Origin: Candidatus Bathyarchaeia archaeon
GTDB taxonomy: Archaea > Thermoproteota > Bathyarchaeia > Bathyarchaeales > DTEX01
DNA: 64,000 bases
Assembly (NCBI GenBank): GCA_038817885.1
Contig: JAWAZE010000001.1
Span: forward strand, 8,941-72,940
Direction: 5' to 3'
Shown here: positions 1 through 64,000 of the stretch, piece after piece
How positions within the stretch are numbered: position 1 is the first letter of the stretch
How the letters are laid out: the number at the start of each line of letters is the position of its first letter
The notes under the pieces: generated by a model
Database searches by the model: none
The model's input: the letters and a program-made list of their open reading frames with translations, nothing else
Told to the model about the DNA's origin: nothing
Translations under genes and position numbers: made by a program

Positions 1-329
1 ATCCATAAGCAATAGGGCTATTTATAAAGCTCCTGAAGTAGCCTGTAGCCTTATAGCGCTCTTCCAAGGAGATCTTAGTAAGCTTGTTGAGCGGCCTGTG
101 GCTTTTGCAGCCATCCAATCCTTTTTATTCAATTTTCAACAGTCTTCACAATGCCAATTGGAGAGGCACTGAACCGTAAAGCATGAGGTTAGCAATATAT
201 TTGATGCAGATTTACTGCTCTTTTTCAATTAAATTAATGTAAATAAATATATACGATATTTATTAACATATATGTTATTTCAACTAAGTATTAATTCTTG
301 TTCACTACATATATATTCAGTGATGAGAT

Positions 330-2048
330 ATGAAAGCGCTTGAGATAAGTCCGTTAGAGGGAAAGAAGTTAAGAGTAATAATGGTTGAGAAGGAGTATAG
401 CGAGCCTTTCTGGATCACTGAGCCGATGTACGATAAATCAAAGAACTCTGTTCCATCAGCCTTCTCACCCTCAATCGCCTTTTGCGAGTTCATTGGAAGA
501 CTTATTAGTGAAGTTAAACCAGACTTCGCAACGGAGGAGCTAGGTAATCGTACATTGAAGGAGTTCACGGAGAATAATGCTTTATACAAGGTCTTTAAGG
601 AGAAGAGTGTTCCATTACTCCCTGTTGACATTGATGAGCGTGCAAAGGAAAGTTTAGTATCTCTGGTGGATGAGAAGAAACGGCTGCGTGACGAGGTGAT
701 CAAGGCCCTTGAGGTGATCTCTAATGAAAAAGGAAAAGAGCGCAGTTTCGAGGAAGAATTCTTAACAGCTTACTTGCAACATTTGCAGCAGGAGATTGAG
801 GAAGCTGAGCATGAAATAAAGTTCTCTATTAGGGAAAGATGGATAGCAATGGGGATCCTTGAAAATGCTAGAAAGATTGATAAGAGGGAGATCATGTGTA
901 TACATCTATCTAGCCCAGAACATGTGAATGGTCTCAAAAAGATTCTCGAGTCTGTTGATGTAGATGTAGAAACGATTAAGCCAGCGAAAAAAATAATTTT
1001 TGCAGAAAAAGTGCCTTCAAGCGACCTCAGGGAATTGTTAAGGTCGATGCAGATTCAGATAAAGCCTATAATTAGAAAGTCGACTGAAGAGGTTCCATAT
1101 ATACTATTCTTCTTAGATGCTGATGAGAAGGCCAGCCCCTTCGATATATGCATGGCTTATGATGCTGGCTTTAACGTTGTTGTTCCCTATGAAAATGTAT
1201 CTGCAAAGGAGACTAAGAAGATAGTTCAAGACGCTATCTTCTCAAGGGATCAAAGGGGGATTAAGCGGACGTGCTTCTTCATTGGAGGAAAAGATATGGA
1301 GAGGGCTGAGGATGTCTTTAAGGTTGTCCAAGACTCGATGTTCCCACCATTTAAGACGAGTATCATAATTGATCCAGCTGGAGCATATACTACCGCGGCC
1401 GCCATGGTTGCTAAGGTTGAAGAGGCGCTAGCTCGTTTAAACCTTGGAAATCTAAAGGATAAGAGGTGCGCGGTCTTCGGGACTGGCGCTGTGGGAAGAA
1501 CTGTTGCAATTCTATTGTCTAGGCTTGGATGCGATGTTGTAATAGTTAGCCCAAATCCGCAGCGTACGGACGGGGAGGAATACGTTGCAAATCTATCTAA
1601 TTTGCTCCGCACTAAATATGGCGTTGAAGTTAAGGGGGTCTTTGCCCCAACAAGAGAGAAGAAAATGGAGATTATTGAGAAGGTAGACGTGATCTTCTGC
1701 GCCGCCGGAGCTGGGATTCAGGTTATTGATAAAGGAATGTTAAGTGCGACGAAATTCATTAAGGTTATAGCAGACGTCAATGCGGTTCCACCTTTAGGCG
1801 TTGAGGGAATAAAGCTCGATGATGATATGAGGGAAATTGTTCCAGGGATCTTTACAATAGGTGCTTTGACAATAGGTCGACTGAAATATAAGTTGGAGCA
1901 GGAGATTTTGAGGGAAGCCCGGACTGCCGAGAAACCAACCATCTTCGAATACAACTATGCTTTCCAGCTAGCAAGAAAGATCTTAAGGGGCGACGTACTA
2001 TCTTCAAAGCTCTCAGTGACTCTAAGCTATCCCTCAAAAAAGAAATAA
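330..2048 (+). CDS. Fusion protein: divergent TraB/PrgY-like N-terminal domain (~aa 1-250) plus an NAD(P)-dependent methylene-tetrahydromethanopterin/folate dehydrogenase (MtdA-like) C-terminal half
   Basis: 572-aa ORF. Residues ~265-560 follow the MtdA layout: 'FFLDADEKASPFDICMAYDAGF', 'FFIGGKDMERAEDVF', 'IIDPAGAYTTAAAMVAKV', then a Rossmann GxGxxG 'AVFGTGAVGRTVAILLSRLGCDVVIV' and 'ADVNAVPPLGVEGI'. The N-terminal part ends in 'RERWIAMGILEN...IMCIHLSSPEHVNGLKKIL', which resembles the TraB 'ERDxYMA...GAGHxxG' motif. Matching is from memory only. Confidence 0.6.
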   Translation: MKALEISPLEGKKLRVIMVEKEYSEPFWITEPMYDKSKNSVPSAFSPSIAFCEFIGRLISEVKPDFATEELGNRTLKEFTENNALYKVFKEKSVPLLPVDIDERAKESLVSLVDEKKRLRDEVIKALEVISNEKGKERSFEEEFLTAYLQHLQQEIEEAEHEIKFSIRERWIAMGILENARKIDKREIMCIHLSSPEHVNGLKKILESVDVDVETIKPAKKIIFAEKVPSSDLRELLRSMQIQIKPIIRKSTEEVPYILFFLDADEKASPFDICMAYDAGFNVVVPYENVSAKETKKIVQDAIFSRDQRGIKRTCFFIGGKDMERAEDVFKVVQDSMFPPFKTSIIIDPAGAYTTAAAMVAKVEEALARLNLGNLKDKRCAVFGTGAVGRTVAILLSRLGCDVVIVSPNPQRTDGEEYVANLSNLLRTKYGVEVKGVFAPTREKKMEIIEKVDVIFCAAGAGIQVIDKGMLSATKFIKVIADVNAVPPLGVEGIKLDDDMREIVPGIFTIGALTIGRLKYKLEQEILREARTAEKPTIFEYNYAFQLARKILRGDVLSSKLSVTLSYPSKKK

Positions 2049-2059
2049 GGGCGATATAT

Positions 2060-3067
2060 TTATCTATAAAGGCGATTAGTCGCCATCTCAGCAATGTTAA
2101 TTGAATAATCTCCTATTCGCAGTATGCTATCACGTAGGGCGCAACATGCGCATATAATATCCGCACTTTTTTCCTCCATAAATGATAAAGTGGTTATTTC
2201 TTCATCCATCTTCCTCAATAGACCTTTATATCTGAAGATCTCGCCTAAGACTTTTAAGTCCCCTTCCGAGAATAATGAAAATGCTTTTTCATAAATAGAT
2301 AGGACTTCATATCCGATAGAACATAGTTTTTCCAGCAGGAGACCAGACATCTTTTTATTCCTCTCTTTAAGCATTATAATGTGCCTTGCTATGCTCGCAG
2401 CCTGGTCAGCAATGCTCTCAATATTGTTTACTAAAATCTGATAATCGAGGCAGTCAATGGCGTCAAGCCCAAGCTCATTTGCTAGGGATGGGTCCATGGA
2501 CGCCCTGCGGATTAACCTTGAAAGGAAGAAGGTAAAGTGATCTACTTCGCTATCAAGCATATACACAGATCTAGCAAGCTCAGCATCATGAGTTTTGAGA
2601 GCTGAAAGTGCGTCGCGACACATGGAACTAGAAACATTATACATCCTTGATACGCTAGCCTTCACCGAACCCTTTGATTCATCTATAAGGGTCATTAAAC
2701 GCATCTCCTTTATATCAGCTTCCATAATTCGCATGTATAGTCTCTGAGCGGTTCTTCGAATGGTCCTCTGCTGTGAGAGTGTAAAATAGTTCTTTGAAAC
2801 GAGTTTAATAATTGAATAGCCGTTAAGATAGCAGGCAGCTATCTTTCTGGATATAAGAAAGACTTCTTCATCAGGTTCAATGTAAAGAGTTATCTCGCTT
2901 ACCTCTCTATCCCTCTTGAGACCAGGGTAAACTATTAGAGAGCGGTCACGGCCAACAGCGATCGAGACAACATCGCCAGCCTTTAGCCCAGTTAGTTGCG
3001 TCCAATATTTCGGAAGAGAAATCACTAATGAGGAGCGACCGAGCGACATTATCTTTCTTTGCTCCAT
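2060..3067 (-). CDS. AbrB/SpoVT-domain plus PhoU-domain regulator (archaeal phosphate-uptake-regulator-like)
   Basis: The N-terminus 'SLGRSSLVISLPKYWTQLTGLKAGDVVSIAV' is a swapped-hairpin AbrB/SpoVT motif. The remaining ~260 aa are helical repeats typical of PhoU. Confidence 0.7.
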   Translation of the reverse strand: MEQRKIMSLGRSSLVISLPKYWTQLTGLKAGDVVSIAVGRDRSLIVYPGLKRDREVSEITLYIEPDEEVFLISRKIAACYLNGYSIIKLVSKNYFTLSQQRTIRRTAQRLYMRIMEADIKEMRLMTLIDESKGSVKASVSRMYNVSSSMCRDALSALKTHDAELARSVYMLDSEVDHFTFFLSRLIRRASMDPSLANELGLDAIDCLDYQILVNNIESIADQAASIARHIIMLKERNKKMSGLLLEKLCSIGYEVLSIYEKAFSLFSEGDLKVLGEIFRYKGLLRKMDEEITTLSFMEEKSADIICACCALRDSILRIGDYSINIAEMATNRLYR

Positions 3068-3172
3068 ATCACATCATAACCAAATAATATTATCTGAAAA
3101 GCATAAAATATATACTTTTCATCTATAAATAAATATTGGTATTACTCTTAATATTGTGAAGAGTGTCACCAC

Positions 3173-4162
3173 TTAATCTATTCTTCCGGAAAATAATTTC
3201 ATATAACCTTTAACTCTCTCTTTTACTCTATTGCGTGCATTTTCACCGAATTTTCGGAAGTCTTTTTCGCTTGGATTAGCTTTCCATGCCTCTATGAAGC
3301 CGTTTATAAACGCTATCGACAGGGCTGTTGAAACATTGACTTTTGTCACCCCACCAAGCTTAATTGCATCTAGCAGCGTCCCTTCCCCCCTTAAGAGCAT
3401 GATCCCTTTCTTTTCAGCATCCTTTGTGGTCATAAGGATCCCTGAAGAGCCGTGCGAAACAAGCGGTATGTGCACTCTCTCTTTTATGGCGGTCAGTCGG
3501 TCAAGTTTTATAGGCAATATGTCATCCCACAAACCATGGATTGAACCAAACGCGACTGCAAGGAAATCGCATCCGGTCCTCTTAACAAAATATTCGGCAT
3601 CATCCGGCTCAGCCATTAGATCCACAAGTAATTTGCCAGCCCTCTCACGTATAATTTTCACGGCCTCGGCTGGCGAAAGAGACATCAAGTAGGCTATTTC
3701 GGATTTCGTGAAGTAATCTTCTATTTTAGGTATCCTTCCAATCTCCGCCTCAACCGGCACGCCCTTTGCATGGCACATCTCAACAACCCGGCGGGTTAAG
3801 CGCATATTCTCATCTAATGGTAGTGAGGAGCCATCAAAGAGCACTGCTGTGAAACCAGCCTCAAGCGCCTTCTTAACCTGCTCTATTTCGGTCGCATGAT
3901 CAAGGTTTAATGCCACTCGAACATCAGTTTCAGATGCCGCAATCTTAACCATCCCGGCGGCGAGGGGCCAGCCAGCATATTTTGCGGCTCCTGGGCTAAC
4001 CTGAATTATCACATCAATTGGCTCGCCTAATTCTTCACTCAACTCCTCTGCAGCCAATATTATTGCTTGGACCATTTCCATATTGTTTGCATTAAATGCG
4101 CCAACTGCTCGCCCTTCTCTGAAAGCTGGCATAAGTATATCCTTTTCATTGACGAGCGGCAT
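3173..4162 (-). CDS. Class II ketose-bisphosphate aldolase (FBA/tagatose-bisphosphate aldolase family)
   Basis: Class II aldolase motifs appear in order: 'GAFNANNMEMVQAI', 'ALNLDHA', 'LFDGSSLP', 'VEAEIGRI', 'AFGSIHG', 'LVSHGSSG', 'KVNVSTAL'. Confidence 0.85.
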   Translation of the reverse strand: MPLVNEKDILMPAFREGRAVGAFNANNMEMVQAIILAAEELSEELGEPIDVIIQVSPGAAKYAGWPLAAGMVKIAASETDVRVALNLDHATEIEQVKKALEAGFTAVLFDGSSLPLDENMRLTRRVVEMCHAKGVPVEAEIGRIPKIEDYFTKSEIAYLMSLSPAEAVKIIRERAGKLLVDLMAEPDDAEYFVKRTGCDFLAVAFGSIHGLWDDILPIKLDRLTAIKERVHIPLVSHGSSGILMTTKDAEKKGIMLLRGEGTLLDAIKLGGVTKVNVSTALSIAFINGFIEAWKANPSEKDFRKFGENARNRVKERVKGYMKLFSGRID

Positions 4163-4233
4163 TTAGGTACCCACATTAACATTTTTCTAAGATAATTGTG
4201 CGATTGGGAGTATTAAGGAACCTTTCCATTATC

Positions 4234-4506
4234 TTAGCCACCATCTATTAGGGGGATTATTGCAACTCTATCCCCGTCAGATAACCTGGCGTTAATTCCA
4301 CCAAGAAACTCTATGTTTTGACCATTAAGTACTATAATCGTCCCCGCCTTTGATACGATTCCCATTATTTTTTCGCCATATTTTTGGGCAGCCATCCATA
4401 GTAAGTCTCTGACAGCTGAGCCCTCAGGAAGATTAAATGTAACTTCTTTCGTCCCAAAAATTCCTCTTAAGTCTTCGTGTAAAAGCACTAGTTTAACCTC
4501 AATCAT
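4234..4506 (-). CDS. MoaD/ThiS-family beta-grasp protein with a C-terminal Gly-Gly
   Basis: 90 aa ending '...DGDRVAIIPLIDGG'. It lies immediately downstream of AOR with a 10-nt gap. Confidence 0.75.
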   Translation of the reverse strand: MIEVKLVLLHEDLRGIFGTKEVTFNLPEGSAVRDLLWMAAQKYGEKIMGIVSKAGTIIVLNGQNIEFLGGINARLSDGDRVAIIPLIDGG

Positions 4507-4516
4507 TTTGTTCCCC

Positions 4517-6376
4517 TTACCAGGCTATATGCTTAACGGCGAAATTTAAGCCCAATTCGAGGACTTTTTCCCTCCTCGGTCTACCCTCGTGGTCTAATCC
4601 CCTTTCTGCATAAAATTCGTTGAGCATAGGTTCCAGCTCAATGATCTGCCCCTTAGCCGCTCCCTCATTTAAGGGCTCCTCAAGGAACCTTTTAGGTAAT
4701 ATATCATCTTTTCGTCTCACGCCCATCCTTACGTTAAAGATTCTCTGAAGAATCCATATTCTCTCCCCAGCCCTTATTAAATCGTCCAATGTCATCTCCC
4801 ATCCGGTTACCGCTGTGTAAAGTCGAGGAAGTTCTCTCAACGGCACCCCACCGAAGAGATAAATGAACTTGCACAGCCCCAGGGCGTCCACTATGCGGCA
4901 TACATCCTGCATAACCTTAACTAAGTGGGCCTTTCCCTCAATTGTGAATCCGTTAACTTGCTTATCAAATCCTATGTCTGGAAGAAGGATTCCTCTGGCT
5001 GGAAGCATGGATAGTCCTCTTAGATGACAGGCCCCCCTCTCAGATACAGCGTACTGCAGTCCCATCTCTTTAAACCTATATGGACTGTGCATCGGGATCT
5101 CAAGTCCCTTAACTTGCATAGCGTACCTATCGGCCCCCCTACCTATCTTCTCGGCAGCCCTCATAGATCCCTCACCCAATATAGCGCCGATACCCTCCCT
5201 CCGACCTATAAGCTCAACCACCTTAATTATCGCGTCCGGGTCACCCCATCTAAGATCGATTCCTCCAGTATCATCTTTAGTTATTATGCCCCTCTCGTAG
5301 CATTCCATTGCAAAAGCTATTGTTGCGCCAGTAGATATTGTATCCAGCCCAAACCTGTTACATAAGTCATTTGCTTTCGCTATAGCCTCTAAATTATCGT
5401 TCATACAGAGAGACCCTAAAGCAGCTATAGTCTCATACTCCGGACCATAACCCTCAAGGGGGGCGTACGGTCCCTCACTTATCTTAATATATCTCCCACA
5501 AGCTATATGACATGCAAAGCAGGCTTTCTTACTTACTAAAATTGTCTCAGCCATCTTCGCACCTGATATTTTCTCAGCTCCTGGAAACCTGCCTTTCATC
5601 CAATTCTTTATTGGTAGATTTCCCATCTCCTCAAACGCCACAACACCCCTAGCGGTTCCGTAATCTGAGAGAGCTTTTAAACGCTCCCTTGTAATATTCA
5701 CTATCTCCTTCTTCAAGTCATTAAGAAGGTCTGGGTTAGCAACTTCTATATTTCTAGAGCCTAAAGTAGCTATAGCCTTCAAGTTCTTTGAGCCCATAAC
5801 AGCGCCTAGGCCGCATCGCCCCGCTGCCCTGCCATTATCGCTTATAATGGAGGATAATTTAACGAGCTTCTCGCCGGCCGGACCAATACATATAACAGCA
5901 GCCTTCTTCTCGTTTAAGTCGTTCTTAATGGCTTTGCAGGTTGTATATGTATCCATGCCCCAGTAACCACTTGCATCTATAATATCAATATTGCCATCAT
6001 GTATCCACAGGTAGACTGGCTTATCCGCTGCCCCATCAATTATAATCATATCGTACCCAGCGCGCTTAAGTTCGATTCCAGTATTAGCTGAGAAAACAGA
6101 CTCGCCCCAAATGTTTGTTAGAGGGGATCTTGATACAACAATGGACTTGCATGCCGTTGGAGCTGCGGAGCCAGTTAGAACTCCCGTTAAGAGGATCAGC
6201 TTATTTTCTGGGCTAAGGGGATCTATACTTGGATCTACTTCTTCAAGCATAATCTTAGAGGCGATACCCAAACAGCCAAGCAAATCCCTCGCCAGGGAGA
6301 AGTCTAAATCTTCTACGCGATATTTTTTGCTAGAAAGATTAACTTTCAGAACTTTACCAGCATATCCACCAACCAT
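4517..6376 (-). CDS. aor: Tungsten-containing aldehyde:ferredoxin oxidoreductase (AOR family)
   Basis: 619 aa. N-terminus 'GYAGKVLKVNLS'. [4Fe-4S] ligand motif 'CFACHIACGR' (CxxCxxxC). 'GLDTISTG' and 'ERGACHLRG' are typical of AOR-family enzymes. Confidence 0.93.
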   Translation of the reverse strand: MVGGYAGKVLKVNLSSKKYRVEDLDFSLARDLLGCLGIASKIMLEEVDPSIDPLSPENKLILLTGVLTGSAAPTACKSIVVSRSPLTNIWGESVFSANTGIELKRAGYDMIIIDGAADKPVYLWIHDGNIDIIDASGYWGMDTYTTCKAIKNDLNEKKAAVICIGPAGEKLVKLSSIISDNGRAAGRCGLGAVMGSKNLKAIATLGSRNIEVANPDLLNDLKKEIVNITRERLKALSDYGTARGVVAFEEMGNLPIKNWMKGRFPGAEKISGAKMAETILVSKKACFACHIACGRYIKISEGPYAPLEGYGPEYETIAALGSLCMNDNLEAIAKANDLCNRFGLDTISTGATIAFAMECYERGIITKDDTGGIDLRWGDPDAIIKVVELIGRREGIGAILGEGSMRAAEKIGRGADRYAMQVKGLEIPMHSPYRFKEMGLQYAVSERGACHLRGLSMLPARGILLPDIGFDKQVNGFTIEGKAHLVKVMQDVCRIVDALGLCKFIYLFGGVPLRELPRLYTAVTGWEMTLDDLIRAGERIWILQRIFNVRMGVRRKDDILPKRFLEEPLNEGAAKGQIIELEPMLNEFYAERGLDHEGRPRREKVLELGLNFAVKHIAW

Positions 6377-6517
6377 CTTCTCTCCTCTGGCAAATTTTTG
6401 TTTAATTTTATTTTATGGAGGGTTTATTTATTAAAATAGTTTTTCGTCATTAGAAAACAACATTTGGGAAAAAGAATAAGTATTAGTCTACTCACCAACG
6501 TGAATTATTTCTATTTG

Positions 6518-7591
6518 CTAGTATCTGCCATACTTTTTGACTAGCTCAATAACCCTCCTGTAATTTTGGAAGCTGACGTTTTTCGGTATAGAGTGATCAG
6601 AGTGATAGATGTATCCTCCATCCTCTTTAGCGATCGTTATCTTCCTCCTTATTTCCTCCTCTATCGGTCTTGGATCATCTAGGCTCATAAGTCTCGTGTC
6701 TATCCCGCCCATAAACGTAATTTTATCCCCATACCTCTCTTTTAGTTCCACTAGATCCATTCCAGCCTTAACCTCCAAAGGCTGTAGGCAGTCAATCCCC
6801 TCTTCAATAAAATATGGGATGAGATCCTTAACCCGCCCGCAGGAATGTAGAAAAACATACATCCCATGACTATGAAAGAACTGGCACAGTTCCTTAAAAA
6901 CTGGGTGGAGCTGCTCCTCAAAGTGTTTTGGTGAAAAGAAGAGACCGTTTCTGTAGCCTAAATCGCAGTAGAGGAATGCCCCATCAAATTTGAAGCCCCT
7001 CCGCATCATTCGCTCACACATATCCATGACGAGCTTGGCATCAGTCCAATATATGTCGATAACCCAATCCGGCTCCTTAATAATCGCCCTTAACAATCTT
7101 TCAGAAGCAACATATCTCTGCGCCCTATCATATCCCACCGTAGCACCATACATTATAAACCTGCCCCGACTATACTCACGGTGGAAAGATCTGAAACCCG
7201 AAACCCAATCAACCCTGTAGTCATCGGCGATGAGTCTAGGTTTAATAAGGGTCTCCCAGTCATCTTTAGTCTTACACGGGTAATCGATGATTAGGGGTGT
7301 TGTGGAATAATCCTTATAATTTTTTCTTACACCGCCATATTGATCTCTTTCAATAATATATTTCTCATCCTCATAGAGAACCTCAACAGGGAGACGTGGA
7401 CTCGTGTCCGCCTCAAAGATAGTGATCTCAAAGCCGAAATACTCATCTGGAGAAACCCCGGAAGGTAGCCCCTCTCTCCTCCAGCGGTCAATTGTTGCTT
7501 GCCAAATGCTATCATGGATCGGGACGCGATCCGCTTCATAGTGCTGTAGGATCCTTTTTATCCTCTCACGGGGCTTTAATTCACCCGACAT
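6518..7591 (-). CDS. Uroporphyrinogen-decarboxylase-fold (URO-D family) methyltransferase, MtaA/CmuA-like
   Basis: 357 aa with the URO-D/MtaA-type C-terminal half: 'VFLHSCGRVKDLIPYFIEEGIDCLQPLEVKAGMD', 'ITFMGGIDT'. It lies 2 nt downstream of a corrinoid protein gene. Confidence 0.75.
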   Translation of the reverse strand: MSGELKPRERIKRILQHYEADRVPIHDSIWQATIDRWRREGLPSGVSPDEYFGFEITIFEADTSPRLPVEVLYEDEKYIIERDQYGGVRKNYKDYSTTPLIIDYPCKTKDDWETLIKPRLIADDYRVDWVSGFRSFHREYSRGRFIMYGATVGYDRAQRYVASERLLRAIIKEPDWVIDIYWTDAKLVMDMCERMMRRGFKFDGAFLYCDLGYRNGLFFSPKHFEEQLHPVFKELCQFFHSHGMYVFLHSCGRVKDLIPYFIEEGIDCLQPLEVKAGMDLVELKERYGDKITFMGGIDTRLMSLDDPRPIEEEIRRKITIAKEDGGYIYHSDHSIPKNVSFQNYRRVIELVKKYGRY

Positions 7592-7593
7592 AT

Positions 7594-8262
7594 TTAATCA
7601 ACCCTAAACGCCCACGATTTACATATGTTTACGCCTTCAACAGCATCCTTTGCGGCGGCATCGGCACCAATCTTTTTTGCAAACTCCTCAGTTATTGGGG
7701 CGCCACCGACGATCACCTTAACCTTATCTCTTAACCCAGCTTCCTTAAGCGCTTTAATAACATTTCCCATCTCATCCATAGTGGTTGTTAGTAGTGCTGA
7801 CATGGCAACCACGTCTGGTTTATGTTCTTTAACAGCATCAACGAACCTTTCAGGAGGTACATCTACCCCTAGGTCTATCACCTCAAAGCCCGTTGCTCTT
7901 AATAGCGTCGCAACAATATTCTTGCCTATATCATGCAAGTCGCCCCTAACAGTTCCAATAACTACTTTACCAATCTTTCCGGTCTCATCGCTTTTTAGGT
8001 GGGGCTCGATGACCTTCATACCTTCCTTAACGATCTCGCCAGCCACAACAAGCTCGGCTAAGTAATATTCTTCCTTCTCATACTTTTCACCGACTATTTC
8101 TAAGCCTTTGGAAAAGCCCTTCATTATAATGTCGTAGGCGGAGATTCCTGCCTTAATGGCATCTATGCATAGTTTTTGAATGCTCTCAATGTCAAGGTTT
8201 ACGATAGCTTTCCTAATCTTATCTAAGATTTCCCCCCAGCTCATGAAATTTTCAATCACCAC
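7594..8262 (-). CDS. Methyltransferase-cognate corrinoid protein (B12-binding, MtaC/MtbC-like)
   Basis: B12-binding signature 'GDLHDIGKNIV' (DxHxxG), 'AMSALLTTT' (SxL) and 'VIVGGAP' (GG), preceded by the helical cap domain. Confidence 0.9.
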   Translation of the reverse strand: MVIENFMSWGEILDKIRKAIVNLDIESIQKLCIDAIKAGISAYDIIMKGFSKGLEIVGEKYEKEEYYLAELVVAGEIVKEGMKVIEPHLKSDETGKIGKVVIGTVRGDLHDIGKNIVATLLRATGFEVIDLGVDVPPERFVDAVKEHKPDVVAMSALLTTTMDEMGNVIKALKEAGLRDKVKVIVGGAPITEEFAKKIGADAAAKDAVEGVNICKSWAFRVD

Positions 8263-8291
8263 TCCTTTAATTCATCGCCTAAAAGTCCCCC

Positions 8292-9608
8292 TCATATTTT
8301 ATAAACTTCTCCTTTTTCCGGCAAAATTATCTCGCCGTCTAAGTCGCTTAAGAACTTACTGAATAACCTTGGATATTCGCCATGTATTGGGAAAATCTTT
8401 TTTGGTTTAATTATTTCTAGGGACTTTCTGAGATGTAGCGGTGTTATGTGCCCGGAGACATGAATATGATACTGTGGTAAACCATAATACTCCAGCCAGC
8501 TTATAAGCCTACTAAAATCTATTTCCATCTCCTCATCAAATGGTTCAGATGCTGACAATATATAGCAGCTTCCTGGAAGTGGATTGATTTCAATAAGCCA
8601 ATTTAGATTAAAGAAGGGCAAACACATTATTATCTCGCTTTGTCTCTTAGATATCTCTTGCGGACTTATAACCTCGCTGCAATCCATAATTTTCTGCTCC
8701 CACTGGAAATACTTTTTCTTTTCTTTTTGAAATACAAGGATATCTTTAAGTCCTGGGGCCTTTAGGCGGCTATCTGAACTCAGAACATGTAGAAGATATG
8801 CTTGTTTAGGCGTGACCACAAGCCGCCTGTTACTTCTTGATGCGATCTCAAAGAACGACCTTAGTCTATCAATATCAGCGTAGGCAAACTCCGTTAAGAC
8901 TAAACCATTAGTATTCCTGACCACCATGTTAAGCTTTTCCATGACCTCACGCTCTGAAGAAACTTCAACCTCAGTCATGTTTGTATGTTCACATATAACC
9001 GCCTCGGGCCTTTCTTTAGCTGAAGCAGTTAGGAAATCCTCCGTCAATTCTGGTCTCTGCCCATGCCTTCTAAAATCACCAGTATAAATGATTGGGCCGG
9101 AAGAAGTGTAAATTATAAAGCCATATGATCCTGGGACGGAGTGATCCACATGTATTGGCATAATTTCAATCGAGCCAACCCTTATTTTGTCTCCTGTGCG
9201 GAATTTCTTGAACGTTATTCCCCTAAGGTTAAACTCCACATTTGCTGGGCGCACTTCATTTAGGGCATTAAGTATAAGGGCGGTTGTTTCACCACAATAA
9301 ACTGGTATATCTCTTCTTAAGAATGATATGTGAGCTGAGTGATCCATGTGGGAGTGTGAGAGAAAGACTGCATCAACGTATCTCTCAGATTCATCAAAAT
9401 AATAGGCTCCCTTCAGGCTGGGTAACAACCCTACCTTAATTAGCTCAGAGCCACTTTTCGGCGAGAGAAAAGGTGTAGAATAAAATTTATCTCTTAAGGT
9501 GAAAGATGCGCCGAAATCGAAGAAGATCCTTGAATCATTATCATCCACTAAGATTTTATTACCACCAACCTCGTTTACGCCGCCATAAAAAGATATTTTA
9601 ACCCCCAA
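8292..9608 (-). CDS. Metallo-beta-lactamase/beta-CASP ribonuclease (archaeal RNase J-like)
   Basis: 'ISFYGGVNEVGGNKILV' and 'FLSHSHMDHSAH' (HxHxDH), ~440 aa. I moved the start to TTG 9608: a GGAGGAGG SD lies 8 nt upstream, 1 nt after the upstream gene's TAG. The ORF-track ATG at 9632 would overlap the upstream gene by 23 nt. Confidence 0.75.
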   Translation of the reverse strand: MGVKISFYGGVNEVGGNKILVDDNDSRIFFDFGASFTLRDKFYSTPFLSPKSGSELIKVGLLPSLKGAYYFDESERYVDAVFLSHSHMDHSAHISFLRRDIPVYCGETTALILNALNEVRPANVEFNLRGITFKKFRTGDKIRVGSIEIMPIHVDHSVPGSYGFIIYTSSGPIIYTGDFRRHGQRPELTEDFLTASAKERPEAVICEHTNMTEVEVSSEREVMEKLNMVVRNTNGLVLTEFAYADIDRLRSFFEIASRSNRRLVVTPKQAYLLHVLSSDSRLKAPGLKDILVFQKEKKKYFQWEQKIMDCSEVISPQEISKRQSEIIMCLPFFNLNWLIEINPLPGSCYILSASEPFDEEMEIDFSRLISWLEYYGLPQYHIHVSGHITPLHLRKSLEIIKPKKIFPIHGEYPRLFSKFLSDLDGEIILPEKGEVYKI

Positions 9609-9609
9609 C

Positions 9610-11379
9610 CTATGCCTCCTCCAGTTTTTCATAGCTTAGCGTTTCCAGCAACCTTTTACATGAATTTACTATTGTTAAAAGTGTGTGTGGTGAGGTGAAG
9701 AAGCTGAAGACTCTTGTATACTTGAGCGACAACGCCTTTTTAATATTCTTTATGCTTCCGTTTGACATAATATAACCGCTTATAAACTCCCTTACAAGAT
9801 CCTCAGCAACATTTGTTGTCAGTAAAATATAATGTCCTGAATAATAAAGAAACTCGGCAATATCCCATGCTTGATCTCCTCCCCTCCCCGCCTGTTCAAG
9901 GTCTACAAAAAATACCCTTCCGTCAGATGTCACTATAATGTTCTCTGGCTTACAGTCGCCAATAGATACACCTAGCATGTGAACTCTAGCTATCTCACAC
10001 CCTATTTTTCTGATCACCATAAGAAGATTCCTCTTCTCCTCTCCCACAGCTCTGCATAATTGTTTGATTACCTTAGAAGCCGCCATACCCTCGATATGTT
10101 CTTGGATGATGATTTTCTCTTCTGGACTAACATATAATATTGCTGGGACATTAATTCCATGAGAGGACAGGAATCTATTCATCGTGTATTCTTTCTCAAG
10201 CCTAGTTTTCCCTAGTACAGCAAAGCTCCTTGTGCCCAGCGTCCAAAGGGTTATGGGAAACCACTTCCAACCGTACCAATCCTTAAATATTTTAGCAACA
10301 AATTTCTTCTCTTCTTTTTCATCGAAAGATCTTAATATATATACAGTATTAAGAACCCCACCCAATTTCTTCACACTGATCGTTGAAATATGTTTTTTAA
10401 GAAGTTTCCTCTTAATGAAGTCTTTCATATTTGTTTTTTCAGTAAATGGCACTACGCCTAATGCAGTTGGCACAAAAATATGTTTCTTGGGGTTCTCAAG
10501 CATTCTAAGAGGGTTTTTGAAGAAATCCTTTGAATGATGCGCCATATATATTCTGTTCTCATCTAAAAGAGACTCTCTAATCTCCGGGAAAATTCCAAGG
10601 ATATAGCGGATTATGTTATTTCTGACAACTTTGAATAAGCTAATTAAATGATAGCCACGTATCTTCTTAGCTTTCATAATATACTCATCAGATATTTTAA
10701 GGAAGCGCTCGTCGGCAGCGCGGAGGATTCCCTCATCAATAAGCTCTTTTATCGCCGCTCTAAATCCCTCCATCATTCTAGTGAGGTTCTTCTTTCTTTC
10801 CTCTTCCCAGAGAATATTCAGGAAGCGATAGGATATCAGTGGAAAAAGGCTTGCCCTGCGCATTAAATATTCATACATGAAATATTCCGGCTCGATTAAA
10901 AGGTTTCTTGACATTTCTGGGAAGCCTAAAATCAAGTTAACTAAGATGCTATTTACAATATTCTTTTTTACCTTAACCTCTTGGTTCCACAAATATTCGG
11001 CACCCATAATTGGCTCGTAAGGCGTTATAAGGTTTTCGGAGAGTATCCCGCCAAAGTTTTCATGTTTAATATCGTTCTCAAAGCTATTTTTGTCAACGAT
11101 TAGCAAGCGAACTTTTTTATCCGTTAACCATTCAGACCAGCACCTTAAAGCACTTCTCTTCGACTCAGTTATAGCAAGAACATCTATTGCACTTTTCTCA
11201 TCCGCATATCCTCCAGCGTATGCCCCATAGATTAGACCGGCAAAAACATTGGCAACTTTATCCTTCAGGAGAGAGCTAATATTCTTCTTTAACTCCCCAT
11301 TTAATCGAGCCAGCATCTCTCTAAATAATAATATAATCCCCCTTATAAAATCCTTATTATTGTTTCCAGATCCTCTCAA
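9610..11379 (-). CDS. Two-domain protein: Pol-beta-superfamily nucleotidyltransferase-like N-terminus plus RIO/Bud32/Kdo-kinase-like C-terminus
   Basis: N-terminus 'GLIYGAYAGGYADEKSAIDVLAI' (G-x-n-D-h-x pattern of minimal NTases; the second acidic residue is not obvious). C-terminus 'HMLGVSIGDCKPENIIVTSDGRVFFVDLEQAG' is the catalytic-loop/DxE(DFG-like) pattern of small eukaryote-like kinases. Confidence 0.55.
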   Translation of the reverse strand: MRGSGNNNKDFIRGIILLFREMLARLNGELKKNISSLLKDKVANVFAGLIYGAYAGGYADEKSAIDVLAITESKRSALRCWSEWLTDKKVRLLIVDKNSFENDIKHENFGGILSENLITPYEPIMGAEYLWNQEVKVKKNIVNSILVNLILGFPEMSRNLLIEPEYFMYEYLMRRASLFPLISYRFLNILWEEERKKNLTRMMEGFRAAIKELIDEGILRAADERFLKISDEYIMKAKKIRGYHLISLFKVVRNNIIRYILGIFPEIRESLLDENRIYMAHHSKDFFKNPLRMLENPKKHIFVPTALGVVPFTEKTNMKDFIKRKLLKKHISTISVKKLGGVLNTVYILRSFDEKEEKKFVAKIFKDWYGWKWFPITLWTLGTRSFAVLGKTRLEKEYTMNRFLSSHGINVPAILYVSPEEKIIIQEHIEGMAASKVIKQLCRAVGEEKRNLLMVIRKIGCEIARVHMLGVSIGDCKPENIIVTSDGRVFFVDLEQAGRGGDQAWDIAEFLYYSGHYILLTTNVAEDLVREFISGYIMSNGSIKNIKKALSLKYTRVFSFFTSPHTLLTIVNSCKRLLETLSYEKLEEA

Positions 11380-11415
11380 ATCATATAATAGTGTCTTTCA
11401 ACTAGATAATATACT

Positions 11416-12270
11416 ATGTATACTATGCATAGGTTTTATGCTGAAGCTGTTAAAACTGAATATTGGATGCCTGGAGAAAATTACTTGGAGAGGATAGCTA
11501 GGGCTGTTGAGGGGAGGGTTTCTGAGGGCGACATAATAATTATTTCCGAGAAGGCAATTTGTGTGGCGAAGAAATTGTTAATTGATGAAGAAAGCATTAA
11601 GCCTAGTTTTCTGGCATGTTTTCTAGCCCGATTTTGGATGAGGATTATTTGGGGATATTTTCTTGGAATCTTATGTCATTTAAAGAGCAAAAATATTATA
11701 CGTTTAAGAAACTATCCGCTTAAAGAAGGCGCGGCCCATAAAGAGGTTGCGTTAAAATATGCTGGGTTCCTTCACGCTCTAATGTGGGGTTCTGAGGGCG
11801 GTATAGACGGAAGTAACCTTCCCTACGCGTATGTCAGTCTCCCCCTAAAAAATGCTCAACAAGTTGCGGAGGAGATTCAAGAGTATTTAAAGAGCAGGCT
11901 TGGAAGAAAGTTAGCCGTTATGATCGTTGACACAGACAAAACATACTCTTTCAGAAATTTTCACTTCACACATCGGCCAGAACCATTAAAGGGAATCTAT
12001 ACCTTTCTCGGATTTATAGGGTATGTTATTGGTAGGTCTCTTAAACTTAGGCGTAGACCTACACCGCTGGCACTAGCTGGTGCGGTAATGAGTGTAGATT
12101 TAGCACTTGACATAGCTAATGTTGCCGAGAAAGTTAGGGGATACGGGGCTGGCCGCACAGTTTGGGATATGACTGAAAGGTTTCGTGTAAACTTAACTGG
12201 TGTGACATGGGATATGCTTAAGAAGATGGAGCATAAACCTATAGTAATAATTAGATATTTAAGAAAGTAA
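11416..12270 (+). CDS. CofE-like (F420-0:gamma-glutamyl ligase family) protein
   Basis: 'GDIIIISEKAICVAKK' and 'SEGGIDGSNLPY' resemble the CofE 'GDvlvvtsKivSKaEGr' and 'aGIDaSN' motifs. Weak, from memory. Confidence 0.45.
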   Translation: MYTMHRFYAEAVKTEYWMPGENYLERIARAVEGRVSEGDIIIISEKAICVAKKLLIDEESIKPSFLACFLARFWMRIIWGYFLGILCHLKSKNIIRLRNYPLKEGAAHKEVALKYAGFLHALMWGSEGGIDGSNLPYAYVSLPLKNAQQVAEEIQEYLKSRLGRKLAVMIVDTDKTYSFRNFHFTHRPEPLKGIYTFLGFIGYVIGRSLKLRRRPTPLALAGAVMSVDLALDIANVAEKVRGYGAGRTVWDMTERFRVNLTGVTWDMLKKMEHKPIVIIRYLRK

Positions 12271-12288
12271 AATGTTATCTAGAAAAGA

Positions 12289-12726
12289 GTGGAAATAGCT
12301 GTGGCACATATTGAAAGAAAGCTTGAAAAGTTGAATCATTTAATTGAGAGACTTAAAGATGAAGTTTCAGCAGGCGCGCTATTAATTGTTGAGGGAGAAA
12401 GGGATGTTGTTTCTCTCAGGGCGATTGGAATCAAAAATAATGTGATAGCTATTAAGTCTGGCGGAAAAACTCTTCAGGAGATCATAGATGAAATTTCTTT
12501 CTCGAATAAAGAAATTATATTGCTAACGGATTTTGATAAAAGAGGCAGGGAGCTTGCAGGGCGCCTATATAAATCTCTTGGGGGGATGAAGGTCAAAGTT
12601 AATTTGATGTTTTGGAAAGATATGTGTGAGTTGCTTGGCGGCGACATAAAAGACATAGAGGGACTAGCAATCTGCCTAGAGAATCTGAAGAGGAAAGTTG
12701 AGAAAGGGGCATCATGTGTAGATTAA
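12289..12726 (+). CDS. Small Toprim-domain protein (COG1658 / RNase M5-like, small primase-like)
   Basis: Toprim motifs 'LLIVEGERDVVSLRAIG' (conserved E) and 'ILLTDFDKRGRELA' (DxD). GTG start. Confidence 0.7.
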   Translation: MEIAVAHIERKLEKLNHLIERLKDEVSAGALLIVEGERDVVSLRAIGIKNNVIAIKSGGKTLQEIIDEISFSNKEIILLTDFDKRGRELAGRLYKSLGGMKVKVNLMFWKDMCELLGGDIKDIEGLAICLENLKRKVEKGASCVD

Positions 12727-12858
12727 AGGTTTACCTTAAAAGGATAAAAATATATGCAAGATATTAAAGAAATAATTTAAGGTTACTAAAATTAAAATTG
12801 CAGGGGACTCGATGCATTATTAATTTGGTATCACCTTATTATTTGGGGGTTATGGCTT

Positions 12859-13998
12859 ATGAACGCGCATTCACAAGCAGTAAAATATGTAATTAAAGCG
12901 AAGTTTGAGGTTGATGGGATAGTTGAGAAACCAGATGTTATCGGTGCAATCTTCGGTCAAACAGAAGGGCTTTTCGGCGCAGAATTAGATTTAAGGGAGC
13001 TCCAGAAGTCTGGCAGAGTTGGTAGAATAGAGGTTGAAATAACTTCACAGAAAGAAAATAAAACATCCGGGACAATAATCATTCCGACGAGCCTAGATAA
13101 GGTTTCAACGGCAATTATAGCTGCGAGTGTTGAGAGCATAGATAGAATTGGGCCATGTGCCGCTAAAATAACTTTAGAAAAAATTGAAGATGTTAGGGAG
13201 AGTAAACGTAAGGCTATAATTGAAAGGGCAAAAGAGATACTTCAGAGATGGAGTCTTGAAACATTGCCCGAGACCGAGGAGATGCTAAGAGAGGTTTCAG
13301 AAACAATCAGATTAGCAAAGATAAGGGAGTTTGGGTCGGAGAAGCTTCCAGCCGGGCCGGAAGTGGATTCTGCAAAGGAGATAATTATTGTTGAGGGGAG
13401 GGCAGATGTAATAAACCTCGTGAGACACGGCATATATAATGTTATAGCATTAGAGGGCATCAAGATACCTGAAACAATTATTAAATTAACTAGAGAGAAG
13501 GAGGCGACAGCTTTTCTAGATGGTGATCATGGTGGGGACCTAATTCTTAAGGAGCTGTTGAATGTCGCTAATATAAAGTATGTGGCTAGAGCTCCAAAAG
13601 GGAAGGAAGTTGAAGATTTATCAGCTAAGGAGATTGAAGAAGCCTTACGTAATAAGGTTTCGATTGAGGAGATTTTTGAGCGAAAAAAGAAGCGTAAAAG
13701 AATTCTCGTACCAAGGGAGATAGTTGCGGCGGCGGAGGAGCTTAGGGGGACCTTTGAAGCAATTCTTTTCAATGATAGAATGGAGAGGGTTGGTAGGCTC
13801 CCCGTGAGTGAGCTTGCTGAGAAACTAAAGGAGGTCGAGGGCGTAAATACTGTGGTTTTCGACGGGATAATAACTCAAAGGCTCGTTGATACGGCTAACG
13901 AAAGAAATGTCAAGTATCTTATTGGAGCCCGTATATCGGATGTAATAAAGCAGCCCCTAGGGGTCTCTCTACTAACATTCGACGATATACTTGACTAA
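12859..13998 (+). CDS. dnaG: Archaeal DnaG (Toprim primase-like protein, exosome-associated)
   Basis: N-terminus 'YVIKAKFEVDGIVEKPDVIGAIFGQTEGLFG' is characteristic of archaeal DnaG. Toprim motifs 'IIVEGRADVINL' and 'FLDGDHGGDLI'. Confidence 0.9.
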   Translation: MNAHSQAVKYVIKAKFEVDGIVEKPDVIGAIFGQTEGLFGAELDLRELQKSGRVGRIEVEITSQKENKTSGTIIIPTSLDKVSTAIIAASVESIDRIGPCAAKITLEKIEDVRESKRKAIIERAKEILQRWSLETLPETEEMLREVSETIRLAKIREFGSEKLPAGPEVDSAKEIIIVEGRADVINLVRHGIYNVIALEGIKIPETIIKLTREKEATAFLDGDHGGDLILKELLNVANIKYVARAPKGKEVEDLSAKEIEEALRNKVSIEEIFERKKKRKRILVPREIVAAAEELRGTFEAILFNDRMERVGRLPVSELAEKLKEVEGVNTVVFDGIITQRLVDTANERNVKYLIGARISDVIKQPLGVSLLTFDDILD

Positions 13999-14013
13999 CT
14001 CCATAGCATCTTA

Positions 14014-16416
14014 TCAACCTTTTCCAAAAAATTCGAGTAGCGTCTGCGCCTTCCCAGTCTTAGGGGGCAACAAATCATTCTCCTTAATGCCAAATAGAGA
14101 AAGTATTCTCAGCGCCGCTGGGATAATTTGATTTGTTACATAGTATTCTATATCAATCTCATTATATGTCGCTAAAAGGTATGGTTTTGCCCGCTCATGA
14201 AGCTTACCTGAGCCAGCCATTATAACATAACCAACCTTATCACCAACAGTTAATGTCCAGCCCTCCTTCTGAAGAAGCCTTGCGGCTTCGACGTGTGGCG
14301 CCCTTACCTCATACTCCTCAGGAGGTTTTGTTAAAGTCTTCCATATTATTAGGTCACGGTACGGGATCCTCTTCTCCCTCAAGCTCGTTATATATCTACG
14401 TACATATTCCACGGCTTTCCTGACAGATTGCTCCCTCAAAATTACTTCTAAAACCTTTTCCTGGATGTTCTTTGCGACCTCTGCCCAGTCCCCTCTAACT
14501 ACCTCTAATCCAACTATGTCGAGCCTCCCATCCGGCATTAAGCCGCAGTAGCGCTTCTTCGCCTCGGTGAAGAGCACGCGCTTATAAATCTTGTCTGGCT
14601 TTATCTCTAAACCGAATCTTTCCTCAATAGTTTTAGATAGCTTTTCAATTTTCTCAGGCTCATTTTTCACGAAGATGCTGTCAGTGTCGCCGTAAATTAC
14701 CTCTAAGCCGAGACTCTTAGCAATCTTAATAGTATCCATAATAATGTGCCTACCCCATGCCGTAACTGCCTCGGCGACAGGCTTAATGTACCATCTGGCG
14801 CCTATCCAGCCAGCATAGCCATATGTTGCATTCGCAATCACTTTAATTGCTTTTTGACGAGAATCAAGAAGCCTATACTTAACGGTCCCAGGATCAGCTT
14901 TCTTAAGCTCCGCCCTCACATAATCTCTCGCTTTAATAAGTTTTGTGAGAACCTCACGATAAAATCCTGGCGGCTCCCTCCTAAACTTATGATTAACTTC
15001 GGGCGCTATGAAAACCCCGGACTCCGGCTCCGGCTCTTCAGGCGGGATGTATGTATCTGGCGAAGCATTATAAGCTATCATTATGTTAGGGTACATTGAT
15101 TTAAAGTCTAAGACGGCTACGTCTTCATGGATTCCAGGCTTAGGCTCTAAGACAAGAGCCCCAGCATATGGTGTATATGGTCTCTCGACCTTCTTTGGCA
15201 CCAGCTCGCTTATTTGGTACAAGTGACGTATCAAAAACCATTCAACCCTAAAGCCGACTGCTGCTGTACCGATGTGATCTAGAGGTAAGCCGACTAGGCT
15301 TGAGAGCTGAATGGCAAAGTCTAGGATGGCTTCAGCTATACCCATTATACATATCGTATTATCCATAGAAAATTTTAGCAGCACCGGTCTCTTTGCAGGG
15401 TCATCCCAGTATTGGGCATATTCAACATCCTCTATTAATGTTCTCTCCTCAATCCTCATGATCCCTAGGTAGTCGGCTATATTCTCAAGAGTCTTAATTT
15501 TGACCTCAGGGAACTCGTCTGCATAATCAAATAAGTCTATATTAGCCCTGCCAGTAATGGAGATATGCCCATATGTGCTTGTATGCGGTTCTGTATTCGC
15601 CCTGTCAATCTTTAGAGATAGCCCATTGATCCCTGCTCTTGCCATCAAATATGGTATGTCCTTCCTGTTGGTTTCAAAGCCAACAATTATATCCGGGTCA
15701 AATTCTCTCAAATATTTTATGAAATCGCTGATGATCTTTCCATCCTCTCCGACGTTCTCCGTAATGAACTGTTTCTCTTCGCCAGTGTTAGTTTTGGCTG
15801 AAATTATTATGATGGGGTTCTTTTCAGGCTTCGGCGAGCCTTTTGGGCTATAGCATATAATTGAGAAACCCAGGATTTTCAATTTTGGGTTCTCAATAAT
15901 CTCTGGTAAATATTTTGGTCTCGATGTTGCAACCAACACTTTATCAACTTGCATATTTAATACATTAGGCTCCTCCTCAGCTTCCACCTCATGCCAACCG
16001 CATGGGACAATATTATTATCAATCATATATCGCATAGAATATCTAATATCATCCTCAAGAAAGCCGCCGACGCCATTAACCCTTGAAATCGCCTTAATAT
16101 ACTCTTGCACTATATCTGGATCTTGGCAATAAACTTTAACGACTTTCACGGGTTTTCCAAAAAACTTCCGATCTACAACCTCCAAGCCAGTTATGTATGG
16201 TAAGCTGGCGCTCAACCGCTTTATCCTCTCAGCTATTTTCTCAGCGTCTTCCCCCGTCTCCGGAAGCACATAAAAGTATGTTATGAAGTCCCTGTCTATG
16301 AGTAAAACCCTCTCCCCCCTATCATCTATACCCCAAAGCCAGACCTCAGGATTATGCTCTCTAACCTCATAATTTATATCCAGCAACCAGAAGCGGTACA
16401 AAGGCAACTTTCGCAC
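14014..16416 (-). CDS. polB: Family B DNA polymerase
   Basis: 800 aa. Motif A 'LDFKSMYPNIM', motif B 'KVIANATYGYAG', motif C 'VIYGDTDSIFV'. The N-terminal exonuclease region starts 'WLLDINYEV'. Confidence 0.95.
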   Translation of the reverse strand: MRKLPLYRFWLLDINYEVREHNPEVWLWGIDDRGERVLLIDRDFITYFYVLPETGEDAEKIAERIKRLSASLPYITGLEVVDRKFFGKPVKVVKVYCQDPDIVQEYIKAISRVNGVGGFLEDDIRYSMRYMIDNNIVPCGWHEVEAEEEPNVLNMQVDKVLVATSRPKYLPEIIENPKLKILGFSIICYSPKGSPKPEKNPIIIISAKTNTGEEKQFITENVGEDGKIISDFIKYLREFDPDIIVGFETNRKDIPYLMARAGINGLSLKIDRANTEPHTSTYGHISITGRANIDLFDYADEFPEVKIKTLENIADYLGIMRIEERTLIEDVEYAQYWDDPAKRPVLLKFSMDNTICIMGIAEAILDFAIQLSSLVGLPLDHIGTAAVGFRVEWFLIRHLYQISELVPKKVERPYTPYAGALVLEPKPGIHEDVAVLDFKSMYPNIMIAYNASPDTYIPPEEPEPESGVFIAPEVNHKFRREPPGFYREVLTKLIKARDYVRAELKKADPGTVKYRLLDSRQKAIKVIANATYGYAGWIGARWYIKPVAEAVTAWGRHIIMDTIKIAKSLGLEVIYGDTDSIFVKNEPEKIEKLSKTIEERFGLEIKPDKIYKRVLFTEAKKRYCGLMPDGRLDIVGLEVVRGDWAEVAKNIQEKVLEVILREQSVRKAVEYVRRYITSLREKRIPYRDLIIWKTLTKPPEEYEVRAPHVEAARLLQKEGWTLTVGDKVGYVIMAGSGKLHERAKPYLLATYNEIDIEYYVTNQIIPAALRILSLFGIKENDLLPPKTGKAQTLLEFFGKG

Positions 16417-16572
16417 TCTCCAAATCTTATTATGGAAAATCTATAGAATTAACTTTATAGACAAGGAAATAATTGTTACGCCCCGTGTTAAGGACTAAGA
16501 AATTTTAATTAGCGCTTATATTTAACTAGAAGAGATAAACTATATTATTTATGCGCGTTGAGGCGGTGTTAA

Positions 16573-17361
16573 ATGTTGATTACTATTTTAGGCGGCGGGG
16601 TTCTGGGAGAAGCTATCGCAAAAGGTCTGGTTTCAAGCGGTTATAAAGTTATAGTTACTGAGAAGAGGGATGAGCGTATACGCGAGCTCGAGAATATAGG
16701 TTTAAATGTTATGAGAGATAATAGGGCGGCTGTCAAGCAAGCTGATATCACTATACTCTGCGTTAAACCAAAGGATGTTGAAGATGTGCTAAAAGAAATT
16801 AGCGAGGAGATCAAAGGTAAGATTTTAATCTCGGTAGCAGCGGCCGTTCCAATAAGTTTCATTAAAAAGATAGTTACTAATGCAAAGATAATTAGGACCA
16901 TGCCAAACTTGGCAGCGCTTGTTCGTGAAGCGTTTATAGCCTACTCTGCTGACCCAGATGTTAGTAAAGAAGACCTTGAGATTGTTGAAAAGGTGCTTGG
17001 GGTTCTTGGAAAGGTTCGCATGGTTGATGAAGCGCATATGGATGCTTTGACAGCCCTAAATGGTTGTGCACCAGCTTATATGTCGCTTGTAGCTGAAGCA
17101 ATGATGTATGCTGGTCTAGAAATTGGTCTTGAAAGGGATTTAGCCTTGACAATCGTTGCGCAGGCGATGGTTGGAACTGGAAAATTGATCCTCGAGGGAA
17201 AGAAAACCCCCTCTGAAATATGTGCTATGGTTACAACTCCCGGCGGGGTCACTATAGAGGGGCTATTTGAGCTGGAGAGCTTTCCGGTGAGACATGCGTT
17301 TATGAGGGCTATTAAGGCAGCTGCTGAAAAGACCCATAAAATATCGGTTTCCTTCGGTTAA
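16573..17361 (+). CDS. proC: Pyrroline-5-carboxylate reductase
   Basis: 'ILGGGVLGEAIAKGL' Rossmann motif, 'RTMPNLAALVREA' and 'VTTPGGVTIEGL'. Confidence 0.9.
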   Translation: MLITILGGGVLGEAIAKGLVSSGYKVIVTEKRDERIRELENIGLNVMRDNRAAVKQADITILCVKPKDVEDVLKEISEEIKGKILISVAAAVPISFIKKIVTNAKIIRTMPNLAALVREAFIAYSADPDVSKEDLEIVEKVLGVLGKVRMVDEAHMDALTALNGCAPAYMSLVAEAMMYAGLEIGLERDLALTIVAQAMVGTGKLILEGKKTPSEICAMVTTPGGVTIEGLFELESFPVRHAFMRAIKAAAEKTHKISVSFG

Positions 17362-17377
17362 GTTACAAACTGGGCTC

Positions 17378-17944
17378 TTAGCTTGGCGCTATTTTGTCAG
17401 ACTTCGCGAGATCCTTTAACCTTTCAACCCCATTTATCTCTTTAATGTATGCGGCAACGCTCTTCGGGAGAAGATCTTCCCAATTTAAGTTTAGGAGCAT
17501 TCTACGTCTAATCTCCGTTGCTGAGCAGATATTCCTTCTGTAGAAGGGTATGGGCTCGACCTTAAATCCGCTCTCAATAAATAGACGCCTTGTTAATGGC
17601 TCATTAGAATACACCACATCAAATTTTGGGACTTGGGAGCGTACATGTGAAACCCATAAACTATGAATATCTAGATCCGTGACCGGGATAATATAATATC
17701 TACTTGGATCAACTCCCAACTCATTTAATGCGAGTCTAATCATATAGATTCTCTCACCAGCCGTGAAGGGGTTTTCAAGCGTATGACTCTCCTGAGAGCT
17801 ACCGACGACAATTATTATTTCATCGGAATTGCTAAGAATATATTTTATAGCCTCAAGATGACCAAGATGAAATGGTTGAAAACGCCCAACATAGAGCGCC
17901 CTAATAAACCTCGTATTACCCTTATTTTTACTCTCATTTTCCAT
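17378..17944 (-). CDS. nadM: Nicotinamide-nucleotide adenylyltransferase (archaeal NMNAT)
   Basis: 'RALYVGRFQPFHLGHL' (HxGH nucleotidyltransferase motif) and 'ICSATEIRRRM' (ISSTxxR-like). 188 aa. Confidence 0.85.
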   Translation of the reverse strand: MENESKNKGNTRFIRALYVGRFQPFHLGHLEAIKYILSNSDEIIIVVGSSQESHTLENPFTAGERIYMIRLALNELGVDPSRYYIIPVTDLDIHSLWVSHVRSQVPKFDVVYSNEPLTRRLFIESGFKVEPIPFYRRNICSATEIRRRMLLNLNWEDLLPKSVAAYIKEINGVERLKDLAKSDKIAPS

Positions 17945-18020
17945 AGGCTTTCCTTACCCTACCGATCATACAAACTATTAAATTAAATATTAAACTAACT
18001 TTCTTTTTATTATGATTTAA

Positions 18021-18365
18021 ATGTACCGGGCTAATAAGGAAGATTTAATTAAGTATCTACATCATATGACAGAATTTGAGAGGGCTGTTTTGTTGGCGGT
18101 CTTTGAAATACCTAGAGGCAGGGTCTCCACATATAAGCGTATAGCTGAGAAGGTTGGACGGCCGAGGGCATTCAGGGCTGTTGGAAACACTCTACATAAA
18201 AACCCGCTTCCGCCGATAATTCCCTGCCATAGGGTTGTTAGATCTGATGGCCGGATAGTTGGCGAAACTGTTGCAGAAATTAGGGAGAGGACAAAGTTGC
18301 TGTTGGAAGAGGGCGTACCAGTAATTAATTACCGTGTTAAGTTGAGCGATGAAATCCTTTATTAG
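18021..18365 (+). CDS. ogt: Methylated-DNA-protein-cysteine methyltransferase, single-domain (MGMT C-terminal domain)
   Basis: 'TEFERAVLLAVFEIPRGRVSTYKRIAE' and the active-site 'IIPCHRVVRSDG' (PCHRV). Confidence 0.8.
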   Translation: MYRANKEDLIKYLHHMTEFERAVLLAVFEIPRGRVSTYKRIAEKVGRPRAFRAVGNTLHKNPLPPIIPCHRVVRSDGRIVGETVAEIRERTKLLLEEGVPVINYRVKLSDEILY

Positions 18366-18471
18366 GAAGCCCAGTAACGCTTAAACCCATCATTTAAAAC
18401 AAGGTTTATTAACGGAAAATCTTAAAAAGATATATTAATCTGTAAATTTTATTTTTTGGTGTTGGAGAGGT

Positions 18472-19080
18472 ATGGCGTTGGCTCAATACTTGATGATTCC
18501 AGGAGCAACGACTGTTGGAATAGTGTGCTCTGACGGTGTTATTTTGGCATCGGAGAAGAGGGTTTCGTATGGAAATTTTGTTCTTAGCCGGGCTGCTAAG
18601 AAGGTCTTTAAAATCTCTGACCATATAGGCGCGGCGTGTGCTGGTCTGGTCTCTGACATGCAAATATTGGTGCGCGAGGTTGGGGTTTACGCAAATTTCT
18701 TCAAGCTTGAGACTGGGCGTCCGATAAGCGTTAAGGCTGCGGCTAAAGTTATGTCTAATATGCTCTTCAGCAGCAGGTTAATTCCCTATATAACTGAGAC
18801 TATAATCGGCGGCGTTGATGATGAAGGGCCGTCACTATATGTTCTTGATCTCTTAGGTTCAACGATACCGGATAAATATGCCGCTGTCGGCTCTGGGGCT
18901 GAGATAGCAATAGGAGTCTTAGAAGGCGAATATGGGGAGGGAATGACTGTTGAGGAAGGGAGGAATTTAGCCATAAAAGCCATAAAGTCCGCGATAAGCC
19001 GTGACGCCATGAGCGGCGATGGAATAGATCTCCTAATAATAACGAAAAATGGAATTAAAGAAGAAACTATCATGTTTTAG
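18472..19080 (+). CDS. psmB: Proteasome subunit beta
   Basis: Propeptide followed by 'TTVGIVCSDGVILASEKR'. 202 aa. 'GSGAEIA' near the C-terminal third. Confidence 0.9.
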   Translation: MALAQYLMIPGATTVGIVCSDGVILASEKRVSYGNFVLSRAAKKVFKISDHIGAACAGLVSDMQILVREVGVYANFFKLETGRPISVKAAAKVMSNMLFSSRLIPYITETIIGGVDDEGPSLYVLDLLGSTIPDKYAAVGSGAEIAIGVLEGEYGEGMTVEEGRNLAIKAIKSAISRDAMSGDGIDLLIITKNGIKEETIMF

Positions 19081-19131
19081 GTTACTATAAAATCTTCTAG
19101 TCTTTTATGAAAAGGTGTTATTGGTGAAAAG

Positions 19132-19767
19132 ATGAAGTTTGATTTGAGCGATGAGGAAGGAGCATTTCTTGTTAAACTTGCGAGGAGAGCTGTTCTAGAA
19201 AATCTTAAGGATGGAAGAATAATTAGCCCACCTAAGGATGTTTCACAGAATCTGCTTGAGAAAAGAGGGGTTTTTGTTACAATAAATAGTGTGATCAATG
19301 GCAAAAGAGTTCTTAGAGGATGCATAGGTTTTCCATACCCAATTTACTCCCTAGTCAGGGCGGTTATAGAAGCGGCCATAGAGTCGGCAACAAGAGACCC
19401 GCGTTTCCCACCAATGAGGATTCATGAGCTCGATAACGTTGTCTTCGAGGTGAGTGTTCTAACAGAGCCCGAGTTAATCGAGGTTAATTCTCCGCTTGAG
19501 TATCCGTCAAAGATAAAGGTTGGTGAGGATGGGTTAATAGTTGAGAGGGGTTTCTACAGGGGTCTATTGTTGCCGCAAGTCCCCGTTGAATGGGAATGGG
19601 ATGAGGAAGAGTTTTTATGTCAATGCTGCTTAAAGGCTGGCCTACCACCAGACTACTGGCTTCTAAAGGGAACAAAAATCTATAAATTTCAGGCAATAAT
19701 TTTTGAGGAAACTAGCCCTAATGGTCCAGTAGCTAGGAAGGCTCTCCTTCGAGAGAGTGAAAAATAG
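19132..19767 (+). CDS. AMMECR1-domain protein
   Basis: 'GVFVTINSV...LRGCIGFPYP' (LRGCIG signature) and 'RGLLLPQV'. Confidence 0.85.
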   Translation: MKFDLSDEEGAFLVKLARRAVLENLKDGRIISPPKDVSQNLLEKRGVFVTINSVINGKRVLRGCIGFPYPIYSLVRAVIEAAIESATRDPRFPPMRIHELDNVVFEVSVLTEPELIEVNSPLEYPSKIKVGEDGLIVERGFYRGLLLPQVPVEWEWDEEEFLCQCCLKAGLPPDYWLLKGTKIYKFQAIIFEETSPNGPVARKALLRESEK

Positions 19768-19790
19768 AATTTATGCTATGAGCTTAGGCG

Positions 19791-20861
19791 CTAAGCCCTT
19801 ATTCCCGTCAACTTTATGGACTTTTCCTCACATACCAAGAGGGTATCCTCTACACGCGCCCCGCCGAATCCTGGAATATAAATGCCTGGTTCAACGGTCA
19901 CGACATTACCCGCGAGTAGCAAATCTTCACTTGATGGCCCTAATGTTGGGGGTTCATGCACATTTAATCCTATACCATGACCTAGATTATGAACGAAGTA
20001 TTCGCCGTAACCATTTTCTGCAATGAATTTTCTGGCGGCATCATCAACATCCTTTGCCTTAACACCAGCCCTTATGTGGTTTATTGCTATCTTTTGCGCG
20101 TTTATAACGGTTTCATGTATATGCTTTTGTATCCGCGTCCCCTCCCCAACAATAACAGTTCTAGTCATATCCGCACAATATCCATGATGCTTAGCTCCAA
20201 TATCAATCACGACGAGATCCCCATCCCTAATTTCACGCTCACCTAAACCCCCATGCGGATAAGCTGTTTCTGGTCCACTGCAAACTATTGTATCGAATGC
20301 TACACCACTTGAACCTAGTCTACGCATTTCATATTCCGCCTCGGCGGCAACCTCCCACTCCCTCATGCCGGGCCTAATGACTTCAAGAGCCCTCTCCATT
20401 CCACGGCTCGTTAACTCCGCTGCCCTTCTAATAAATGCCAATTCGTTCTCATCCTTCACTTTCCTCAAAGACCAGATGACATCCTCTAATGATTCAACTT
20501 TAACTTCCTTTAGAGAGTTTTTCATCTTTTGGTACTCGGTGGCATCCATTCTGTCGAACCCTATGGACTTAAAGCCCCTCTTCAAAATCTCGTTAAAAAC
20601 TTTTTCCTCAACTTTTTCGCCAGATCTCACCAGCTCAACTGTTACATTTTCGGCGAGTCTTTTAGCATTTTCATAGTTTACTGAGTATACGAAGAGTACG
20701 CTCTCTCCCTCAACTGTAACTAAGAGTCTTGCACCCCATGAAAAATTAGTCAAATAATATATGTTCTTTTCGTCATTCACTAAGATTGCGTTAAAGCCCA
20801 TTTCAGCAATCTTTTCCCTCAGACTTTTAATGCGTTTCCCGTATGTCAAGTTGGACACCAA
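19791..20861 (-). CDS. M24-family Xaa-Pro dipeptidase/aminopeptidase
   Basis: 'DGDLVVIDIGAKHHGYCADMTRT', 'HNLGHGIGLNVHE', 'VTVEPGIY' and 'ARVEDTLLV' are the pita-bread metal-ligand motifs. Confidence 0.9.
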   Translation of the reverse strand: MVSNLTYGKRIKSLREKIAEMGFNAILVNDEKNIYYLTNFSWGARLLVTVEGESVLFVYSVNYENAKRLAENVTVELVRSGEKVEEKVFNEILKRGFKSIGFDRMDATEYQKMKNSLKEVKVESLEDVIWSLRKVKDENELAFIRRAAELTSRGMERALEVIRPGMREWEVAAEAEYEMRRLGSSGVAFDTIVCSGPETAYPHGGLGEREIRDGDLVVIDIGAKHHGYCADMTRTVIVGEGTRIQKHIHETVINAQKIAINHIRAGVKAKDVDDAARKFIAENGYGEYFVHNLGHGIGLNVHEPPTLGPSSEDLLLAGNVVTVEPGIYIPGFGGARVEDTLLVCEEKSIKLTGIRA

Positions 20862-20895
20862 AACTAAATATTAGCGGGCGCGCTAATGAGGTTTA

Positions 20896-22671
20896 TTAGA
20901 GGGATATTTTGTGCAGAATTTCCTCTGGCTTAAATTCCTCTTGGGATCTTATCGAAGCCTCTTCAACATATATCTGAATAGCATATCTCATGGAATCCCT
21001 ACTTATTGGTATAAAATCTTCTTTAGCGTTAAAGTACTCCATGAGTGATGCGGAGCATGCGAATCTTAAAGCTTTATCTTCGAGTCTTGCTGAGAACATA
21101 AGAGTATCATCTTTTATCTCGCTGAGTATGATCTCCCTGGCCTCGGTGATCAACTGATATGCATCCTCAGTTATCATTACTGACTTACATGGAAATTCAT
21201 TTTTAACGAGCGGGTGTTGCGTTTCAATTGCATAAATTAGGGTTAAGTGATCCCTTATCGCCTGCGCCATTCTCCCAATATTTAGTTTTCCAAGAAGGAC
21301 TTTCATCTGTCGTTCCGCTATCTCCATGAAGCGCTCCTTAGTTAAGCGGTGGAGTCTGCATAACATCCGATCCTCAATGGCCCTGAAATTTGGATCCTGG
21401 ATCGTTACATTATACCCCCTCTTACGAACCTCGACATTGTAATTTACGGTAAAGAAAGAGGTAAACTTGTATGGACCTATAACCTCCCGCTGGGTCTCAT
21501 ACTTTATTTCGCCCTGCTCCATGGCGATCTTAAGCGGCTCAACCATACCCTTATATCTGAAGAAATCATTAAACTCTGGAATTATGAAGTTGAACGTTCT
21601 CCCAGCGTAAGCTTGCCCAATCCTAATAAACCTAGCAGGCGTCATTCCCCCACAATAACGGTTTCTTCCAGGTATTCCATGTGCTGGCAATCCCATGCTC
21701 GGTTTCCCAAATACCATGTCTCTTGTCGCAAAACTTTTCCCTGTTCCAGGGTCACCGAATAGCGCCAGAGACCATCCTGTTCTCTTAACCATTTTTCCAC
21801 ATGGGTTAATTACTTCAGCGTTTGCCAATCCATACTGTTGAGTTAAGCTAAGTAAGCTATCAAAGTATAAGATTGGCCCAAAAATATCTTGAAGGTAGCT
21901 TGACAGCTTCAATATGTTGAAGGTTTTACCAAAATTTATCGCCTCTTCGAGTCTATTCTGAATTAGGTCAGTTAAATATGAGTTTAACTCCGAATCCATT
22001 TTCTCAAGGAGATTTCTTTCCTCATCTAATGAAACGGTTCCCCTCCTCTCCTCGGTTAGAGCTGCAGTTTGGATTTTAGGTTCTATTTGGAGCATCTTTT
22101 TTCCTTCACTTATCTCATTTTCAACTATTGGAAGCATCTCTCTTGGTATACTCCATTCTCTATATTTTTCGCCAATGTAAGACGTGGATATTATGCCTAA
22201 ATCTTCCAGATCGCTCAGCATTTCATAGGCCTGAGGTAGTTTAACGATCTCTTTAATAGTGTATGAGTCTATGATGCCGCCGCCCTTAACAATGGTCTTT
22301 AAGAAATTCATTCCAACTGAACCATACATTAATTTAAATCTGCGCAATCCATCACTAACAATCTTCCATGAACCATCGAGGAAGAGCTTTCCATTAATGA
22401 GCATGTAATATTTTCCCTTAAAGGTCGCCCAGTTTCTAGGCTCATATTTTTGGAATATCTGCTTTAGAACATCATCCGTTACTCTTGAAGATATCTCTGT
22501 GGAGACTTCATCTTCATCTATATCCCAGCAACAACTAAACCTTTCAAAATAAGGTATCTTTAACCATCTACCAATATCAAAGAGATGTCTTATTGTGTAA
22601 GCCTTCTTTAAGAGCTCCCTTCTTTCGGAGATTTTCTCCTGATGCTCTGAAATCAACAGCTTCCGCCCCAC
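20896..22671 (-). CDS. Orphan AAA+ ATPase, MCM/Lon(BrxL)-like core with an uncharacterised ~300-aa N-terminal region
   Basis: Walker A 'LFGDPGTGKSF'. Walker-B-position 'FNFIIPEFNDF' (compare MCM 'IDEFDK'; Asp replaced by Pro). 'LKIAMEQGEIKYE' (compare MCM 'EAMEQQTIS'). 'AIEDRMLCRL' (compare 'LLSRFDL'). No MCM OB/zinc N-domain is recognisable. Confidence 0.5.
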   Translation of the reverse strand: MGRKLLISEHQEKISERRELLKKAYTIRHLFDIGRWLKIPYFERFSCCWDIDEDEVSTEISSRVTDDVLKQIFQKYEPRNWATFKGKYYMLINGKLFLDGSWKIVSDGLRRFKLMYGSVGMNFLKTIVKGGGIIDSYTIKEIVKLPQAYEMLSDLEDLGIISTSYIGEKYREWSIPREMLPIVENEISEGKKMLQIEPKIQTAALTEERRGTVSLDEERNLLEKMDSELNSYLTDLIQNRLEEAINFGKTFNILKLSSYLQDIFGPILYFDSLLSLTQQYGLANAEVINPCGKMVKRTGWSLALFGDPGTGKSFATRDMVFGKPSMGLPAHGIPGRNRYCGGMTPARFIRIGQAYAGRTFNFIIPEFNDFFRYKGMVEPLKIAMEQGEIKYETQREVIGPYKFTSFFTVNYNVEVRKRGYNVTIQDPNFRAIEDRMLCRLHRLTKERFMEIAERQMKVLLGKLNIGRMAQAIRDHLTLIYAIETQHPLVKNEFPCKSVMITEDAYQLITEAREIILSEIKDDTLMFSARLEDKALRFACSASLMEYFNAKEDFIPISRDSMRYAIQIYVEEASIRSQEEFKPEEILHKISL

Positions 22672-22913
22672 ATTTCTTGAGAAAAATTACGGTAATAGTT
22701 ACTTAAATTCCTACAGATAAATTCACAATTTTAAAAGGCTGCAAAAATCCATCATATAAAAGAGGAGTCCACGTCAACAGAAGCAATTTTGTCATAAAAA
22801 TGTTAATATACCAAAAATGCAATTCTTTTTAAACAATTAAAAATAAAATAGAGATTCTTTCCTAACAGCCTCTCGATAGTATTCAAGATAATAAAGGCTT
22901 AATACTGATTCCT

Positions 22914-24053
22914 TTATCTAAAACAGGACCAGTAGGCGCTCAATATATCTTTTAGTTGATCAATTATTTTTTTAACCTTATTTATATTCTGCCATGGGTC
23001 CATTGGCGCTGGATAATGATTCTCTATGTTTTCTTCACTGCCATTTAATTCTGCTATTCCAGCTATTAATGCATACCAGCAGTAAGGTAAAACATGAATA
23101 TTATACCCACTTACAATGAGAAGGACAACCCTTCCATGGCATACCTCATCTGACACTTGGCTTATTAGACGCGCTATTTTAAAAAAGCCTTTGGCTGTCA
23201 GTCCGAGACTTCCTAGGTGATCAGCGAAGTGGGCGTCGCTTCCACCATTAGCTATAACGATTTCTGGTCTAAACTCCTTTGCGAGCGGCGGAAAAATCTC
23301 TTTTAGGGCATAAAGATAGGCTTCCTCACCAGTTCTCATGGGAAGTGGGATATTTATATTATAGCCTGATCCCTCACTATCCCCTACCTCGTTAATGTAG
23401 CCACGCCCTGGGTAAATGGTCATGGGATCTTGGTGTATTGAAATAAAGAGTACTGTTGGGTCTGAATAATATATGTCGCTTGTCCCATTCCCTGCATGGG
23501 CGTCGTAATCGAGAACTAGGAATCTCTTCACATTGAACTTCTCCCTTAAATATTCTATTAAAATCGCTATATCATTAAAGAGGCAGAATCCACCGCCATA
23601 ATCCCTGCCAGCGTGGTGAAAGCCCCCTCCAAGGGCTACCGCCCTCTCAAACTTCCCCCTAAAAACAGATTCCCCGGCCCTAATAACCCCACCAATAATG
23701 TACATTAGGGCCTCGAGAATCCCTTTTGAAGTTGGTGTATCTATGTCATATGGCTCATTCATCTCAGCCAAACGAAATATAGTGTCAACATAGTCTTTTG
23801 TATGCACTTTGAGGAGAATTTCCCTTCTAACGGGCTCCGGCCTTATTAATGATATGTTTGGCATATTGAAAAGTCCCTTCTTTTCAAAGTACTTTATAGC
23901 CTTTATGAACCTATCTCCCCTAAACGGATGATTAACGCCCAAATCATATTGAGTATATTTCTCATGATATACTATGCATATCTTTCTATGGGGCAAAGAA
24001 TTCTCTCCCACACATCTGATCAAGTTGATTAAGTAATCTATAGCATCCCTCAT
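22914..24053 (-). CDS. Histone-deacetylase-family amidohydrolase (AcuC/HDAC-like)
   Basis: 'GGGFHHAGRDYGGGFCLFNDIAI', 'LVLDYDAHAGNGT' and 'GGSDAH'. Confidence 0.85.
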   Translation of the reverse strand: MRDAIDYLINLIRCVGENSLPHRKICIVYHEKYTQYDLGVNHPFRGDRFIKAIKYFEKKGLFNMPNISLIRPEPVRREILLKVHTKDYVDTIFRLAEMNEPYDIDTPTSKGILEALMYIIGGVIRAGESVFRGKFERAVALGGGFHHAGRDYGGGFCLFNDIAILIEYLREKFNVKRFLVLDYDAHAGNGTSDIYYSDPTVLFISIHQDPMTIYPGRGYINEVGDSEGSGYNINIPLPMRTGEEAYLYALKEIFPPLAKEFRPEIVIANGGSDAHFADHLGSLGLTAKGFFKIARLISQVSDEVCHGRVVLLIVSGYNIHVLPYCWYALIAGIAELNGSEENIENHYPAPMDPWQNINKVKKIIDQLKDILSAYWSCFR

Positions 24054-24076
24054 ATTAAGCTATTTGCGTCATAAAC

Positions 24077-24811
24077 CTAGTATTTATTCCAAAGTACATA
24101 TGCTGGGGCAATAAGTTTCTTAACGATCTCGTTTTTCGGCTTCCTTAAGATCTCTTCAGGCTTACTACACTGTATTATCCTGCCAGAATACATAACTGCG
24201 ATCCGGTCGCCAAGTCTAACTGCATCATCCGGATTATGTGTTACACAAAGTGTTGTTACACCAGTCTTTCTTTGTAGATCTTTCATATTTACAATAACTT
24301 CAGTTTTCGTCATTTCATCAATATTGCTGAGCGGTTCATCGAGAAGGAGAAGGGACGGTTTTGTTGCTAGAGCTCTAGCTAGAGCTACACGCTGTTTCTG
24401 CCCACCACTCAGCTCCCTTGGCTTCCGCTCCTCAAATCCTTGTAGGTCAACCATCTTTAATAGGCTTTTCACTCTTTCATCAATCTCTTTCTTCAGATAA
24501 CCTCGGACCCTTAAGCCAAAAGCTATGTTCTCATAGACGTTTAAGTGGGGAAATAACCCGAAGTCTTGTGGTACATAACCTATATTCCTCTCCTCAATAG
24601 GTACGTTGGTGATATCCTCATCACCTAACCATATCGACCCTTCATCTGGCCTTAAAGCTCCTAAGATAACTAATAGTAGCGTTGTCTTACCGCATCCACT
24701 TGGACCCATGACAACCATTAGCTCGCCTGGCTCCACGAAGAGGTCAACTTTGTCTAAAGCCTTCACGTTATCAAAGTACTTTGTGACCTTTCGAACAAAG
24801 AGGCTCTTCAT
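24077..24811 (-). CDS. ABC transporter ATP-binding protein (molybdate/tungstate/sulfate-type importer ATPase; no C-terminal TOBE domain)
   Basis: Walker A 'GPSGCGKTT', signature 'LSGGQKQRVALARAL', Walker B 'LLLLDEP'. 244 aa. Overlaps the permease gene by 4 nt. Confidence 0.9.
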   Translation of the reverse strand: MKSLFVRKVTKYFDNVKALDKVDLFVEPGELMVVMGPSGCGKTTLLLVILGALRPDEGSIWLGDEDITNVPIEERNIGYVPQDFGLFPHLNVYENIAFGLRVRGYLKKEIDERVKSLLKMVDLQGFEERKPRELSGGQKQRVALARALATKPSLLLLDEPLSNIDEMTKTEVIVNMKDLQRKTGVTTLCVTHNPDDAVRLGDRIAVMYSGRIIQCSKPEEILRKPKNEIVKKLIAPAYVLWNKY

Positions 24812-25563
24812 TCACCTCTCCTCGCGACAAATTTGAATAAAAGTAGGGCTACTATTGATAAGCTCTCCGTTATTACGGAGGCAGCTATTGCTACCTCAGG
24901 ACTTTCCCGAGAGGCCAAATAAATTAGTACCGGGAGAGTCTCCGTCGCCCATGGGATCGCGCCTGCAAAAATTAGTGATGCGGCCAGCTCACCCATAGCT
25001 CTAGCCCACGTTAGCGAGAAGCCTGCTGCTAGGTCTCTAAAGGTCATTGGGAAAAGGATTTTGCTTAAAATATGACTGGTCTTCGCGCCTAAAGATCTAG
25101 CTATCACGTCTATTCCGCTCTCCTTTATTTCACGAAAGCGTCTGGCGGCGAAGCTTATTGTAAAGGGTGCCGAGACATAGAACTTCGCTATTATTACGGC
25201 TACGAACGTGTAAGCTAAGCCGAAACGACCAAACATAAGTAAGTAGACAAGTCCCTCTGTAACTGGGGGAAATGTTTGTGGGAGGTCTACTAGGAATATT
25301 TCGAGAATATATTTTCCGCGGAAATTGGAGTAGGTTAATACATAGGCAACGGGGATCGCCGTCACTATGGCTAGGACGCCAACGATGAACGCTGAGGAAA
25401 CGCTAATCATGATGGCTCCATGAACTCTACTATTGAGTAATGCGCTTAAAATAAGATCCCATTTCTCGCCGACGGCAACATAGAGGTAAAGAATCGATAT
25501 AAACATGTAAATTATTACGGCTGAAGCCATTATCTTTATTGCAACATCAAGCTTATCACCCAT
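24808..25563 (-). CDS. ABC transporter permease (CysTW/ModB-type)
   Basis: Multi-TM protein with an EAA-loop-like 'VIARSLGAKTSHILSKILFPMTF'. Translationally coupled to the ATPase. Confidence 0.75.
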   Translation of the reverse strand: MGDKLDVAIKIMASAVIIYMFISILYLYVAVGEKWDLILSALLNSRVHGAIMISVSSAFIVGVLAIVTAIPVAYVLTYSNFRGKYILEIFLVDLPQTFPPVTEGLVYLLMFGRFGLAYTFVAVIIAKFYVSAPFTISFAARRFREIKESGIDVIARSLGAKTSHILSKILFPMTFRDLAAGFSLTWARAMGELAASLIFAGAIPWATETLPVLIYLASRESPEVAIAASVITESLSIVALLLFKFVARRGE

Positions 25564-25597
25564 CTTTCCACCATGAACAACTATGTGGAGACGCAGA

Positions 25598-25939
25598 TCA
25601 TTTTTGGGTTAAGAGTAATATTGCCTGGGCAAGATCACCGCCAGTCTGCTCAAGCGCAGCTCTTGCTTCATCTAGGCTCACATTTGCTTGTTGAGCAACC
25701 AAAACAACATCTTCCTCCGGAATTTGAACTTTTTTCATGAAGCTCTTCTCAGTTATCTTTCCACCAGTTATCTGGAAAACTTTCTGCCCTTGAACCTCAA
25801 GAACGGCAACTTCTGGGTCCTCTATTATTATTTCTCTATCCTTCGCCTTAATTATGACCTCGTTTGCTTCAATTGCCGTCATACTTAAGCCCATACGCTG
25901 CAGAAGTCTCCTTGTCTCTCGCGGGCTTAGCTTGTGCAT
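25598..25939 (-). CDS. nac: Nascent polypeptide-associated complex protein (archaeal NAC, NAC plus UBA domains)
   Basis: 113 aa. NAC domain 'EVIIKAKDREIIIEDPEVAVLEVQGQKVFQITG'. UBA-like C-terminus 'DVVLVAQQANVSLDEARAALEQTGGDLAQAILLL'. Confidence 0.85.
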   Translation of the reverse strand: MHKLSPRETRRLLQRMGLSMTAIEANEVIIKAKDREIIIEDPEVAVLEVQGQKVFQITGGKITEKSFMKKVQIPEEDVVLVAQQANVSLDEARAALEQTGGDLAQAILLLTQK

Positions 25940-25976
25940 AATTCAGACCTCCTATACATGAGTGTTTTTACTTAAT

Positions 25977-26489
25977 CTATTTATTTTTATATCTACCTTT
26001 ACGCACTTTAACGGCAACCCCCCTCTTGAAAGCCCTCATTTCATAGCCAGAAAGCAATGCCTTACCAACAGCTATGACATTTTCACTACGATCTATAATA
26101 ATAACCTCTTCCCCAGGACGGATCTCCATATCAGAGTCCACAACATGCTTAACGAATACATCGTTTCCTCTCTCAACGAATGGGACAACGCTATCATCTA
26201 TTTTAACCCATAGACGCTTCTGTCTCATAGACGGGAAGACTATTTTCGCCCCCTCAATAGTCAGCGTGAAAAGCCCGGTTATCGGATTTAATGATGCTAG
26301 GAGCTTCTCGCCTAGATAAACATACCTTATCCTACCAGTCTTCTTAGAGAAGACAACTTTAACATCATCTGGAAATAATTTTTCCCCAACTCCCTCGCCA
26401 AATTGATAATCAGCTATCTTCCTTATGCGCTCCAAAACATTTCTCCGGCTGACCTTAAAGTTTTCTTCCAAGGCGGCTCGCCAAATCAC
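25977..26489 (-). CDS. PUA-domain protein (ArcTGT C-terminal-like, COG1370-type)
   Basis: The C-terminus 'FVERGNDVFVKHVVDSDMEIRPGEEVIIIDRSENVIAVGKALLSGYEM' is a PUA fold pattern. I chose the GTG start at 26489. The ORF-track start at 26558 would leave no room for divergent promoters. Confidence 0.55.
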   Translation of the reverse strand: MIWRAALEENFKVSRRNVLERIRKIADYQFGEGVGEKLFPDDVKVVFSKKTGRIRYVYLGEKLLASLNPITGLFTLTIEGAKIVFPSMRQKRLWVKIDDSVVPFVERGNDVFVKHVVDSDMEIRPGEEVIIIDRSENVIAVGKALLSGYEMRAFKRGVAVKVRKGRYKNK

Positions 26490-26575
26490 CTTTCGAATAG
26501 AATAAATTAAAGTAAATAATTTTAAGGTTAAGTCGGAAAAATATTTTATTGAATTCATTTAAAAGGTGCTCTGCT

Positions 26576-27115
26576 TTGCAGTGTGATGTTTGTGGTCACG
26601 AAATTGTTGGAAAGCCGCATAAGGTGATTATTGAGGGAGCTAAAGTGATCACGTGCGCTGAGTGTGCAAAGCTTGGATCAGGTTATTGGAGCCAAAAAGA
26701 CGAGATATACCAGAAAAAAGCTACCCCCAGTTTATTAAAAAGTACGAGGTTGACTATAGGAGATAAGCATTCCCATCAAGAGATATCTTCAATAGACGAC
26801 CTTGAAATAATCGAGGGCTTCGGATCGATAATTAAGAGGGCCCGCGAGAAATTGGGTTTAACGCATGAAGATCTTGGTAAAATGATTGGAGAAAAGGAAT
26901 CCGTAATAAAGAAGGTTGAAAGTGAGAAAATTATTCCCGATATTAGGTTAGCTACTAAGCTCGAGCGCGCGCTAAGGATAAAATTATTAATTAAGCAATC
27001 CGAAATGGATTTAAATAAGCTAGTTAGTGCTCCAATAAAGGAGAAAAGGAGTATTACATTAGGTGAGGTTGTTCAAATAAAGGGCGATAAGAGGGGAGGA
27101 GTGGACGAGGACTAA
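26576..27115 (+). CDS. mbf1: Multiprotein-bridging factor 1 (archaeal MBF1: Zn-ribbon plus XRE-type HTH)
   Basis: 'QCDVCGHEI...ITCAECAKLG' zinc ribbon, then the HTH 'IIKRAREKLGLTHEDLGKMIGEKESVIKKVE'. The start is set to TTG 26576, with an AAGGTG SD 7 nt upstream. Confidence 0.8.
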   Translation: MQCDVCGHEIVGKPHKVIIEGAKVITCAECAKLGSGYWSQKDEIYQKKATPSLLKSTRLTIGDKHSHQEISSIDDLEIIEGFGSIIKRAREKLGLTHEDLGKMIGEKESVIKKVESEKIIPDIRLATKLERALRIKLLIKQSEMDLNKLVSAPIKEKRSITLGEVVQIKGDKRGGVDED

Positions 27116-27125
27116 AGCGATAATA

Positions 27126-28379
27126 GTGTGCCGTAGAGAACCATTTGAAGAACCATACATAAATGAGATTAAAGAATTGGCAGAAGCAGCTGATTATGAG
27201 GTTGCTGGTATTGTTGAGCAGATAAGATTGCCTCATCCACGCTACAATATAGGTCCGGGAAAAGCTAAGGAACTCGCTAAGATGGTTAAAGATGTTGGAG
27301 CAGAGAAGGTAGTCTTTGGGAATGATCTTAAAACAATTCAAATATATAATCTTGCCAAGATAACTGGCGTAGAAGTAATTGATCGCTTCCAGCTAATTTT
27401 AGAGATATTTGTTAAGAGGGCTTCAACGAAGGAAGCTAGACTACAAATTGAGTTAGCGCGGTTACAGTACGAGTTGGCTCATGCTAAGGAGAAGGTTAGG
27501 CTTGCTAAGATGGGCGAGCAGCCCGGCTTTCATGGACTAGGTAGGTATGAAGCAGACGTCTATTATAATGCGATTAAAAGGCGAATTCATAAAATTCAAG
27601 AAAAACTTAGAGAGATTAGAAGATTAAGAGAGGTCCATCGAGCGCGCAGGGCTGAGGCTGGCTTCCCCCTTATTTCGTTAGCCGGGTATACAAATTCTGG
27701 TAAAAGTACGCTCTTTAATGCTCTGACAAAAGAAAATGTTTTAACTGGACCGGATGTCTTCACAACTCTCTCCACGACGACAAGAGTTACAGAGGTTTTT
27801 GGGGAGAAGGTTTTCGTGACGGATACTGTTGGCTTCATAGATCGTTTACCTGTAACTCTAATTGAAGCCTTCTATTCAACCTTGGAAGAGATAGTATACT
27901 CTGATCTAATATTATTGGTCGTTGATATAAGCGATCCGATTAACGAGGTTGTGAGGAAATTTACAGCCTCATTTGAAGTTTTAAGGAAGATAGGTGCGGC
28001 CGGGATACCTACAATAATCGCTTTAAATAAAATCGACCTACTTTCTCAAAGAGAATTAGATGGGAAGACTAAGCATTTAGGCACAATCTATACAAGCTTA
28101 AAATTTATTCCAATATCCGCCCTTTATGAGACTAATTTAGATTTACTTAAGATGGAAATGGCCAGGTTTCTAAGAAGATATAAGGATCTAGCCTTTATAG
28201 TGCCAGTGCGCCAAGAATCGCTCTCCCTTCTCTCATGGATCTATGAAAATACAAAAGTGCATAAAGTGACGTATAATGATGATTCTTTAGAGGTGTATCT
28301 CGGCGCGCCGCAAAATTTGATAGAGAGAATTAAAGATTTCATTGAGAGGATCGGTGGCAAGATTGTGCCATCAGCATGA
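27126..28379 (+). CDS. hflX: GTPase HflX
   Basis: HflX N-domain plus coiled-coil 'ARLQIELARLQYEL'. G1 'LAGYTNSGKSTLFNALT', G3 'DTVGFI', G4 'NKIDL'. Confidence 0.9.
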   Translation: MCRREPFEEPYINEIKELAEAADYEVAGIVEQIRLPHPRYNIGPGKAKELAKMVKDVGAEKVVFGNDLKTIQIYNLAKITGVEVIDRFQLILEIFVKRASTKEARLQIELARLQYELAHAKEKVRLAKMGEQPGFHGLGRYEADVYYNAIKRRIHKIQEKLREIRRLREVHRARRAEAGFPLISLAGYTNSGKSTLFNALTKENVLTGPDVFTTLSTTTRVTEVFGEKVFVTDTVGFIDRLPVTLIEAFYSTLEEIVYSDLILLVVDISDPINEVVRKFTASFEVLRKIGAAGIPTIIALNKIDLLSQRELDGKTKHLGTIYTSLKFIPISALYETNLDLLKMEMARFLRRYKDLAFIVPVRQESLSLLSWIYENTKVHKVTYNDDSLEVYLGAPQNLIERIKDFIERIGGKIVPSA

Positions 28380-28911
28380 TTGGAAAGTCTTTGTCCTCAG
28401 ACTTGGACATAGGCCTGAGAGAGATAAGCGTGTTACGACGCATGTTCTTCTTGTCGCCAGAGCCTTTGGCGCCCATGGAGCCTTTTATAGTGGTCAAAGG
28501 GATGCGAAGATCGAGATGAGCATTAGGAAGGTTGTAGAATCATGGGGAGGTTCCTTCACCGTGAAATATATTGAAGACTGGGTTAAAAAAATAAAGGAAT
28601 GGCAAAAAGATGGCGGCGAAGTTATACACTTAACCATGTATGGCATACCATTAGACGATGTTATCCAAGAAATAAGGGATTCAAAAAAAGATAAACTTAT
28701 AGCTGTCGGCAGTGAAAAGGTTCCGAGAATTGTTTACGAGCTCGTGGACTGGAATGTTTCAATAACATCCCAACCGCATTCTGAAGTCGGAGCTTTAAGT
28801 GTTTTTCTGCATGAACTGTATATGGGGAGAGAACTTAAGAAGGAGTTTGAGAACGCAAAAATAAAGATTATTCCGCAGGCAAGGGGGAAGAAAGTCATAA
28901 GGATTTCATGA
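28342..28911 (+). CDS. tRNA (cytidine56-2'-O)-methyltransferase aTrm56 (SPOUT)
   Basis: 'VLRLGHRPERDKRVTTHVLLVARAFGA' is the Trm56 signature N-terminus. The true start is probably an internal GTG/TTG near 28354-28363, because the ORF-track start overlaps hflX by 38 nt. Confidence 0.8.
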   Translation: MRGSVARLCHQHDWKVFVLRLGHRPERDKRVTTHVLLVARAFGAHGAFYSGQRDAKIEMSIRKVVESWGGSFTVKYIEDWVKKIKEWQKDGGEVIHLTMYGIPLDDVIQEIRDSKKDKLIAVGSEKVPRIVYELVDWNVSITSQPHSEVGALSVFLHELYMGRELKKEFENAKIKIIPQARGKKVIRIS

Positions 28912-29002
28912 GAGACGCATTTCTTTCTTAAAGAGTCCGATTAATTTAAGTTTGTTAACAACTAATAATTATATATTTGTTGATTTCAGGGCGAGATTAA
29001 GC

Positions 29003-29512
29003 ATGTCGATTGTGAGCCACGATGTATTAATTAAGGTTGCATGCGCCGTCGGTGGTGAAGAGGCAGCTAAAATAGTTGAGGTTCTCAGCCAGAATGGTGA
29101 GATGACCGAGGACGAGATTGTGTCTAAAACTGGAATAAAGCTTAACGATGTCCGAAAAATACTTTATAAACTTTATGAACATTCCATAATTGGGCTAAGG
29201 CGGGTCAGGAGCAAAGATACTGGCTGGTTTACATTCTATTGGAGAGTGCAGTTAGATCAGATCGAGGGCTTTATAATAAGCCAAAAGAGACGCATATTAG
29301 AAAAACTTGAGAAGAGACTTGAGTATGAAAATAGTCACAGCTTTTACTATTGTTATACGCTTGGATGCAAGCGTTTATCCTTTGAGGAGGCGACGGAATA
29401 TTTGTTCAGGTGCCCAAAGTGTAACAAGCCGTTAACATATTACAATAACAGTAAAATAATTGAAGCCCTAAGGAAGAAGATTGAGAAGATTAAAAGTGAG
29501 TTAAATGAATGA
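29003..29512 (+). CDS. tfe: Transcription factor E (TFE alpha)
   Basis: Winged helix 'LSQNGEMTEDEIVSKTGIKLNDVRKILYKLYEHSII' plus a Zn-ribbon region 'YYCYTLGC...FRCPKCNKPL'. ATG at 29003 preferred over the upstream TTG. Confidence 0.8.
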   Translation: MSIVSHDVLIKVACAVGGEEAAKIVEVLSQNGEMTEDEIVSKTGIKLNDVRKILYKLYEHSIIGLRRVRSKDTGWFTFYWRVQLDQIEGFIISQKRRILEKLEKRLEYENSHSFYYCYTLGCKRLSFEEATEYLFRCPKCNKPLTYYNNSKIIEALRKKIEKIKSELNE

Positions 29513-30080
29513 AGGTTTACCCTCACCCGAAGAGGCTCTTAAAATTCTTAAGGATTTAGGTTGCTCTAACGAAGTAATAAGACATTGTGAAACAGTCGCG
29601 AAACTAGCTGTTAAGATAGTCAGTAAGTGTTTGGAAAAAGGTGTAAACGTAGATATGCAGTTGGTTTATATTGGAGCGCTTCTGCATGACGTGGGTAGAT
29701 CAAAAACGCATAGCGTTCACCATGCAATTATTGGTGCTGAAATAGCTAGATCTCTTGGTTTAGCAGATAAAATTGTAGCTATTATAGAGCGGCATGTGGG
29801 GGGCGGAATATCTTCTGAAGAGGCTGTTAAACTAGGTTGGCCGAAGAAAGATTATATGCCAGAGACCATTGAGGAGAAGATAGTTTTATGCGCTGATAAA
29901 ATGGTTGAAGGGTCAAATGTTGTTCCTATTGAGGAGACGATAAGACGATTTAAGGAAGAGTTAGGGGTAGATCACCCGGCAGTTGAGAGAATTAGACGCA
30001 TTTACCACGAAATTTTAAGTTTATGCTCCTGCAATGATCTTCTAAATAACCTAGATGCTTTAAACCAAAAAGATATATAG
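29505..30080 (+). CDS. HD-domain phosphohydrolase (TIGR00295-like)
   Basis: 'HCETVAKLA', 'GALLHDVGR' (HD motif) and 'IIERHVGGG'. Confidence 0.8.
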   Translation: MNEGLPSPEEALKILKDLGCSNEVIRHCETVAKLAVKIVSKCLEKGVNVDMQLVYIGALLHDVGRSKTHSVHHAIIGAEIARSLGLADKIVAIIERHVGGGISSEEAVKLGWPKKDYMPETIEEKIVLCADKMVEGSNVVPIEETIRRFKEELGVDHPAVERIRRIYHEILSLCSCNDLLNNLDALNQKDI

Positions 30081-30120
30081 CAACTGTCTCTTTTTCTCTT
30101 TAAGAGGAGAGGGAGCTGGC

Positions 30121-30693
30121 ATGGATGGCTTTGAGATAAGATCTAGACTACTAGTAAAGGATGTTATGAGTAGCCCAGTAGTAACTGTCAGTGAGGACGC
30201 TTCCGCCCACGAAGTTGCCAAGCTAATGAGAGATAATGAAATTGGCTGCGTCATTGTGAGTAGCAAGGATGGAAAGCCAGTTGGCATAATAACAGAGAAG
30301 GACCTTGTCACAAGGGTTATTGCTGAGAATATCTGGCCAAGCGAGATCACCGCTAAGGAAATAATGAGTTCACCGTTAATAACAATTGACGCTGAAAAAA
30401 CGATAAGCGAGGCTGCTAAGGAAATGAATCGCTATGATGTCAGGAGACTTGCAGTCATGTATAAGGGCCAGCTCGTTGGCATAATCACTAGCAAGGATAT
30501 ACTTTCTGTTACCCCGGAACTCATAGAGATAATTCAGGAAAGAGCGAAGATTTCGGCTGGTGAAGAGTCTGAAGAAAGTTTACCTCTGGCTGGATACTGC
30601 GATTATTGTGGAGCCTGGTCTGATAACCTTAAAGAAGTCGATGGCGCATATATTTGTGAAGACTGCTACATAGATAGAAAAAGCAGAGAGTAA
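30121..30693 (+). CDS. CBS-domain pair protein with a C-terminal zinc ribbon
   Basis: Two CBS repeats ('VKDVMSSPVVTV...GIITEKDL', 'AKEIMSSPLITI...GIITSKDIL'). C-terminus 'CDYCGAW...YICEDC'. Confidence 0.8.
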   Translation: MDGFEIRSRLLVKDVMSSPVVTVSEDASAHEVAKLMRDNEIGCVIVSSKDGKPVGIITEKDLVTRVIAENIWPSEITAKEIMSSPLITIDAEKTISEAAKEMNRYDVRRLAVMYKGQLVGIITSKDILSVTPELIEIIQERAKISAGEESEESLPLAGYCDYCGAWSDNLKEVDGAYICEDCYIDRKSRE

Positions 30694-30753
30694 TTTTAAA
30701 AGATAATTTATAGTCATATCTATTAGAGAAAATTAAGTTTTGGGAGATAAAGA

Positions 30754-32082
30754 TTGGTACTAGACCTTGTTCTAAAAGAGGCTAAAATATACGTGAATAA
30801 TAGAGTAATTGAAGGTGGAATAGCTATTGATGAAGGAAGAATCGTTAGGATTGCTAAGGAAGCTAATCTCCCAAGCGCCTCAGAGAAGATTAATTTGAAT
30901 GGAATGCTTGTTCTTCCGGGCGTTATAGATGCTCATGTTCATTTAAGAAACCAAGAATTGTCATATAAGGAGGATTTCTATTCTGGCACATGCGCCGCCG
31001 CTAACGGGGGCGTAACGCTTGTTATTGATATGCCGAATAATAAGCCAGTAACAATGAGCTTAGAGACGCTGAGAGAAAGGATGGAGAGAGCCTCTAGGAA
31101 GATAGTTGTCAATGTATCCTTCTTCTCAGCCTTTCCAAAGGATATAGATGAGATAAAACAAATAATATATGCTGGCGCAAAAGCATTCAAAATATTTCTG
31201 GCTCATAAGGTTGGTGGTTTAAACCCAGACGACGAGAGAAGAGTAGTAAGCGCTTTTAGGGAAGTTGCGGCTATCAACGTTCCAGTTGCGATACATGCAG
31301 AGGATGGCTTTCTCCTTAGCAAGAAACTTAAGGAAATTGGAGATCGAGATGACATAAATGCTTATCTCGAAGTTCATTCTAGTGAGGCAGAGATTAAAGG
31401 GATTCTACGTGCAATAAGATTTGTGAGGGAAAGCGGTGCGCGTGCACATATATGCCATGTTAGTACATCTGAGGGGTTAAAGACGATATTGCGTGAAAAG
31501 TCCAGAGACCTTCCAATCTCCTGCGAAGTCACACCACATCATCTCCTCCTCTCAGAGAGGGATTTAAGAAGGATTGGTAATGTTGCACTTGTAAATCCGC
31601 CCCTCAGGCCATTATCTGATGTTTTATACTTGCAGCAAGCATTGAAAAACGGTTTAGTTGATATTGTCGCATCTGATCACGCCCCCCACGCATTTGAAGA
31701 AAAAGATACTTCTTCCATATGGGATGTCTCAGCTGGAATACCTGGAATTGAAACTATGCTCCCTCTAATGCTCACCATGTTTAATAAGGGGCAAATACCA
31801 TTACAAACCCTAGTTAAAGTCTTATCTGAAAACCCTTCAAGAATATTTGGGTTTAAGGATAGAGGTCAAATTGCCGAGGGTTTTTACGCGGATCTTGTTG
31901 TTGTTGATTTGAAGAGGGAATGGACTATAAATTCACCAGATTTTTATTCAAAGGCAAAGTTCTCACCATTTGATGGTTGGCGTGTGATGGGGAAGCCTTT
32001 GAAGACATTTGTAAATGGTATATTAGTAATGGACGAGGGGGAAATCGTAGCCAAGCCAGGATGTGGTAGAATAGTTAGGTGA
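30754..32082 (+). CDS. pyrC: Dihydroorotase (cyclic amidohydrolase family)
   Basis: 'PGVIDAHVHLR', 'AFKIFLA', 'VAIHAED', 'HICHVST' and 'VASDHAPH' are amidohydrolase metal-ligand motifs in dihydroorotase order. Confidence 0.85.
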   Translation: MVLDLVLKEAKIYVNNRVIEGGIAIDEGRIVRIAKEANLPSASEKINLNGMLVLPGVIDAHVHLRNQELSYKEDFYSGTCAAANGGVTLVIDMPNNKPVTMSLETLRERMERASRKIVVNVSFFSAFPKDIDEIKQIIYAGAKAFKIFLAHKVGGLNPDDERRVVSAFREVAAINVPVAIHAEDGFLLSKKLKEIGDRDDINAYLEVHSSEAEIKGILRAIRFVRESGARAHICHVSTSEGLKTILREKSRDLPISCEVTPHHLLLSERDLRRIGNVALVNPPLRPLSDVLYLQQALKNGLVDIVASDHAPHAFEEKDTSSIWDVSAGIPGIETMLPLMLTMFNKGQIPLQTLVKVLSENPSRIFGFKDRGQIAEGFYADLVVVDLKREWTINSPDFYSKAKFSPFDGWRVMGKPLKTFVNGILVMDEGEIVAKPGCGRIVR

Positions 32083-32582
32083 AGAAGGTTATGAGCGACA
32101 TGAAGTTTATTGCTGATGGGATGCTTGGAAAAGTTGCTAGATGGCTAAGGATGCTTGGCTATGATACAGAATATGCTAATGATCTGCATGATGAAGAGAT
32201 ACTGAAAATAGCTATGGATGAAGGGCGTATTATATTAACTAAGGACTATCAACTTTTCAGAAAAGCCAACATAAATGGAATTAAAGCGGTTTTTGTGGAG
32301 GGAAATACTCATGTTGAGAAGCTGGCTGATCTCATAAGACAACTCAACATTAGATTAGAGATAAATATGGAGAGGTCACGTTGCCCAAGATGTAATTCTG
32401 CAATTAGAATGGTGAATAAGGAAAATATCAAAGATAAGGTGCCGGTCTCGACTTATAAAATATACAACGAATTTTGGATCTGTACTGCATGCGGGCAAAT
32501 ATATTGGAAGGGCAGCCACTGGAAGAGAATAAACGACTCTTTAAATAAAGCCAGAATAATTTTACTTGAAAGATCCAACTAG
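32079..32582 (+). CDS. Mut7-C/DUF82 PIN-like RNase-domain protein with a zinc ribbon
   Basis: 'FIADGMLGKVARWLRMLGYDT' and 'CPRCNS...WICTACGQIYWKGSHW'. Confidence 0.7.
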   Translation: MKKVMSDMKFIADGMLGKVARWLRMLGYDTEYANDLHDEEILKIAMDEGRIILTKDYQLFRKANINGIKAVFVEGNTHVEKLADLIRQLNIRLEINMERSRCPRCNSAIRMVNKENIKDKVPVSTYKIYNEFWICTACGQIYWKGSHWKRINDSLNKARIILLERSN

Positions 32583-33260
32583 GGTATCTTGAACAGAACC
32601 TTTACTATTGATCTTTATCTCCCCAATTCTCCTATTCTTTAAGACTTTATTAAGAATTATAATCCTTTCAAGCGCGTTTGGCGACGCCAATATTGGGCAT
32701 ATTAGTACATCATGGCATTTATTAACGCTAGATATGATTTCCGTTATTTGAGAGCAATATAGCCTTGTGAATGAATCATACTTTTCCCCAATGGCCTTGT
32801 ATATCTTCTCTATGAGAGGGCATTTCCCATAAAATCTTTCTTCCGGGCAAATATAGTATTTGAAATCTCGAATTATATTGCTTTCAGGTATCATTTTTTT
32901 AAGCGCATCGATACTTATCCTCCTATTAATTTCCCTCTCGCTGACCTTATTTTCAATATATCTTACAAGGAGTTTACTTATGATTGATGAGCCTTTGCCG
33001 AAGAGAGTTTCTTCTCGGATTACTTGGTTACTATTCGGCGTATACTCGCCTATCCAGAGTCCATAAAGTCCATCCTGTATGATTGGGCGTATCATGAAGC
33101 CCCATGATCTCTGCGGGGTTCTCTCAAGCAGCCACTCTGTATCGTCTAGTAGGTTTCCATACCCCTTAATATCTCGAAATATAAGCCTACCAAAATCTCT
33201 ATCAAAAATAATAATCACGCTGCCAATACTTAGCTCCTTTAATTTCTTATTAAGCATCAT
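32562..33260 (-). CDS. Hypothetical protein (no family recognised)
   Basis: 232-aa ORF with coding-like composition and scattered Cys ('YYICPEERFYGKCP', 'NKCHDVLICP'). Its 3' end overlaps the convergent Mut7-C gene by 21 nt. Confidence 0.5.
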   Translation of the reverse strand: MMLNKKLKELSIGSVIIIFDRDFGRLIFRDIKGYGNLLDDTEWLLERTPQRSWGFMIRPIIQDGLYGLWIGEYTPNSNQVIREETLFGKGSSIISKLLVRYIENKVSEREINRRISIDALKKMIPESNIIRDFKYYICPEERFYGKCPLIEKIYKAIGEKYDSFTRLYCSQITEIISSVNKCHDVLICPILASPNALERIIILNKVLKNRRIGEIKINSKGSVQDTLVGSFK

Positions 33261-33371
33261 TTAACCCTTAAAGGTATAAATAGATGTGGCATTTAAGTTT
33301 ATGCTTCTGTTTACATAACATTAAAGCTTCGCAAAATTTATATTTAGTTTAGTGTTTTAGAGTGCATCAAG

Positions 33372-33380
33372 CATATAAAT
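33372..33380 (+). promoter_or_regulatory. Putative TATA box for rpoK
   Basis: 'CATATAAAT' lies ~45-50 nt upstream of the rpoK reading frame. A GAGGGGGAG SD-like element follows at 33415-33423. Confidence 0.35.
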
Positions 33381-33425
33381 TGCCATTTAAAAATCTCCAT
33401 TCCTAAACAATAGTGAGGGGGAGAG

Positions 33426-33725
33426 ATTATTAAATCTACATCTGAGGAGCTTAAAAGCATAAACATTGAGAGTTCAAAAAAGAAGATTTTAATTGGGCCG
33501 CCTAAACTCACTCGTTTTGAAAAAGCTAGAATTATAGGCGCGAGGGCATTACAGATAGCTATGGGCGCCCCAATCTTAATAGAGGTTAAAGAAAATATGA
33601 AGAGCCCAATAGATATTGCGCTTGAGGAATTGAAACGCGGCGCCCTACCAATAACGATTCGTAGAACCCTCCCGAATGGAACCTACCAAGATATACCTTT
33701 AAAATGGCTTCTAGAAGAGGGATAA
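33426..33725 (+). CDS. rpoK: DNA-directed RNA polymerase subunit K (Rpo6/RpoK)
   Basis: Not in the ORF track. My translation of frame 3 gives '...[81 protein letters not shown]'. The frame is open from 33417 to the stop at 33723-33725. It has no ATG/GTG/TTG upstream of the conserved domain. The start is provisionally placed at ATT 33426. Confidence 0.8.
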
Positions 33726-33731
33726 AAGAGT

Positions 33732-33854
33732 GGATTGCCAGCTTTCCCGGCTTCGCGGGGCCGAAGACCCCACTAAAACCGGGAACGGAGCGCGGTTTAA
33801 CTTCCAAGTTCGGAATGGGTTTGGGTGTTTCCCGCACCCTTTGGCCGGCAATCC
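33732..33854 (-). rRNA. rrf: 5S ribosomal RNA
   Basis: The reverse complement reads GGATTGCCGGCCAAAGGGTGCGGGAAACACCCAAACCCATTCCGAACTTGGAAGTTAAACCGCGCTCCGTTCCCGGTTTTAGTGGGGTCTTCGGCCCCGCGAAGCCGGGAAAGCTGGCAATCC. It contains the universal 5S 'CCGAAC..GGAAGTTAA' loop-B/helix-III core and an 11-bp terminal helix I. That helix extends 4 bp further to 33728/33858, possibly a processing stem. Confidence 0.9.
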
Positions 33855-33917
33855 ACTCGATTATTCTGTTAATAATTCTCTCTCTTAACTTTTTCGCTTA
33901 GAGAACTAGGCATAATG

Positions 33918-33926
33918 TATATAAAA
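33918..33926 (+). promoter_or_regulatory. Putative TATA box for the tRNA gene
   Basis: 'TATATAAAA' is centred ~33 nt upstream of tRNA position 1 (33955). Confidence 0.4.
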
Positions 33927-33954
33927 TGGATTCTCACCAAGTTTTTATGATGGT

Positions 33955-34150
33955 GGGGCTGTGGTCTAGCATCAGCCCATCCAAGTGGGCTGCTAGAGAG
34001 GTATGACGACTGCTTAGTGCGGCTCCGCTCAAGCCGTTAAGGGCTCCAGATGCCAGAAAACGGGTTTACTGACCCGGTTTAGGGGATGAAGACTGTCTGG
34101 AGCTTGGAGAAACCCGTAGGTCGCCGGTTCAAGTCCGGCCAGCCCCACCA
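33955..34150 (+). tRNA. Intron-containing tRNA, best reconstruction tRNA-Val(UAC), with genomically encoded CCA
   Basis: Acceptor GGGGCTG (33955-61) pairs with CAGCCCC (34140-46), followed by A73 and CCA. T arm GCCGG-TTCAAGT-CCGGC (34123-39). D arm GTCT-AGC...GGTA-TGAC. The total of 196 nt means ~120 nt of intervening sequence. See findings for details. Confidence 0.8.
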
Positions 34151-34153
34151 TCA

Positions 34154-34169
34154 TTTTTAAAGCCTTTTT
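34154..34169 (+). terminator. Oligo-T tracts downstream of the tRNA (archaeal-type terminator)
   Basis: Two T5 runs (34154-58 and 34165-69) lie directly after the CCA end. Confidence 0.35.
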
Positions 34170-34239
34170 AAACGAAGGGCCTAGTTTCTTCTAAGAGAAA
34201 TAAGTTGATGAGGAATAAAAGGGGAAGTATTTTTAGTTT

Positions 34240-34698
34240 TTATACTAGAGTTCTAAGGGAAGTCAATGCTAGGACAGCGTCCAGTAGTTTTTGAAATAGG
34301 CCTGCGCGCGTCACTCTGCCTATAATCTTACCCTTTTCAACGACATATACTCGTCTGATATCTTTTTCAACCATGAGTTTCCACACTTCTCCAAAAGATG
34401 CTTCTGGGTCGATTGTTATTAGTGGGCATGACATTATATCCTTTAACGGTACTCTATTTATGTCGAAGCCTTTTACTATAACTCTCTTAAATATATCGCG
34501 CTCTGTAACGACTCCCGTCGGTATATTATTGACCGTTACCACGACTGACCAGACATTGTTCTCCAGCATCTTCTTTACAGCTTCCATGACAGGACTATCT
34601 CCATCAACTGTCACAACGCCGCCTTCCATAACATCCCGCACTCTTAATGTAAGCGGCATAAAAGGCACCTTTTTGCTTTTAAAATTATTTTTATTCAT
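34240..34698 (-). CDS. CBS-domain pair protein
   Basis: Two CBS repeats: 'VRDVMEGGVVTV...GVVTERDIF' and 'LKDIMSCPLITI...GRVTRAGLF'. Confidence 0.85.
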   Translation of the reverse strand: MNKNNFKSKKVPFMPLTLRVRDVMEGGVVTVDGDSPVMEAVKKMLENNVWSVVVTVNNIPTGVVTERDIFKRVIVKGFDINRVPLKDIMSCPLITIDPEASFGEVWKLMVEKDIRRVYVVEKGKIIGRVTRAGLFQKLLDAVLALTSLRTLV

Positions 34699-34770
34699 TC
34701 TAGTTTATAAAACTATCAATAATATTCTGGAAGCAAGACCTGACAAGATCGTGCTTCTCGACCCTAAGCT

Positions 34771-34784
34771 AGTGATCTATCACT
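34771..34784. promoter_or_regulatory. Perfect 6-2-6 palindrome AGTGAT-CT-ATCACT in a divergent promoter region
   Basis: Read directly from the sequence. It lies in the 175-nt spacer between the divergent CBS gene (start 34698) and the SPOUT gene (start 34874). Confidence 0.3.
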
Positions 34785-34873
34785 GAGAAGGGCCCGTAAA
34801 AGATAAATGCGGGTTGAATAGAATGGGTTTATGCTTAAATATACGTCATTAAAGGTTATTTTAAGGGGTAATC

Positions 34874-35782
34874 TTGCTTTCAGAACCTCTGAAGCGGCGA
34901 CAGAGGCTCGCCATAGCTATTCCAGCCTCAGTTGTCTCAGACGTTCCCCATCTTAGGGAGAAGACATTAAAGGTTGGTTTTATAGGTCGCGCTCTTGCGA
35001 TATTTCGTGTTGATGAGGTCATAATTTATCCAGACATTCTCGGCGTTGATCAGAGCCGTGATCAAAAGTTCTTATCAACTGTTCTATCCTATATGGAAAC
35101 ACCACAGTACCTTAGAAAGAGGTTATTTGATATAATGCCTGAGCTCCGCTATGCTGGAATACTTCCTCCACTTCGAACCCCTCACCATCCGACCCGGAAT
35201 AAAAAGAAGGATCTAAAGGATGGGGAGTTCAGAGATGGCATTGTAGTCGAGAAGAATAAGCGTGGTATACTTGTAGATATAGGTGTTGAAGAGCCGATAT
35301 TTATCCCTAATTTACATATCCAGAAGGGTGCGCGAGTAACCGTTAAAATTGTTAGTGATGGAAACAATCTAAGAGCTATGCCCATAGACGTAAATGAGAT
35401 TCCAGTATACTGGGGATATAAGGTGGTAGTATCGAGAGATCCCATTGGCCGAACGATTAAGAATTGTTTATTCGACCTAGTTATTGCGACATCCAGGTAT
35501 GGAGAACCCTTTATGAAGATCAAAGATGAGCTACTGGAGAGATGGCGTAGATCTAAGAGAGTACTTATCGCTTTTGGATCGCCGACACAGGGCTTATATG
35601 AAATAGCTAGGCAGGAGGGGTTCGATCTAAGAGAGATCTCAGATTTTATAGTGAATGTTATTCCAAGGCAGGCTGCAGAAACTGTCAGGACGGAGGAGGC
35701 TATCTATGCAACTTTAGCTATACTTAATCTTCTAACAGAATCCCTAAGTACCAATAATTATACTACTGGTTATTCTTTTTAG
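34874..35782 (+). CDS. SPOUT-superfamily putative RNA methyltransferase (DUF171/COG2106-like)
   Basis: 'RLAIAIPASVVSDVPHLREKTLKVGFIGRALAIFRVDEVIIY' matches my recollection of the DUF171 N-terminus. TTG start with an AGGGG SD. The 3' end overlaps convergent nadX by 39 nt. Confidence 0.6.
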   Translation: MLSEPLKRRQRLAIAIPASVVSDVPHLREKTLKVGFIGRALAIFRVDEVIIYPDILGVDQSRDQKFLSTVLSYMETPQYLRKRLFDIMPELRYAGILPPLRTPHHPTRNKKKDLKDGEFRDGIVVEKNKRGILVDIGVEEPIFIPNLHIQKGARVTVKIVSDGNNLRAMPIDVNEIPVYWGYKVVVSRDPIGRTIKNCLFDLVIATSRYGEPFMKIKDELLERWRRSKRVLIAFGSPTQGLYEIARQEGFDLREISDFIVNVIPRQAAETVRTEEAIYATLAILNLLTESLSTNNYTTGYSF

Positions 35783-36580
35783 GGTTGTTATAGCTGAGAG
35801 GGCTGCAATATAGCTTGTTCTAGGGTTATTTGGAAAAGGCTTGTTCACGGCTCTCGTATATATCTCCCCGAACTCACCCTTAACCTGGATTTCATGAATT
35901 ATATCCTTTATGGTGGGGTCGGCTATGACTTTAACCTTCGTTTTATCTGGGCCTACGCCAGCTAGGCTTAATGTAGCCGCGACATTAATGTTCTGTGGGA
36001 GAATCTTAACAGCCTCTCGGGCCGGCCCCTCATATAAGACCAATGGCCTCTTTATCGAAGATAGATCAATCTTAACCTTCCTAATTAGGTCAGCATCCTT
36101 AAAACTTTCTGGCGGCTTTCTGGTCGTGAGCGTGATTTCTTTGATATTGCCTAGAGCCGCGGATTTGATGTTGTCTATGCCGACGATCGCCCCTGATGGG
36201 ATATAAACTTTCCTGCCAGTTTTTTCAGCGGCATCAATTATTCTGGAGAATGTTAATTCGTCAAGTAGGGCGCCTGTACTCATAACCATTAGATCCTTAC
36301 CGCTATTCAAGATATTAACAGCGTAGTCTCTAATAAACTCTTGTGAGGCTGCCTCAATGACCAGTTGAATATCTCCCCTCTCTAAAATGTCACTTAGCGA
36401 CCTTGCTATAAGAGGCTTACAGCTTAGTCTAGAAATTAGATTCTCCGCCATCCTTGGAATAATGTCATAAACAACTATTAAACTTATGTTGCCAGCTTCC
36501 CCCCTGTCTATGGCCTCAGCTATAACTGTACCTATTGCACCGCAACCAACCAAGCCAGCGCCGATCCTCGTTAAAACCAC
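35744..36580 (-). CDS. nadX: L-aspartate dehydrogenase
   Basis: 'GLVGCGAIGTVIAEAI', 'IPSGAIVGIDNIKSA', 'QNINVAATLSLAG' and 'NPRTSYIAALSAITTLKRI' parallel Thermotoga NadX motifs. Confidence 0.85.
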   Translation of the reverse strand: MVLTRIGAGLVGCGAIGTVIAEAIDRGEAGNISLIVVYDIIPRMAENLISRLSCKPLIARSLSDILERGDIQLVIEAASQEFIRDYAVNILNSGKDLMVMSTGALLDELTFSRIIDAAEKTGRKVYIPSGAIVGIDNIKSAALGNIKEITLTTRKPPESFKDADLIRKVKIDLSSIKRPLVLYEGPAREAVKILPQNINVAATLSLAGVGPDKTKVKVIADPTIKDIIHEIQVKGEFGEIYTRAVNKPFPNNPRTSYIAALSAITTLKRITSSIIIGT

Positions 36581-36718
36581 CCTTCACGTAATAAATTCCT
36601 TAAAACTGATAATATGAAAGGCTTTAGATAAGGTTTTCTTTAAATGACCGAGAATAAATTTATTAGGTTTTCCATAATTTTCTCTTGTTATAAAGACTAA
36701 AATGCGTATTAAGGTGGG

Positions 36719-38779
36719 ATGCGGTTGCTGGTCTGGCTTTATATAGCGCCTATAGCAGGGCTTATTTCAGTTGTGCTCGCAGGTTACCTATATCAATATA
36801 TTCTAAAGCAGGACGCTGGAACAGAGAGGATGAAAGAGATAGCTGGCGCCATAAAGGAGGGCGCAAAGGCTTATCTTAGGAGACAAAATATGACTTTAGC
36901 CATTTTCGTAATAATCATGACAATCATAGTCGGAGCGCTTTACACAATATATCATCGTGGAGACATATTCTTCGGCGCAAGTATGGCATTCGCATACGTT
37001 TTAGGCTCCATATGCACTACAGTTGCAGCGTACATTGGCATGATAGCCGCCGTTGAAGCTAATGTTAGAACCGCAAATGCGGCGAGAGATGGACTTAAAA
37101 GAGCTTTTCCAATAGCGTTTTACGGCGGAGCAGTTATGGGTTTATTCATCATTGGCTTATCTTTATTAGGCGTCAGCGCATTATTCCACCTCTACAGATT
37201 TGTATTCAACTTCAGCGATGAAATGGCATCAAGCATAGTTTTAGGCTTCAGCTTCGGGGCAAGCGCCCTTGCCCTCTTTGCTAAGGCTGGTGGTGGAATA
37301 TATACAAAAACAGCTGATATAAGTGCTGACCTCGTTGGTAAGGTTGAGCTTGGCATACCTGAGGATGACCCGCGAAACCCAGCGGTAATAGCTGATAATG
37401 TCGGCGATAATGTCGGCGATGTAGCCGGCATGGGAGCGGATCTAACAGACTCATATATTGCAAGCCTGGCTGCCGCGATGCTCATTGGAGCGGAATGTGG
37501 CGAAAGCATGCTCACTATGCTTCCACTCATAATAGCAGCCGTAGGTCTATTTGCATCAATCCTAGGCGTAATGATTACAAAGGCTAGCGTTAAGGGCAAT
37601 CCTGGGGCGGCGCTTAACAGGGGCTCGTTCGGAACGTGGATCATATTCGCAGTACTTCTATTTTTAGTCACGTTCTCTTCAGGGCTTCGTGGAAATAGAT
37701 GGCTTGGGTTATTCCTGCCGACTGTCGCTGGCTTGGTTGCAGGGGTCATCATTGGGCTCACGACAGACTACTTCACATCAATAGATAGAATGCCTGCTAA
37801 GAAAGTTGCAGAGGCCTCAACGACCGGCGCAGCGATCAATATTCTGACCGGCTTCTCCTACGGTGTGATGAGTATTGTTCCGCCCATAATAGGCATATGT
37901 GCTGCGATGCTGGCGGCATGGTATCTATCAACTCTATTTGAAGTTGATCCGTTCTATGGGATCGCGATAGCCGCGGTTGGAATGCTGTCAACTGTTGGCA
38001 TGACCATATCAGCCGACGCTTACGGCCCAATCTCAGATAATGCTAAAGGCATAGCCGAGCAGTCTTGGCTTGGAGAAGAGGTAATTGAGATTGCGGATAG
38101 GCTTGATGCTGCTGGAAATACAACAAAAGCTATAACGAAGGGCTTCGCGATAGGCGCTGCGGCACTTACGGTTCTAGCCCTCTTCGCGGCATACGCTCAT
38201 CTGGTAGACATAAAGATGCTAGATCTAATGAGGCCTGAGGTCGTCGCTGGCATATTCATTGGAGGAATGATGCCCCCCTTACTCTCAGCACTGCTGATAC
38301 TGGCCGTTGGGAGGAATGCTGAGAGGATGATTAATGAAATTAGACGCCAATTCAGGGAGATTCCTGGCCTGATGGAGGGGAAAGCTAAGCCAGATTATGC
38401 TAAGTGCGTCGATATTGCAACTAAAGGTGCTTTGAGGGAACTTCTCTTACCCTGTTTACTAGCGATAATAGTCCCAGTATTAACGCTTAGGATTTTATGG
38501 AAGGAGGCTCTGGCGGGATTTCTAGCTGGGAGCATTATTACTGGTATAATATTCGCCCTCTTCATGGCTAACTCCGGCGGGCTATGGGATAACGCTAAAA
38601 AGTATATTGAGGCAGGGGCTTATGGCGGAAAGGGTTCAGAGGCCCATAAGGCGGCGGTTACGGGCGATACTGTTGGTGATCCATTCAAGGACACAGCGGG
38701 TCCCTCCCTCAACACGATGATAACGGTGATGTCTCTGGTTGCAGAAGTCTTCGCACCAATAGTAATTGGGCTAGTATAA
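36719..38779 (+). CDS. hppA: Membrane-bound proton/sodium-translocating pyrophosphatase
   Basis: 686 aa, polytopic. Signatures '[20 protein letters not shown]', '[17 protein letters not shown]', 'AYGPISDNA' and '[17 protein letters not shown]'. Confidence 0.95.
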
Positions 38780-38811
38780 ACGAATGATACTTCAATATTC
38801 TTCTTTTTTCT

Positions 38812-39948
38812 TTAGCTCAATAGGTGTATGTTTCCTATCCTGATATTTCTAAGATATTTTTTAGATACCTCATAGCATTCGCATGCTTGTTTTCTGCTCG
38901 TTGTTGGTAAGTCATCTATAACATATTGTGGGTAGAATGCTAGCAGCGTATATGGTATTCGCGGATCTATCTCAGCAATAAACTTAGCTATTTTCTCAAC
39001 CTCCACAGAATCTACGTAGCCTGGAACGAGTAGCGTGCTTGCTGTTAAAACTGGAACCTCAAGCCTCTCAGAAAAGTATTTCTCACCAATAATCCTAAAG
39101 TTTTCATAAATCTCCTTCTTTGGCACACCGCATAATGCCATATAAATATTTTCATCCCAAGCCTTCAGATCAAATTTAACTACCCCGCCGCTCTCAAGCG
39201 ATAGCTCGGCTGCCTTTATAGCGAACTCCCTGCGCATATTACCATTGGTCTCCCAGCATATCCGGAGTATGCGCCCACTACCCTTAGCCCTTTCCATGGC
39301 TATCTTGCTAGTCTTAATTGCGTGGGGCATATGTGTAGATGGATCTCCCCCAAAATAGCATATGCATGAGACTCTTTCATTAACTTTATCAGCCAGCTCC
39401 TCGCTGCTCATGCATGGGCTGAGTCTCTGTGATAAGTAGCGGTAATGCCAATTCTGACAGAAGAGGCAGTCTAAGCTGCAGGCCCCATAGAATACGGCTA
39501 AATTCACGTAACCTGTCTCAGCGGCAGGCTTATATGCATACTTCGGGTACCCGGCGCCAGTACATCCTGGACAGAACCACCACGCGACGCAGTTTGTTGG
39601 TAGTGGGTCATAATACCATTCTAAAATGCCTCTTTCGGGGGTTCCTCCCATCCGCTTGATATGCCCGTCAACGTTAAACACTAGGCCGCAGAATCCACGT
39701 GAGCCCCGCCTAATAATGCAGTCATTTGCGCACATTTCACACTTAACGCCGCTGGGATCCCTCGGAACCTCCGGTGGAAGGTCAAAGCACTTGCGTGTTT
39801 CTCCTCGAACAAATCTAACTATTTCAAGAGCCCTTTGAGACTTCTCCTTAATGCATTTTGCGCAGACCCCTAATTTACTGGAGATCAATGGCGAGCTGGC
39901 ATTACAGACTAAGCAAGTTCCCATTTTTCTCAAAAATAAAATGTTCAT
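38812..39948 (-). CDS. Radical SAM enzyme, PflA/AmmeMemoRadiSam-like, with an extra N-terminal Cys-rich (zinc-ribbon-like) extension
   Basis: Radical SAM cluster 'GACSLDCLFCQNW' (CxxxCxxC). Upstream 'KCEMCANDCIIRRGSRGFCG'. N-terminus 'CLVCNAS...GVCAKC'. Paralogous to 61001-62077. Confidence 0.75.
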   Translation of the reverse strand: MNILFLRKMGTCLVCNASSPLISSKLGVCAKCIKEKSQRALEIVRFVRGETRKCFDLPPEVPRDPSGVKCEMCANDCIIRRGSRGFCGLVFNVDGHIKRMGGTPERGILEWYYDPLPTNCVAWWFCPGCTGAGYPKYAYKPAAETGYVNLAVFYGACSLDCLFCQNWHYRYLSQRLSPCMSSEELADKVNERVSCICYFGGDPSTHMPHAIKTSKIAMERAKGSGRILRICWETNGNMRREFAIKAAELSLESGGVVKFDLKAWDENIYMALCGVPKKEIYENFRIIGEKYFSERLEVPVLTASTLLVPGYVDSVEVEKIAKFIAEIDPRIPYTLLAFYPQYVIDDLPTTSRKQACECYEVSKKYLRNIRIGNIHLLS

Positions 39949-40072
39949 AGAATCATTTATCCTTTAGTCTGCAATGTCAGGCTAAGATCTGGATTATTAA
40001 CGGATTACGTTAAGTTTAAGCTTTAAATGGTTCTCCACCTTAATTTATCTTCATAATGCCTGGGGTGATGTA

Positions 40073-40300
40073 GTGAGCACTCTTGAGAAGAAGATTGTTG
40101 AACTTTTGAGTAAGTCAGAGCCGCTGACTCTTATGGAGATCGCTGAAAAACTAAATAAGAATCCTAAGACAGTGTTCACCGCTCTGCGCAAGCTATTTGA
40201 GAAGGGTAAAGTAGGCTGTGATATAAAAACTAGAAAATACTACTTAGAAGAAGACTATGAGGAGTCGCGGGAGGAAGAGATTGAAAACATTGAAATTTAA
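40073..40300 (+). CDS. Small winged-helix DNA-binding protein with an acidic tail
   Basis: 75 aa: 'KKIVELLSKSEPLTLMEIAEKLNKNPKTVFTALRKLFEKGKV' (wHTH pattern) followed by 'EEDYEESREEEIENIEI'. Confidence 0.5.
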   Translation: MSTLEKKIVELLSKSEPLTLMEIAEKLNKNPKTVFTALRKLFEKGKVGCDIKTRKYYLEEDYEESREEEIENIEI

Positions 40301-40324
40301 CTTCTGCTTTAAAAGAACGCCAGC

Positions 40325-40999
40325 TTATAGGTTCTTTAATATATCGGGTTTATCGCTTGCTATCCCATCAACACCCATCCCTGCGTATTTTCCTGCCTCT
40401 TCAGGAGTGTTAATCGTCCAGACGATGACCTTTAAACCCCTATCATGGGCCTTCCTCACTAAGGATGGGAAAATGAGTTTGTACATTGGAAGCAGGTACT
40501 GGGCTTTTAATGATAGGGCGGCTCCAATGGGATCTTTATGTCTTACATAGATTAGCCCAGTCTTAATAGTGCCGCTGAGATCCCTAACTTTTTTCAACAC
40601 CTCTTCATAGAACGAGATTATTATCACGTTGTCTTCCAAACCCTTCCTCCTAACAATCTCCAGCACCTTCTCCTCTATACCAACCTCCTTTATCTCTATA
40701 AATATCTTCGATTTCCTATCAAGGAAGTCGAGAGCTTCCTCTAGAGTCGGTATCTTCTCACCCTTCTCGGTAGAGAGACTCTTAATCTCACTTAAAGTTA
40801 ATTCACCAACAAGCCCCTTTCCATTGGTTGTCCTATCAACCTCGGCATCATGAATAACAACTATTTCGCCATCCTTAGTCCTCCTAACATCAAACTCAAT
40901 AGCATTCACGCCGAGCTCTAAAGCCCTCTTAAAGCTAAGTATGGTGTTCTCAGGCTCATACCCCTTAGCACCCCTATGGCCAATCCTCAACTCTAACAT
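40325..40999 (-). CDS. Glycerophosphodiester phosphodiesterase
   Basis: 'RIGHRGAKGYEPENT', 'IEFDVRRTKDGEIVVIHD' and 'VIVWTINT'. The start is set to the ATG at 40999, with a GGTGA SD 5 nt upstream. The ORF-track GTG at 41083 adds 28 non-conserved residues. Confidence 0.85.
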   Translation of the reverse strand: MLELRIGHRGAKGYEPENTILSFKRALELGVNAIEFDVRRTKDGEIVVIHDAEVDRTTNGKGLVGELTLSEIKSLSTEKGEKIPTLEEALDFLDRKSKIFIEIKEVGIEEKVLEIVRRKGLEDNVIIISFYEEVLKKVRDLSGTIKTGLIYVRHKDPIGAALSLKAQYLLPMYKLIFPSLVRKAHDRGLKVIVWTINTPEEAGKYAGMGVDGIASDKPDILKNL

Positions 41000-41082
41000 A
41001 ATGGTCACCAATTCTCTATCAAACCAACAACTATTTAATACTTTATGAGCGGACGCCATGAGCGAAAATATCCTTTCAGCCA

Positions 41083-41553
41083 CTACAAAAATTTCAGGAA
41101 CCTTATTCCATCTCCTCCAGCACCGTAATAGTCCTTAAGAACCTCAAATATTCTATATCCATGCTTAAGATAGAAGTTTATGGCGGCAATGTTATCCCTA
41201 CGCGCCTCCAAGTAGCAGACCTTAACTCCACTCTGTCTTAATATCTCTTCTATGGCCTCTAATAAGCGTGAACCAGCCCCCCTCCGCCTATATTCTGACC
41301 TAACGGCTATAGAATATATATGACCCATGCGCTTTCCCTCAAAATTCTCCACATGAGCAGCTATATAACCAATGATCCTTCCCTCTAAAGTGGTAACCAG
41401 CGTTATAAACGTTGGATCCTCAAGGAAACGCGCAATATAGTGGAGTGGAAAAGAATCTTCCCGAAAACATTCAACCTCTATATCATATAGGACCCTTAAA
41501 TCTGATTTCCTCGCTCTCCTCACTACAACTTGATTGGGCATATCAAAGAACAA
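41083..41553 (-). CDS. GNAT-family N-acetyltransferase (RimI/Ard1-like)
   Basis: 'IYSIAVRSEYRRRGAGSRLLEAI' (acetyl-CoA-binding R/QxxGxG/A) and 'NIAAINFYLKHGY'. Confidence 0.85.
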   Translation of the reverse strand: MFFDMPNQVVVRRARKSDLRVLYDIEVECFREDSFPLHYIARFLEDPTFITLVTTLEGRIIGYIAAHVENFEGKRMGHIYSIAVRSEYRRRGAGSRLLEAIEEILRQSGVKVCYLEARRDNIAAINFYLKHGYRIFEVLKDYYGAGGDGIRFLKFL

Positions 41554-41593
41554 TCTTTAACGCTAAATAATATAAATTATACTGATATTCGAG

Positions 41594-42022
41594 GTGTTGG
41601 AGACGAGGGGCATATATCTGCTTATCATATCTATTAGTGGGATGAGGAGGATAGAGGTCGGCTCCCTCGGTACATTAACATTTGAAGGGGGTCTCTATGC
41701 TTATGTCGGCTCAGCCCAAAACAACCTTGAGAAGAGAATCGAAAGACACTTTAATAAATATAAACAAGCTTTCTGGCATATAGATTATCTACTTAATAAC
41801 GAGAACGCGGAGATCATTAATGTTCTTTTTAAAGATGCTCCTAAAAGCGAGGAGTGCCAGCTGGCGCTGGCCCTAAATAGTCTCTGCAAGCCTGTCAGAG
41901 GTTTCGGTTCATCTGACTGCAAATGTCCAAGCCATCTTTTTAAAGTAGATAATTACGAAGATATTGAAATGTTTTTGAAGAGGTTTGGATTAAATCTTTT
42001 TAAGAGAGCAGCTAACGCTTAG
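41594..42022 (+). CDS. DUF123 / GIY-YIG-superfamily (Uri-like) nuclease-domain protein
   Basis: 'GIYLLII...GGLYAYVGSAQNNLEKRIERHF', with a later 'CKCPSHLF' Cys/His cluster. Confidence 0.65.
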   Translation: MLETRGIYLLIISISGMRRIEVGSLGTLTFEGGLYAYVGSAQNNLEKRIERHFNKYKQAFWHIDYLLNNENAEIINVLFKDAPKSEECQLALALNSLCKPVRGFGSSDCKCPSHLFKVDNYEDIEMFLKRFGLNLFKRAANA

Positions 42023-42030
42023 ATAATTTC

Positions 42031-42336
42031 ATGCTGGGGATTGGAATGAGGGTTAGAGTCAGAGCGCTGGGGGTATTAAAGAAGGCCCTTGGAAAAGATG
42101 AGTTACTATTGGACCTGGATTCGAGGGGAGAATTAAAGCTAAGAGATGTTATTGAGAGGATTTTATGGGAAGCTGCTTCTTTAAGAGATTTATTGTTAGA
42201 TTCGGATCTAAAGGATCCCCGCCCAAACACAATAATATTAATAAATGGGAAGGAAATGGGTCTGCTTGGCGGACTGGATGCGATTATTAGAGATGGTGAT
42301 GAAATAGTTTTAATTCCAGTAGTTCACGGTGGCTAA
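42031..42336 (+). CDS. MoaD/ThiS-family ubiquitin-like (SAMP-like) protein with a C-terminal Gly-Gly
   Basis: 101 aa ending 'DGDEIVLIPVVHGG'. Archaeal MoaD pattern 'ILINGKEMGLLGGLDAIIRDGD'. Confidence 0.75.
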   Translation: MLGIGMRVRVRALGVLKKALGKDELLLDLDSRGELKLRDVIERILWEAASLRDLLLDSDLKDPRPNTIILINGKEMGLLGGLDAIIRDGDEIVLIPVVHGG

Positions 42337-42356
42337 TAGCTCTGGTTTGCATTAGG

Positions 42357-42869
42357 TTACCATGGCAATTTTCCGTGCTTTTTAACATAGCTGACCAGAC
42401 CACCCTCACTTAAGATTTCGAGTAGGGCTGATGGTATAGGCTTAACCTTGTAGATCTCGTTCTTTGTTATATTTTTGATAGTACCACCAGCTAGATCCGC
42501 CTCCAAAATCTCTCCATCAGATATTCTGTGGGCTTCTTTGCATTCCAGGACTGGTAAACCAATATTTATTGCATTTCTATAGAATATTCTTGCAAATGAT
42601 TCAGCGATAACCGCGCCTATACCTATATGCTTTAAGACGAGCGGCGCCTGCTCCCTACTTGATCCGCAACCAAAATTCTTTCCAGCAACAATTATGTCAC
42701 CCTTATTCACCTTCTCAGCGAATCCAGGTATCAGTGTCTCCATAGCATGCTTTGAGAGCTCATCAATGTCAGTTATGCTCAACTTATATTTTCCCGCTAT
42801 AATTAAGTCCGTGTTTATGTCATCGCCGAACTTCCATACACGGCCCCTAATTACCGCCATCACCACCAC
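42357..42869 (-). CDS. 3-isopropylmalate/homoaconitate dehydratase small subunit
   Basis: '[18 protein letters not shown]' and '[14 protein letters not shown]' (aconitase swivel domain). Confidence 0.85.
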
Positions 42870-44129
42870 CTAACGCTTTAACAATCTTCTTGGATCAGTT
42901 ATTCTCCCCTCGAGGGCTGAGGCCGCCGCTGTCGCTGGTGACGCTAAGTAAATCTCCGCATCGACGCTCCCCATCCTACCCTTAAAGTTTCTATTAGACG
43001 TTGATAAACATACTTCTCCCGGGCCCAATATCCCTTGGTGGGCGCCCGCACATGGGCCGCATCCGGGATTGCATACCGCGCAACCAGCCTCAACAAATGT
43101 TTCAATTAGGCCCTCCCTTAAGGCCTGTAGGTATATGCTCCTAGAGGCTGGAATAACTATCATTCTGACACCATTTTTTATCTTTCTCCCTTTAAGTATC
43201 TTGGCGGCAATCCTTAAGTCCTCAATGCGTCCATTTGTACAGGAGCCTAAAAACACCTGGTCTATTTCTATCCCCTCAATATTCTTAACTGGCTTGACGT
43301 TATCAACAGAATGGGGGCATGCGGCCATCGGCTCTAAATTCGAGACATCTATTGCTATTTTCTCGGAGTACTCTGCATCATCATCACTCTTAATAGGAAC
43401 GTAGTCCTTAACCCTAATATTATATAAGTATTCTTTGGTCTTTTCATCCGGCTCAATTATCCCAGTCTTAGCACCCATCTCGATAGCCATGTTGCAAAGC
43501 GTTAGACGGCCATCAATACTCATGCTATTAATGGTCTCGCCACAGTATTCCACAGCCTTATATGTTGCGCCATCAGCCCCTAAAATGCTAATTATCTTGA
43601 GGATTATATCCTTGGGCAAAACCATGGGCGGTGGATAGCCGTTTATTTTAACCTTAATTGTTTCAGGAACCTTAAACCAGAGTTTACCGGACATGAATGC
43701 GGCAGCGATCTCAGTCGATCCGACCCCGGTTGAGAATGCTCCTAAAGCGCCGTAAGTGCATGTATGTGAGTCAGCGCCGACAATCAGCGAACCAGGGCGA
43801 ACGAGTCTAGACTCAACCATGAGCTGATGGCATATACCGGATCCCACATCGTAAATCTTTACGCCATATTTATGTGCGAAGTCACGTATAACCTCATGAA
43901 CCTTCGCAAACCTCTCATTTGAGCTGGGAGATACATGGTCTATAATTAAGGCGATTTTCGATGGATCCCAAACTCCTCCTCCCCCCATATCCTTAAAGGC
44001 TTCAATAGCCAGCAGTGCGGTCCCATCGTGTGCCATAGCGGCGTCTACTTTAGCTACAACTATATCCCCAGAATAAGCATCTCTCCCAGAAGCCAAGCTA
44101 AATATCTTCTCCACTATAGTCTTACCCAT
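42870..44129 (-). CDS. 3-isopropylmalate/homoaconitate dehydratase large subunit
   Basis: 'VDAAMAHDGT', 'GADSHTCTYGALGAF', 'FLGSCTNGRIEDL' and 'NPGCGPCAG...STSNRNFKGRMG' (Fe-S ligand cysteines). Confidence 0.9.
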   Translation of the reverse strand: MGKTIVEKIFSLASGRDAYSGDIVVAKVDAAMAHDGTALLAIEAFKDMGGGGVWDPSKIALIIDHVSPSSNERFAKVHEVIRDFAHKYGVKIYDVGSGICHQLMVESRLVRPGSLIVGADSHTCTYGALGAFSTGVGSTEIAAAFMSGKLWFKVPETIKVKINGYPPPMVLPKDIILKIISILGADGATYKAVEYCGETINSMSIDGRLTLCNMAIEMGAKTGIIEPDEKTKEYLYNIRVKDYVPIKSDDDAEYSEKIAIDVSNLEPMAACPHSVDNVKPVKNIEGIEIDQVFLGSCTNGRIEDLRIAAKILKGRKIKNGVRMIVIPASRSIYLQALREGLIETFVEAGCAVCNPGCGPCAGAHQGILGPGEVCLSTSNRNFKGRMGSVDAEIYLASPATAAASALEGRITDPRRLLKR

Positions 44130-44193
44130 ATCTTATCAGCCGATTTGAACTGCATTATATTATAAACTTAGTTGGAGAATCAAGTAATATCTT

Positions 44194-44934
44194 TTACTTC
44201 CTCTTTTTTCTCCCCGTTCTCTTCGCCGCTATATGCCCAACTTTTCTTCCAGGGGGCGCGTTACGTGAGACCGCTGTGGGCTTCTTAGCACTTCTCCTAC
44301 CGCTCCCAAAGGGATGTAAAGCTGCGATCATCGCCCTTCCACGCACCCTTGGATACTTATGCCCCTTAGCCCTCATCAAGTGGAATTTCTTACCAGCCTT
44401 CACGAAGGGCTTCTCTGTACGTCCTGACGCCGCCACAATACCAATTGTTGCTAGACATTGGTCGTTGATGTAGCGCGTCTTACCAGATGGAAGTGATATA
44501 AGTGTTCCCCCAGGCGTATGCGAGAGCACCGTTGCATATCCCCCGGAGGCACGAACAAGCTTCCCACCATCCCCCGGCGATACTTCTATATTGCATATCG
44601 CCGTTCCCTCGGGGATTGCTCTGACCGGAAGGATGTTACCTATGTTTACTGAGGCCTTCCCCCCAACCTCTATTATTTGCCCTTCACGTAATCCCTCCGC
44701 TGCCAGAGTATAATATCTCTCGCCAGTTTCGAGCTCTATATATGCTAATGGAGACCCCCTACCTGGATCATGAACAAGCTTCAGTACTTGTCCCTTCAAA
44801 ACCTTATCCATAATACCAATTGTAGAGAGGTTAGGATACTTTGCTGGCGCAACCCGTTTATGAGTAGACGCTCTAAATACTGATGATCCTCTTCCTCTCC
44901 TTTGAACTACTATTCTTTTTCCCATTTTAATCAC
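44194..44934 (-). CDS. rpl2: 50S ribosomal protein L2 (uL2)
   Basis: 'GKRIVVQRRGRGSSVFRA', 'GNILPVRAIPEGTAICNIE' and 'GRAMIAALHPFGSG'. Confidence 0.95.
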   Translation of the reverse strand: MIKMGKRIVVQRRGRGSSVFRASTHKRVAPAKYPNLSTIGIMDKVLKGQVLKLVHDPGRGSPLAYIELETGERYYTLAAEGLREGQIIEVGGKASVNIGNILPVRAIPEGTAICNIEVSPGDGGKLVRASGGYATVLSHTPGGTLISLPSGKTRYINDQCLATIGIVAASGRTEKPFVKAGKKFHLMRAKGHKYPRVRGRAMIAALHPFGSGRRSAKKPTAVSRNAPPGRKVGHIAAKRTGRKKRK

Positions 44935-44941
44935 CTCTCAG

Positions 44942-45202
44942 CTAGAGTATGCCCAACTTAACCGCCAGGTCAGCTGCACTATATTCTGGCGATAGCTTTA
45001 CAAAAGCTTTTTTCGTTCCATCTCTAGTTATAACAGTGTTAACTTTCTCAACCTTAACGTCATATAGATTCTCGACGGCCATCTTAATATCATTTTTTGT
45101 TGCTTTGCGGTTGACAATAAAAGTTATTTTATTTTCTTTCTCAATAATTCGGCTTGCGCGCTCAGTTATAAGCGGATACAAAATAACCTCATGCTGCTTC
45201 AA
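44942..45202 (-). CDS. rpl23: 50S ribosomal protein L23 (uL23)
   Basis: 'ILYPLITERASRIIEKENKITFIVNRKATKNDIKMAVENLYDVKVEKVNT'. The start is moved to TTG 45202 (GGAGG SD upstream, 1 nt after the L4 TAG), giving 86 aa. The ORF-track ATG at 45247 overlaps L4 by 44 nt. Confidence 0.9.
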   Translation of the reverse strand: MKQHEVILYPLITERASRIIEKENKITFIVNRKATKNDIKMAVENLYDVKVEKVNTVITRDGTKKAFVKLSPEYSAADLAVKLGIL

Positions 45203-45203
45203 A

Positions 45204-45989
45204 CTAATTAACCTCCTTAACCGAAATAATATTCCTAAGGTTTTCAATGGTCGAGATCGTCCAAATAGTTAATCTTCCTGGGTGTGCCCCGGGGGCTAGC
45301 ACTTCAGGGTTTAAGTCTTTAACATTAATTATATCGACCCCCGGAAAGTTTCTTGATGCTTTAAATATGCCGCCATCTCTTGATACTACTATGAGTGGTC
45401 CGACAGCTTTTTTCAGCTTTCTGCCACGCATCTTGCCCTTACCGCTCCTAACTTTGATGCTCTCTATAACTCTCTCGATATCAGACCAGACGCCAAGGTT
45501 TATTAACGCCCTCTTTAATTCCTTCGCCCTTTTTATGTCCTCAAGATCATCTGTGACTATTAATGGTATACTCAGGACACTATCAATTATATGTCCCCTC
45601 CCCTCTACAATATCTTTTCTCGCAGTTGCAGCTATTGCGGAGAATAGTGCTAAACACTTCTCCTTTTTTGGAATCTTCTTATAAATCTTCTTTTTAACCA
45701 CTGGTGGATGAGCTAAGCGTCCGCTAACTGTTCCAGGTGCAAATTTCGCCCTACCCCTCTCTAGGCGTGGGACCCTCGCAAGTCCATAGCCAACGCCCCA
45801 AGATTCAGCTGTTGTTCTCTTCCCAGCATATGGATCTCTGCCCTTTGGCTGTAGGCGGTGTGATTGAATAGTTATGACAGCCCTCTTAATAACATCTGGC
45901 CTAAACGGCGTCATAAAAACTTCCGGCAGCTCTATTGTGCCAACCTCTTTCCCCTCAAGATTAAAGATTTTAGCGTAAACCTTTTCCAC
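45204..45989 (-). CDS. rpl4: 50S ribosomal protein L4 (uL4)
   Basis: Position in the uL3-uL4-uL23-uL2 operon. 'GRDPYAGKRTTAESWGVGYGLARVPR' is typical of archaeal L4. Confidence 0.9.
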   Translation of the reverse strand: MEKVYAKIFNLEGKEVGTIELPEVFMTPFRPDVIKRAVITIQSHRLQPKGRDPYAGKRTTAESWGVGYGLARVPRLERGRAKFAPGTVSGRLAHPPVVKKKIYKKIPKKEKCLALFSAIAATARKDIVEGRGHIIDSVLSIPLIVTDDLEDIKRAKELKRALINLGVWSDIERVIESIKVRSGKGKMRGRKLKKAVGPLIVVSRDGGIFKASRNFPGVDIINVKDLNPEVLAPGAHPGRLTIWTISTIENLRNIISVKEVN

Positions 45990-46001
45990 AATAATTCACC
46001 C

Positions 46002-47015
46002 CTAAACACCCTGCTGCGACTCAAGTGATATGAATGTTACTTGCGGCGGCGTCTCACTCACCCTCTTCGGCGGCCTAGCAGGATACCTCAATCTTATTAC
46101 TCTCTTCGCTGGTCCCAGGACGCTCCCGCTTAATAATATATAAGTTCCCTTAATCACACCATAATGCAGGAAACCGCCCTTAGGCGTTACTTCCTTCCCA
46201 TCTCTCCCAATTTTTATTATCCTCTTATTATACTCAGTTCTCTGGTGGTAGCCCATCTGACCAGCTCTTGGCACCGTATATATAACCCTTTTCATGCCTA
46301 TGGCGCCTAGAGTTCCGACACCCCTCTCCGTCTTACGAGATTTATGTTGTAATGTTCTTACACCCCACCTTTTTATAGGGCCTTGGATACCCTTACCCTT
46401 AGTTATAGCTATAACATCAACATACTGCCCCTCTTTAAAGACCTCTTCAACAGAAACAGTTTTACCTAAAATCTTCTTGGCATACTCAAACTGCTCTTTT
46501 ATGGTTCCACCGCCAACCTTAATCTCCATTAAATCAGGCTTCTTCTTTGGAACGCTAGATAATTTTGGCTGCGTGGCCGCCAAAACCCTGAACTCAACAA
46601 CCTGGTCAAGAGCTTCCTCTATTCTTTTTAAGCCCTCCTCCATCTTCTCCTTACCATAATCTTTCGGAGGGATTATGGTTCTCTCCATCTCCTTAGGTAA
46701 TGGGGATGTCCAAACCTCCGTTAAAGTTTTAAGTCCATGCTCATCCCGCGTGTATGCGCGGATCGCAGCTATATATATTGGTGGAGCATCTATAACAGTA
46801 ATGGGCTTGATGACCTCCTTGCCAAAATTTATTGAGCCGGGTTCATCTTCAACTATAATGGCATAAGTCATGCCGCTCTTATATCCGGCGAAGCCCAGTA
46901 GTGTGGGGCCTTCTTTAACCTCAGGCCAATACCTTATCCTACCAATGGAGCGTGAAGCCCTAGCCCTAGGTAAGTATGCTAATGAGCCTCTCCTAGGCGC
47001 ATGATGCTTCGGCAT
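46002..47015 (-). CDS. rpl3: 50S ribosomal protein L3 (uL3)
   Basis: 'HHAPRRGSLAYLPRARA', 'GFAGYKSGMT' and 'TKGKGIQGPIKRWG'. Confidence 0.95.
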   Translation of the reverse strand: MPKHHAPRRGSLAYLPRARASRSIGRIRYWPEVKEGPTLLGFAGYKSGMTYAIIVEDEPGSINFGKEVIKPITVIDAPPIYIAAIRAYTRDEHGLKTLTEVWTSPLPKEMERTIIPPKDYGKEKMEEGLKRIEEALDQVVEFRVLAATQPKLSSVPKKKPDLMEIKVGGGTIKEQFEYAKKILGKTVSVEEVFKEGQYVDVIAITKGKGIQGPIKRWGVRTLQHKSRKTERGVGTLGAIGMKRVIYTVPRAGQMGYHQRTEYNKRIIKIGRDGKEVTPKGGFLHYGVIKGTYILLSGSVLGPAKRVIRLRYPARPPKRVSETPPQVTFISLESQQGV

Positions 47016-47230
47016 ACCTTATAACCTTCGTCTTCTATTTTCACATTATTGGCTTGTCTCTCATCAATTAAGAGAATTAGGTTATAAACCTTTCTCTTGA
47101 GAAAATCTTTTAACAGTCTTTGCTTCGAAAATATTATCACAGCAATATAAAGCTTTTCTGGGGCGGGCGCTCTGGGGCATGTGGTAAAATTTTATCTGTG
47201 GCGCCCATAGGAAACTATAGGTGATGGAAG

Positions 47231-48094
47231 TTGAGTATCCCAGAGATCCTGCTAAGAGAAAAAATTAAGGATTTCCTTGAAGAGGATATAGGGCTGGGCG
47301 ATATTACAACAGAGGCTATTGTTCCAATCGGGATTAGGGTCCGCGCACAGATAATTGTGAAGGAGCCGGCGGTTGTAGCGGGGCTTAATGAAGCCAAGAT
47401 GATCTTTGAGATTGTTGGCGTGAAGCTACTGCCGAATGTTAGGGATGGTGATGAGGTTCAACCTGGCACCCCTATAGCCGTTGTTGAGGGTGATGGAAGA
47501 GGTGTACTCTTAGCTGAGAGAACAGTATTGAATCTCCTCTCGAGGATGAGCGGAATAGCCACCGAGACAAGGAATCTAATTAAGAAGGTTAAGGAGGCTG
47601 GGCTTAATGTGCGCATAGCCGCTACTAGAAAGACTGCTCCCGGGCTAAGGTACTTTGATAAGAGGGCTGTTATGATCGGCGGTGGAGATCCACATAGATT
47701 TAGATTGGATGATCAAATACTCATTAAAGATAATCATATTGCTATTGCTGGTAGCCTAGAGGAAGTCTTGAGAAGAGCCATAACCTCCGCCAGCTTCTCA
47801 AAGAAGATCGAGGTTGAGACTAAGAGTGCGGATGATGCCGTTAAGGCGGCTAAACTGGGTGCTGACATCATAATGCTGGACAATATGAGCGTTGAGGAGG
47901 TGTGGAAGGTAATTAATGCTCTTAAGGAGCTTGGCTTGAGGGATAAAGTTCTTATAGAGGTTTCTGGAGAAATAACTGGACATAATATTTTAGAGTATGC
48001 TAAAGCTGGTCCAGACATAATCTCTGTTGGAGCTATCACGCACTCTGTTAAATCTATCGATATGAGCCTAGAGATTATTAATGTTGAAAGGTGA
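47231..48094 (+). CDS. nadC: Nicotinate-nucleotide pyrophosphorylase (quinolinate phosphoribosyltransferase)
   Basis: 'FLEEDIGLGDITT', 'IAATRKTAPGLR', 'GGGDPHRFRLDD', 'IKDNHI' and 'IMLDNM'. TTG start. Confidence 0.9.
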   Translation: MSIPEILLREKIKDFLEEDIGLGDITTEAIVPIGIRVRAQIIVKEPAVVAGLNEAKMIFEIVGVKLLPNVRDGDEVQPGTPIAVVEGDGRGVLLAERTVLNLLSRMSGIATETRNLIKKVKEAGLNVRIAATRKTAPGLRYFDKRAVMIGGGDPHRFRLDDQILIKDNHIAIAGSLEEVLRRAITSASFSKKIEVETKSADDAVKAAKLGADIIMLDNMSVEEVWKVINALKELGLRDKVLIEVSGEITGHNILEYAKAGPDIISVGAITHSVKSIDMSLEIINVER

Positions 48095-48109
48095 ATTTTA
48101 GCCTAACCA

Positions 48110-49330
48110 TTATTTTCCAGCAGCCCTTTTAATAGCTTCCACAATTATGGATGCTGGTGCGTCAGTCTTTATTCCCTTGGCATGAAAGTATGTTCGTAAA
48201 GCCTTATAATTCATGCTTAAAAGACAGTTAATAACTTCTTTTAATGGCGGTGTAGGTGAACCCATTCTATCGCAGATCTTGTCAATAACATAATAGGTGA
48301 TGGGCGCATCAACCTCACTTCTCACCAGAGATATTATCCTTCTAGCCTCATGGCCTATATGATTGAAATCATCCCTCTCCAAATTCTCCTCCAATTTGTT
48401 GCAGAAGTTCTCATCGGCTATTCTCCCAAGCCATAATGGTCCAGCAACCCTTAACATGGAGCCGCACTCTGGACATCTGACCTTACATTCAACTAGCGCT
48501 GGCATGTTTTGATGGGTCTCCCTATGAAAGCACTTAAAACAGTGCAGTATATAGCCCATGTTTTTTAAAGTCTCATCAGCCTTCTCGGCACCATATTCTA
48601 TTAGAGCGTATAATCTAGTGTAGTGCCGCGTACTATGACTAAACAATATCCTTATTCCAATATTATGCCTAGCCGCTACCAGCGCCAGACAACCAGCGAG
48701 AAGCCTTATTGCTATCTCATGACAGTACTCTGTCCTTAAGGATAAACCGTAGTATTTCCTTAAGGCCACTTTAGGATAAACCCCACATAATGGGGCCATA
48801 TCGGTCGCTGTTAAAGCCAGTAGCCCCCCATCCCTCAATGCCCTTATCGCCGAATCAAGGTATGGCACTGGAGAGCCAAAGGGATCTATGTCTATAAAGT
48901 CGAATCTGCTTCTCGGAGCAGCATGCCTACTGAGAAAAAGGTTTGCATCCTCATTTGATACAAAAACCTTCTCATCAAGGTTATTCAAGCGGACGTTATA
49001 TTTAGCGAGCTGGTAGGCTCTTTCACTTATATCGTTAAGATAGACGCTTTTTACGCCCTTAACCTCCTTAGCAAATCTTATCCCCCTAACACCGCAACCT
49101 GAGAGAGGCTCGGAAACGCTCAAATCCCTATTAACTATGTTTTGATAGGATTGCAGGGATAAGACAGCTATATCCCTACAAGTCCTCATCTTGGGATTAT
49201 AGAATACTGGTGCCCTAGCGGGGGCGTAATCCCAGAAACCCCTCTTAAAAGATTCAAGTCTAGGAATAATTATATCGATCATCCCCTCACGGATGGCTTC
49301 CACGGGAAAACCAAGATTTAAGTTCTCCAT
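48110..49330 (-). CDS. trm1: tRNA (guanine26-N2)-dimethyltransferase Trm1
   Basis: 'VFYNPKMRTCRDIAVL', 'SGCGVRGIRFA', 'IDIDPFGSP' and the Zn-finger region 'HCFKCFH...CPECG'. Confidence 0.9.
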   Translation of the reverse strand: MENLNLGFPVEAIREGMIDIIIPRLESFKRGFWDYAPARAPVFYNPKMRTCRDIAVLSLQSYQNIVNRDLSVSEPLSGCGVRGIRFAKEVKGVKSVYLNDISERAYQLAKYNVRLNNLDEKVFVSNEDANLFLSRHAAPRSRFDFIDIDPFGSPVPYLDSAIRALRDGGLLALTATDMAPLCGVYPKVALRKYYGLSLRTEYCHEIAIRLLAGCLALVAARHNIGIRILFSHSTRHYTRLYALIEYGAEKADETLKNMGYILHCFKCFHRETHQNMPALVECKVRCPECGSMLRVAGPLWLGRIADENFCNKLEENLERDDFNHIGHEARRIISLVRSEVDAPITYYVIDKICDRMGSPTPPLKEVINCLLSMNYKALRTYFHAKGIKTDAPASIIVEAIKRAAGK

Positions 49331-49437
49331 TCATCCTCACTAAAGTGAGATCGAGGGGAGGAAATTTATTTTACGGATCTTGCACCTAATCGCCGGGCAC
49401 CATAGTATATAAGAGTATCCGGGGCTTAAAAATCATA

Positions 49438-50499
49438 GTGGTCCTTATGGTTGTTAATGAGTTAAGAAAGGATTATATAATAGATAGGTGGGTTGTGATT
49501 GCATCGCATAGAAGAAAGAGACCCTCTGATTTTATTGAGAAGCACCCTGAAGAGGGAAGGTACAGCACGTGCCCCTTCTGTCCCGGGAATGAGCATTTGA
49601 CCCCACCAGCGTCCCTTGTCTATTTAGTGGAGGGCGATGGTAAGGTAAGAAAGGATCGGGATATGAATGGGGAGCGACATAAGAACTGGATTATTAGATG
49701 CTTCCCAAACCTTTACCCAGCATTCTCTCCAGTAGAGCCGAAGATCATGCCAAATATTCAGGGCGGATATAGGTATATTCATTTAGGGGCGCTAGGCTAT
49801 CATGAAGTCCTTGTCGAGTCGCCGAACCATGATGAGCATCCAGGCGTAGCCAGAATAGGACAACTAATCCATGTTATAAATGCGCTTAAAGACAGAACCG
49901 CATTCCTCACGACAAAGGACTTTATAAGGTACGTTTCAATATTTAGAAATCACGGCGCTAGCGCTGGCGCCTCGCTATCCCATGCACATATGCAGATAAT
50001 AGCCATGCCAATGGTTCCAAGAATAGTTTCTGAGGAATTTGTTGCAAGCAAAAAATACTATAAGGATAATGACAGATGTATCTTCTGCGATATAATAAGT
50101 GAGGAGCAGAAGAGTGAGCGCCTCATATATGAAGATGGTGCCTTCATAATCTTTGCTCCATGGGCTTCAATAAGCCCCTTTGAGTTCTGGATATTCCCCA
50201 AGAGACATCAATCCTCCATACTTGATCTTAAAGATAACGAAGTTAAGGGCTTTGCAGAGGTTCTCAGGCTTAGTTTAGGTGGGTTAAGGAGTCTGCTTAA
50301 CGACCCTCCATATAATTTTGGCTTTCATATGATGCCCAAAGAATATTACCACTGGCATGTTGAAGTCTATCCAGCATTATCCATCTGGGCTGGCTTCGAG
50401 AAGAGCACCGGAATATATATCAACGTCGTACCCCCGGAGGAGGCTGCTAAATACTTAAGGGAAAAACTTGAGTCAGAAAAAGGAGCCCTCATCTACTAG
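49438..50499 (+). CDS. galT: Galactose-1-phosphate uridylyltransferase-family (HIT-superfamily nucleotidyltransferase/phosphorylase)
   Basis: 'ELRKDYIIDRWVVIASHRRKRP', Zn motif 'CPFCPGNE' and active site 'SLSHAHMQIIA' (HxHxQ). Confidence 0.8.
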   Translation: MVLMVVNELRKDYIIDRWVVIASHRRKRPSDFIEKHPEEGRYSTCPFCPGNEHLTPPASLVYLVEGDGKVRKDRDMNGERHKNWIIRCFPNLYPAFSPVEPKIMPNIQGGYRYIHLGALGYHEVLVESPNHDEHPGVARIGQLIHVINALKDRTAFLTTKDFIRYVSIFRNHGASAGASLSHAHMQIIAMPMVPRIVSEEFVASKKYYKDNDRCIFCDIISEEQKSERLIYEDGAFIIFAPWASISPFEFWIFPKRHQSSILDLKDNEVKGFAEVLRLSLGGLRSLLNDPPYNFGFHMMPKEYYHWHVEVYPALSIWAGFEKSTGIYINVVPPEEAAKYLREKLESEKGALIY

Positions 50500-50585
50500 G
50501 GTCAGATGACTTATTAATTGGAAGTCTCCGTATCGCCATGGAAAATAAAAATTGAGATTAAAGGCGGATATTATAGTCTGGCTGA

Positions 50586-50852
50586 TTAACTGTAAATGCT
50601 AAGAACTTTCCTTATTCCACTAGCCGTCACAAAATATTTTCTGACTCCTGCACCCACCTTGACTTCGGCATATCCTTTTTCTATAAGTCTATTGAGGTTC
50701 TCCTCGACCCTCGGCTTTTCCATAGATGTCCAATATGATATTTCTTCGATTGAGAGCGCCCTTTCTGGATTTATTGCGCCAACATTATGCAGAATATAAA
50801 GAAGATATACATCGTCTGGGATTCGTGTTAATTTATCTTGCATAAAGATCAC
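50586..50852 (-). CDS. Small winged-helix (MarR/ArsR-like) protein
   Basis: 88 aa: 'LSIEEISYWTSMEKPRVEENLNRLIEKGYAEV'. The GTG at 50852 overlaps the upstream glycosyltransferase stop (GTGA). An alternative ATG at 50843 has a GGGAG SD. Confidence 0.5.
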   Translation of the reverse strand: MIFMQDKLTRIPDDVYLLYILHNVGAINPERALSIEEISYWTSMEKPRVEENLNRLIEKGYAEVKVGAGVRKYFVTASGIRKVLSIYS

Positions 50853-52015
50853 TCCCTAAGAGCTTTCTCATAAACTTCAATAGTTCTCCTCGCCACAGCC
50901 TCCCAGCTATACACTTCGTGAACCTTCCTTTTAGCATTTTGCACAAGCCAATGTGCATAGCCATGGTCAGATAAAATCTTATTCACACCCCACGCTATTG
51001 AGTCAGGGTTCTCCTTGTAAGCTAAGAAGCCAGTCTTATCATGCTCAATTATCTCTGCTAAACCACCAACGCTACTTGCAACTACGGGGATCCCGGCAGC
51101 CATCCCCTCCAGGGCAACTATCCCAAATGGTTCATAGACTGATGGTATCACCAGAACATCCGAGCTTAAAGTCAAGTCAATTACATCCTGGTCACTTAAG
51201 AACCCCAAAAATGTTATTTTATGGAGGCATCCAGTAGAATGTGCTAGATTCCAAAGGTTATCCTTAATCCAACCGTTTCCAATTATAACTATTCTAGCCT
51301 CCGGATGCCGCTCAATTATTTTTGGCGCAGCCATAATTAAATATTCTACGCCCTTTTGTGGGACGAGCCTTCCAATAAAGAGGACTATCCTCTCGCTTGG
51401 GTCTATTCCAAATCTCCTCTTAACGCTTTCACGGTCAACACTAACCTCATACTTTGCTATATCAATACCGTTTGGAATGACATCTATCTTCTCGCTTGGT
51501 AAACGGAAGTGACCTTTAATCTCACTCTTCATAGCGTTACTTGTCACAATCACCCTCTTTGACTCATAAGTTAGCCACCACTCAAATCCATCTATCAGAA
51601 ATGAATCTGGGCTATGGAGACCCTGCGCCCTACCTACTTCAGTGCTGTGCATCGTTAATACAAGCGGCACCCTCAAATAATGTTTTGAGGCTATACTGGC
51701 GGGCGCGACGAGCCAGTCATGTGCATGAATTAAATTAAATCTCTCATGTTTACTAATGTCAGCAATCTTCTTCTCTATAAAATGATTAAACAGTAATACC
51801 CAGGTAATGAAGTTTGGGTGACCCAATTCTATGGGGACTCTGTGAATCTTTACGCCACCCCACTCTTCATAGGAGGGTGCTCCGGGAAACTCCAAAGTGA
51901 ATATGTGAACAGTGTGTCCTTTCTTAGCGATCTCTCTTGTTAAACCTTCACAATGCCTTGATATACCGCCAACTATTCTTGGAGGGTACTCCCATGTAAT
52001 CATGCAAATGTTCAT
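50849..52015 (-). CDS. GT-B fold glycosyltransferase (GT4/GT5-like, glycogen-synthase-like)
   Basis: 'ICMITWEYPPRIVGGISRH', 'HAHDW' and the C-terminus 'PSVYEPFGIVALEGMAAGIPVVAS' (E-x7-E region). Confidence 0.85.
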   Translation of the reverse strand: MNICMITWEYPPRIVGGISRHCEGLTREIAKKGHTVHIFTLEFPGAPSYEEWGGVKIHRVPIELGHPNFITWVLLFNHFIEKKIADISKHERFNLIHAHDWLVAPASIASKHYLRVPLVLTMHSTEVGRAQGLHSPDSFLIDGFEWWLTYESKRVIVTSNAMKSEIKGHFRLPSEKIDVIPNGIDIAKYEVSVDRESVKRRFGIDPSERIVLFIGRLVPQKGVEYLIMAAPKIIERHPEARIVIIGNGWIKDNLWNLAHSTGCLHKITFLGFLSDQDVIDLTLSSDVLVIPSVYEPFGIVALEGMAAGIPVVASSVGGLAEIIEHDKTGFLAYKENPDSIAWGVNKILSDHGYAHWLVQNAKRKVHEVYSWEAVARRTIEVYEKALRE

Positions 52016-52146
52016 TTATTTTAACACGCTTTTGTTTAAGCTTAAATTATTATTTTTAAAGAGCATTATAGAATATTAATCTTCCTATGGAAATCATTCC
52101 AGCGGCATTAAAATATAATTTCATTCTTGATCCGAGATAATATTCT

Positions 52147-53394
52147 TTATGGAATAACTTCTTTATACACTCTAATCGTGCCTTCAGCGACTTTCCTCCA
52201 TGTAAACATTTCTAAAACCCTCTTTCTGGCATTCTCGCCGCATCTTCTTCTAAGATCTTCATCCTCTAGAAGAATTGTCACGAACTTTGCGATGTCGCTG
52301 GGGTCGTAAGGATTTATGTGAAAACCGGTTTGATTTGGCCCTGAGGGGATAACCTGTTCCCTCATGCCGCTCACGCCGCGGGCGCCGACGACGACGGGTT
52401 TACCCATACTCATCGCCTCGGTGCAAACTATTCCAAAGGGCTCGTACTTTGATGGAAAAATACAAACGTCAGCGGCAGCATAATACTTTATTCTTAAGTC
52501 CTCTGGCAAAAATTCATATTTAAGTATGACTTTATCCTGAAGATTAAGTCTAATCACCTCCTCTCTTAAGAGCTCCTCCTGCTCCCCAACACCAACTATA
52601 ACTAGTTTAGCTTTTGGCACACGGCTTAAAATCTCCGGCATCGCCAGTATCAGTATATCTGCGCCTTTAACCCACGTTAACCTCCCTATAAATAGGATCA
52701 TATATTCATCATCAGAGATCCCTAGGCTTCTTCTTAAGGCTAAAGCCTCCTCCCGAGGCACACTTCCCGGAGAATATTTCTCGGCGTCTATACCATTGTA
52801 CACGACGCGAATCTTCTTCTCATCGTAGCCTAGGCTAACAAGGTGATCACGCATGGCATAGCTCACCGTTATTATTCTCTCAGCGTAGCCAGCCGCGAGT
52901 CTCTCCAAACGCTTTATAGTGTCCGAGCCATCACCAGTCCGCCCCTGCTCAGTGCTATGTACGTGGAATATAAGGGGCTTATTCAGCCCCCTGCTGGCTA
53001 ATATCCCCCCTATCGAGCCAAGCCAGTCGTGCGCCGCGATTAAGTCGACTTTTCTCTTCTCCATTCTCACTAGATCGTTTACTAGCTTGCTGGCCGACAA
53101 TATATTATAGAGAAATATGTCCCCGAAGAACTTCTTTCCATTCTCGTTCCATCTCTGTATTTCTTCTGGTATAAACATTGGTAGTAGTAGGCTAATATTC
53201 ATGTTTTCGACTATTGGCCTATGTACCTCCACTCCTCCATATATGTCCCTCGTCGGGGCGTCCTTCGTATGCATGGCGAATACTGTGACATCATGTCCCA
53301 TTCTAACAAGTTCCCTTGTTATGTATTCGGCATATGTCCCAAGCCCGCCGACGAGATACGGTGGATACTCATAGGTAAAGAATACTATCTCCAT
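52147..53394 (-). CDS. GT-B fold glycosyltransferase (GT4/GT5-like, glycogen-synthase-like), paralog of 50849-52015
   Basis: 'IVFFTYEYPPYLVGGLGTY', 'AAHDW' and 'PSKYEPFGIVCTEAMSMGKPVVV'. Confidence 0.85.
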   Translation of the reverse strand: MEIVFFTYEYPPYLVGGLGTYAEYITRELVRMGHDVTVFAMHTKDAPTRDIYGGVEVHRPIVENMNISLLLPMFIPEEIQRWNENGKKFFGDIFLYNILSASKLVNDLVRMEKRKVDLIAAHDWLGSIGGILASRGLNKPLIFHVHSTEQGRTGDGSDTIKRLERLAAGYAERIITVSYAMRDHLVSLGYDEKKIRVVYNGIDAEKYSPGSVPREEALALRRSLGISDDEYMILFIGRLTWVKGADILILAMPEILSRVPKAKLVIVGVGEQEELLREEVIRLNLQDKVILKYEFLPEDLRIKYYAAADVCIFPSKYEPFGIVCTEAMSMGKPVVVGARGVSGMREQVIPSGPNQTGFHINPYDPSDIAKFVTILLEDEDLRRRCGENARKRVLEMFTWRKVAEGTIRVYKEVIP

Positions 53395-53505
53395 AGATTA
53401 ACCATGGAAAACAAGAAGCCTCAGAGAATTTTAAATTTTTCTCATTTTTCAGAAAAAGATTTAACGAGTATTGCCAAGATATCTCATTAGGAGAAGGAGA
53501 TACCT

Positions 53506-53745
53506 ATGCTGGCATTTGTATTTGTCCGCGTCAATGTAGACGCCGTGTCAAAGGTTGCATCAGAGATATCGGAGATAAATAGTGTTAAAGAAGTATATGA
53601 GGTTACGGGCGACATCGACATAATAGTTAAGGTCTCGGCGCAGAATGTTGATGAGCTGAGCAGAATAGTATTTAAGATCAGAGAGATTGAGGGTGTTCAG
53701 GGAACTGATACAAGGATTGTATTAGTAAGCCATACTACTGGGTGA
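53506..53745 (+). CDS. Stand-alone Lrp/AsnC ligand-binding (RAM) domain protein
   Basis: 79 aa: 'AFVFVRVN...VKEVYEVTGDIDIIVKV...ELSRIV-KIREIEGVQGTDTRIVL'. No HTH domain. Confidence 0.7.
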   Translation: MLAFVFVRVNVDAVSKVASEISEINSVKEVYEVTGDIDIIVKVSAQNVDELSRIVFKIREIEGVQGTDTRIVLVSHTTG

Positions 53746-54095
53746 TATTTTTGGAAAGAAAGATGATAGCTGAGCGCATAAAAGAGATGGAGGCAGCCGG
53801 GTTACCCAGAGAGGAAATTGTTAAGTCCCTTTACCTTGAGAAATACCCTATATTTGAGATAACAGAGACCCTAGGTCTCTCCTCTGGGGAGCTTTTGGCA
53901 ATAAATGAGCGTTTACGCTTACATCTCTTGAGGTGCCCAGTCGGCCATAAATTCCTCGATGACCCCGTTCTTCATGCCCCTGACGCACACTACTGTATTG
54001 AGTGTAAGAGATGGTTCAACGAGTCGACATTAAGGGACGAAATAGACCTCGAGATTATAAGATTAAAAGAGAGGGAGTCCTCAAGACAGATTTGA
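53742..54095 (+). CDS. Hypothetical protein with a C-terminal Cys/His zinc-ribbon-like motif
   Basis: 117 aa. 4-nt overlap with the RAM-domain gene. 'RCPVGHKF...HYCIECKRWF'. Confidence 0.45.
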   Translation: MIFLERKMIAERIKEMEAAGLPREEIVKSLYLEKYPIFEITETLGLSSGELLAINERLRLHLLRCPVGHKFLDDPVLHAPDAHYCIECKRWFNESTLRDEIDLEIIRLKERESSRQI

Positions 54096-54113
54096 GCGCT
54101 CATCCTTCTTCTC

Positions 54114-55691
54114 CTAACTTAACTTACTAAATTTCTTCAATTCTTCCAATCTCTTTTCTAATATAAATATTAAGATTTTTCTAGCGCTTTCTCCATCGTC
54201 TCCCAGATTCATAGGTAGACTTGATATTTTGGCGGCGAGATAATCATCGCCAATAACCTCAGAAATCCATCTCTTAAAATCACCCCTATTTAAGTGGAAA
54301 ATTATTGATTCGACGTCCACTCTCTTTATTGCTTTATAGAAATCCTCAAGGCTTGTAACCAATATATCTGTTGGGACGCCGATTTGGCGGAAGAACCTAA
54401 AGCCTTTACCCGGCGGCACATGTCTTAATAAGCGCCTATATTTAGATTCTGGCTTATTAAGTTCCATTAGGCATCTCGCTCCAAAATCAAATAGAACCTC
54501 AATATACGTTCTGAAGGCTTCTATCGAGCTTCCATGCGGATTAAATAGGCTGTGGACTATGCCAGATCCCCCACCCTTAGTACACATGTAATGAAAGTGG
54601 TCACTTGTCTGAAGGTACCGCCAAACCTTAAGTAAATTAGGGTGGTTTACCTCTTTAACAAGAAGCCCAATCTTATTAAGTAGCATAAATGAGATCTCTT
54701 GTTGAGAGTTTCCTAGCCATGCGCTTAAGTCCCGCTCAACATCAGCCCACGAGATAGCGTCCTTTGGAGGAACATCTATTATGTCGCATGGGGCATACTT
54801 TTGAATAACTTCTCTAGGAGTGGACCAGCATAAATTATTCCACTTTGAAACCTCCATTGGAAGCCACCTAAGAAACTCAAGTATTCCGCTCTCAGCCCAG
54901 TAATGCTCGCCGAAAGTCTCATAATCTAGAAATATCACTATGACTTGACCAAGGGTATGGGCGAGCCAGGCTGCATACTTGTCTGCTGTTAAGGGCCACT
55001 GATCCCACCACGTTGATGCAAAGCGAAAACCTATATCGTCTGACAGCCTATAATTGCGCAATAGAAGGTTAATTAAGGAGCCCTTAGCCCTATACACATA
55101 ATTTGGCGACCTCCAACCGAGTATTCTATCAACCCCCTCGGCGATCACTGCCTTAAATCCAAGAGATTCGGCGGTCTTAGCAACATCATTATTATATATG
55201 CACTCAGTATTCTCGAAGGTTTCCGGAACATAATTAAATAAATCTATAATAGCCTGTTTATGCATTCTAACTTGCTCAATGAGCTCTGATTCATCAAGAT
55301 TATTTAGACTTGCTAGTGAGTGATAGTAAGGTTGACTTAATAGCTCGGCGCATCCCGTTTCAACAATTTGTTTAAAGAAGTCTAATAGACTTGGATTCCA
55401 TCTCTCACATTGTTCAAGGAAGGTTCCAGAAAAACTGAAGGAGACTTTAAATGGTTTCCCTTCTCTACGAGATCTCTCTATCTGCTCTAAGATAATCTTG
55501 GTTGCTGGAAGATAGCATTTTTGAGAGACGCGCATGAAAATTTCCTTGTTTAAATGCTGATCAAAATAGAGATCAAAAAGATCCTTTACTTCAATATTTT
55601 TTAAGCCAATGGAGGTACCAAGTTCAAAACTACACTTCAATCTAAAAGGTTGATGAACCTCAAAAATCAGGCACACATCAACCAACTTCAA
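54114..55691 (-). CDS. Glycoside hydrolase family 57 (alpha-amylase/4-alpha-glucanotransferase-like)
   Basis: 'CLIFEVHQPFRL' and 'VIFLDYETFGEHYW' (GH57 catalytic-region pattern). ~525 aa. Confidence 0.8.
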   Translation of the reverse strand: MKLVDVCLIFEVHQPFRLKCSFELGTSIGLKNIEVKDLFDLYFDQHLNKEIFMRVSQKCYLPATKIILEQIERSRREGKPFKVSFSFSGTFLEQCERWNPSLLDFFKQIVETGCAELLSQPYYHSLASLNNLDESELIEQVRMHKQAIIDLFNYVPETFENTECIYNNDVAKTAESLGFKAVIAEGVDRILGWRSPNYVYRAKGSLINLLLRNYRLSDDIGFRFASTWWDQWPLTADKYAAWLAHTLGQVIVIFLDYETFGEHYWAESGILEFLRWLPMEVSKWNNLCWSTPREVIQKYAPCDIIDVPPKDAISWADVERDLSAWLGNSQQEISFMLLNKIGLLVKEVNHPNLLKVWRYLQTSDHFHYMCTKGGGSGIVHSLFNPHGSSIEAFRTYIEVLFDFGARCLMELNKPESKYRRLLRHVPPGKGFRFFRQIGVPTDILVTSLEDFYKAIKRVDVESIIFHLNRGDFKRWISEVIGDDYLAAKISSLPMNLGDDGESARKILIFILEKRLEELKKFSKLS

Positions 55692-56016
55692 TCACGCTAA
55701 GATCTTCCTTACAACCTCTCTGACTAAGGACCATTAAACACTCTTAACATCCAATTATTTCTTATTTCCTAAAATCTAACTTTTAAATATTTCATTTCGG
55801 TGGAAGGGTGCGCAACCTCATTATTAAGATATTTCTAGTAGAAAATTATGGTTTCAGAGGCATATAACCAATATATTTTTGGTAGCTACAGAATTGTTGG
55901 GGGCAAATTACGCGTGTCTCATATTAAAATATTGAAATTGAATTTGTGACCATGCGGGTTAAAAAAGAATAAAAGGGGATTTTTAATAAAGATGTTTGTG
56001 GTAGGCTTTGAGTAAA

Positions 56017-57156
56017 ATGGATAACCTAGTTATTATTAAGGTTGGAACAAGTAGCATAACTAAGGATGATGGTAGCCTGGACTTGGATGCGATGCGCGAC
56101 CTCGTGGATCAAATTGCGGAAGCTATTAACATGGGTTATAAGATAATTCTCGTGACCTCAGGCGCAATTGCCTCGGGACTAGCCGAGCTCACGATTAAAC
56201 CAAAGCCAAATGATATAGTTTTTAAGCAGGCCTGCGCGGCGGTCGGCCAAGCAATCCTTATGGAACATTACCGTCAGCTCTTTAAGCGTCATAACTTAAA
56301 AGTTGCCCAAGTCCTTTTGACAAAAGAGGACTTGGCGAACAGAGTCTCATATATACATACATGCAATGTCCTCGATAGGTTACTTGGTTTAGGCGTTATA
56401 CCAATAATAAATGAGAATGATGTCACATCCGTTGATGAGATAATGCCAGTTATGAGGGGCTATAAAGTTAACTTCAGCGATAATGACATACTCTCAGTCT
56501 TAATAGCAAATGCGGTTCAGGCGGATTTAATTATAATTCTATCCGATGTTGATGGACTCTACAATGCTAATCCATTGAAGAGAGAAGATGCTCAAATAAT
56601 CCCGGTTGTTGAGAAGATAACTCCTGAACTTAAGGCGGCCGCTGAGGGCAAGAGCTTGCTTGGTAGGGGCGGTATGAAGACTAAGCTAGAGGCTGCTGAA
56701 ATAGCTATGCAAAGCGGGATACCATTAATAATTGCAAATAGTAGGAGAAAAAATGTAATAATAGATGTTCTGAGGAAGGGGGGTGTGGGAACATACTTTA
56801 AGCCACTTGGTAGAATGCCGAGCATAAAGAGGTGGATAGCCTATGGGGCTGGAGCCAAGGGAGCCATTAAAGTTAATGAGGGGGCTAAGCAAGCAATCCT
56901 TAATGGCGCAAGTCTGCTGGCGGTGGGCATAGAGTCAGTTGAGGGTCAATTTAAAATCGGTGACGTTGTTAGCATTCTTGGCCCCAATGGAGAAGAGTTT
57001 GCGCGCGGCATAGTTAACTACTCAAGCGATGAACTAAACCTCATTAAGGGCTTAAGAACTTCGCAGATAGAAAAGGTTTTAGGGTACATTAGGAGAAAAG
57101 AAGTAATTGTTAGAAAGCTTATGTATGTGTTTGGTGAGGCTGAGAAGAATGACTGA
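56017..57156 (+). CDS. proB: Glutamate 5-kinase (with C-terminal PUA domain)
   Basis: 'VIIKVGTSSIT', 'LVTSGAIASG', 'INENDVTSVDE', 'FSDNDILS' and the PUA-like C-terminus 'GDVVSILGPNGEEFARGIVNYSSDEL'. Confidence 0.9.
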   Translation: MDNLVIIKVGTSSITKDDGSLDLDAMRDLVDQIAEAINMGYKIILVTSGAIASGLAELTIKPKPNDIVFKQACAAVGQAILMEHYRQLFKRHNLKVAQVLLTKEDLANRVSYIHTCNVLDRLLGLGVIPIINENDVTSVDEIMPVMRGYKVNFSDNDILSVLIANAVQADLIIILSDVDGLYNANPLKREDAQIIPVVEKITPELKAAAEGKSLLGRGGMKTKLEAAEIAMQSGIPLIIANSRRKNVIIDVLRKGGVGTYFKPLGRMPSIKRWIAYGAGAKGAIKVNEGAKQAILNGASLLAVGIESVEGQFKIGDVVSILGPNGEEFARGIVNYSSDELNLIKGLRTSQIEKVLGYIRRKEVIVRKLMYVFGEAEKND

Positions 57157-58414
57157 AGATATAAGCGGCCTCATTCTAAATATATGTAAGAAGGCCAAAG
57201 AGGCCTCCTACATTTTGGCGAAACTGCCGACCGAGGTTAAGAATAGGGCGCTATATAATATGGCCGATGCATTAGAAGCCCACGCTGATGAGATTCTAGA
57301 AGCCAATAGGAAGGATGTTGAGGCTTCTAGAGCGAGTGGTCTCAAGGAATCTCTTCTCGACAGACTATTTTTAAATAAGTCGAGAATATCAAAAATGGCT
57401 CAATGCCTAAGGGAGGTTGCTGAACTACCAGATCCGGTTGGCCAAATAGTTAAGACATGGGTTAGACCAAATGGTCTCATAATTGGGCAGATTAGGGTGC
57501 CGCTAGGTGTAGTTGCGGTGATATATGAATCGCGCCCGGACGTCACTTCAGATGCAACTGGAATATGCATAAAATCTGGAAACGCAGTTATACTAAGAGG
57601 CGGCTCAGAGGCAATAAACTCTAACGTAGCCATAGGAAGAATCCTAAGCGAGGCTGCCGTGAAGTCCGGTATCCCTGATGGCGCAATACAGGTTGTTCCG
57701 ACCACCGAGAGGAGAGCAGCCTTCGAGCTTATGAGGATGAGGGACTATGTAGATTGTCTCATACCGAGGGGTGGAGCAGACCTTATTAGAGCAGTAATAG
57801 AGAATGCGAAGGTTCCAGTCATCGAGACGGGGATCGGTAATTGCCACATATATGTTGAGAGCGATGCTGATCTTGATATGGCGGAAAAAGTGATAATTAA
57901 TGCTAAATGTCAGAGACCTGGAACATGTAATGCCGCCGAGAAACTTCTTGTTCATAAGGATATAGCCCCGGTCTTCCTACCAAGAATTATTAGCGCCCTG
58001 CGTGCACATGGTGTTGAGGTTAGGGGTTGCGAGGAGACCAGAAGAATTGTTCCAGATGTTAAGCCTGCAACTGAGGAGGATTGGTATACAGAGTACCTAG
58101 ACTTAATTATCGGTGTTAAGATTGTAAACGGTCTATATGAGGCGATAGCGCACATAAATAAGTATGGGACGAAGCACTCGGATGCCATAATCACATCGGA
58201 CTTTAATAAGGCTCTCCGCTTCATCCGGGATGTTGATTCTGCAGCCGTATATTGGAATGCCTCAACGCGCTTTACTGATGGAAATCAATATGGGCTTGGC
58301 GCCGAGATAGGCATAAGCACGCAGAAGCTTCATGCCCGTGGACCGATGAGCGTAGAGCACCTCACAAACATTAAGTATTTCATTTTAGGCAGGGGGCATA
58401 TAAGAGAATCTTAG
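57149..58414 (+). CDS. proA: Gamma-glutamyl phosphate reductase
   Basis: 'VPLGVVAVIYESRPDVT', 'GNAVILRGGSEA', 'NAKCQRPGTCNAAEKLLVH' and 'HSDAIIT'. The ATG at 57149 overlaps the proB stop by 8 nt. Confidence 0.9.
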   Translation: MTEDISGLILNICKKAKEASYILAKLPTEVKNRALYNMADALEAHADEILEANRKDVEASRASGLKESLLDRLFLNKSRISKMAQCLREVAELPDPVGQIVKTWVRPNGLIIGQIRVPLGVVAVIYESRPDVTSDATGICIKSGNAVILRGGSEAINSNVAIGRILSEAAVKSGIPDGAIQVVPTTERRAAFELMRMRDYVDCLIPRGGADLIRAVIENAKVPVIETGIGNCHIYVESDADLDMAEKVIINAKCQRPGTCNAAEKLLVHKDIAPVFLPRIISALRAHGVEVRGCEETRRIVPDVKPATEEDWYTEYLDLIIGVKIVNGLYEAIAHINKYGTKHSDAIITSDFNKALRFIRDVDSAAVYWNASTRFTDGNQYGLGAEIGISTQKLHARGPMSVEHLTNIKYFILGRGHIRES

Positions 58415-58481
58415 GCTTGTCGATGCTTTTGTATCCAAGGCATCTAAACTAAAAGCAATTTTTTCCCGGCCCCTCTAGCAA

Positions 58482-59186
58482 GTGATAATATTTATGTTTG
58501 CTGAAAGAAAGATTTTAATCGTGATCCTAAAGAATACGCAGGAGGAAGCCAATGCCGAAATTGAAAATATTTGTAGAGAGGCGAGGGTGCCGCGGGCAAT
58601 AGTTTTAGATACGTTAAATAGGCTTTATGAATCTGGGCTTTTAAGAATAGAACGTGATAAAGTGTTTGTTGATGGAGAACAGCGCTTAAAGATTGCTGTG
58701 AAATCTATAAATTTAGGGTCTGACGTTGAGAGGGTTGCAAGGTTTTTAACTTGGTCTGAGTTTGAGCAGTTCTCAAAAGCACTATTAAAGTTAAATGATT
58801 TTACGGTTATAACGAATTTTCGTTTTAAGTGGCTTGGGAAGAGATGGGAGATAGATATGGTTGGTGCTAGGAAGCCCATAATTGTCTCAGCGGACTGCAA
58901 GCACTGGCGCTCCAGGTGGTCTGGATCCGCAAGCTTCAAAGCCGCTAAGAGTCAGGCTGAGAGGACAAAGGCTCTGGCTGAGACGTCGAGACATATTAGG
59001 AGCAGGATTGGCATAAGCGGATGGGAATACGCGTACTTTGTGCCAGTAATCCTCTCACTACACCCATCACAATGCAAGTTCTATGAGGGGACGCCAATAG
59101 TACCAATATTGCAGCTCAATGATTTCCTCCAAAATCTTATAGTTAACCTGAATGAGGTGAACCACTTTTACATCTCATATACTTAG
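58482..59186 (+). CDS. Winged-helix plus PD-(D/E)xK (Mrr-cat-like restriction-endonuclease-fold) protein
   Basis: N-terminus 'ARVPRAIVLDTLNRLYESGLLRI' (wHTH-like). Middle 'WSEFEQFSKALLKLNDFTV...WEIDMVGARKPIIVSADCKHW' fits the Mrr_cat pattern (FE..v..ll...G..v....D.GiD..a....vvQCK). Confidence 0.5.
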   Translation: MIIFMFAERKILIVILKNTQEEANAEIENICREARVPRAIVLDTLNRLYESGLLRIERDKVFVDGEQRLKIAVKSINLGSDVERVARFLTWSEFEQFSKALLKLNDFTVITNFRFKWLGKRWEIDMVGARKPIIVSADCKHWRSRWSGSASFKAAKSQAERTKALAETSRHIRSRIGISGWEYAYFVPVILSLHPSQCKFYEGTPIVPILQLNDFLQNLIVNLNEVNHFYISYT

Positions 59187-59239
59187 CTTTTTCTTTGGAA
59201 AGAACTTTATAAGATTTTTAGTCTACTAGTAATCCAGAA

Positions 59240-59551
59240 ATGGTGGAAATTATGTCGCGGTTAAATAATGAGCTTATTGAGATAGTGAATGTTTCAATGC
59301 CTTTCCCGGCCGAAGTTATAAGGGCTTACTCGCGCCTCGGAAATGTCTTCACAAGCGGTGATCTTGCGAGGGAGGCTGGGATATCAAATTCGACGGCCAA
59401 GTACTATATTAGAAAGATGATTAAGATGCACATGATCTCGAAGGTTCCATATAAGAAAAAGTACCAGAAATACGCGAACGCAAAGAATTTCTCGGATTGG
59501 CTTATGGATCTGATAAGGCTAGTTATAAGGCCGCTTGAGGAAAAGAAGTAG
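59240..59551 (+). CDS. Small HTH protein
   Basis: 103 aa: 'FTSGDLAREAGISNSTAKYYIRKMIKMHMI' is a helix-turn-helix pattern. Confidence 0.45.
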   Translation: MVEIMSRLNNELIEIVNVSMPFPAEVIRAYSRLGNVFTSGDLAREAGISNSTAKYYIRKMIKMHMISKVPYKKKYQKYANAKNFSDWLMDLIRLVIRPLEEKK

Positions 59552-59656
59552 TTTTAATGGTGCTGGAGATTGTCTCTTAGGGAGTTGGCCGCAAAAAAGG
59601 GGAGAAGAGGCAATGTTAGGCGCGGTAGAATTCTAACGCTAAGAGAAATTAAGCGG

Positions 59657-60022
59657 ATGAAGAAGCGGGGCTATCAGGCTGAGAGGGATCTAGTCAAGAG
59701 GCTCCGTGATATAGGATTTAAGTCGGTTAGAATTCCAGTATCAGCGCCTAGCAGTGAGCCCCTACCAGACGTATTTGCGGTGAAGGATGACTGCATAGTG
59801 GCGTTCGAGGTTAAGGCCCCAAGCCGTGGAAGAGCGTACTTTCCAAGGGATCAGGTAAAGAAACTATTTGATTTTTTAGAAATTTTCGAGGCTTATCCAA
59901 ATAAGATGGCTATTTTAGCGGCAAAGTTTCCTCATAAGTGGATTTTTAAGCGGATAGAAATTGTTGATGACTATTCTATTAGCAGGGATGAGGAGAGCAA
60001 CTTAAGGCTTGAGACAATTTAG
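59657..60022 (+). CDS. hjc: Holliday junction resolvase Hjc
   Basis: 'KKRGYQAERDLVKRLRDIGFKSVRIPVSAPSSEPLPDVFAVKDDCIVAFEVKA' matches the Hjc E..D..EVK catalytic pattern. The ATG at 59657 gives a typical 121-aa Hjc. The ORF-track TTG at 59570 adds a basic 29-aa extension. Confidence 0.85.
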   Translation: MKKRGYQAERDLVKRLRDIGFKSVRIPVSAPSSEPLPDVFAVKDDCIVAFEVKAPSRGRAYFPRDQVKKLFDFLEIFEAYPNKMAILAAKFPHKWIFKRIEIVDDYSISRDEESNLRLETI

Positions 60023-60122
60023 CAGGCACAGAATAAAATTTATAACCACACTGCTTTTTCCTCTCTAATTAAAAGACGGTGAAAATGTAAATTGTCTCTT
60101 GAACTGCAGGATTTAAAGGATC

Positions 60123-60845
60123 TTGAATTTCTGTGTGGATGGAGCGGATTTTGACGAAACCCTTAGGAGTATGGTTGAAGAGGACCTAATTATTGACTAT
60201 GGTAATACTATTAAATTGACGGAGAAGGGTGCTAAAATAAACTCTGAATGGAAGAGTTTCCTCTATAAGGATGAGCCAATATTGGAAGTTATCGTTGGCA
60301 TAGCAGATGGCTCTATTACCAGCCTTATAGTGATAATTTCATCGCTTATAGCTGGTCTAACATCCAAAGTCGCGTTCATCGTCTCCCTGCTAAGTCTGGC
60401 AGTCGTTGCCCTAACGAACTTCTCAAGCTTTCTTCTAGGTGGAATAACTGAGGACTTGGCTGACCTAGCGACGTTGCAGAGTTTAGTAACTTATAGTTTA
60501 AGTGGTGTATCTGATGCTAATAAGAGGGAGAGAGCTCTGCTATTAACAAGAGGAATTTTTAACCTATTACGCGCCAAGAGAAACAGGTCTAGCATGCTAT
60601 CTTCTTTAGTCTGCGGCGTAACAACATTCCTATCTGGCATAGCTCCCTTAGCGATCTTCCTATCATTTCCCTACCCCATTGACATACTCCTCTCTCTCCC
60701 TATAATCGGAGCAATGGCAGGTCTTTTCCTAGTATACTATCGCTCCCGTAAAACGAAAATGCCGTGGAAAATAATCCTCTTTCAAACGATTGTAGTGATA
60801 GTTATTGCTGTGGTGGTTTCACTATTGCTTGGCGCTTACATATGA
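60123..60845 (+). CDS. Integral membrane protein, VIT1/CCC1-family-like
   Basis: 'EVIVGIADGSITSLIVIISSLIAG' (compare VIT 'G.nDGLvst..lv.G') and 'VTTFLSGIAPLAIFL'. About 5 TM segments. Weak assignment. Confidence 0.45.
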   Translation: MNFCVDGADFDETLRSMVEEDLIIDYGNTIKLTEKGAKINSEWKSFLYKDEPILEVIVGIADGSITSLIVIISSLIAGLTSKVAFIVSLLSLAVVALTNFSSFLLGGITEDLADLATLQSLVTYSLSGVSDANKRERALLLTRGIFNLLRAKRNRSSMLSSLVCGVTTFLSGIAPLAIFLSFPYPIDILLSLPIIGAMAGLFLVYYRSRKTKMPWKIILFQTIVVIVIAVVVSLLLGAYI

Positions 60846-61000
60846 TTTCCGCTAACTCAAAAGGGGCTAGATTCTTTTTCCCTTACATTTAAACGTTTTG
60901 TTGGGGGTCAATCTCTTAATTGGCGCCGAATGGATGAGCATATTAAAACCAAGAACACTATTTTTAAACATGCTGTTATGAGTCTAGTGTTGAGTACCCA

Positions 61001-62077
61001 TTAAATGTATATGTGTCTCTCTTTAATGTGTTGACCGCGTATATTTATTTGGAAGCCGCACCTCGGGCACTTTTTATCATCCGTAATATTGTAGCGTGTG
61101 ACGCCGAACCCATACCTCTTTACTAGGATTTCGTTACAGTTTGGGCAGTACGTGTGTTCATATTTATGGCCTGGAACGTTGCCTATATACGGGTATAGTA
61201 TGCCCATGTTCTTAGCCATCTTATAGGCATCCTCAAGGGTCTTAATACTCGTCACCGGATTGTTAAACTTGTATGCCGGGTAATATCTAGTGAAGTGAAG
61301 GGGTGTGTCCGGGCCGACCTCCTTAATGGCTCTCTCAATTATGCCCCTCAGACACTCCTCATCATCATTAACGCCTGTGATTACAAGGTTTACTAGCTCA
61401 ACATGGAAACCCATCCTCTTAGCCTCCTTAGCGTTTCTCCAAACTTTTTCGGCATCTATCCCTACACAGAACTTTTCATAAACCTCCCGATCCCCCTTGA
61501 TGTCAATCTTCAGACCGTCCATCCCAGATTCCCAAAGAGCCCTTAAGGCTTCAAGGCTCATGTAACCATTAGAGACATAGCATGCATATAGCCTCCTCTC
61601 ACGCCTAATCCTAAATGCTTCGAGGTTCCAGTCAGTTAGGAGAGTTGGCTCTTGGAAGCTTGAGCAAAGACCCTTATCGCCATATTGAAGGGCTAAGTTA
61701 ACGATGCTCTCTGGCGAATAGTAATTTGCTTGCTTTGGGTTTGGCGGGAACTTTGAGAGCTCCCAGTTTTGGCACCAGGGGCAAAGGAAGTTGCATGACC
61801 ACGTCGAGTATGTGAGGGCGGTTGAGCCAGGCCAGTAGTGGAAGAATGGCTTTATCTCTATGGGCCTGCTCTCTATAGCGCTGAGGACACCATAAACGAC
61901 TGTATATAGCCTGCCATTAATGTTTAGTCGCGTCCTGCAGAAGCCGCTCTCCCCCGGAGTAACTATACACCTTCGCTCACACAATGTGCACTCAATCTTA
62001 TCGCCAGAAACCCTTCTATAGAAGAGGGATTCACGCACATTAGGTAGTCTAAGAATATCCTCCAATTCCCTTCTCAA
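61001..62077 (-). CDS. AmmeMemoRadiSam-system-type radical SAM enzyme (AmrS-like)
   Basis: 'IECTLCERRCIVTPGESGFCRTRLNINGRLYTVVYG' and the radical SAM cluster 'WSCNFLCPWCQNW'. C-terminal Cys pairs 'CPNC...CPRC'. Confidence 0.8.
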   Translation of the reverse strand: MRRELEDILRLPNVRESLFYRRVSGDKIECTLCERRCIVTPGESGFCRTRLNINGRLYTVVYGVLSAIESRPIEIKPFFHYWPGSTALTYSTWSCNFLCPWCQNWELSKFPPNPKQANYYSPESIVNLALQYGDKGLCSSFQEPTLLTDWNLEAFRIRRERRLYACYVSNGYMSLEALRALWESGMDGLKIDIKGDREVYEKFCVGIDAEKVWRNAKEAKRMGFHVELVNLVITGVNDDEECLRGIIERAIKEVGPDTPLHFTRYYPAYKFNNPVTSIKTLEDAYKMAKNMGILYPYIGNVPGHKYEHTYCPNCNEILVKRYGFGVTRYNITDDKKCPRCGFQINIRGQHIKERHIYI

Positions 62078-62164
62078 CCCACTAAAAATAAAATCACCAT
62101 TTAATTAATCTTTATATTTCTTTAAATCCTTAGCTTCCGAATAATTTTCCACGGTGGGCTTGGA

Positions 62165-63550
62165 GTGGTTGCCAGGGTTAAAAATAGGGAGGAGATTCTC
62201 AATAATGCGTTATCTGAGGGCGACCGCAGGGCTAGGGAGATAGCCTTAAACTCTATTGAGAGGGCTGTTGAGGCAGCCGACCCAAAGAATATTGTTTACT
62301 CAAGGGTTAAGGTCGTTGAGGGGAAGATGATTATTAATGGAGAAACTTTCAACCTTGAATCCTTTAAGAGGATCTTTGTTGTTGGCGGCGGCAAGGCTAG
62401 CGGGTATATGGCTGAGGCCATAGAGGAGATTCTCGGCGATAAGATAAACAATGGAATAATTGTTATTCCACATGGAACTTCGGGGAACTTTAATCTCAGA
62501 TTTATTAAGGTTCATGAGGCGAGCCACCCAATTCCAGATGAGGATAGCGTTAAGGGGGCTAGAAGGATTCTTGAATTGGCTGAGCGCGCTGAGGAATCGG
62601 ATCTAATCATGTGCCTAATCTCTGGGGGCGGCTCGAGCCTAATGGCTTATCCCCATGATGGAATATCTCTCGAAGATAAGAGGAGGGTCACGGATATTCT
62701 TCTCAAGTGCGGCGCAAAGATAGATGAGATAAACGCTGTTAGAAAGCACCTCTCAGGGTTTAAGGGCGGGCGCCTAGCTAGGGTAGCATACCCAGCAACA
62801 GTAATAAGCCTACTGCTTTCAGATGTGATAGGAGACCCATTAGACGTGATAGCCTCGGGGCCAACCGTTCCAGACCCAACAACGTTCAGGGATGCAATAA
62901 ACGTTCTAAAAAAATATAATGTCTGGAATGATACCCCAGAAACCGTTAGAAACTTTTTGGTTAGTGGAGATGGGGGTTTAGTTGAGGAAACCCCTAAAGC
63001 CGGGGATCAATGCTTTAAGAGAGTGCATAATTTTGTGATCGGGAATAATAGGCTCGCCTGCATGGCTGCCATAGATGAGCTTAGAAGGGAGGGGTTAAAC
63101 ACACTTCTACTAACGACTTACATGGAAGGTGAGGCGCGGGTTATAGGCTCATTCTTTGGCAGCATAATTAGGGAAGTTATAGTTTCTTGGAGTCCAATTA
63201 GGCGCCCAGCTGGCATAGTTGCTGGTGGGGAGACGACTGTCACGGTGATCGGAAAGGGTAAAGGTGGAAGAAACCAGGAGATAGCCCTTTCATCCGCGCT
63301 ACGCATATCCGGGATGAATGGGGTCGCCATAGCATCCTTCAGTACTGACGGCATTGATGGGCCGACGGATGCCGCTGGAGCTATCGCTGACGGATCAACG
63401 ATCGAACGTTCTAGGATGATGGGCCTTGATGCCGAAGGCTACCTATTTAACAATGACTCCTACACGTTCTTCAAACACCTAGGGGATCTTATCTTTACTG
63501 GCCCAACGGGCACCAACGTCAATGACGTAACAATATTAGTAGCGTTGTAA
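62165..63550 (+). CDS. Glycerate 2-kinase (MOFRL family, TtuD-like)
   Basis: 'VVGGGKASGYMAEA', 'LISGGGSSL', 'NAVRKHLSGFKGGRLA' and 'GGETTVTVIGKGKGGRNQE'. Confidence 0.85.
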   Translation: MVARVKNREEILNNALSEGDRRAREIALNSIERAVEAADPKNIVYSRVKVVEGKMIINGETFNLESFKRIFVVGGGKASGYMAEAIEEILGDKINNGIIVIPHGTSGNFNLRFIKVHEASHPIPDEDSVKGARRILELAERAEESDLIMCLISGGGSSLMAYPHDGISLEDKRRVTDILLKCGAKIDEINAVRKHLSGFKGGRLARVAYPATVISLLLSDVIGDPLDVIASGPTVPDPTTFRDAINVLKKYNVWNDTPETVRNFLVSGDGGLVEETPKAGDQCFKRVHNFVIGNNRLACMAAIDELRREGLNTLLLTTYMEGEARVIGSFFGSIIREVIVSWSPIRRPAGIVAGGETTVTVIGKGKGGRNQEIALSSALRISGMNGVAIASFSTDGIDGPTDAAGAIADGSTIERSRMMGLDAEGYLFNNDSYTFFKHLGDLIFTGPTGTNVNDVTILVAL

Positions 63551-63592
63551 AATGCGAGTTTTTGAGAAGCTTAACTTTTTTTATAAATGATC

Positions 63593-64000
63593 TTAGCCGA
63601 TCTTACGGGCGATCTCTGCTATTATCTTAGCGACTGAGACAGAGTCCTCTCCAAAAATAACTATCATTGGCTCCTTGCCAATGTCACCCCTATGATATAT
63701 TACGTCTGGAACTCCCCCAATCCTACTTATTGCCTGTTTAACGCCCCACGGGATTGTCATGCACTCAACGCGCTTTATCTCCTCCGGCTCCTCAGACCTC
63801 TCATAGAATGATATCTTTAATCCCTTCTCTCTAAGGGCATTGAGTATCTCCTCTGAGTATCTTAAGTTTACTGCAGCCCTTTTTCTGGCATCATACTTCA
63901 TGATCTCTAGTAAATATCGGGCTAGATGGCTTGATGCGCCGAACTCTGGGCATGAGACCGCTCTAACACCACTAAAGACTTTTACTAGCCTACCAGGTAT
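63593..64000 (-). CDS. ThiN-domain protein (thiamine-phosphate synthase ThiN-type), 5'-truncated by the window edge
   Basis: 'TIPWGVKQAISRIGGVPDVIYHRGDIGKEPMIVIFGED'. The frame stays open upstream of the ORF-track ATG at 63901 all the way to 64000 ('...PGRLVKVFSGVRAVSCPEFGASSHLARYLLEI-MKYD'), so the gene is partial. Confidence 0.7.
   Translation of the reverse strand: MPGRLVKVFSGVRAVSCPEFGASSHLARYLLEIMKYDARKRAAVNLRYSEEILNALREKGLKISFYERSEEPEEIKRVECMTIPWGVKQAISRIGGVPDVIYHRGDIGKEPMIVIFGEDSVSVAKIIAEIARKIG

Follow-up and report, generated by a model that had tools for sequence, protein, structure and literature searches.

The question raised by this locus is which tRNA is encoded by a gene of 196 nt and where its coding sequence is interrupted. 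The gene lies at 33955-34150 on the forward strand of the window, by which we mean the whole 64,000-nt stretch of Candidatus Bathyarchaeia DNA analyzed here, and it is genuine. Its frame can be read directly from the sequence: a 7-bp acceptor stem (GGGGCTG, 33955-61, with CAGCCCC, 34140-46), A73 at 34147, an encoded CCA at 34148-50, the T arm GCCGG-TTCAAGT-CCGGC, and the D-arm halves GTCT...TGAC. An earlier interpretation of the DNA (the sequence-only reading) had placed the gene ends, acceptor stem, A73, CCA, and T arm correctly. It had also noted an excess of about 120 nt, which amounts to ~119 nt beyond a 77-nt tRNA, and had proposed an archaeal gene with two or three interruptions, one of them in the D loop. 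Three interruptions, including the D-loop intron, are borne out; the proposed Val(UAC) anticodon is replaced here by Trp(CCA). We put the probability that 33955-34150 is a tRNA-Trp(CCA) gene with three bulge-helix-bulge (BHB) introns at roughly 0.9.

Exon-intron structure and identity of the gene

Four exons and three introns make up the gene (Table 1), and the introns sum to 119 nt. The spliced sequence contains U8, A14, G15-C48, G18, G19, U33, and G37, as well as T54, T55, C56, A58, C61, and A73, which are all the tRNA invariants checked. Tryptophan tRNAs of the archaeal/eukaryal type are specified by the discriminator A73 and G1-C72; both are found here, together with the anticodon CCA at 34046-34048. 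ARAGORN reports Trp(cca) for the 77-nt product and for partly spliced window sequences. The minimum free energy (MFE) fold of the product includes the acceptor, anticodon, and T arms but not the D stem, a weak one of 3 bp.

Table 1. Features of the tRNA-Trp(CCA) locus, in window coordinates
Feature	Position (strand)	Description
TATA-box-like element TATATAAAA	33918..33926 (+)	~29-37 nt upstream of mature 5' end; putative promoter role
5' leader ATGATGGT	33947..33954 (+)	complementary to A73-CCA + trailer, 34147-34154
Exon 1	33955..33971 (+)	positions 1-17: acceptor 5' strand, U8, G9, GTCT (5' half of D stem), D loop AGCA
Intron 1	33972..33998 (+)	27 nt, D loop 17/17a
Exon 2	33999..34010 (+)	positions 17a-28: AGGTA, D-stem 3' strand TGAC, G26, A27, C28
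Intron 2	34011..34040 (+)	30 nt, anticodon stem 28/29
Exon 3	34041..34049 (+)	positions 29-37: GGG then CTCCAG
Intron 3	34050..34111 (+)	62 nt, canonical 37/38; contains box C/D-type dual guide
D' guide AAAACGGGTTTA	34057..34068 (+)	
Box D' CTGA	34069..34072 (+)	
C'/D' K-turn closing hairpin	34073..34085 (+)	CCC 34073-75 with GGG 34082-84, then one unpaired G
Box C' ATGAAGA	34086..34092 (+)	6/7 matches to RUGAUGA
D guide CTGTCTGGAGCT	34093..34104 (+)	12 nt
Box D-like TGGA	34105..34108 (+)	overlaps BHB strand GGAG; true box D status uncertain
Exon 4	34112..34150 (+)	positions 38-76: A38, CCCGT (3' half of anticodon stem), variable loop AGGTC, T arm, acceptor 3' strand, A73, CCA
Two T5 runs	34154..34169 (+)	34154-58 and 34165-69; plausible archaeal terminators, putative function

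The comparative set consists of 11 aligned genome-derived genes, the window copy and ten relatives. All ten genome matches come from Bathyarchaeia or Bathyarchaeota metagenome-assembled genomes except one, labeled merely "uncultured archaeon," and the SPOUT methyltransferase encoded next to the window gene has 100% identity to a protein listed at NCBI under Candidatus Bathyarchaeia. Compared in pairs, the exons are on average 98% identical and the introns 73-81%. The motifs CTCCAGA and GGGCTCCAG are invariant in all 11 genes, as is exon 1 apart from positions 9 and 17. One relative, L005, lacks introns 1 and 2 and runs contiguously through GGTATGACGACGGGCTCCAGA (GGGGCTGTAGTCTAGCCAGGTATGACGACGGGCTCCAGA). 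ARAGORN assigns the 77-nt product as tRNA-Trp(cca) in each of the 11 genes and in all 21 representatives tested of different intron architectures.

The tRNA-Val(UAC) proposed by the sequence-only reading was assembled from exons ...GACG, ACGGGTTTAC (34060-69), and AACCCGT..., with introns at 33971-99, 34009-59, and 34070-110. Spliced in this way, the sequence folds as a cloverleaf that ARAGORN names tRNA-Val(tac), with a D arm much like the one in tRNA-Val of Haloferax volcanii. As ARAGORN accepts the spliced Val and Trp models alike, it does not discriminate between them. The comparison with related genomes does, giving a different exon structure and a different anticodon. The supposed anticodon TAC is found in the window and three relatives, whereas the other seven of the ten have TGC within otherwise identical exons; CTCCAGA does not vary. 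ACGGG (34060-64) is complementary to CCCGT and is literally its sole contiguous partner, but the real partner consists of AC (34009-10) and GGG (34041-43), parted by the 30-nt intron, and in L005 the D arm joins straight onto ACGGGCTCCAGA. Whichever equivalent register is tried, the introns proposed at 34009-59 and 34070-110 form 0-2 of the four pairs of a central helix, and there is no intron at a "36/37-type" position, the third intron being an ordinary 37/38 intron. Finally, ACGGGTTTAC is intronic and is accounted for as D' guide sequence that runs one base into box D' (CTGA, 34069-72), in a register kept in 114 of 121 orthologous introns. A valine tRNA is thus hardly tenable.

Standard tools do not recognize the tRNA-Trp gene in its unspliced form. 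ARAGORN, which had been suggested as a check, finds no tRNA at the locus in the raw window. In intron mode it returns Ser(gga) and an intron of 112 nt, a spurious call that comes from having to fit just one intron. Rfam, searched with the window at gathering thresholds and at E<=10, recovers the 3' end only, as tmRNA-like, plus 5S rRNA and an insignificant hit to sR3. The unspliced copy is unmatched by RF00005, which scores 45-53 bits (gathering score 29) on orthologues carrying the canonical intron alone. With annotation by ARAGORN or Rfam alone, this genome would seem to be without tRNA-Trp, and the Ser-GGA call would be wrong.

The failure of standard finders and the 119 nt of inserts could also be expected of a decayed tRNA pseudogene, or of a tRNA-derived repeat that had accumulated insertions. 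We consider this very improbable, as the exons are conserved at 98% across species-level genomes while the inserts vary, each insert is enclosed by a BHB and its removal always gives back the same 77 nt, and the 21 architectures tested all give an ARAGORN-valid Trp tRNA. The gene adjoins a 5S rRNA gene in L002, L006, L007, L009, and L010, a synteny that likewise speaks against decay, as do the TATA-like element and T-runs on its flanks. A (C/T)ATATA(A/T) block is found equally spaced upstream in the orthologous loci listed. Pairing of leader and trailer stretches the precursor acceptor helix to 15 bp, and in the leaders/trailers of L002 and L009 (TGTTGGT / ACCAACA) both sides have changed, as judged by eye.

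Bulge-helix-bulge motifs and predicted splicing

Each of the three introns forms a 3-4-3 BHB, with all four pairs of the central helix present and 3-nt bulges. In intron 1, CTAG (33966-69) pairs with CTAG (33993-96) between the bulges CAT (33970-72) and AGA (33997-99), and an 8-bp inner helix, CAGCCCAT / GTGGGCTG, shows compensatory changes among orthologues (h=1, h'=8). Intron 2 combines GACG (34005-08) with CGTT (34035-38), including one G-U pair, the bulges ACT (34009-11) and AAG (34039-41), and an inner helix GCTT / AAGC (h=1, h'=4). For intron 3, the central helix is CTCC (34044-47) with GGAG (34106-09) and the bulges are AGA (34048-50) and AAA (34110-12); the outer helix GGG/CCC gives h=3, or 5 bp once intron 2 is gone, and h'=0 directly adjacent.

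The D-loop insert described by the sequence-only reading is real, although both ends of the proposed register were shifted by 1 nt; the intron is 27 nt long (33972-33998). The TCTA/TAGA helix on which that register was based has no adjacent inner or outer helix and would give a 7-nt D loop. Removal of intron 1 as defined here leaves AGCA|AGGTA, a loop of 9 nt as in intron-less orthologues (AGCCAGGTA); the intron is missing in L005 and in most metagenome orthologues. Without intron 2, L005 reads GACGAC|GGGCTCC, and this contiguous sequence fixes both the junction of intron 2 and its cut, after the second bulge nucleotide.

A loose BHB scanner yields 26 matches in the gene against 16.8 +/- 5.2 in shuffles (~16 per 196 nt). 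As shuffled sequences are also rich in such matches, BHB counts alone are uninformative, and a junction-anchored test was used in place of the scanner. Of all the ways to place an intron in this gene, just 0.5% reach a 4/4 central helix plus h+h'>=3. Across the orthologues, 94% of cells in the intron helices are paired, compared with 28-45% in slid controls, and five pairs change on both sides.

A strict hBHBh' motif has two or more base pairs in each outer helix, which no intron of this gene shows; with h=1 for introns 1 and 2 and h'=0 for intron 3, all three are relaxed substrates (HBh' or hBH). According to the literature, relaxed HBh'-type introns need a broad-specificity splicing endonuclease, and cleavage of these three BHBs is predicted to depend on the endonuclease type. 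The earlier expectation of relaxed-type splicing thus holds for the two non-canonical introns, which are HBh' with an outer helix h of just 1 bp. No EndA gene is present among the ten neighboring proteins scanned, and a literature search on the EndA type of Bathyarchaeia returned no information.

It can be envisaged that a precursor of ~200 nt with three introns would be transcribed from the tRNA-Trp(CCA) locus, that the splicing endonuclease would cut each 3-nt bulge between its second and third nucleotides, and that a ligase would join the exons into the 77-nt tRNA with its encoded CCA. The central helices of the non-canonical introns 1 and 2 would borrow both strands of the future D stem, and as these strands are thereby occupied, the D arm could form only after both introns are removed. 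A parallel is offered by the nuclear tRNA-Ile(UAU) of Cyanidioschyzon merolae, whose three BHB introns interrupt the D arm, position 37/38, and the T loop, and for which there is experimental evidence that the peripheral introns are removed before the 37/38 intron. That system differs in being eukaryotic and in having no intron-encoded guide RNA, yet by analogy the same order of removal is plausible for the tRNA-Trp gene studied here.

A predicted box C/D-type guide in the third intron

Intron 3 may represent an ancestral 37/38 intron bearing a box C/D-type guide. The core of its D' guide, ACGGGTTT (34060-67), is complementary over 8 bp to AAACCCGT (34110-17), and the D guide pairs at 11 of its 12 positions with G30-G37 and the first intron bases, a duplex also present in the MFE fold of the precursor. 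The target rule for such guides takes antisense elements 10-12 nt in length, located upstream of D' and D, and names the fifth paired nucleotide as the target (PMC7994747). Both guides have an antisense element that follows this N+5 rule: G34064 of the D' guide pairs with C39 (34113), and G34100 of the D guide pairs with C34 (34046). Family-wide counts were made on 121 distinct orthologous introns, and the register kept in 114 of them is that of the D' guide to position 39; the 12-nt spacing and the C34 register of the D guide are kept in 118.

Conservation extends to the internal boxes. Box D' is CGGA in 68 orthologues, CTGA in 44, and CAGA in 2, while box C' is ATGAAGA in 71 and ATGACGA in 44. 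Together they can form an internal C'/D' K-turn, kept in ~118/121 introns and made up in the window of CTGA (34069-72), the hairpin, a G-A-U bulge, and the GA of ATGAAGA. The D'-C' hairpin covaries, with two pairs changing on both sides and 29 distinct stem sequence pairs, and 0-1 unpaired nucleotides precede C' in orthologues. As a separate observation, the base at position 2 of D' tends to go with that at position 5 of C' (G-A, U-C; Fisher p = 3e-4, with phylogeny not corrected for).

The outer part of a box C/D RNA is less evident. A terminal box C and D joined by a terminal stem is absent; the nearest sequence, ATGCCAG, lies 12 nt upstream of D', and no box C-like sequence is conserved at that site in other clades. 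Four places were searched for box C, namely 12 nt upstream of the D' guide, the 5' splice junction, the exon, and the joint that a circularised intron would have, and none of them holds one that is conserved or satisfactory in geometry. The candidates were cAGAUGC over the 5' splice junction, in the window clade only, and the exon sequence AUGACGA at positions 21-27. Box D is degenerate when the orthologous introns are compared: the window has TGGA, 42 orthologues have GTCA, and GTTA and others also occur. Of the curated C/D families only sR3 matches, with 11.2 bits where the gathering score is 41 (E = 3.2).

It could therefore be argued that the boxes of intron 3 are structural relics with no part in guiding methylation, useful only for folding of the BHB or for another structure of the precursor. 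This would accommodate the unrecognizable terminal box C and the degenerate box D of most orthologues, the pairing of TCTGGAGC with the exon could simply stabilise the precursor, and the H. volcanii intron is dispensable for viability. Relics would, however, leave unexplained the exact 12-nt spacing from C' to the guide end in 118 of 121 introns and the conservation of C'/D' with a covarying closing hairpin. Moreover, both N+5 positions are those at which the intron of H. volcanii and Pyrococcus is directed. On balance, we judge relics unlikely.

An active guide is the reading that we prefer, and it is predicted that intron 3 directs methylation of the anticodon arm of its own tRNA. By the N+5 rule, the D' guide would select C39 and the D guide C34 for 2'-O-methylation, as in euryarchaeal pre-tRNA-Trp. 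As the guide duplexes and the BHB of intron 3 share nucleotides, such methylation would probably take place before splicing, or in trans by the excised intron. To our knowledge, an intron-encoded Cm34/Nm39 guide for tRNA-Trp has been characterised only in Euryarchaeota, and its duplexes are said to have been described in 2001 by Clouet d'Orval as conserved in euryarchaeotes. Its presence in an archaeon of the TACK lineage would argue that the guide-bearing intron is ancient.

The tRNA-Trp intron of H. volcanii has 103 nt and, according to reviews, guides Cm34 and Um39, and its Pyrococcus counterpart is the C/D RNA sR50; the H. volcanii sequence and BHB drawing are given in the supplement of PMC2584109. 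The likeness to the Bathyarchaeia intron is close. Host gene and 37/38 position are the same, CUCC pairs with the intron 3' end, and the bulges are A36-G37-a and a-a/u-A38 (PMC2584109). The order D' guide, D', C', D guide is shared, as are the N+5 targets 34 and 39. The register agrees too, with CCCUCUGGAGUU followed by CCGA and with UCUGGAG plus 2 nt before box D (PMC2584109), and the D' guide likewise spans the last intron bases and positions 38-43. In contrast, the Bathyarchaeia intron is shorter (62 nt) and has no recognisable terminal box C or terminal stem and only a degenerate box D, its C'/D' is closed by a covarying hairpin (K-turn) where the euryarchaeal one is closed by a loop, and its position-39 target is C and not U. 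The host gene, in a TACK-lineage organism, also carries two extra non-canonical introns. A guide that works with one clear K-turn would, if confirmed, be informative on how simple a box C/D RNP can be.

Intron number among orthologues and in other lineages

Orthologues of the tRNA-Trp gene contain one to five introns at about eight sites, with five in 13 loci, and the five-intron genes exceed the maximum of three introns per tRNA gene stated in the literature. These introns were mapped by spliced alignment to clade-specific references; alignment to the mature sequence of the window alone gave spurious solutions with 6-8 "introns" in divergent clades. The sequence-only reading had associated three-intron tRNAs mainly with Thermoproteales-like archaea; the host here belongs to Bathyarchaeia. 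Genes of Thermoproteales (Pyrobaculum calidifontis, Thermofilum pendens) similarly hold as many as three BHB introns each, at non-canonical sites of the D arm and anticodon stem, with relaxed HBh'-type motifs that are missed by standard tRNA finders; they differ in lineage and do not extend to the one to five introns seen here. Many non-canonical or multiple tRNA introns are also described outside Thermoproteales for Asgard archaea (Atabeyarchaeia, Freyarchaeia), a different phylum, in a source whose main text states neither a per-gene maximum nor details of tRNA-Trp.

It may tentatively be proposed, at slightly less than even odds, that Bathyarchaeia-type tRNA-Trp genes are the most intron-fragmented cis-spliced tRNA genes described and that their ancestral 37/38 intron is a box C/D guide reduced to the minimum, in which a lone K-turn lies between two antisense elements and the terminal C/D pair is missing. 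If so, the window copy would be the three-intron member of a series that amounts to a natural experiment on how introns are gained, lost, and duplicated. A series of one to five introns, always around the same 77-nt tRNA, would make a clean comparative system and could reveal by what steps non-canonical tRNA introns appear, are copied, and disappear, as well as the order of processing of overlapping BHBs.

Two further observations concern the family and the locus. The 10/11 and 45/46 introns of orthologues share the context CCGTAG|aca...ggcgg, and a SPOUT methyltransferase is encoded beside the tRNA-Trp gene.

Identity and exon structure of the gene

The 196-nt gene at 33955-34150 (+) starts with GGGGCTG and ends in CAGCCCC-A-CCA, directly preceded by GCCGG-TTCAAGT-CCGGC, and direct reading thus bears out four features of the sequence-only reading: its acceptor stem, its T arm, A73 and the CCA encoded at the 3' end. 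That reading proposed tRNA-Val(UAC); an alternative was first spotted by eye, as joining AC (34009-10) to GGG (34041-43) gives a Trp(CCA) anticodon arm of GGG-CTCCAG (34041-49) followed by A-CCCGT (34112-17).

Comparison with orthologues decides between the two. A "Candidatus Bathyarchaeia" protein at NCBI shows 100% identity to the SPOUT methyltransferase encoded next to the gene. When species-representative genomes were scanned with the last 25 nt of the gene, ten loci matched, all from Bathyarchaeia/Bathyarchaeota MAGs except one labelled only "uncultured archaeon". One relative, L005, lacks both upstream inserts and carries a contiguous GGGGCTGTAGTCTAGCCAGGTATGACGACGGGCTCCAGA, which fixes the junctions of GACGAC with GGGCTCC and of AGC(A/C) with AGGTA. 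All 11 genes (the window gene and its ten relatives) shrink to a near-identical 77-nt product, with mean pairwise identities of 98% in exons and 73-81% in introns. Across this alignment GGGCTCCAG and ACCCGT are invariant, while the TAC proposed as Val anticodon is TGC in 7/10 relatives. On the strength of the L005 junctions, the common product, the exon and intron identities, the invariant GGGCTCCAG and the variable TAC, the gene is assigned here as a three-intron archaeal gene for tRNA-Trp(CCA), not tRNA-Val. The earlier observation of a tRNA gene with two or three interruptions was largely right and its interpretation partly so, the isotype having to be replaced. The spliced 77-nt RNA retains U8, A14, G15-C48, G18G19, U33, G37, T54-T55-C56, A58, C61 and A73, and its acceptor, anticodon and T arms appear in the MFE fold.

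Features of the tRNA-Trp gene and its surroundings (BHB, bulge-helix-bulge; h and h', its outer and inner helices)
Feature	Position	Strand	Details
aTrm56 homologue	28342-28911	+	PF01994, E = 1e-50; 5 kb upstream
83-aa ORF	33586-33837	-	overlaps 5S gene
5S rRNA gene	33733-33852	-	71 bits
TATATAAAA element	33918-26	+	read directly
Leader ATGATGGT	33947-54		8 nt
Exon 1	33955-33971	+	17 nt
Intron 1	33972-33998	+	27 nt, D loop 17/17a; BHB helix CTAG/CTAG, bulges CAT, AGA, h' 8 bp, h 1 bp
Exon 2	33999-34010	+	12 nt
Intron 2	34011-34040	+	30 nt, anticodon stem 28/29; BHB helix GACG/CGTT, bulges ACT, AAG, h' 4 bp, h 1 bp
Exon 3	34041-34049	+	9 nt, anticodon 34046-48
Intron 3	34050-34111	+	62 nt, canonical 37/38; BHB helix CTCC/GGAG, bulges AGA, AAA, h' 0 bp adjacent, h 3 bp (5 after intron 2 removal)
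D' guide AAAACGGGTTTA	34057-68	+	intron 3
D' box CTGA	34069-72	+	intron 3
CCC/GGG hairpin		+	intron 3, between CTGA and ATGAAGA
C' box ATGAAGA	34086-92	+	intron 3
D guide CTGTCTGGAGCT	34093-104	+	intron 3
D box TGGA	34105-08	+	intron 3
Exon 4	34112-34150	+	39 nt
T5 runs	34154-58, 34165-69	+	downstream, read directly

tRNA finders handle the locus poorly. ARAGORN, suggested with the sequence-only reading as a check, reports no tRNA anywhere in the 64-kb window. It accepts either spliced model, calling one Val(tac) and the other Trp(cca), so that it cannot alone choose between them; with just the two non-canonical inserts removed, it returns Trp(cca) with the canonical 62-nt intron. Allowing one intron yields a tRNA-Ser(gga) with a 112-nt intron, regarded as an artefact, and pipelines that enable long introns could spread this wrong isotype. 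At gathering thresholds Rfam matches only the 5S rRNA gene and leaves the tRNA-Trp gene unmatched, and a permissive search of the locus finds its 3' end only, as tmRNA-like, plus an insignificant C/D match (sR3, 11 bits, E = 3.2). Orthologues with only the canonical intron score 45-53 bits with the Rfam tRNA model, against a gathering score of 29.

Splice-site geometry and intron number

Junctions were compared with the layout of Haloferax volcanii pre-tRNAs (PMC2584109, supplement), in which a 4-bp helix has a 3-nt bulge after each strand and is cut after the second bulge nucleotide, a cut position confirmed by the intron-less L005 junction. All three introns agree with this layout. The D-loop insert of the sequence-only reading is real, but its TCTA/TAGA register lacks an inner or outer helix next to it and would leave a 7-nt D loop, against 9 nt in intron-less orthologues; the two anticodon-region introns proposed there (34009-59 and 34070-110) form only 0-2 of 4 central pairs. 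A loose BHB scanner was non-discriminating, with about 16 BHBs per 196 nt in shuffled sequence, and a lone motif is weak evidence. Once anchored on junctions, the criterion lets through only 0.5% of the intron placements that the gene allows, all three introns among them. Covariation in the intron helices is modest: 94% of cells are paired (28-45% in slid controls), and at five pairs both partners have changed. Each BHB is of a relaxed type (HBh' or hBH), in keeping with the inference of the earlier reading that a broad-specificity endonuclease is needed, a requirement also given in the literature.

Spliced alignment with clade-specific references gave one to five introns among orthologous tRNA-Trp loci.

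Intron architectures among orthologous loci
Intron positions	Loci
Canonical only	8
37/38 + 43/44	about 42, commonest overall
17/17a, 28/29, 37/38	7 + window gene
D loop + 28/29 + 37/38 + 43/44	about 15: L001:1259-1498, L003:1845-2085(-), L004:135-376, L008:1848-2090(-) + about 11 metagenome loci
10/11 (D loop in L085), 28/29, 37/38, 45/46, 59/60	13, metagenome: L123:466-689, L060, L078, L016, L049, L074, L087, L114, L021, L033, L096, L127, L085

The four-intron genes add to the three introns of the window gene one of 40-42 nt at 43/44, whose BHB has central helix ACCC/GGGG, bulges GTA/AAA and inner helix GGAGCA/TGCTCC. Two metagenome loci with four introns, L076 and L128, have a 28/29 intron of 81-90 nt, compared with 16-39 nt elsewhere; that of L076 carries two TGATGA and two CTGA motifs, which are not conserved in L128. 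At nearly every junction of the five-intron genes there is a 3-4-3 BHB in which at least three of the four central pairs form (2/4 at one T-loop junction of L078), and the spliced products of these genes are all 77 nt and tRNA-Trp by ARAGORN. Their 10/11 and 45/46 introns share a near-identical boundary context (exon CCGTAG, then aca...(t)ggcgg + 2 nt, as in L123, L074 and L087) and a common central helix CCGT/GCGG, which suggests that one may have arisen as a copy of the other, inserted at a similar target sequence. For archaeal tRNA genes, three introns is the maximum given in reviews and in the tRNAscan-SE 2.0 paper, and no report of more was found in the literature searched. A 2023 preprint describes very intron-rich tRNA sets in Asgard archaea, the part of its text consulted giving no per-gene maximum, and for this reason no priority is claimed.

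A predicted methylation guide in intron 3

The ACGGGTTTAC segment that the sequence-only reading took for anticodon arm lies instead within a predicted intron-borne methylation guide, whose elements follow the box C/D RNA order of D' guide, D', C', D guide and D. Here ACGGGTTT is complementary to AAACCCGT, that is, the last two intron bases and positions 38-43, with C39 facing the fifth nucleotide upstream of D'; the D guide pairs at 11/12 positions with G30-G37 and the first intron bases, with C34 facing the fifth nucleotide upstream of TGGA. The rule that this fifth nucleotide (N+5) faces the methylation target, and the 10-12-nt guide length, are from PMC7994747. The H. volcanii tRNA-Trp intron matches intron 3 in arrangement and register, with ...GCUGAUAUA before CUGA directed to position 39 and CCCUCUGGAGUU before CCGA to C34, and according to reviews it guides Cm34 and Um39. 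The window gene adds a member to two known kinds, that of tRNA genes with several BHB introns and that of box C/D guides borne by tRNA-Trp introns. The D-guide:C34 duplex occurs within the MFE fold of the precursor and, as it shares nucleotides with the intron 3 BHB, methylation would have to come before splicing or be carried out in trans.

A further 120 loci came from a metagenome scan that used the anticodon arm and 3' splice region as anchors, and the guide was followed through 121 distinct canonical introns. C' (ATGA[A/C]GA) and a 12-nt guide with N+5 at C34 are kept in 118/121; 114/121 keep D' (C[G/T]GA) and a guide whose N+5 is position 39. Between D' and C' the linker folds into a hairpin of 2-5 bp, for which 29 different pairs of stem sequences occur. 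With 0-1 nucleotide left unpaired ahead of the "AU" of C', the geometry is that of a proper K-turn: a C stem, a 3-nt bulge, then G.A and A.G pairs. It is well supported that intron 3 would work like a tRNA-Trp box C/D intron, but it qualifies only in part as a member of the box C/D family: just 5-13 A-rich nucleotides lie upstream of the D' guide, neither a terminal box C nor a terminal stem can be recognised in intron 3 or in about 120 orthologous introns, and box D at its fixed offset is degenerate (TGGA in the window clade; also TTGA, GTGA, AAGA, and GTCA in 42 introns); the architecture is apparently that of a single K-turn. Position 2 of D' is associated with position 5 of C' (G-A 51, U-C 26, versus 18 and 16 other combinations; Fisher p = 3e-4, uncorrected for phylogeny); in the K-turn, the two would form the non-Watson-Crick pair 3b.3n.

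Surroundings of the gene

The neighbouring proteins are housekeeping ones: a CBS protein, the SPOUT RNA methyltransferase, aspartate dehydrogenase, H+-PPase, a Mut7-C RNase-domain protein, TFE and aTrm56. As the last is a homologue of the protein-only tRNA Cm56 2'-O-methyltransferase, part of the organism's tRNA ribose methylation would be protein-only, in contrast to Cm34/Cm39 of tRNA-Trp, which appear to be RNA-guided.

The leader is perfectly complementary to A73-CCA and four trailer bases (34147-54), extending the precursor's acceptor helix to 15 bp. Read by eye, L002 and L009 keep this pairing through two-sided changes (TGTTGGT/ACCAACA), and L001-type loci show no such complementarity. 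The 5S rRNA gene lies 102 nt away in divergent orientation, a pairing common to L002, L006, L007, L009 and L010; L064 and L090 also have a 5S gene close to the tRNA. The 83-aa ORF overlapping it is probably spurious.
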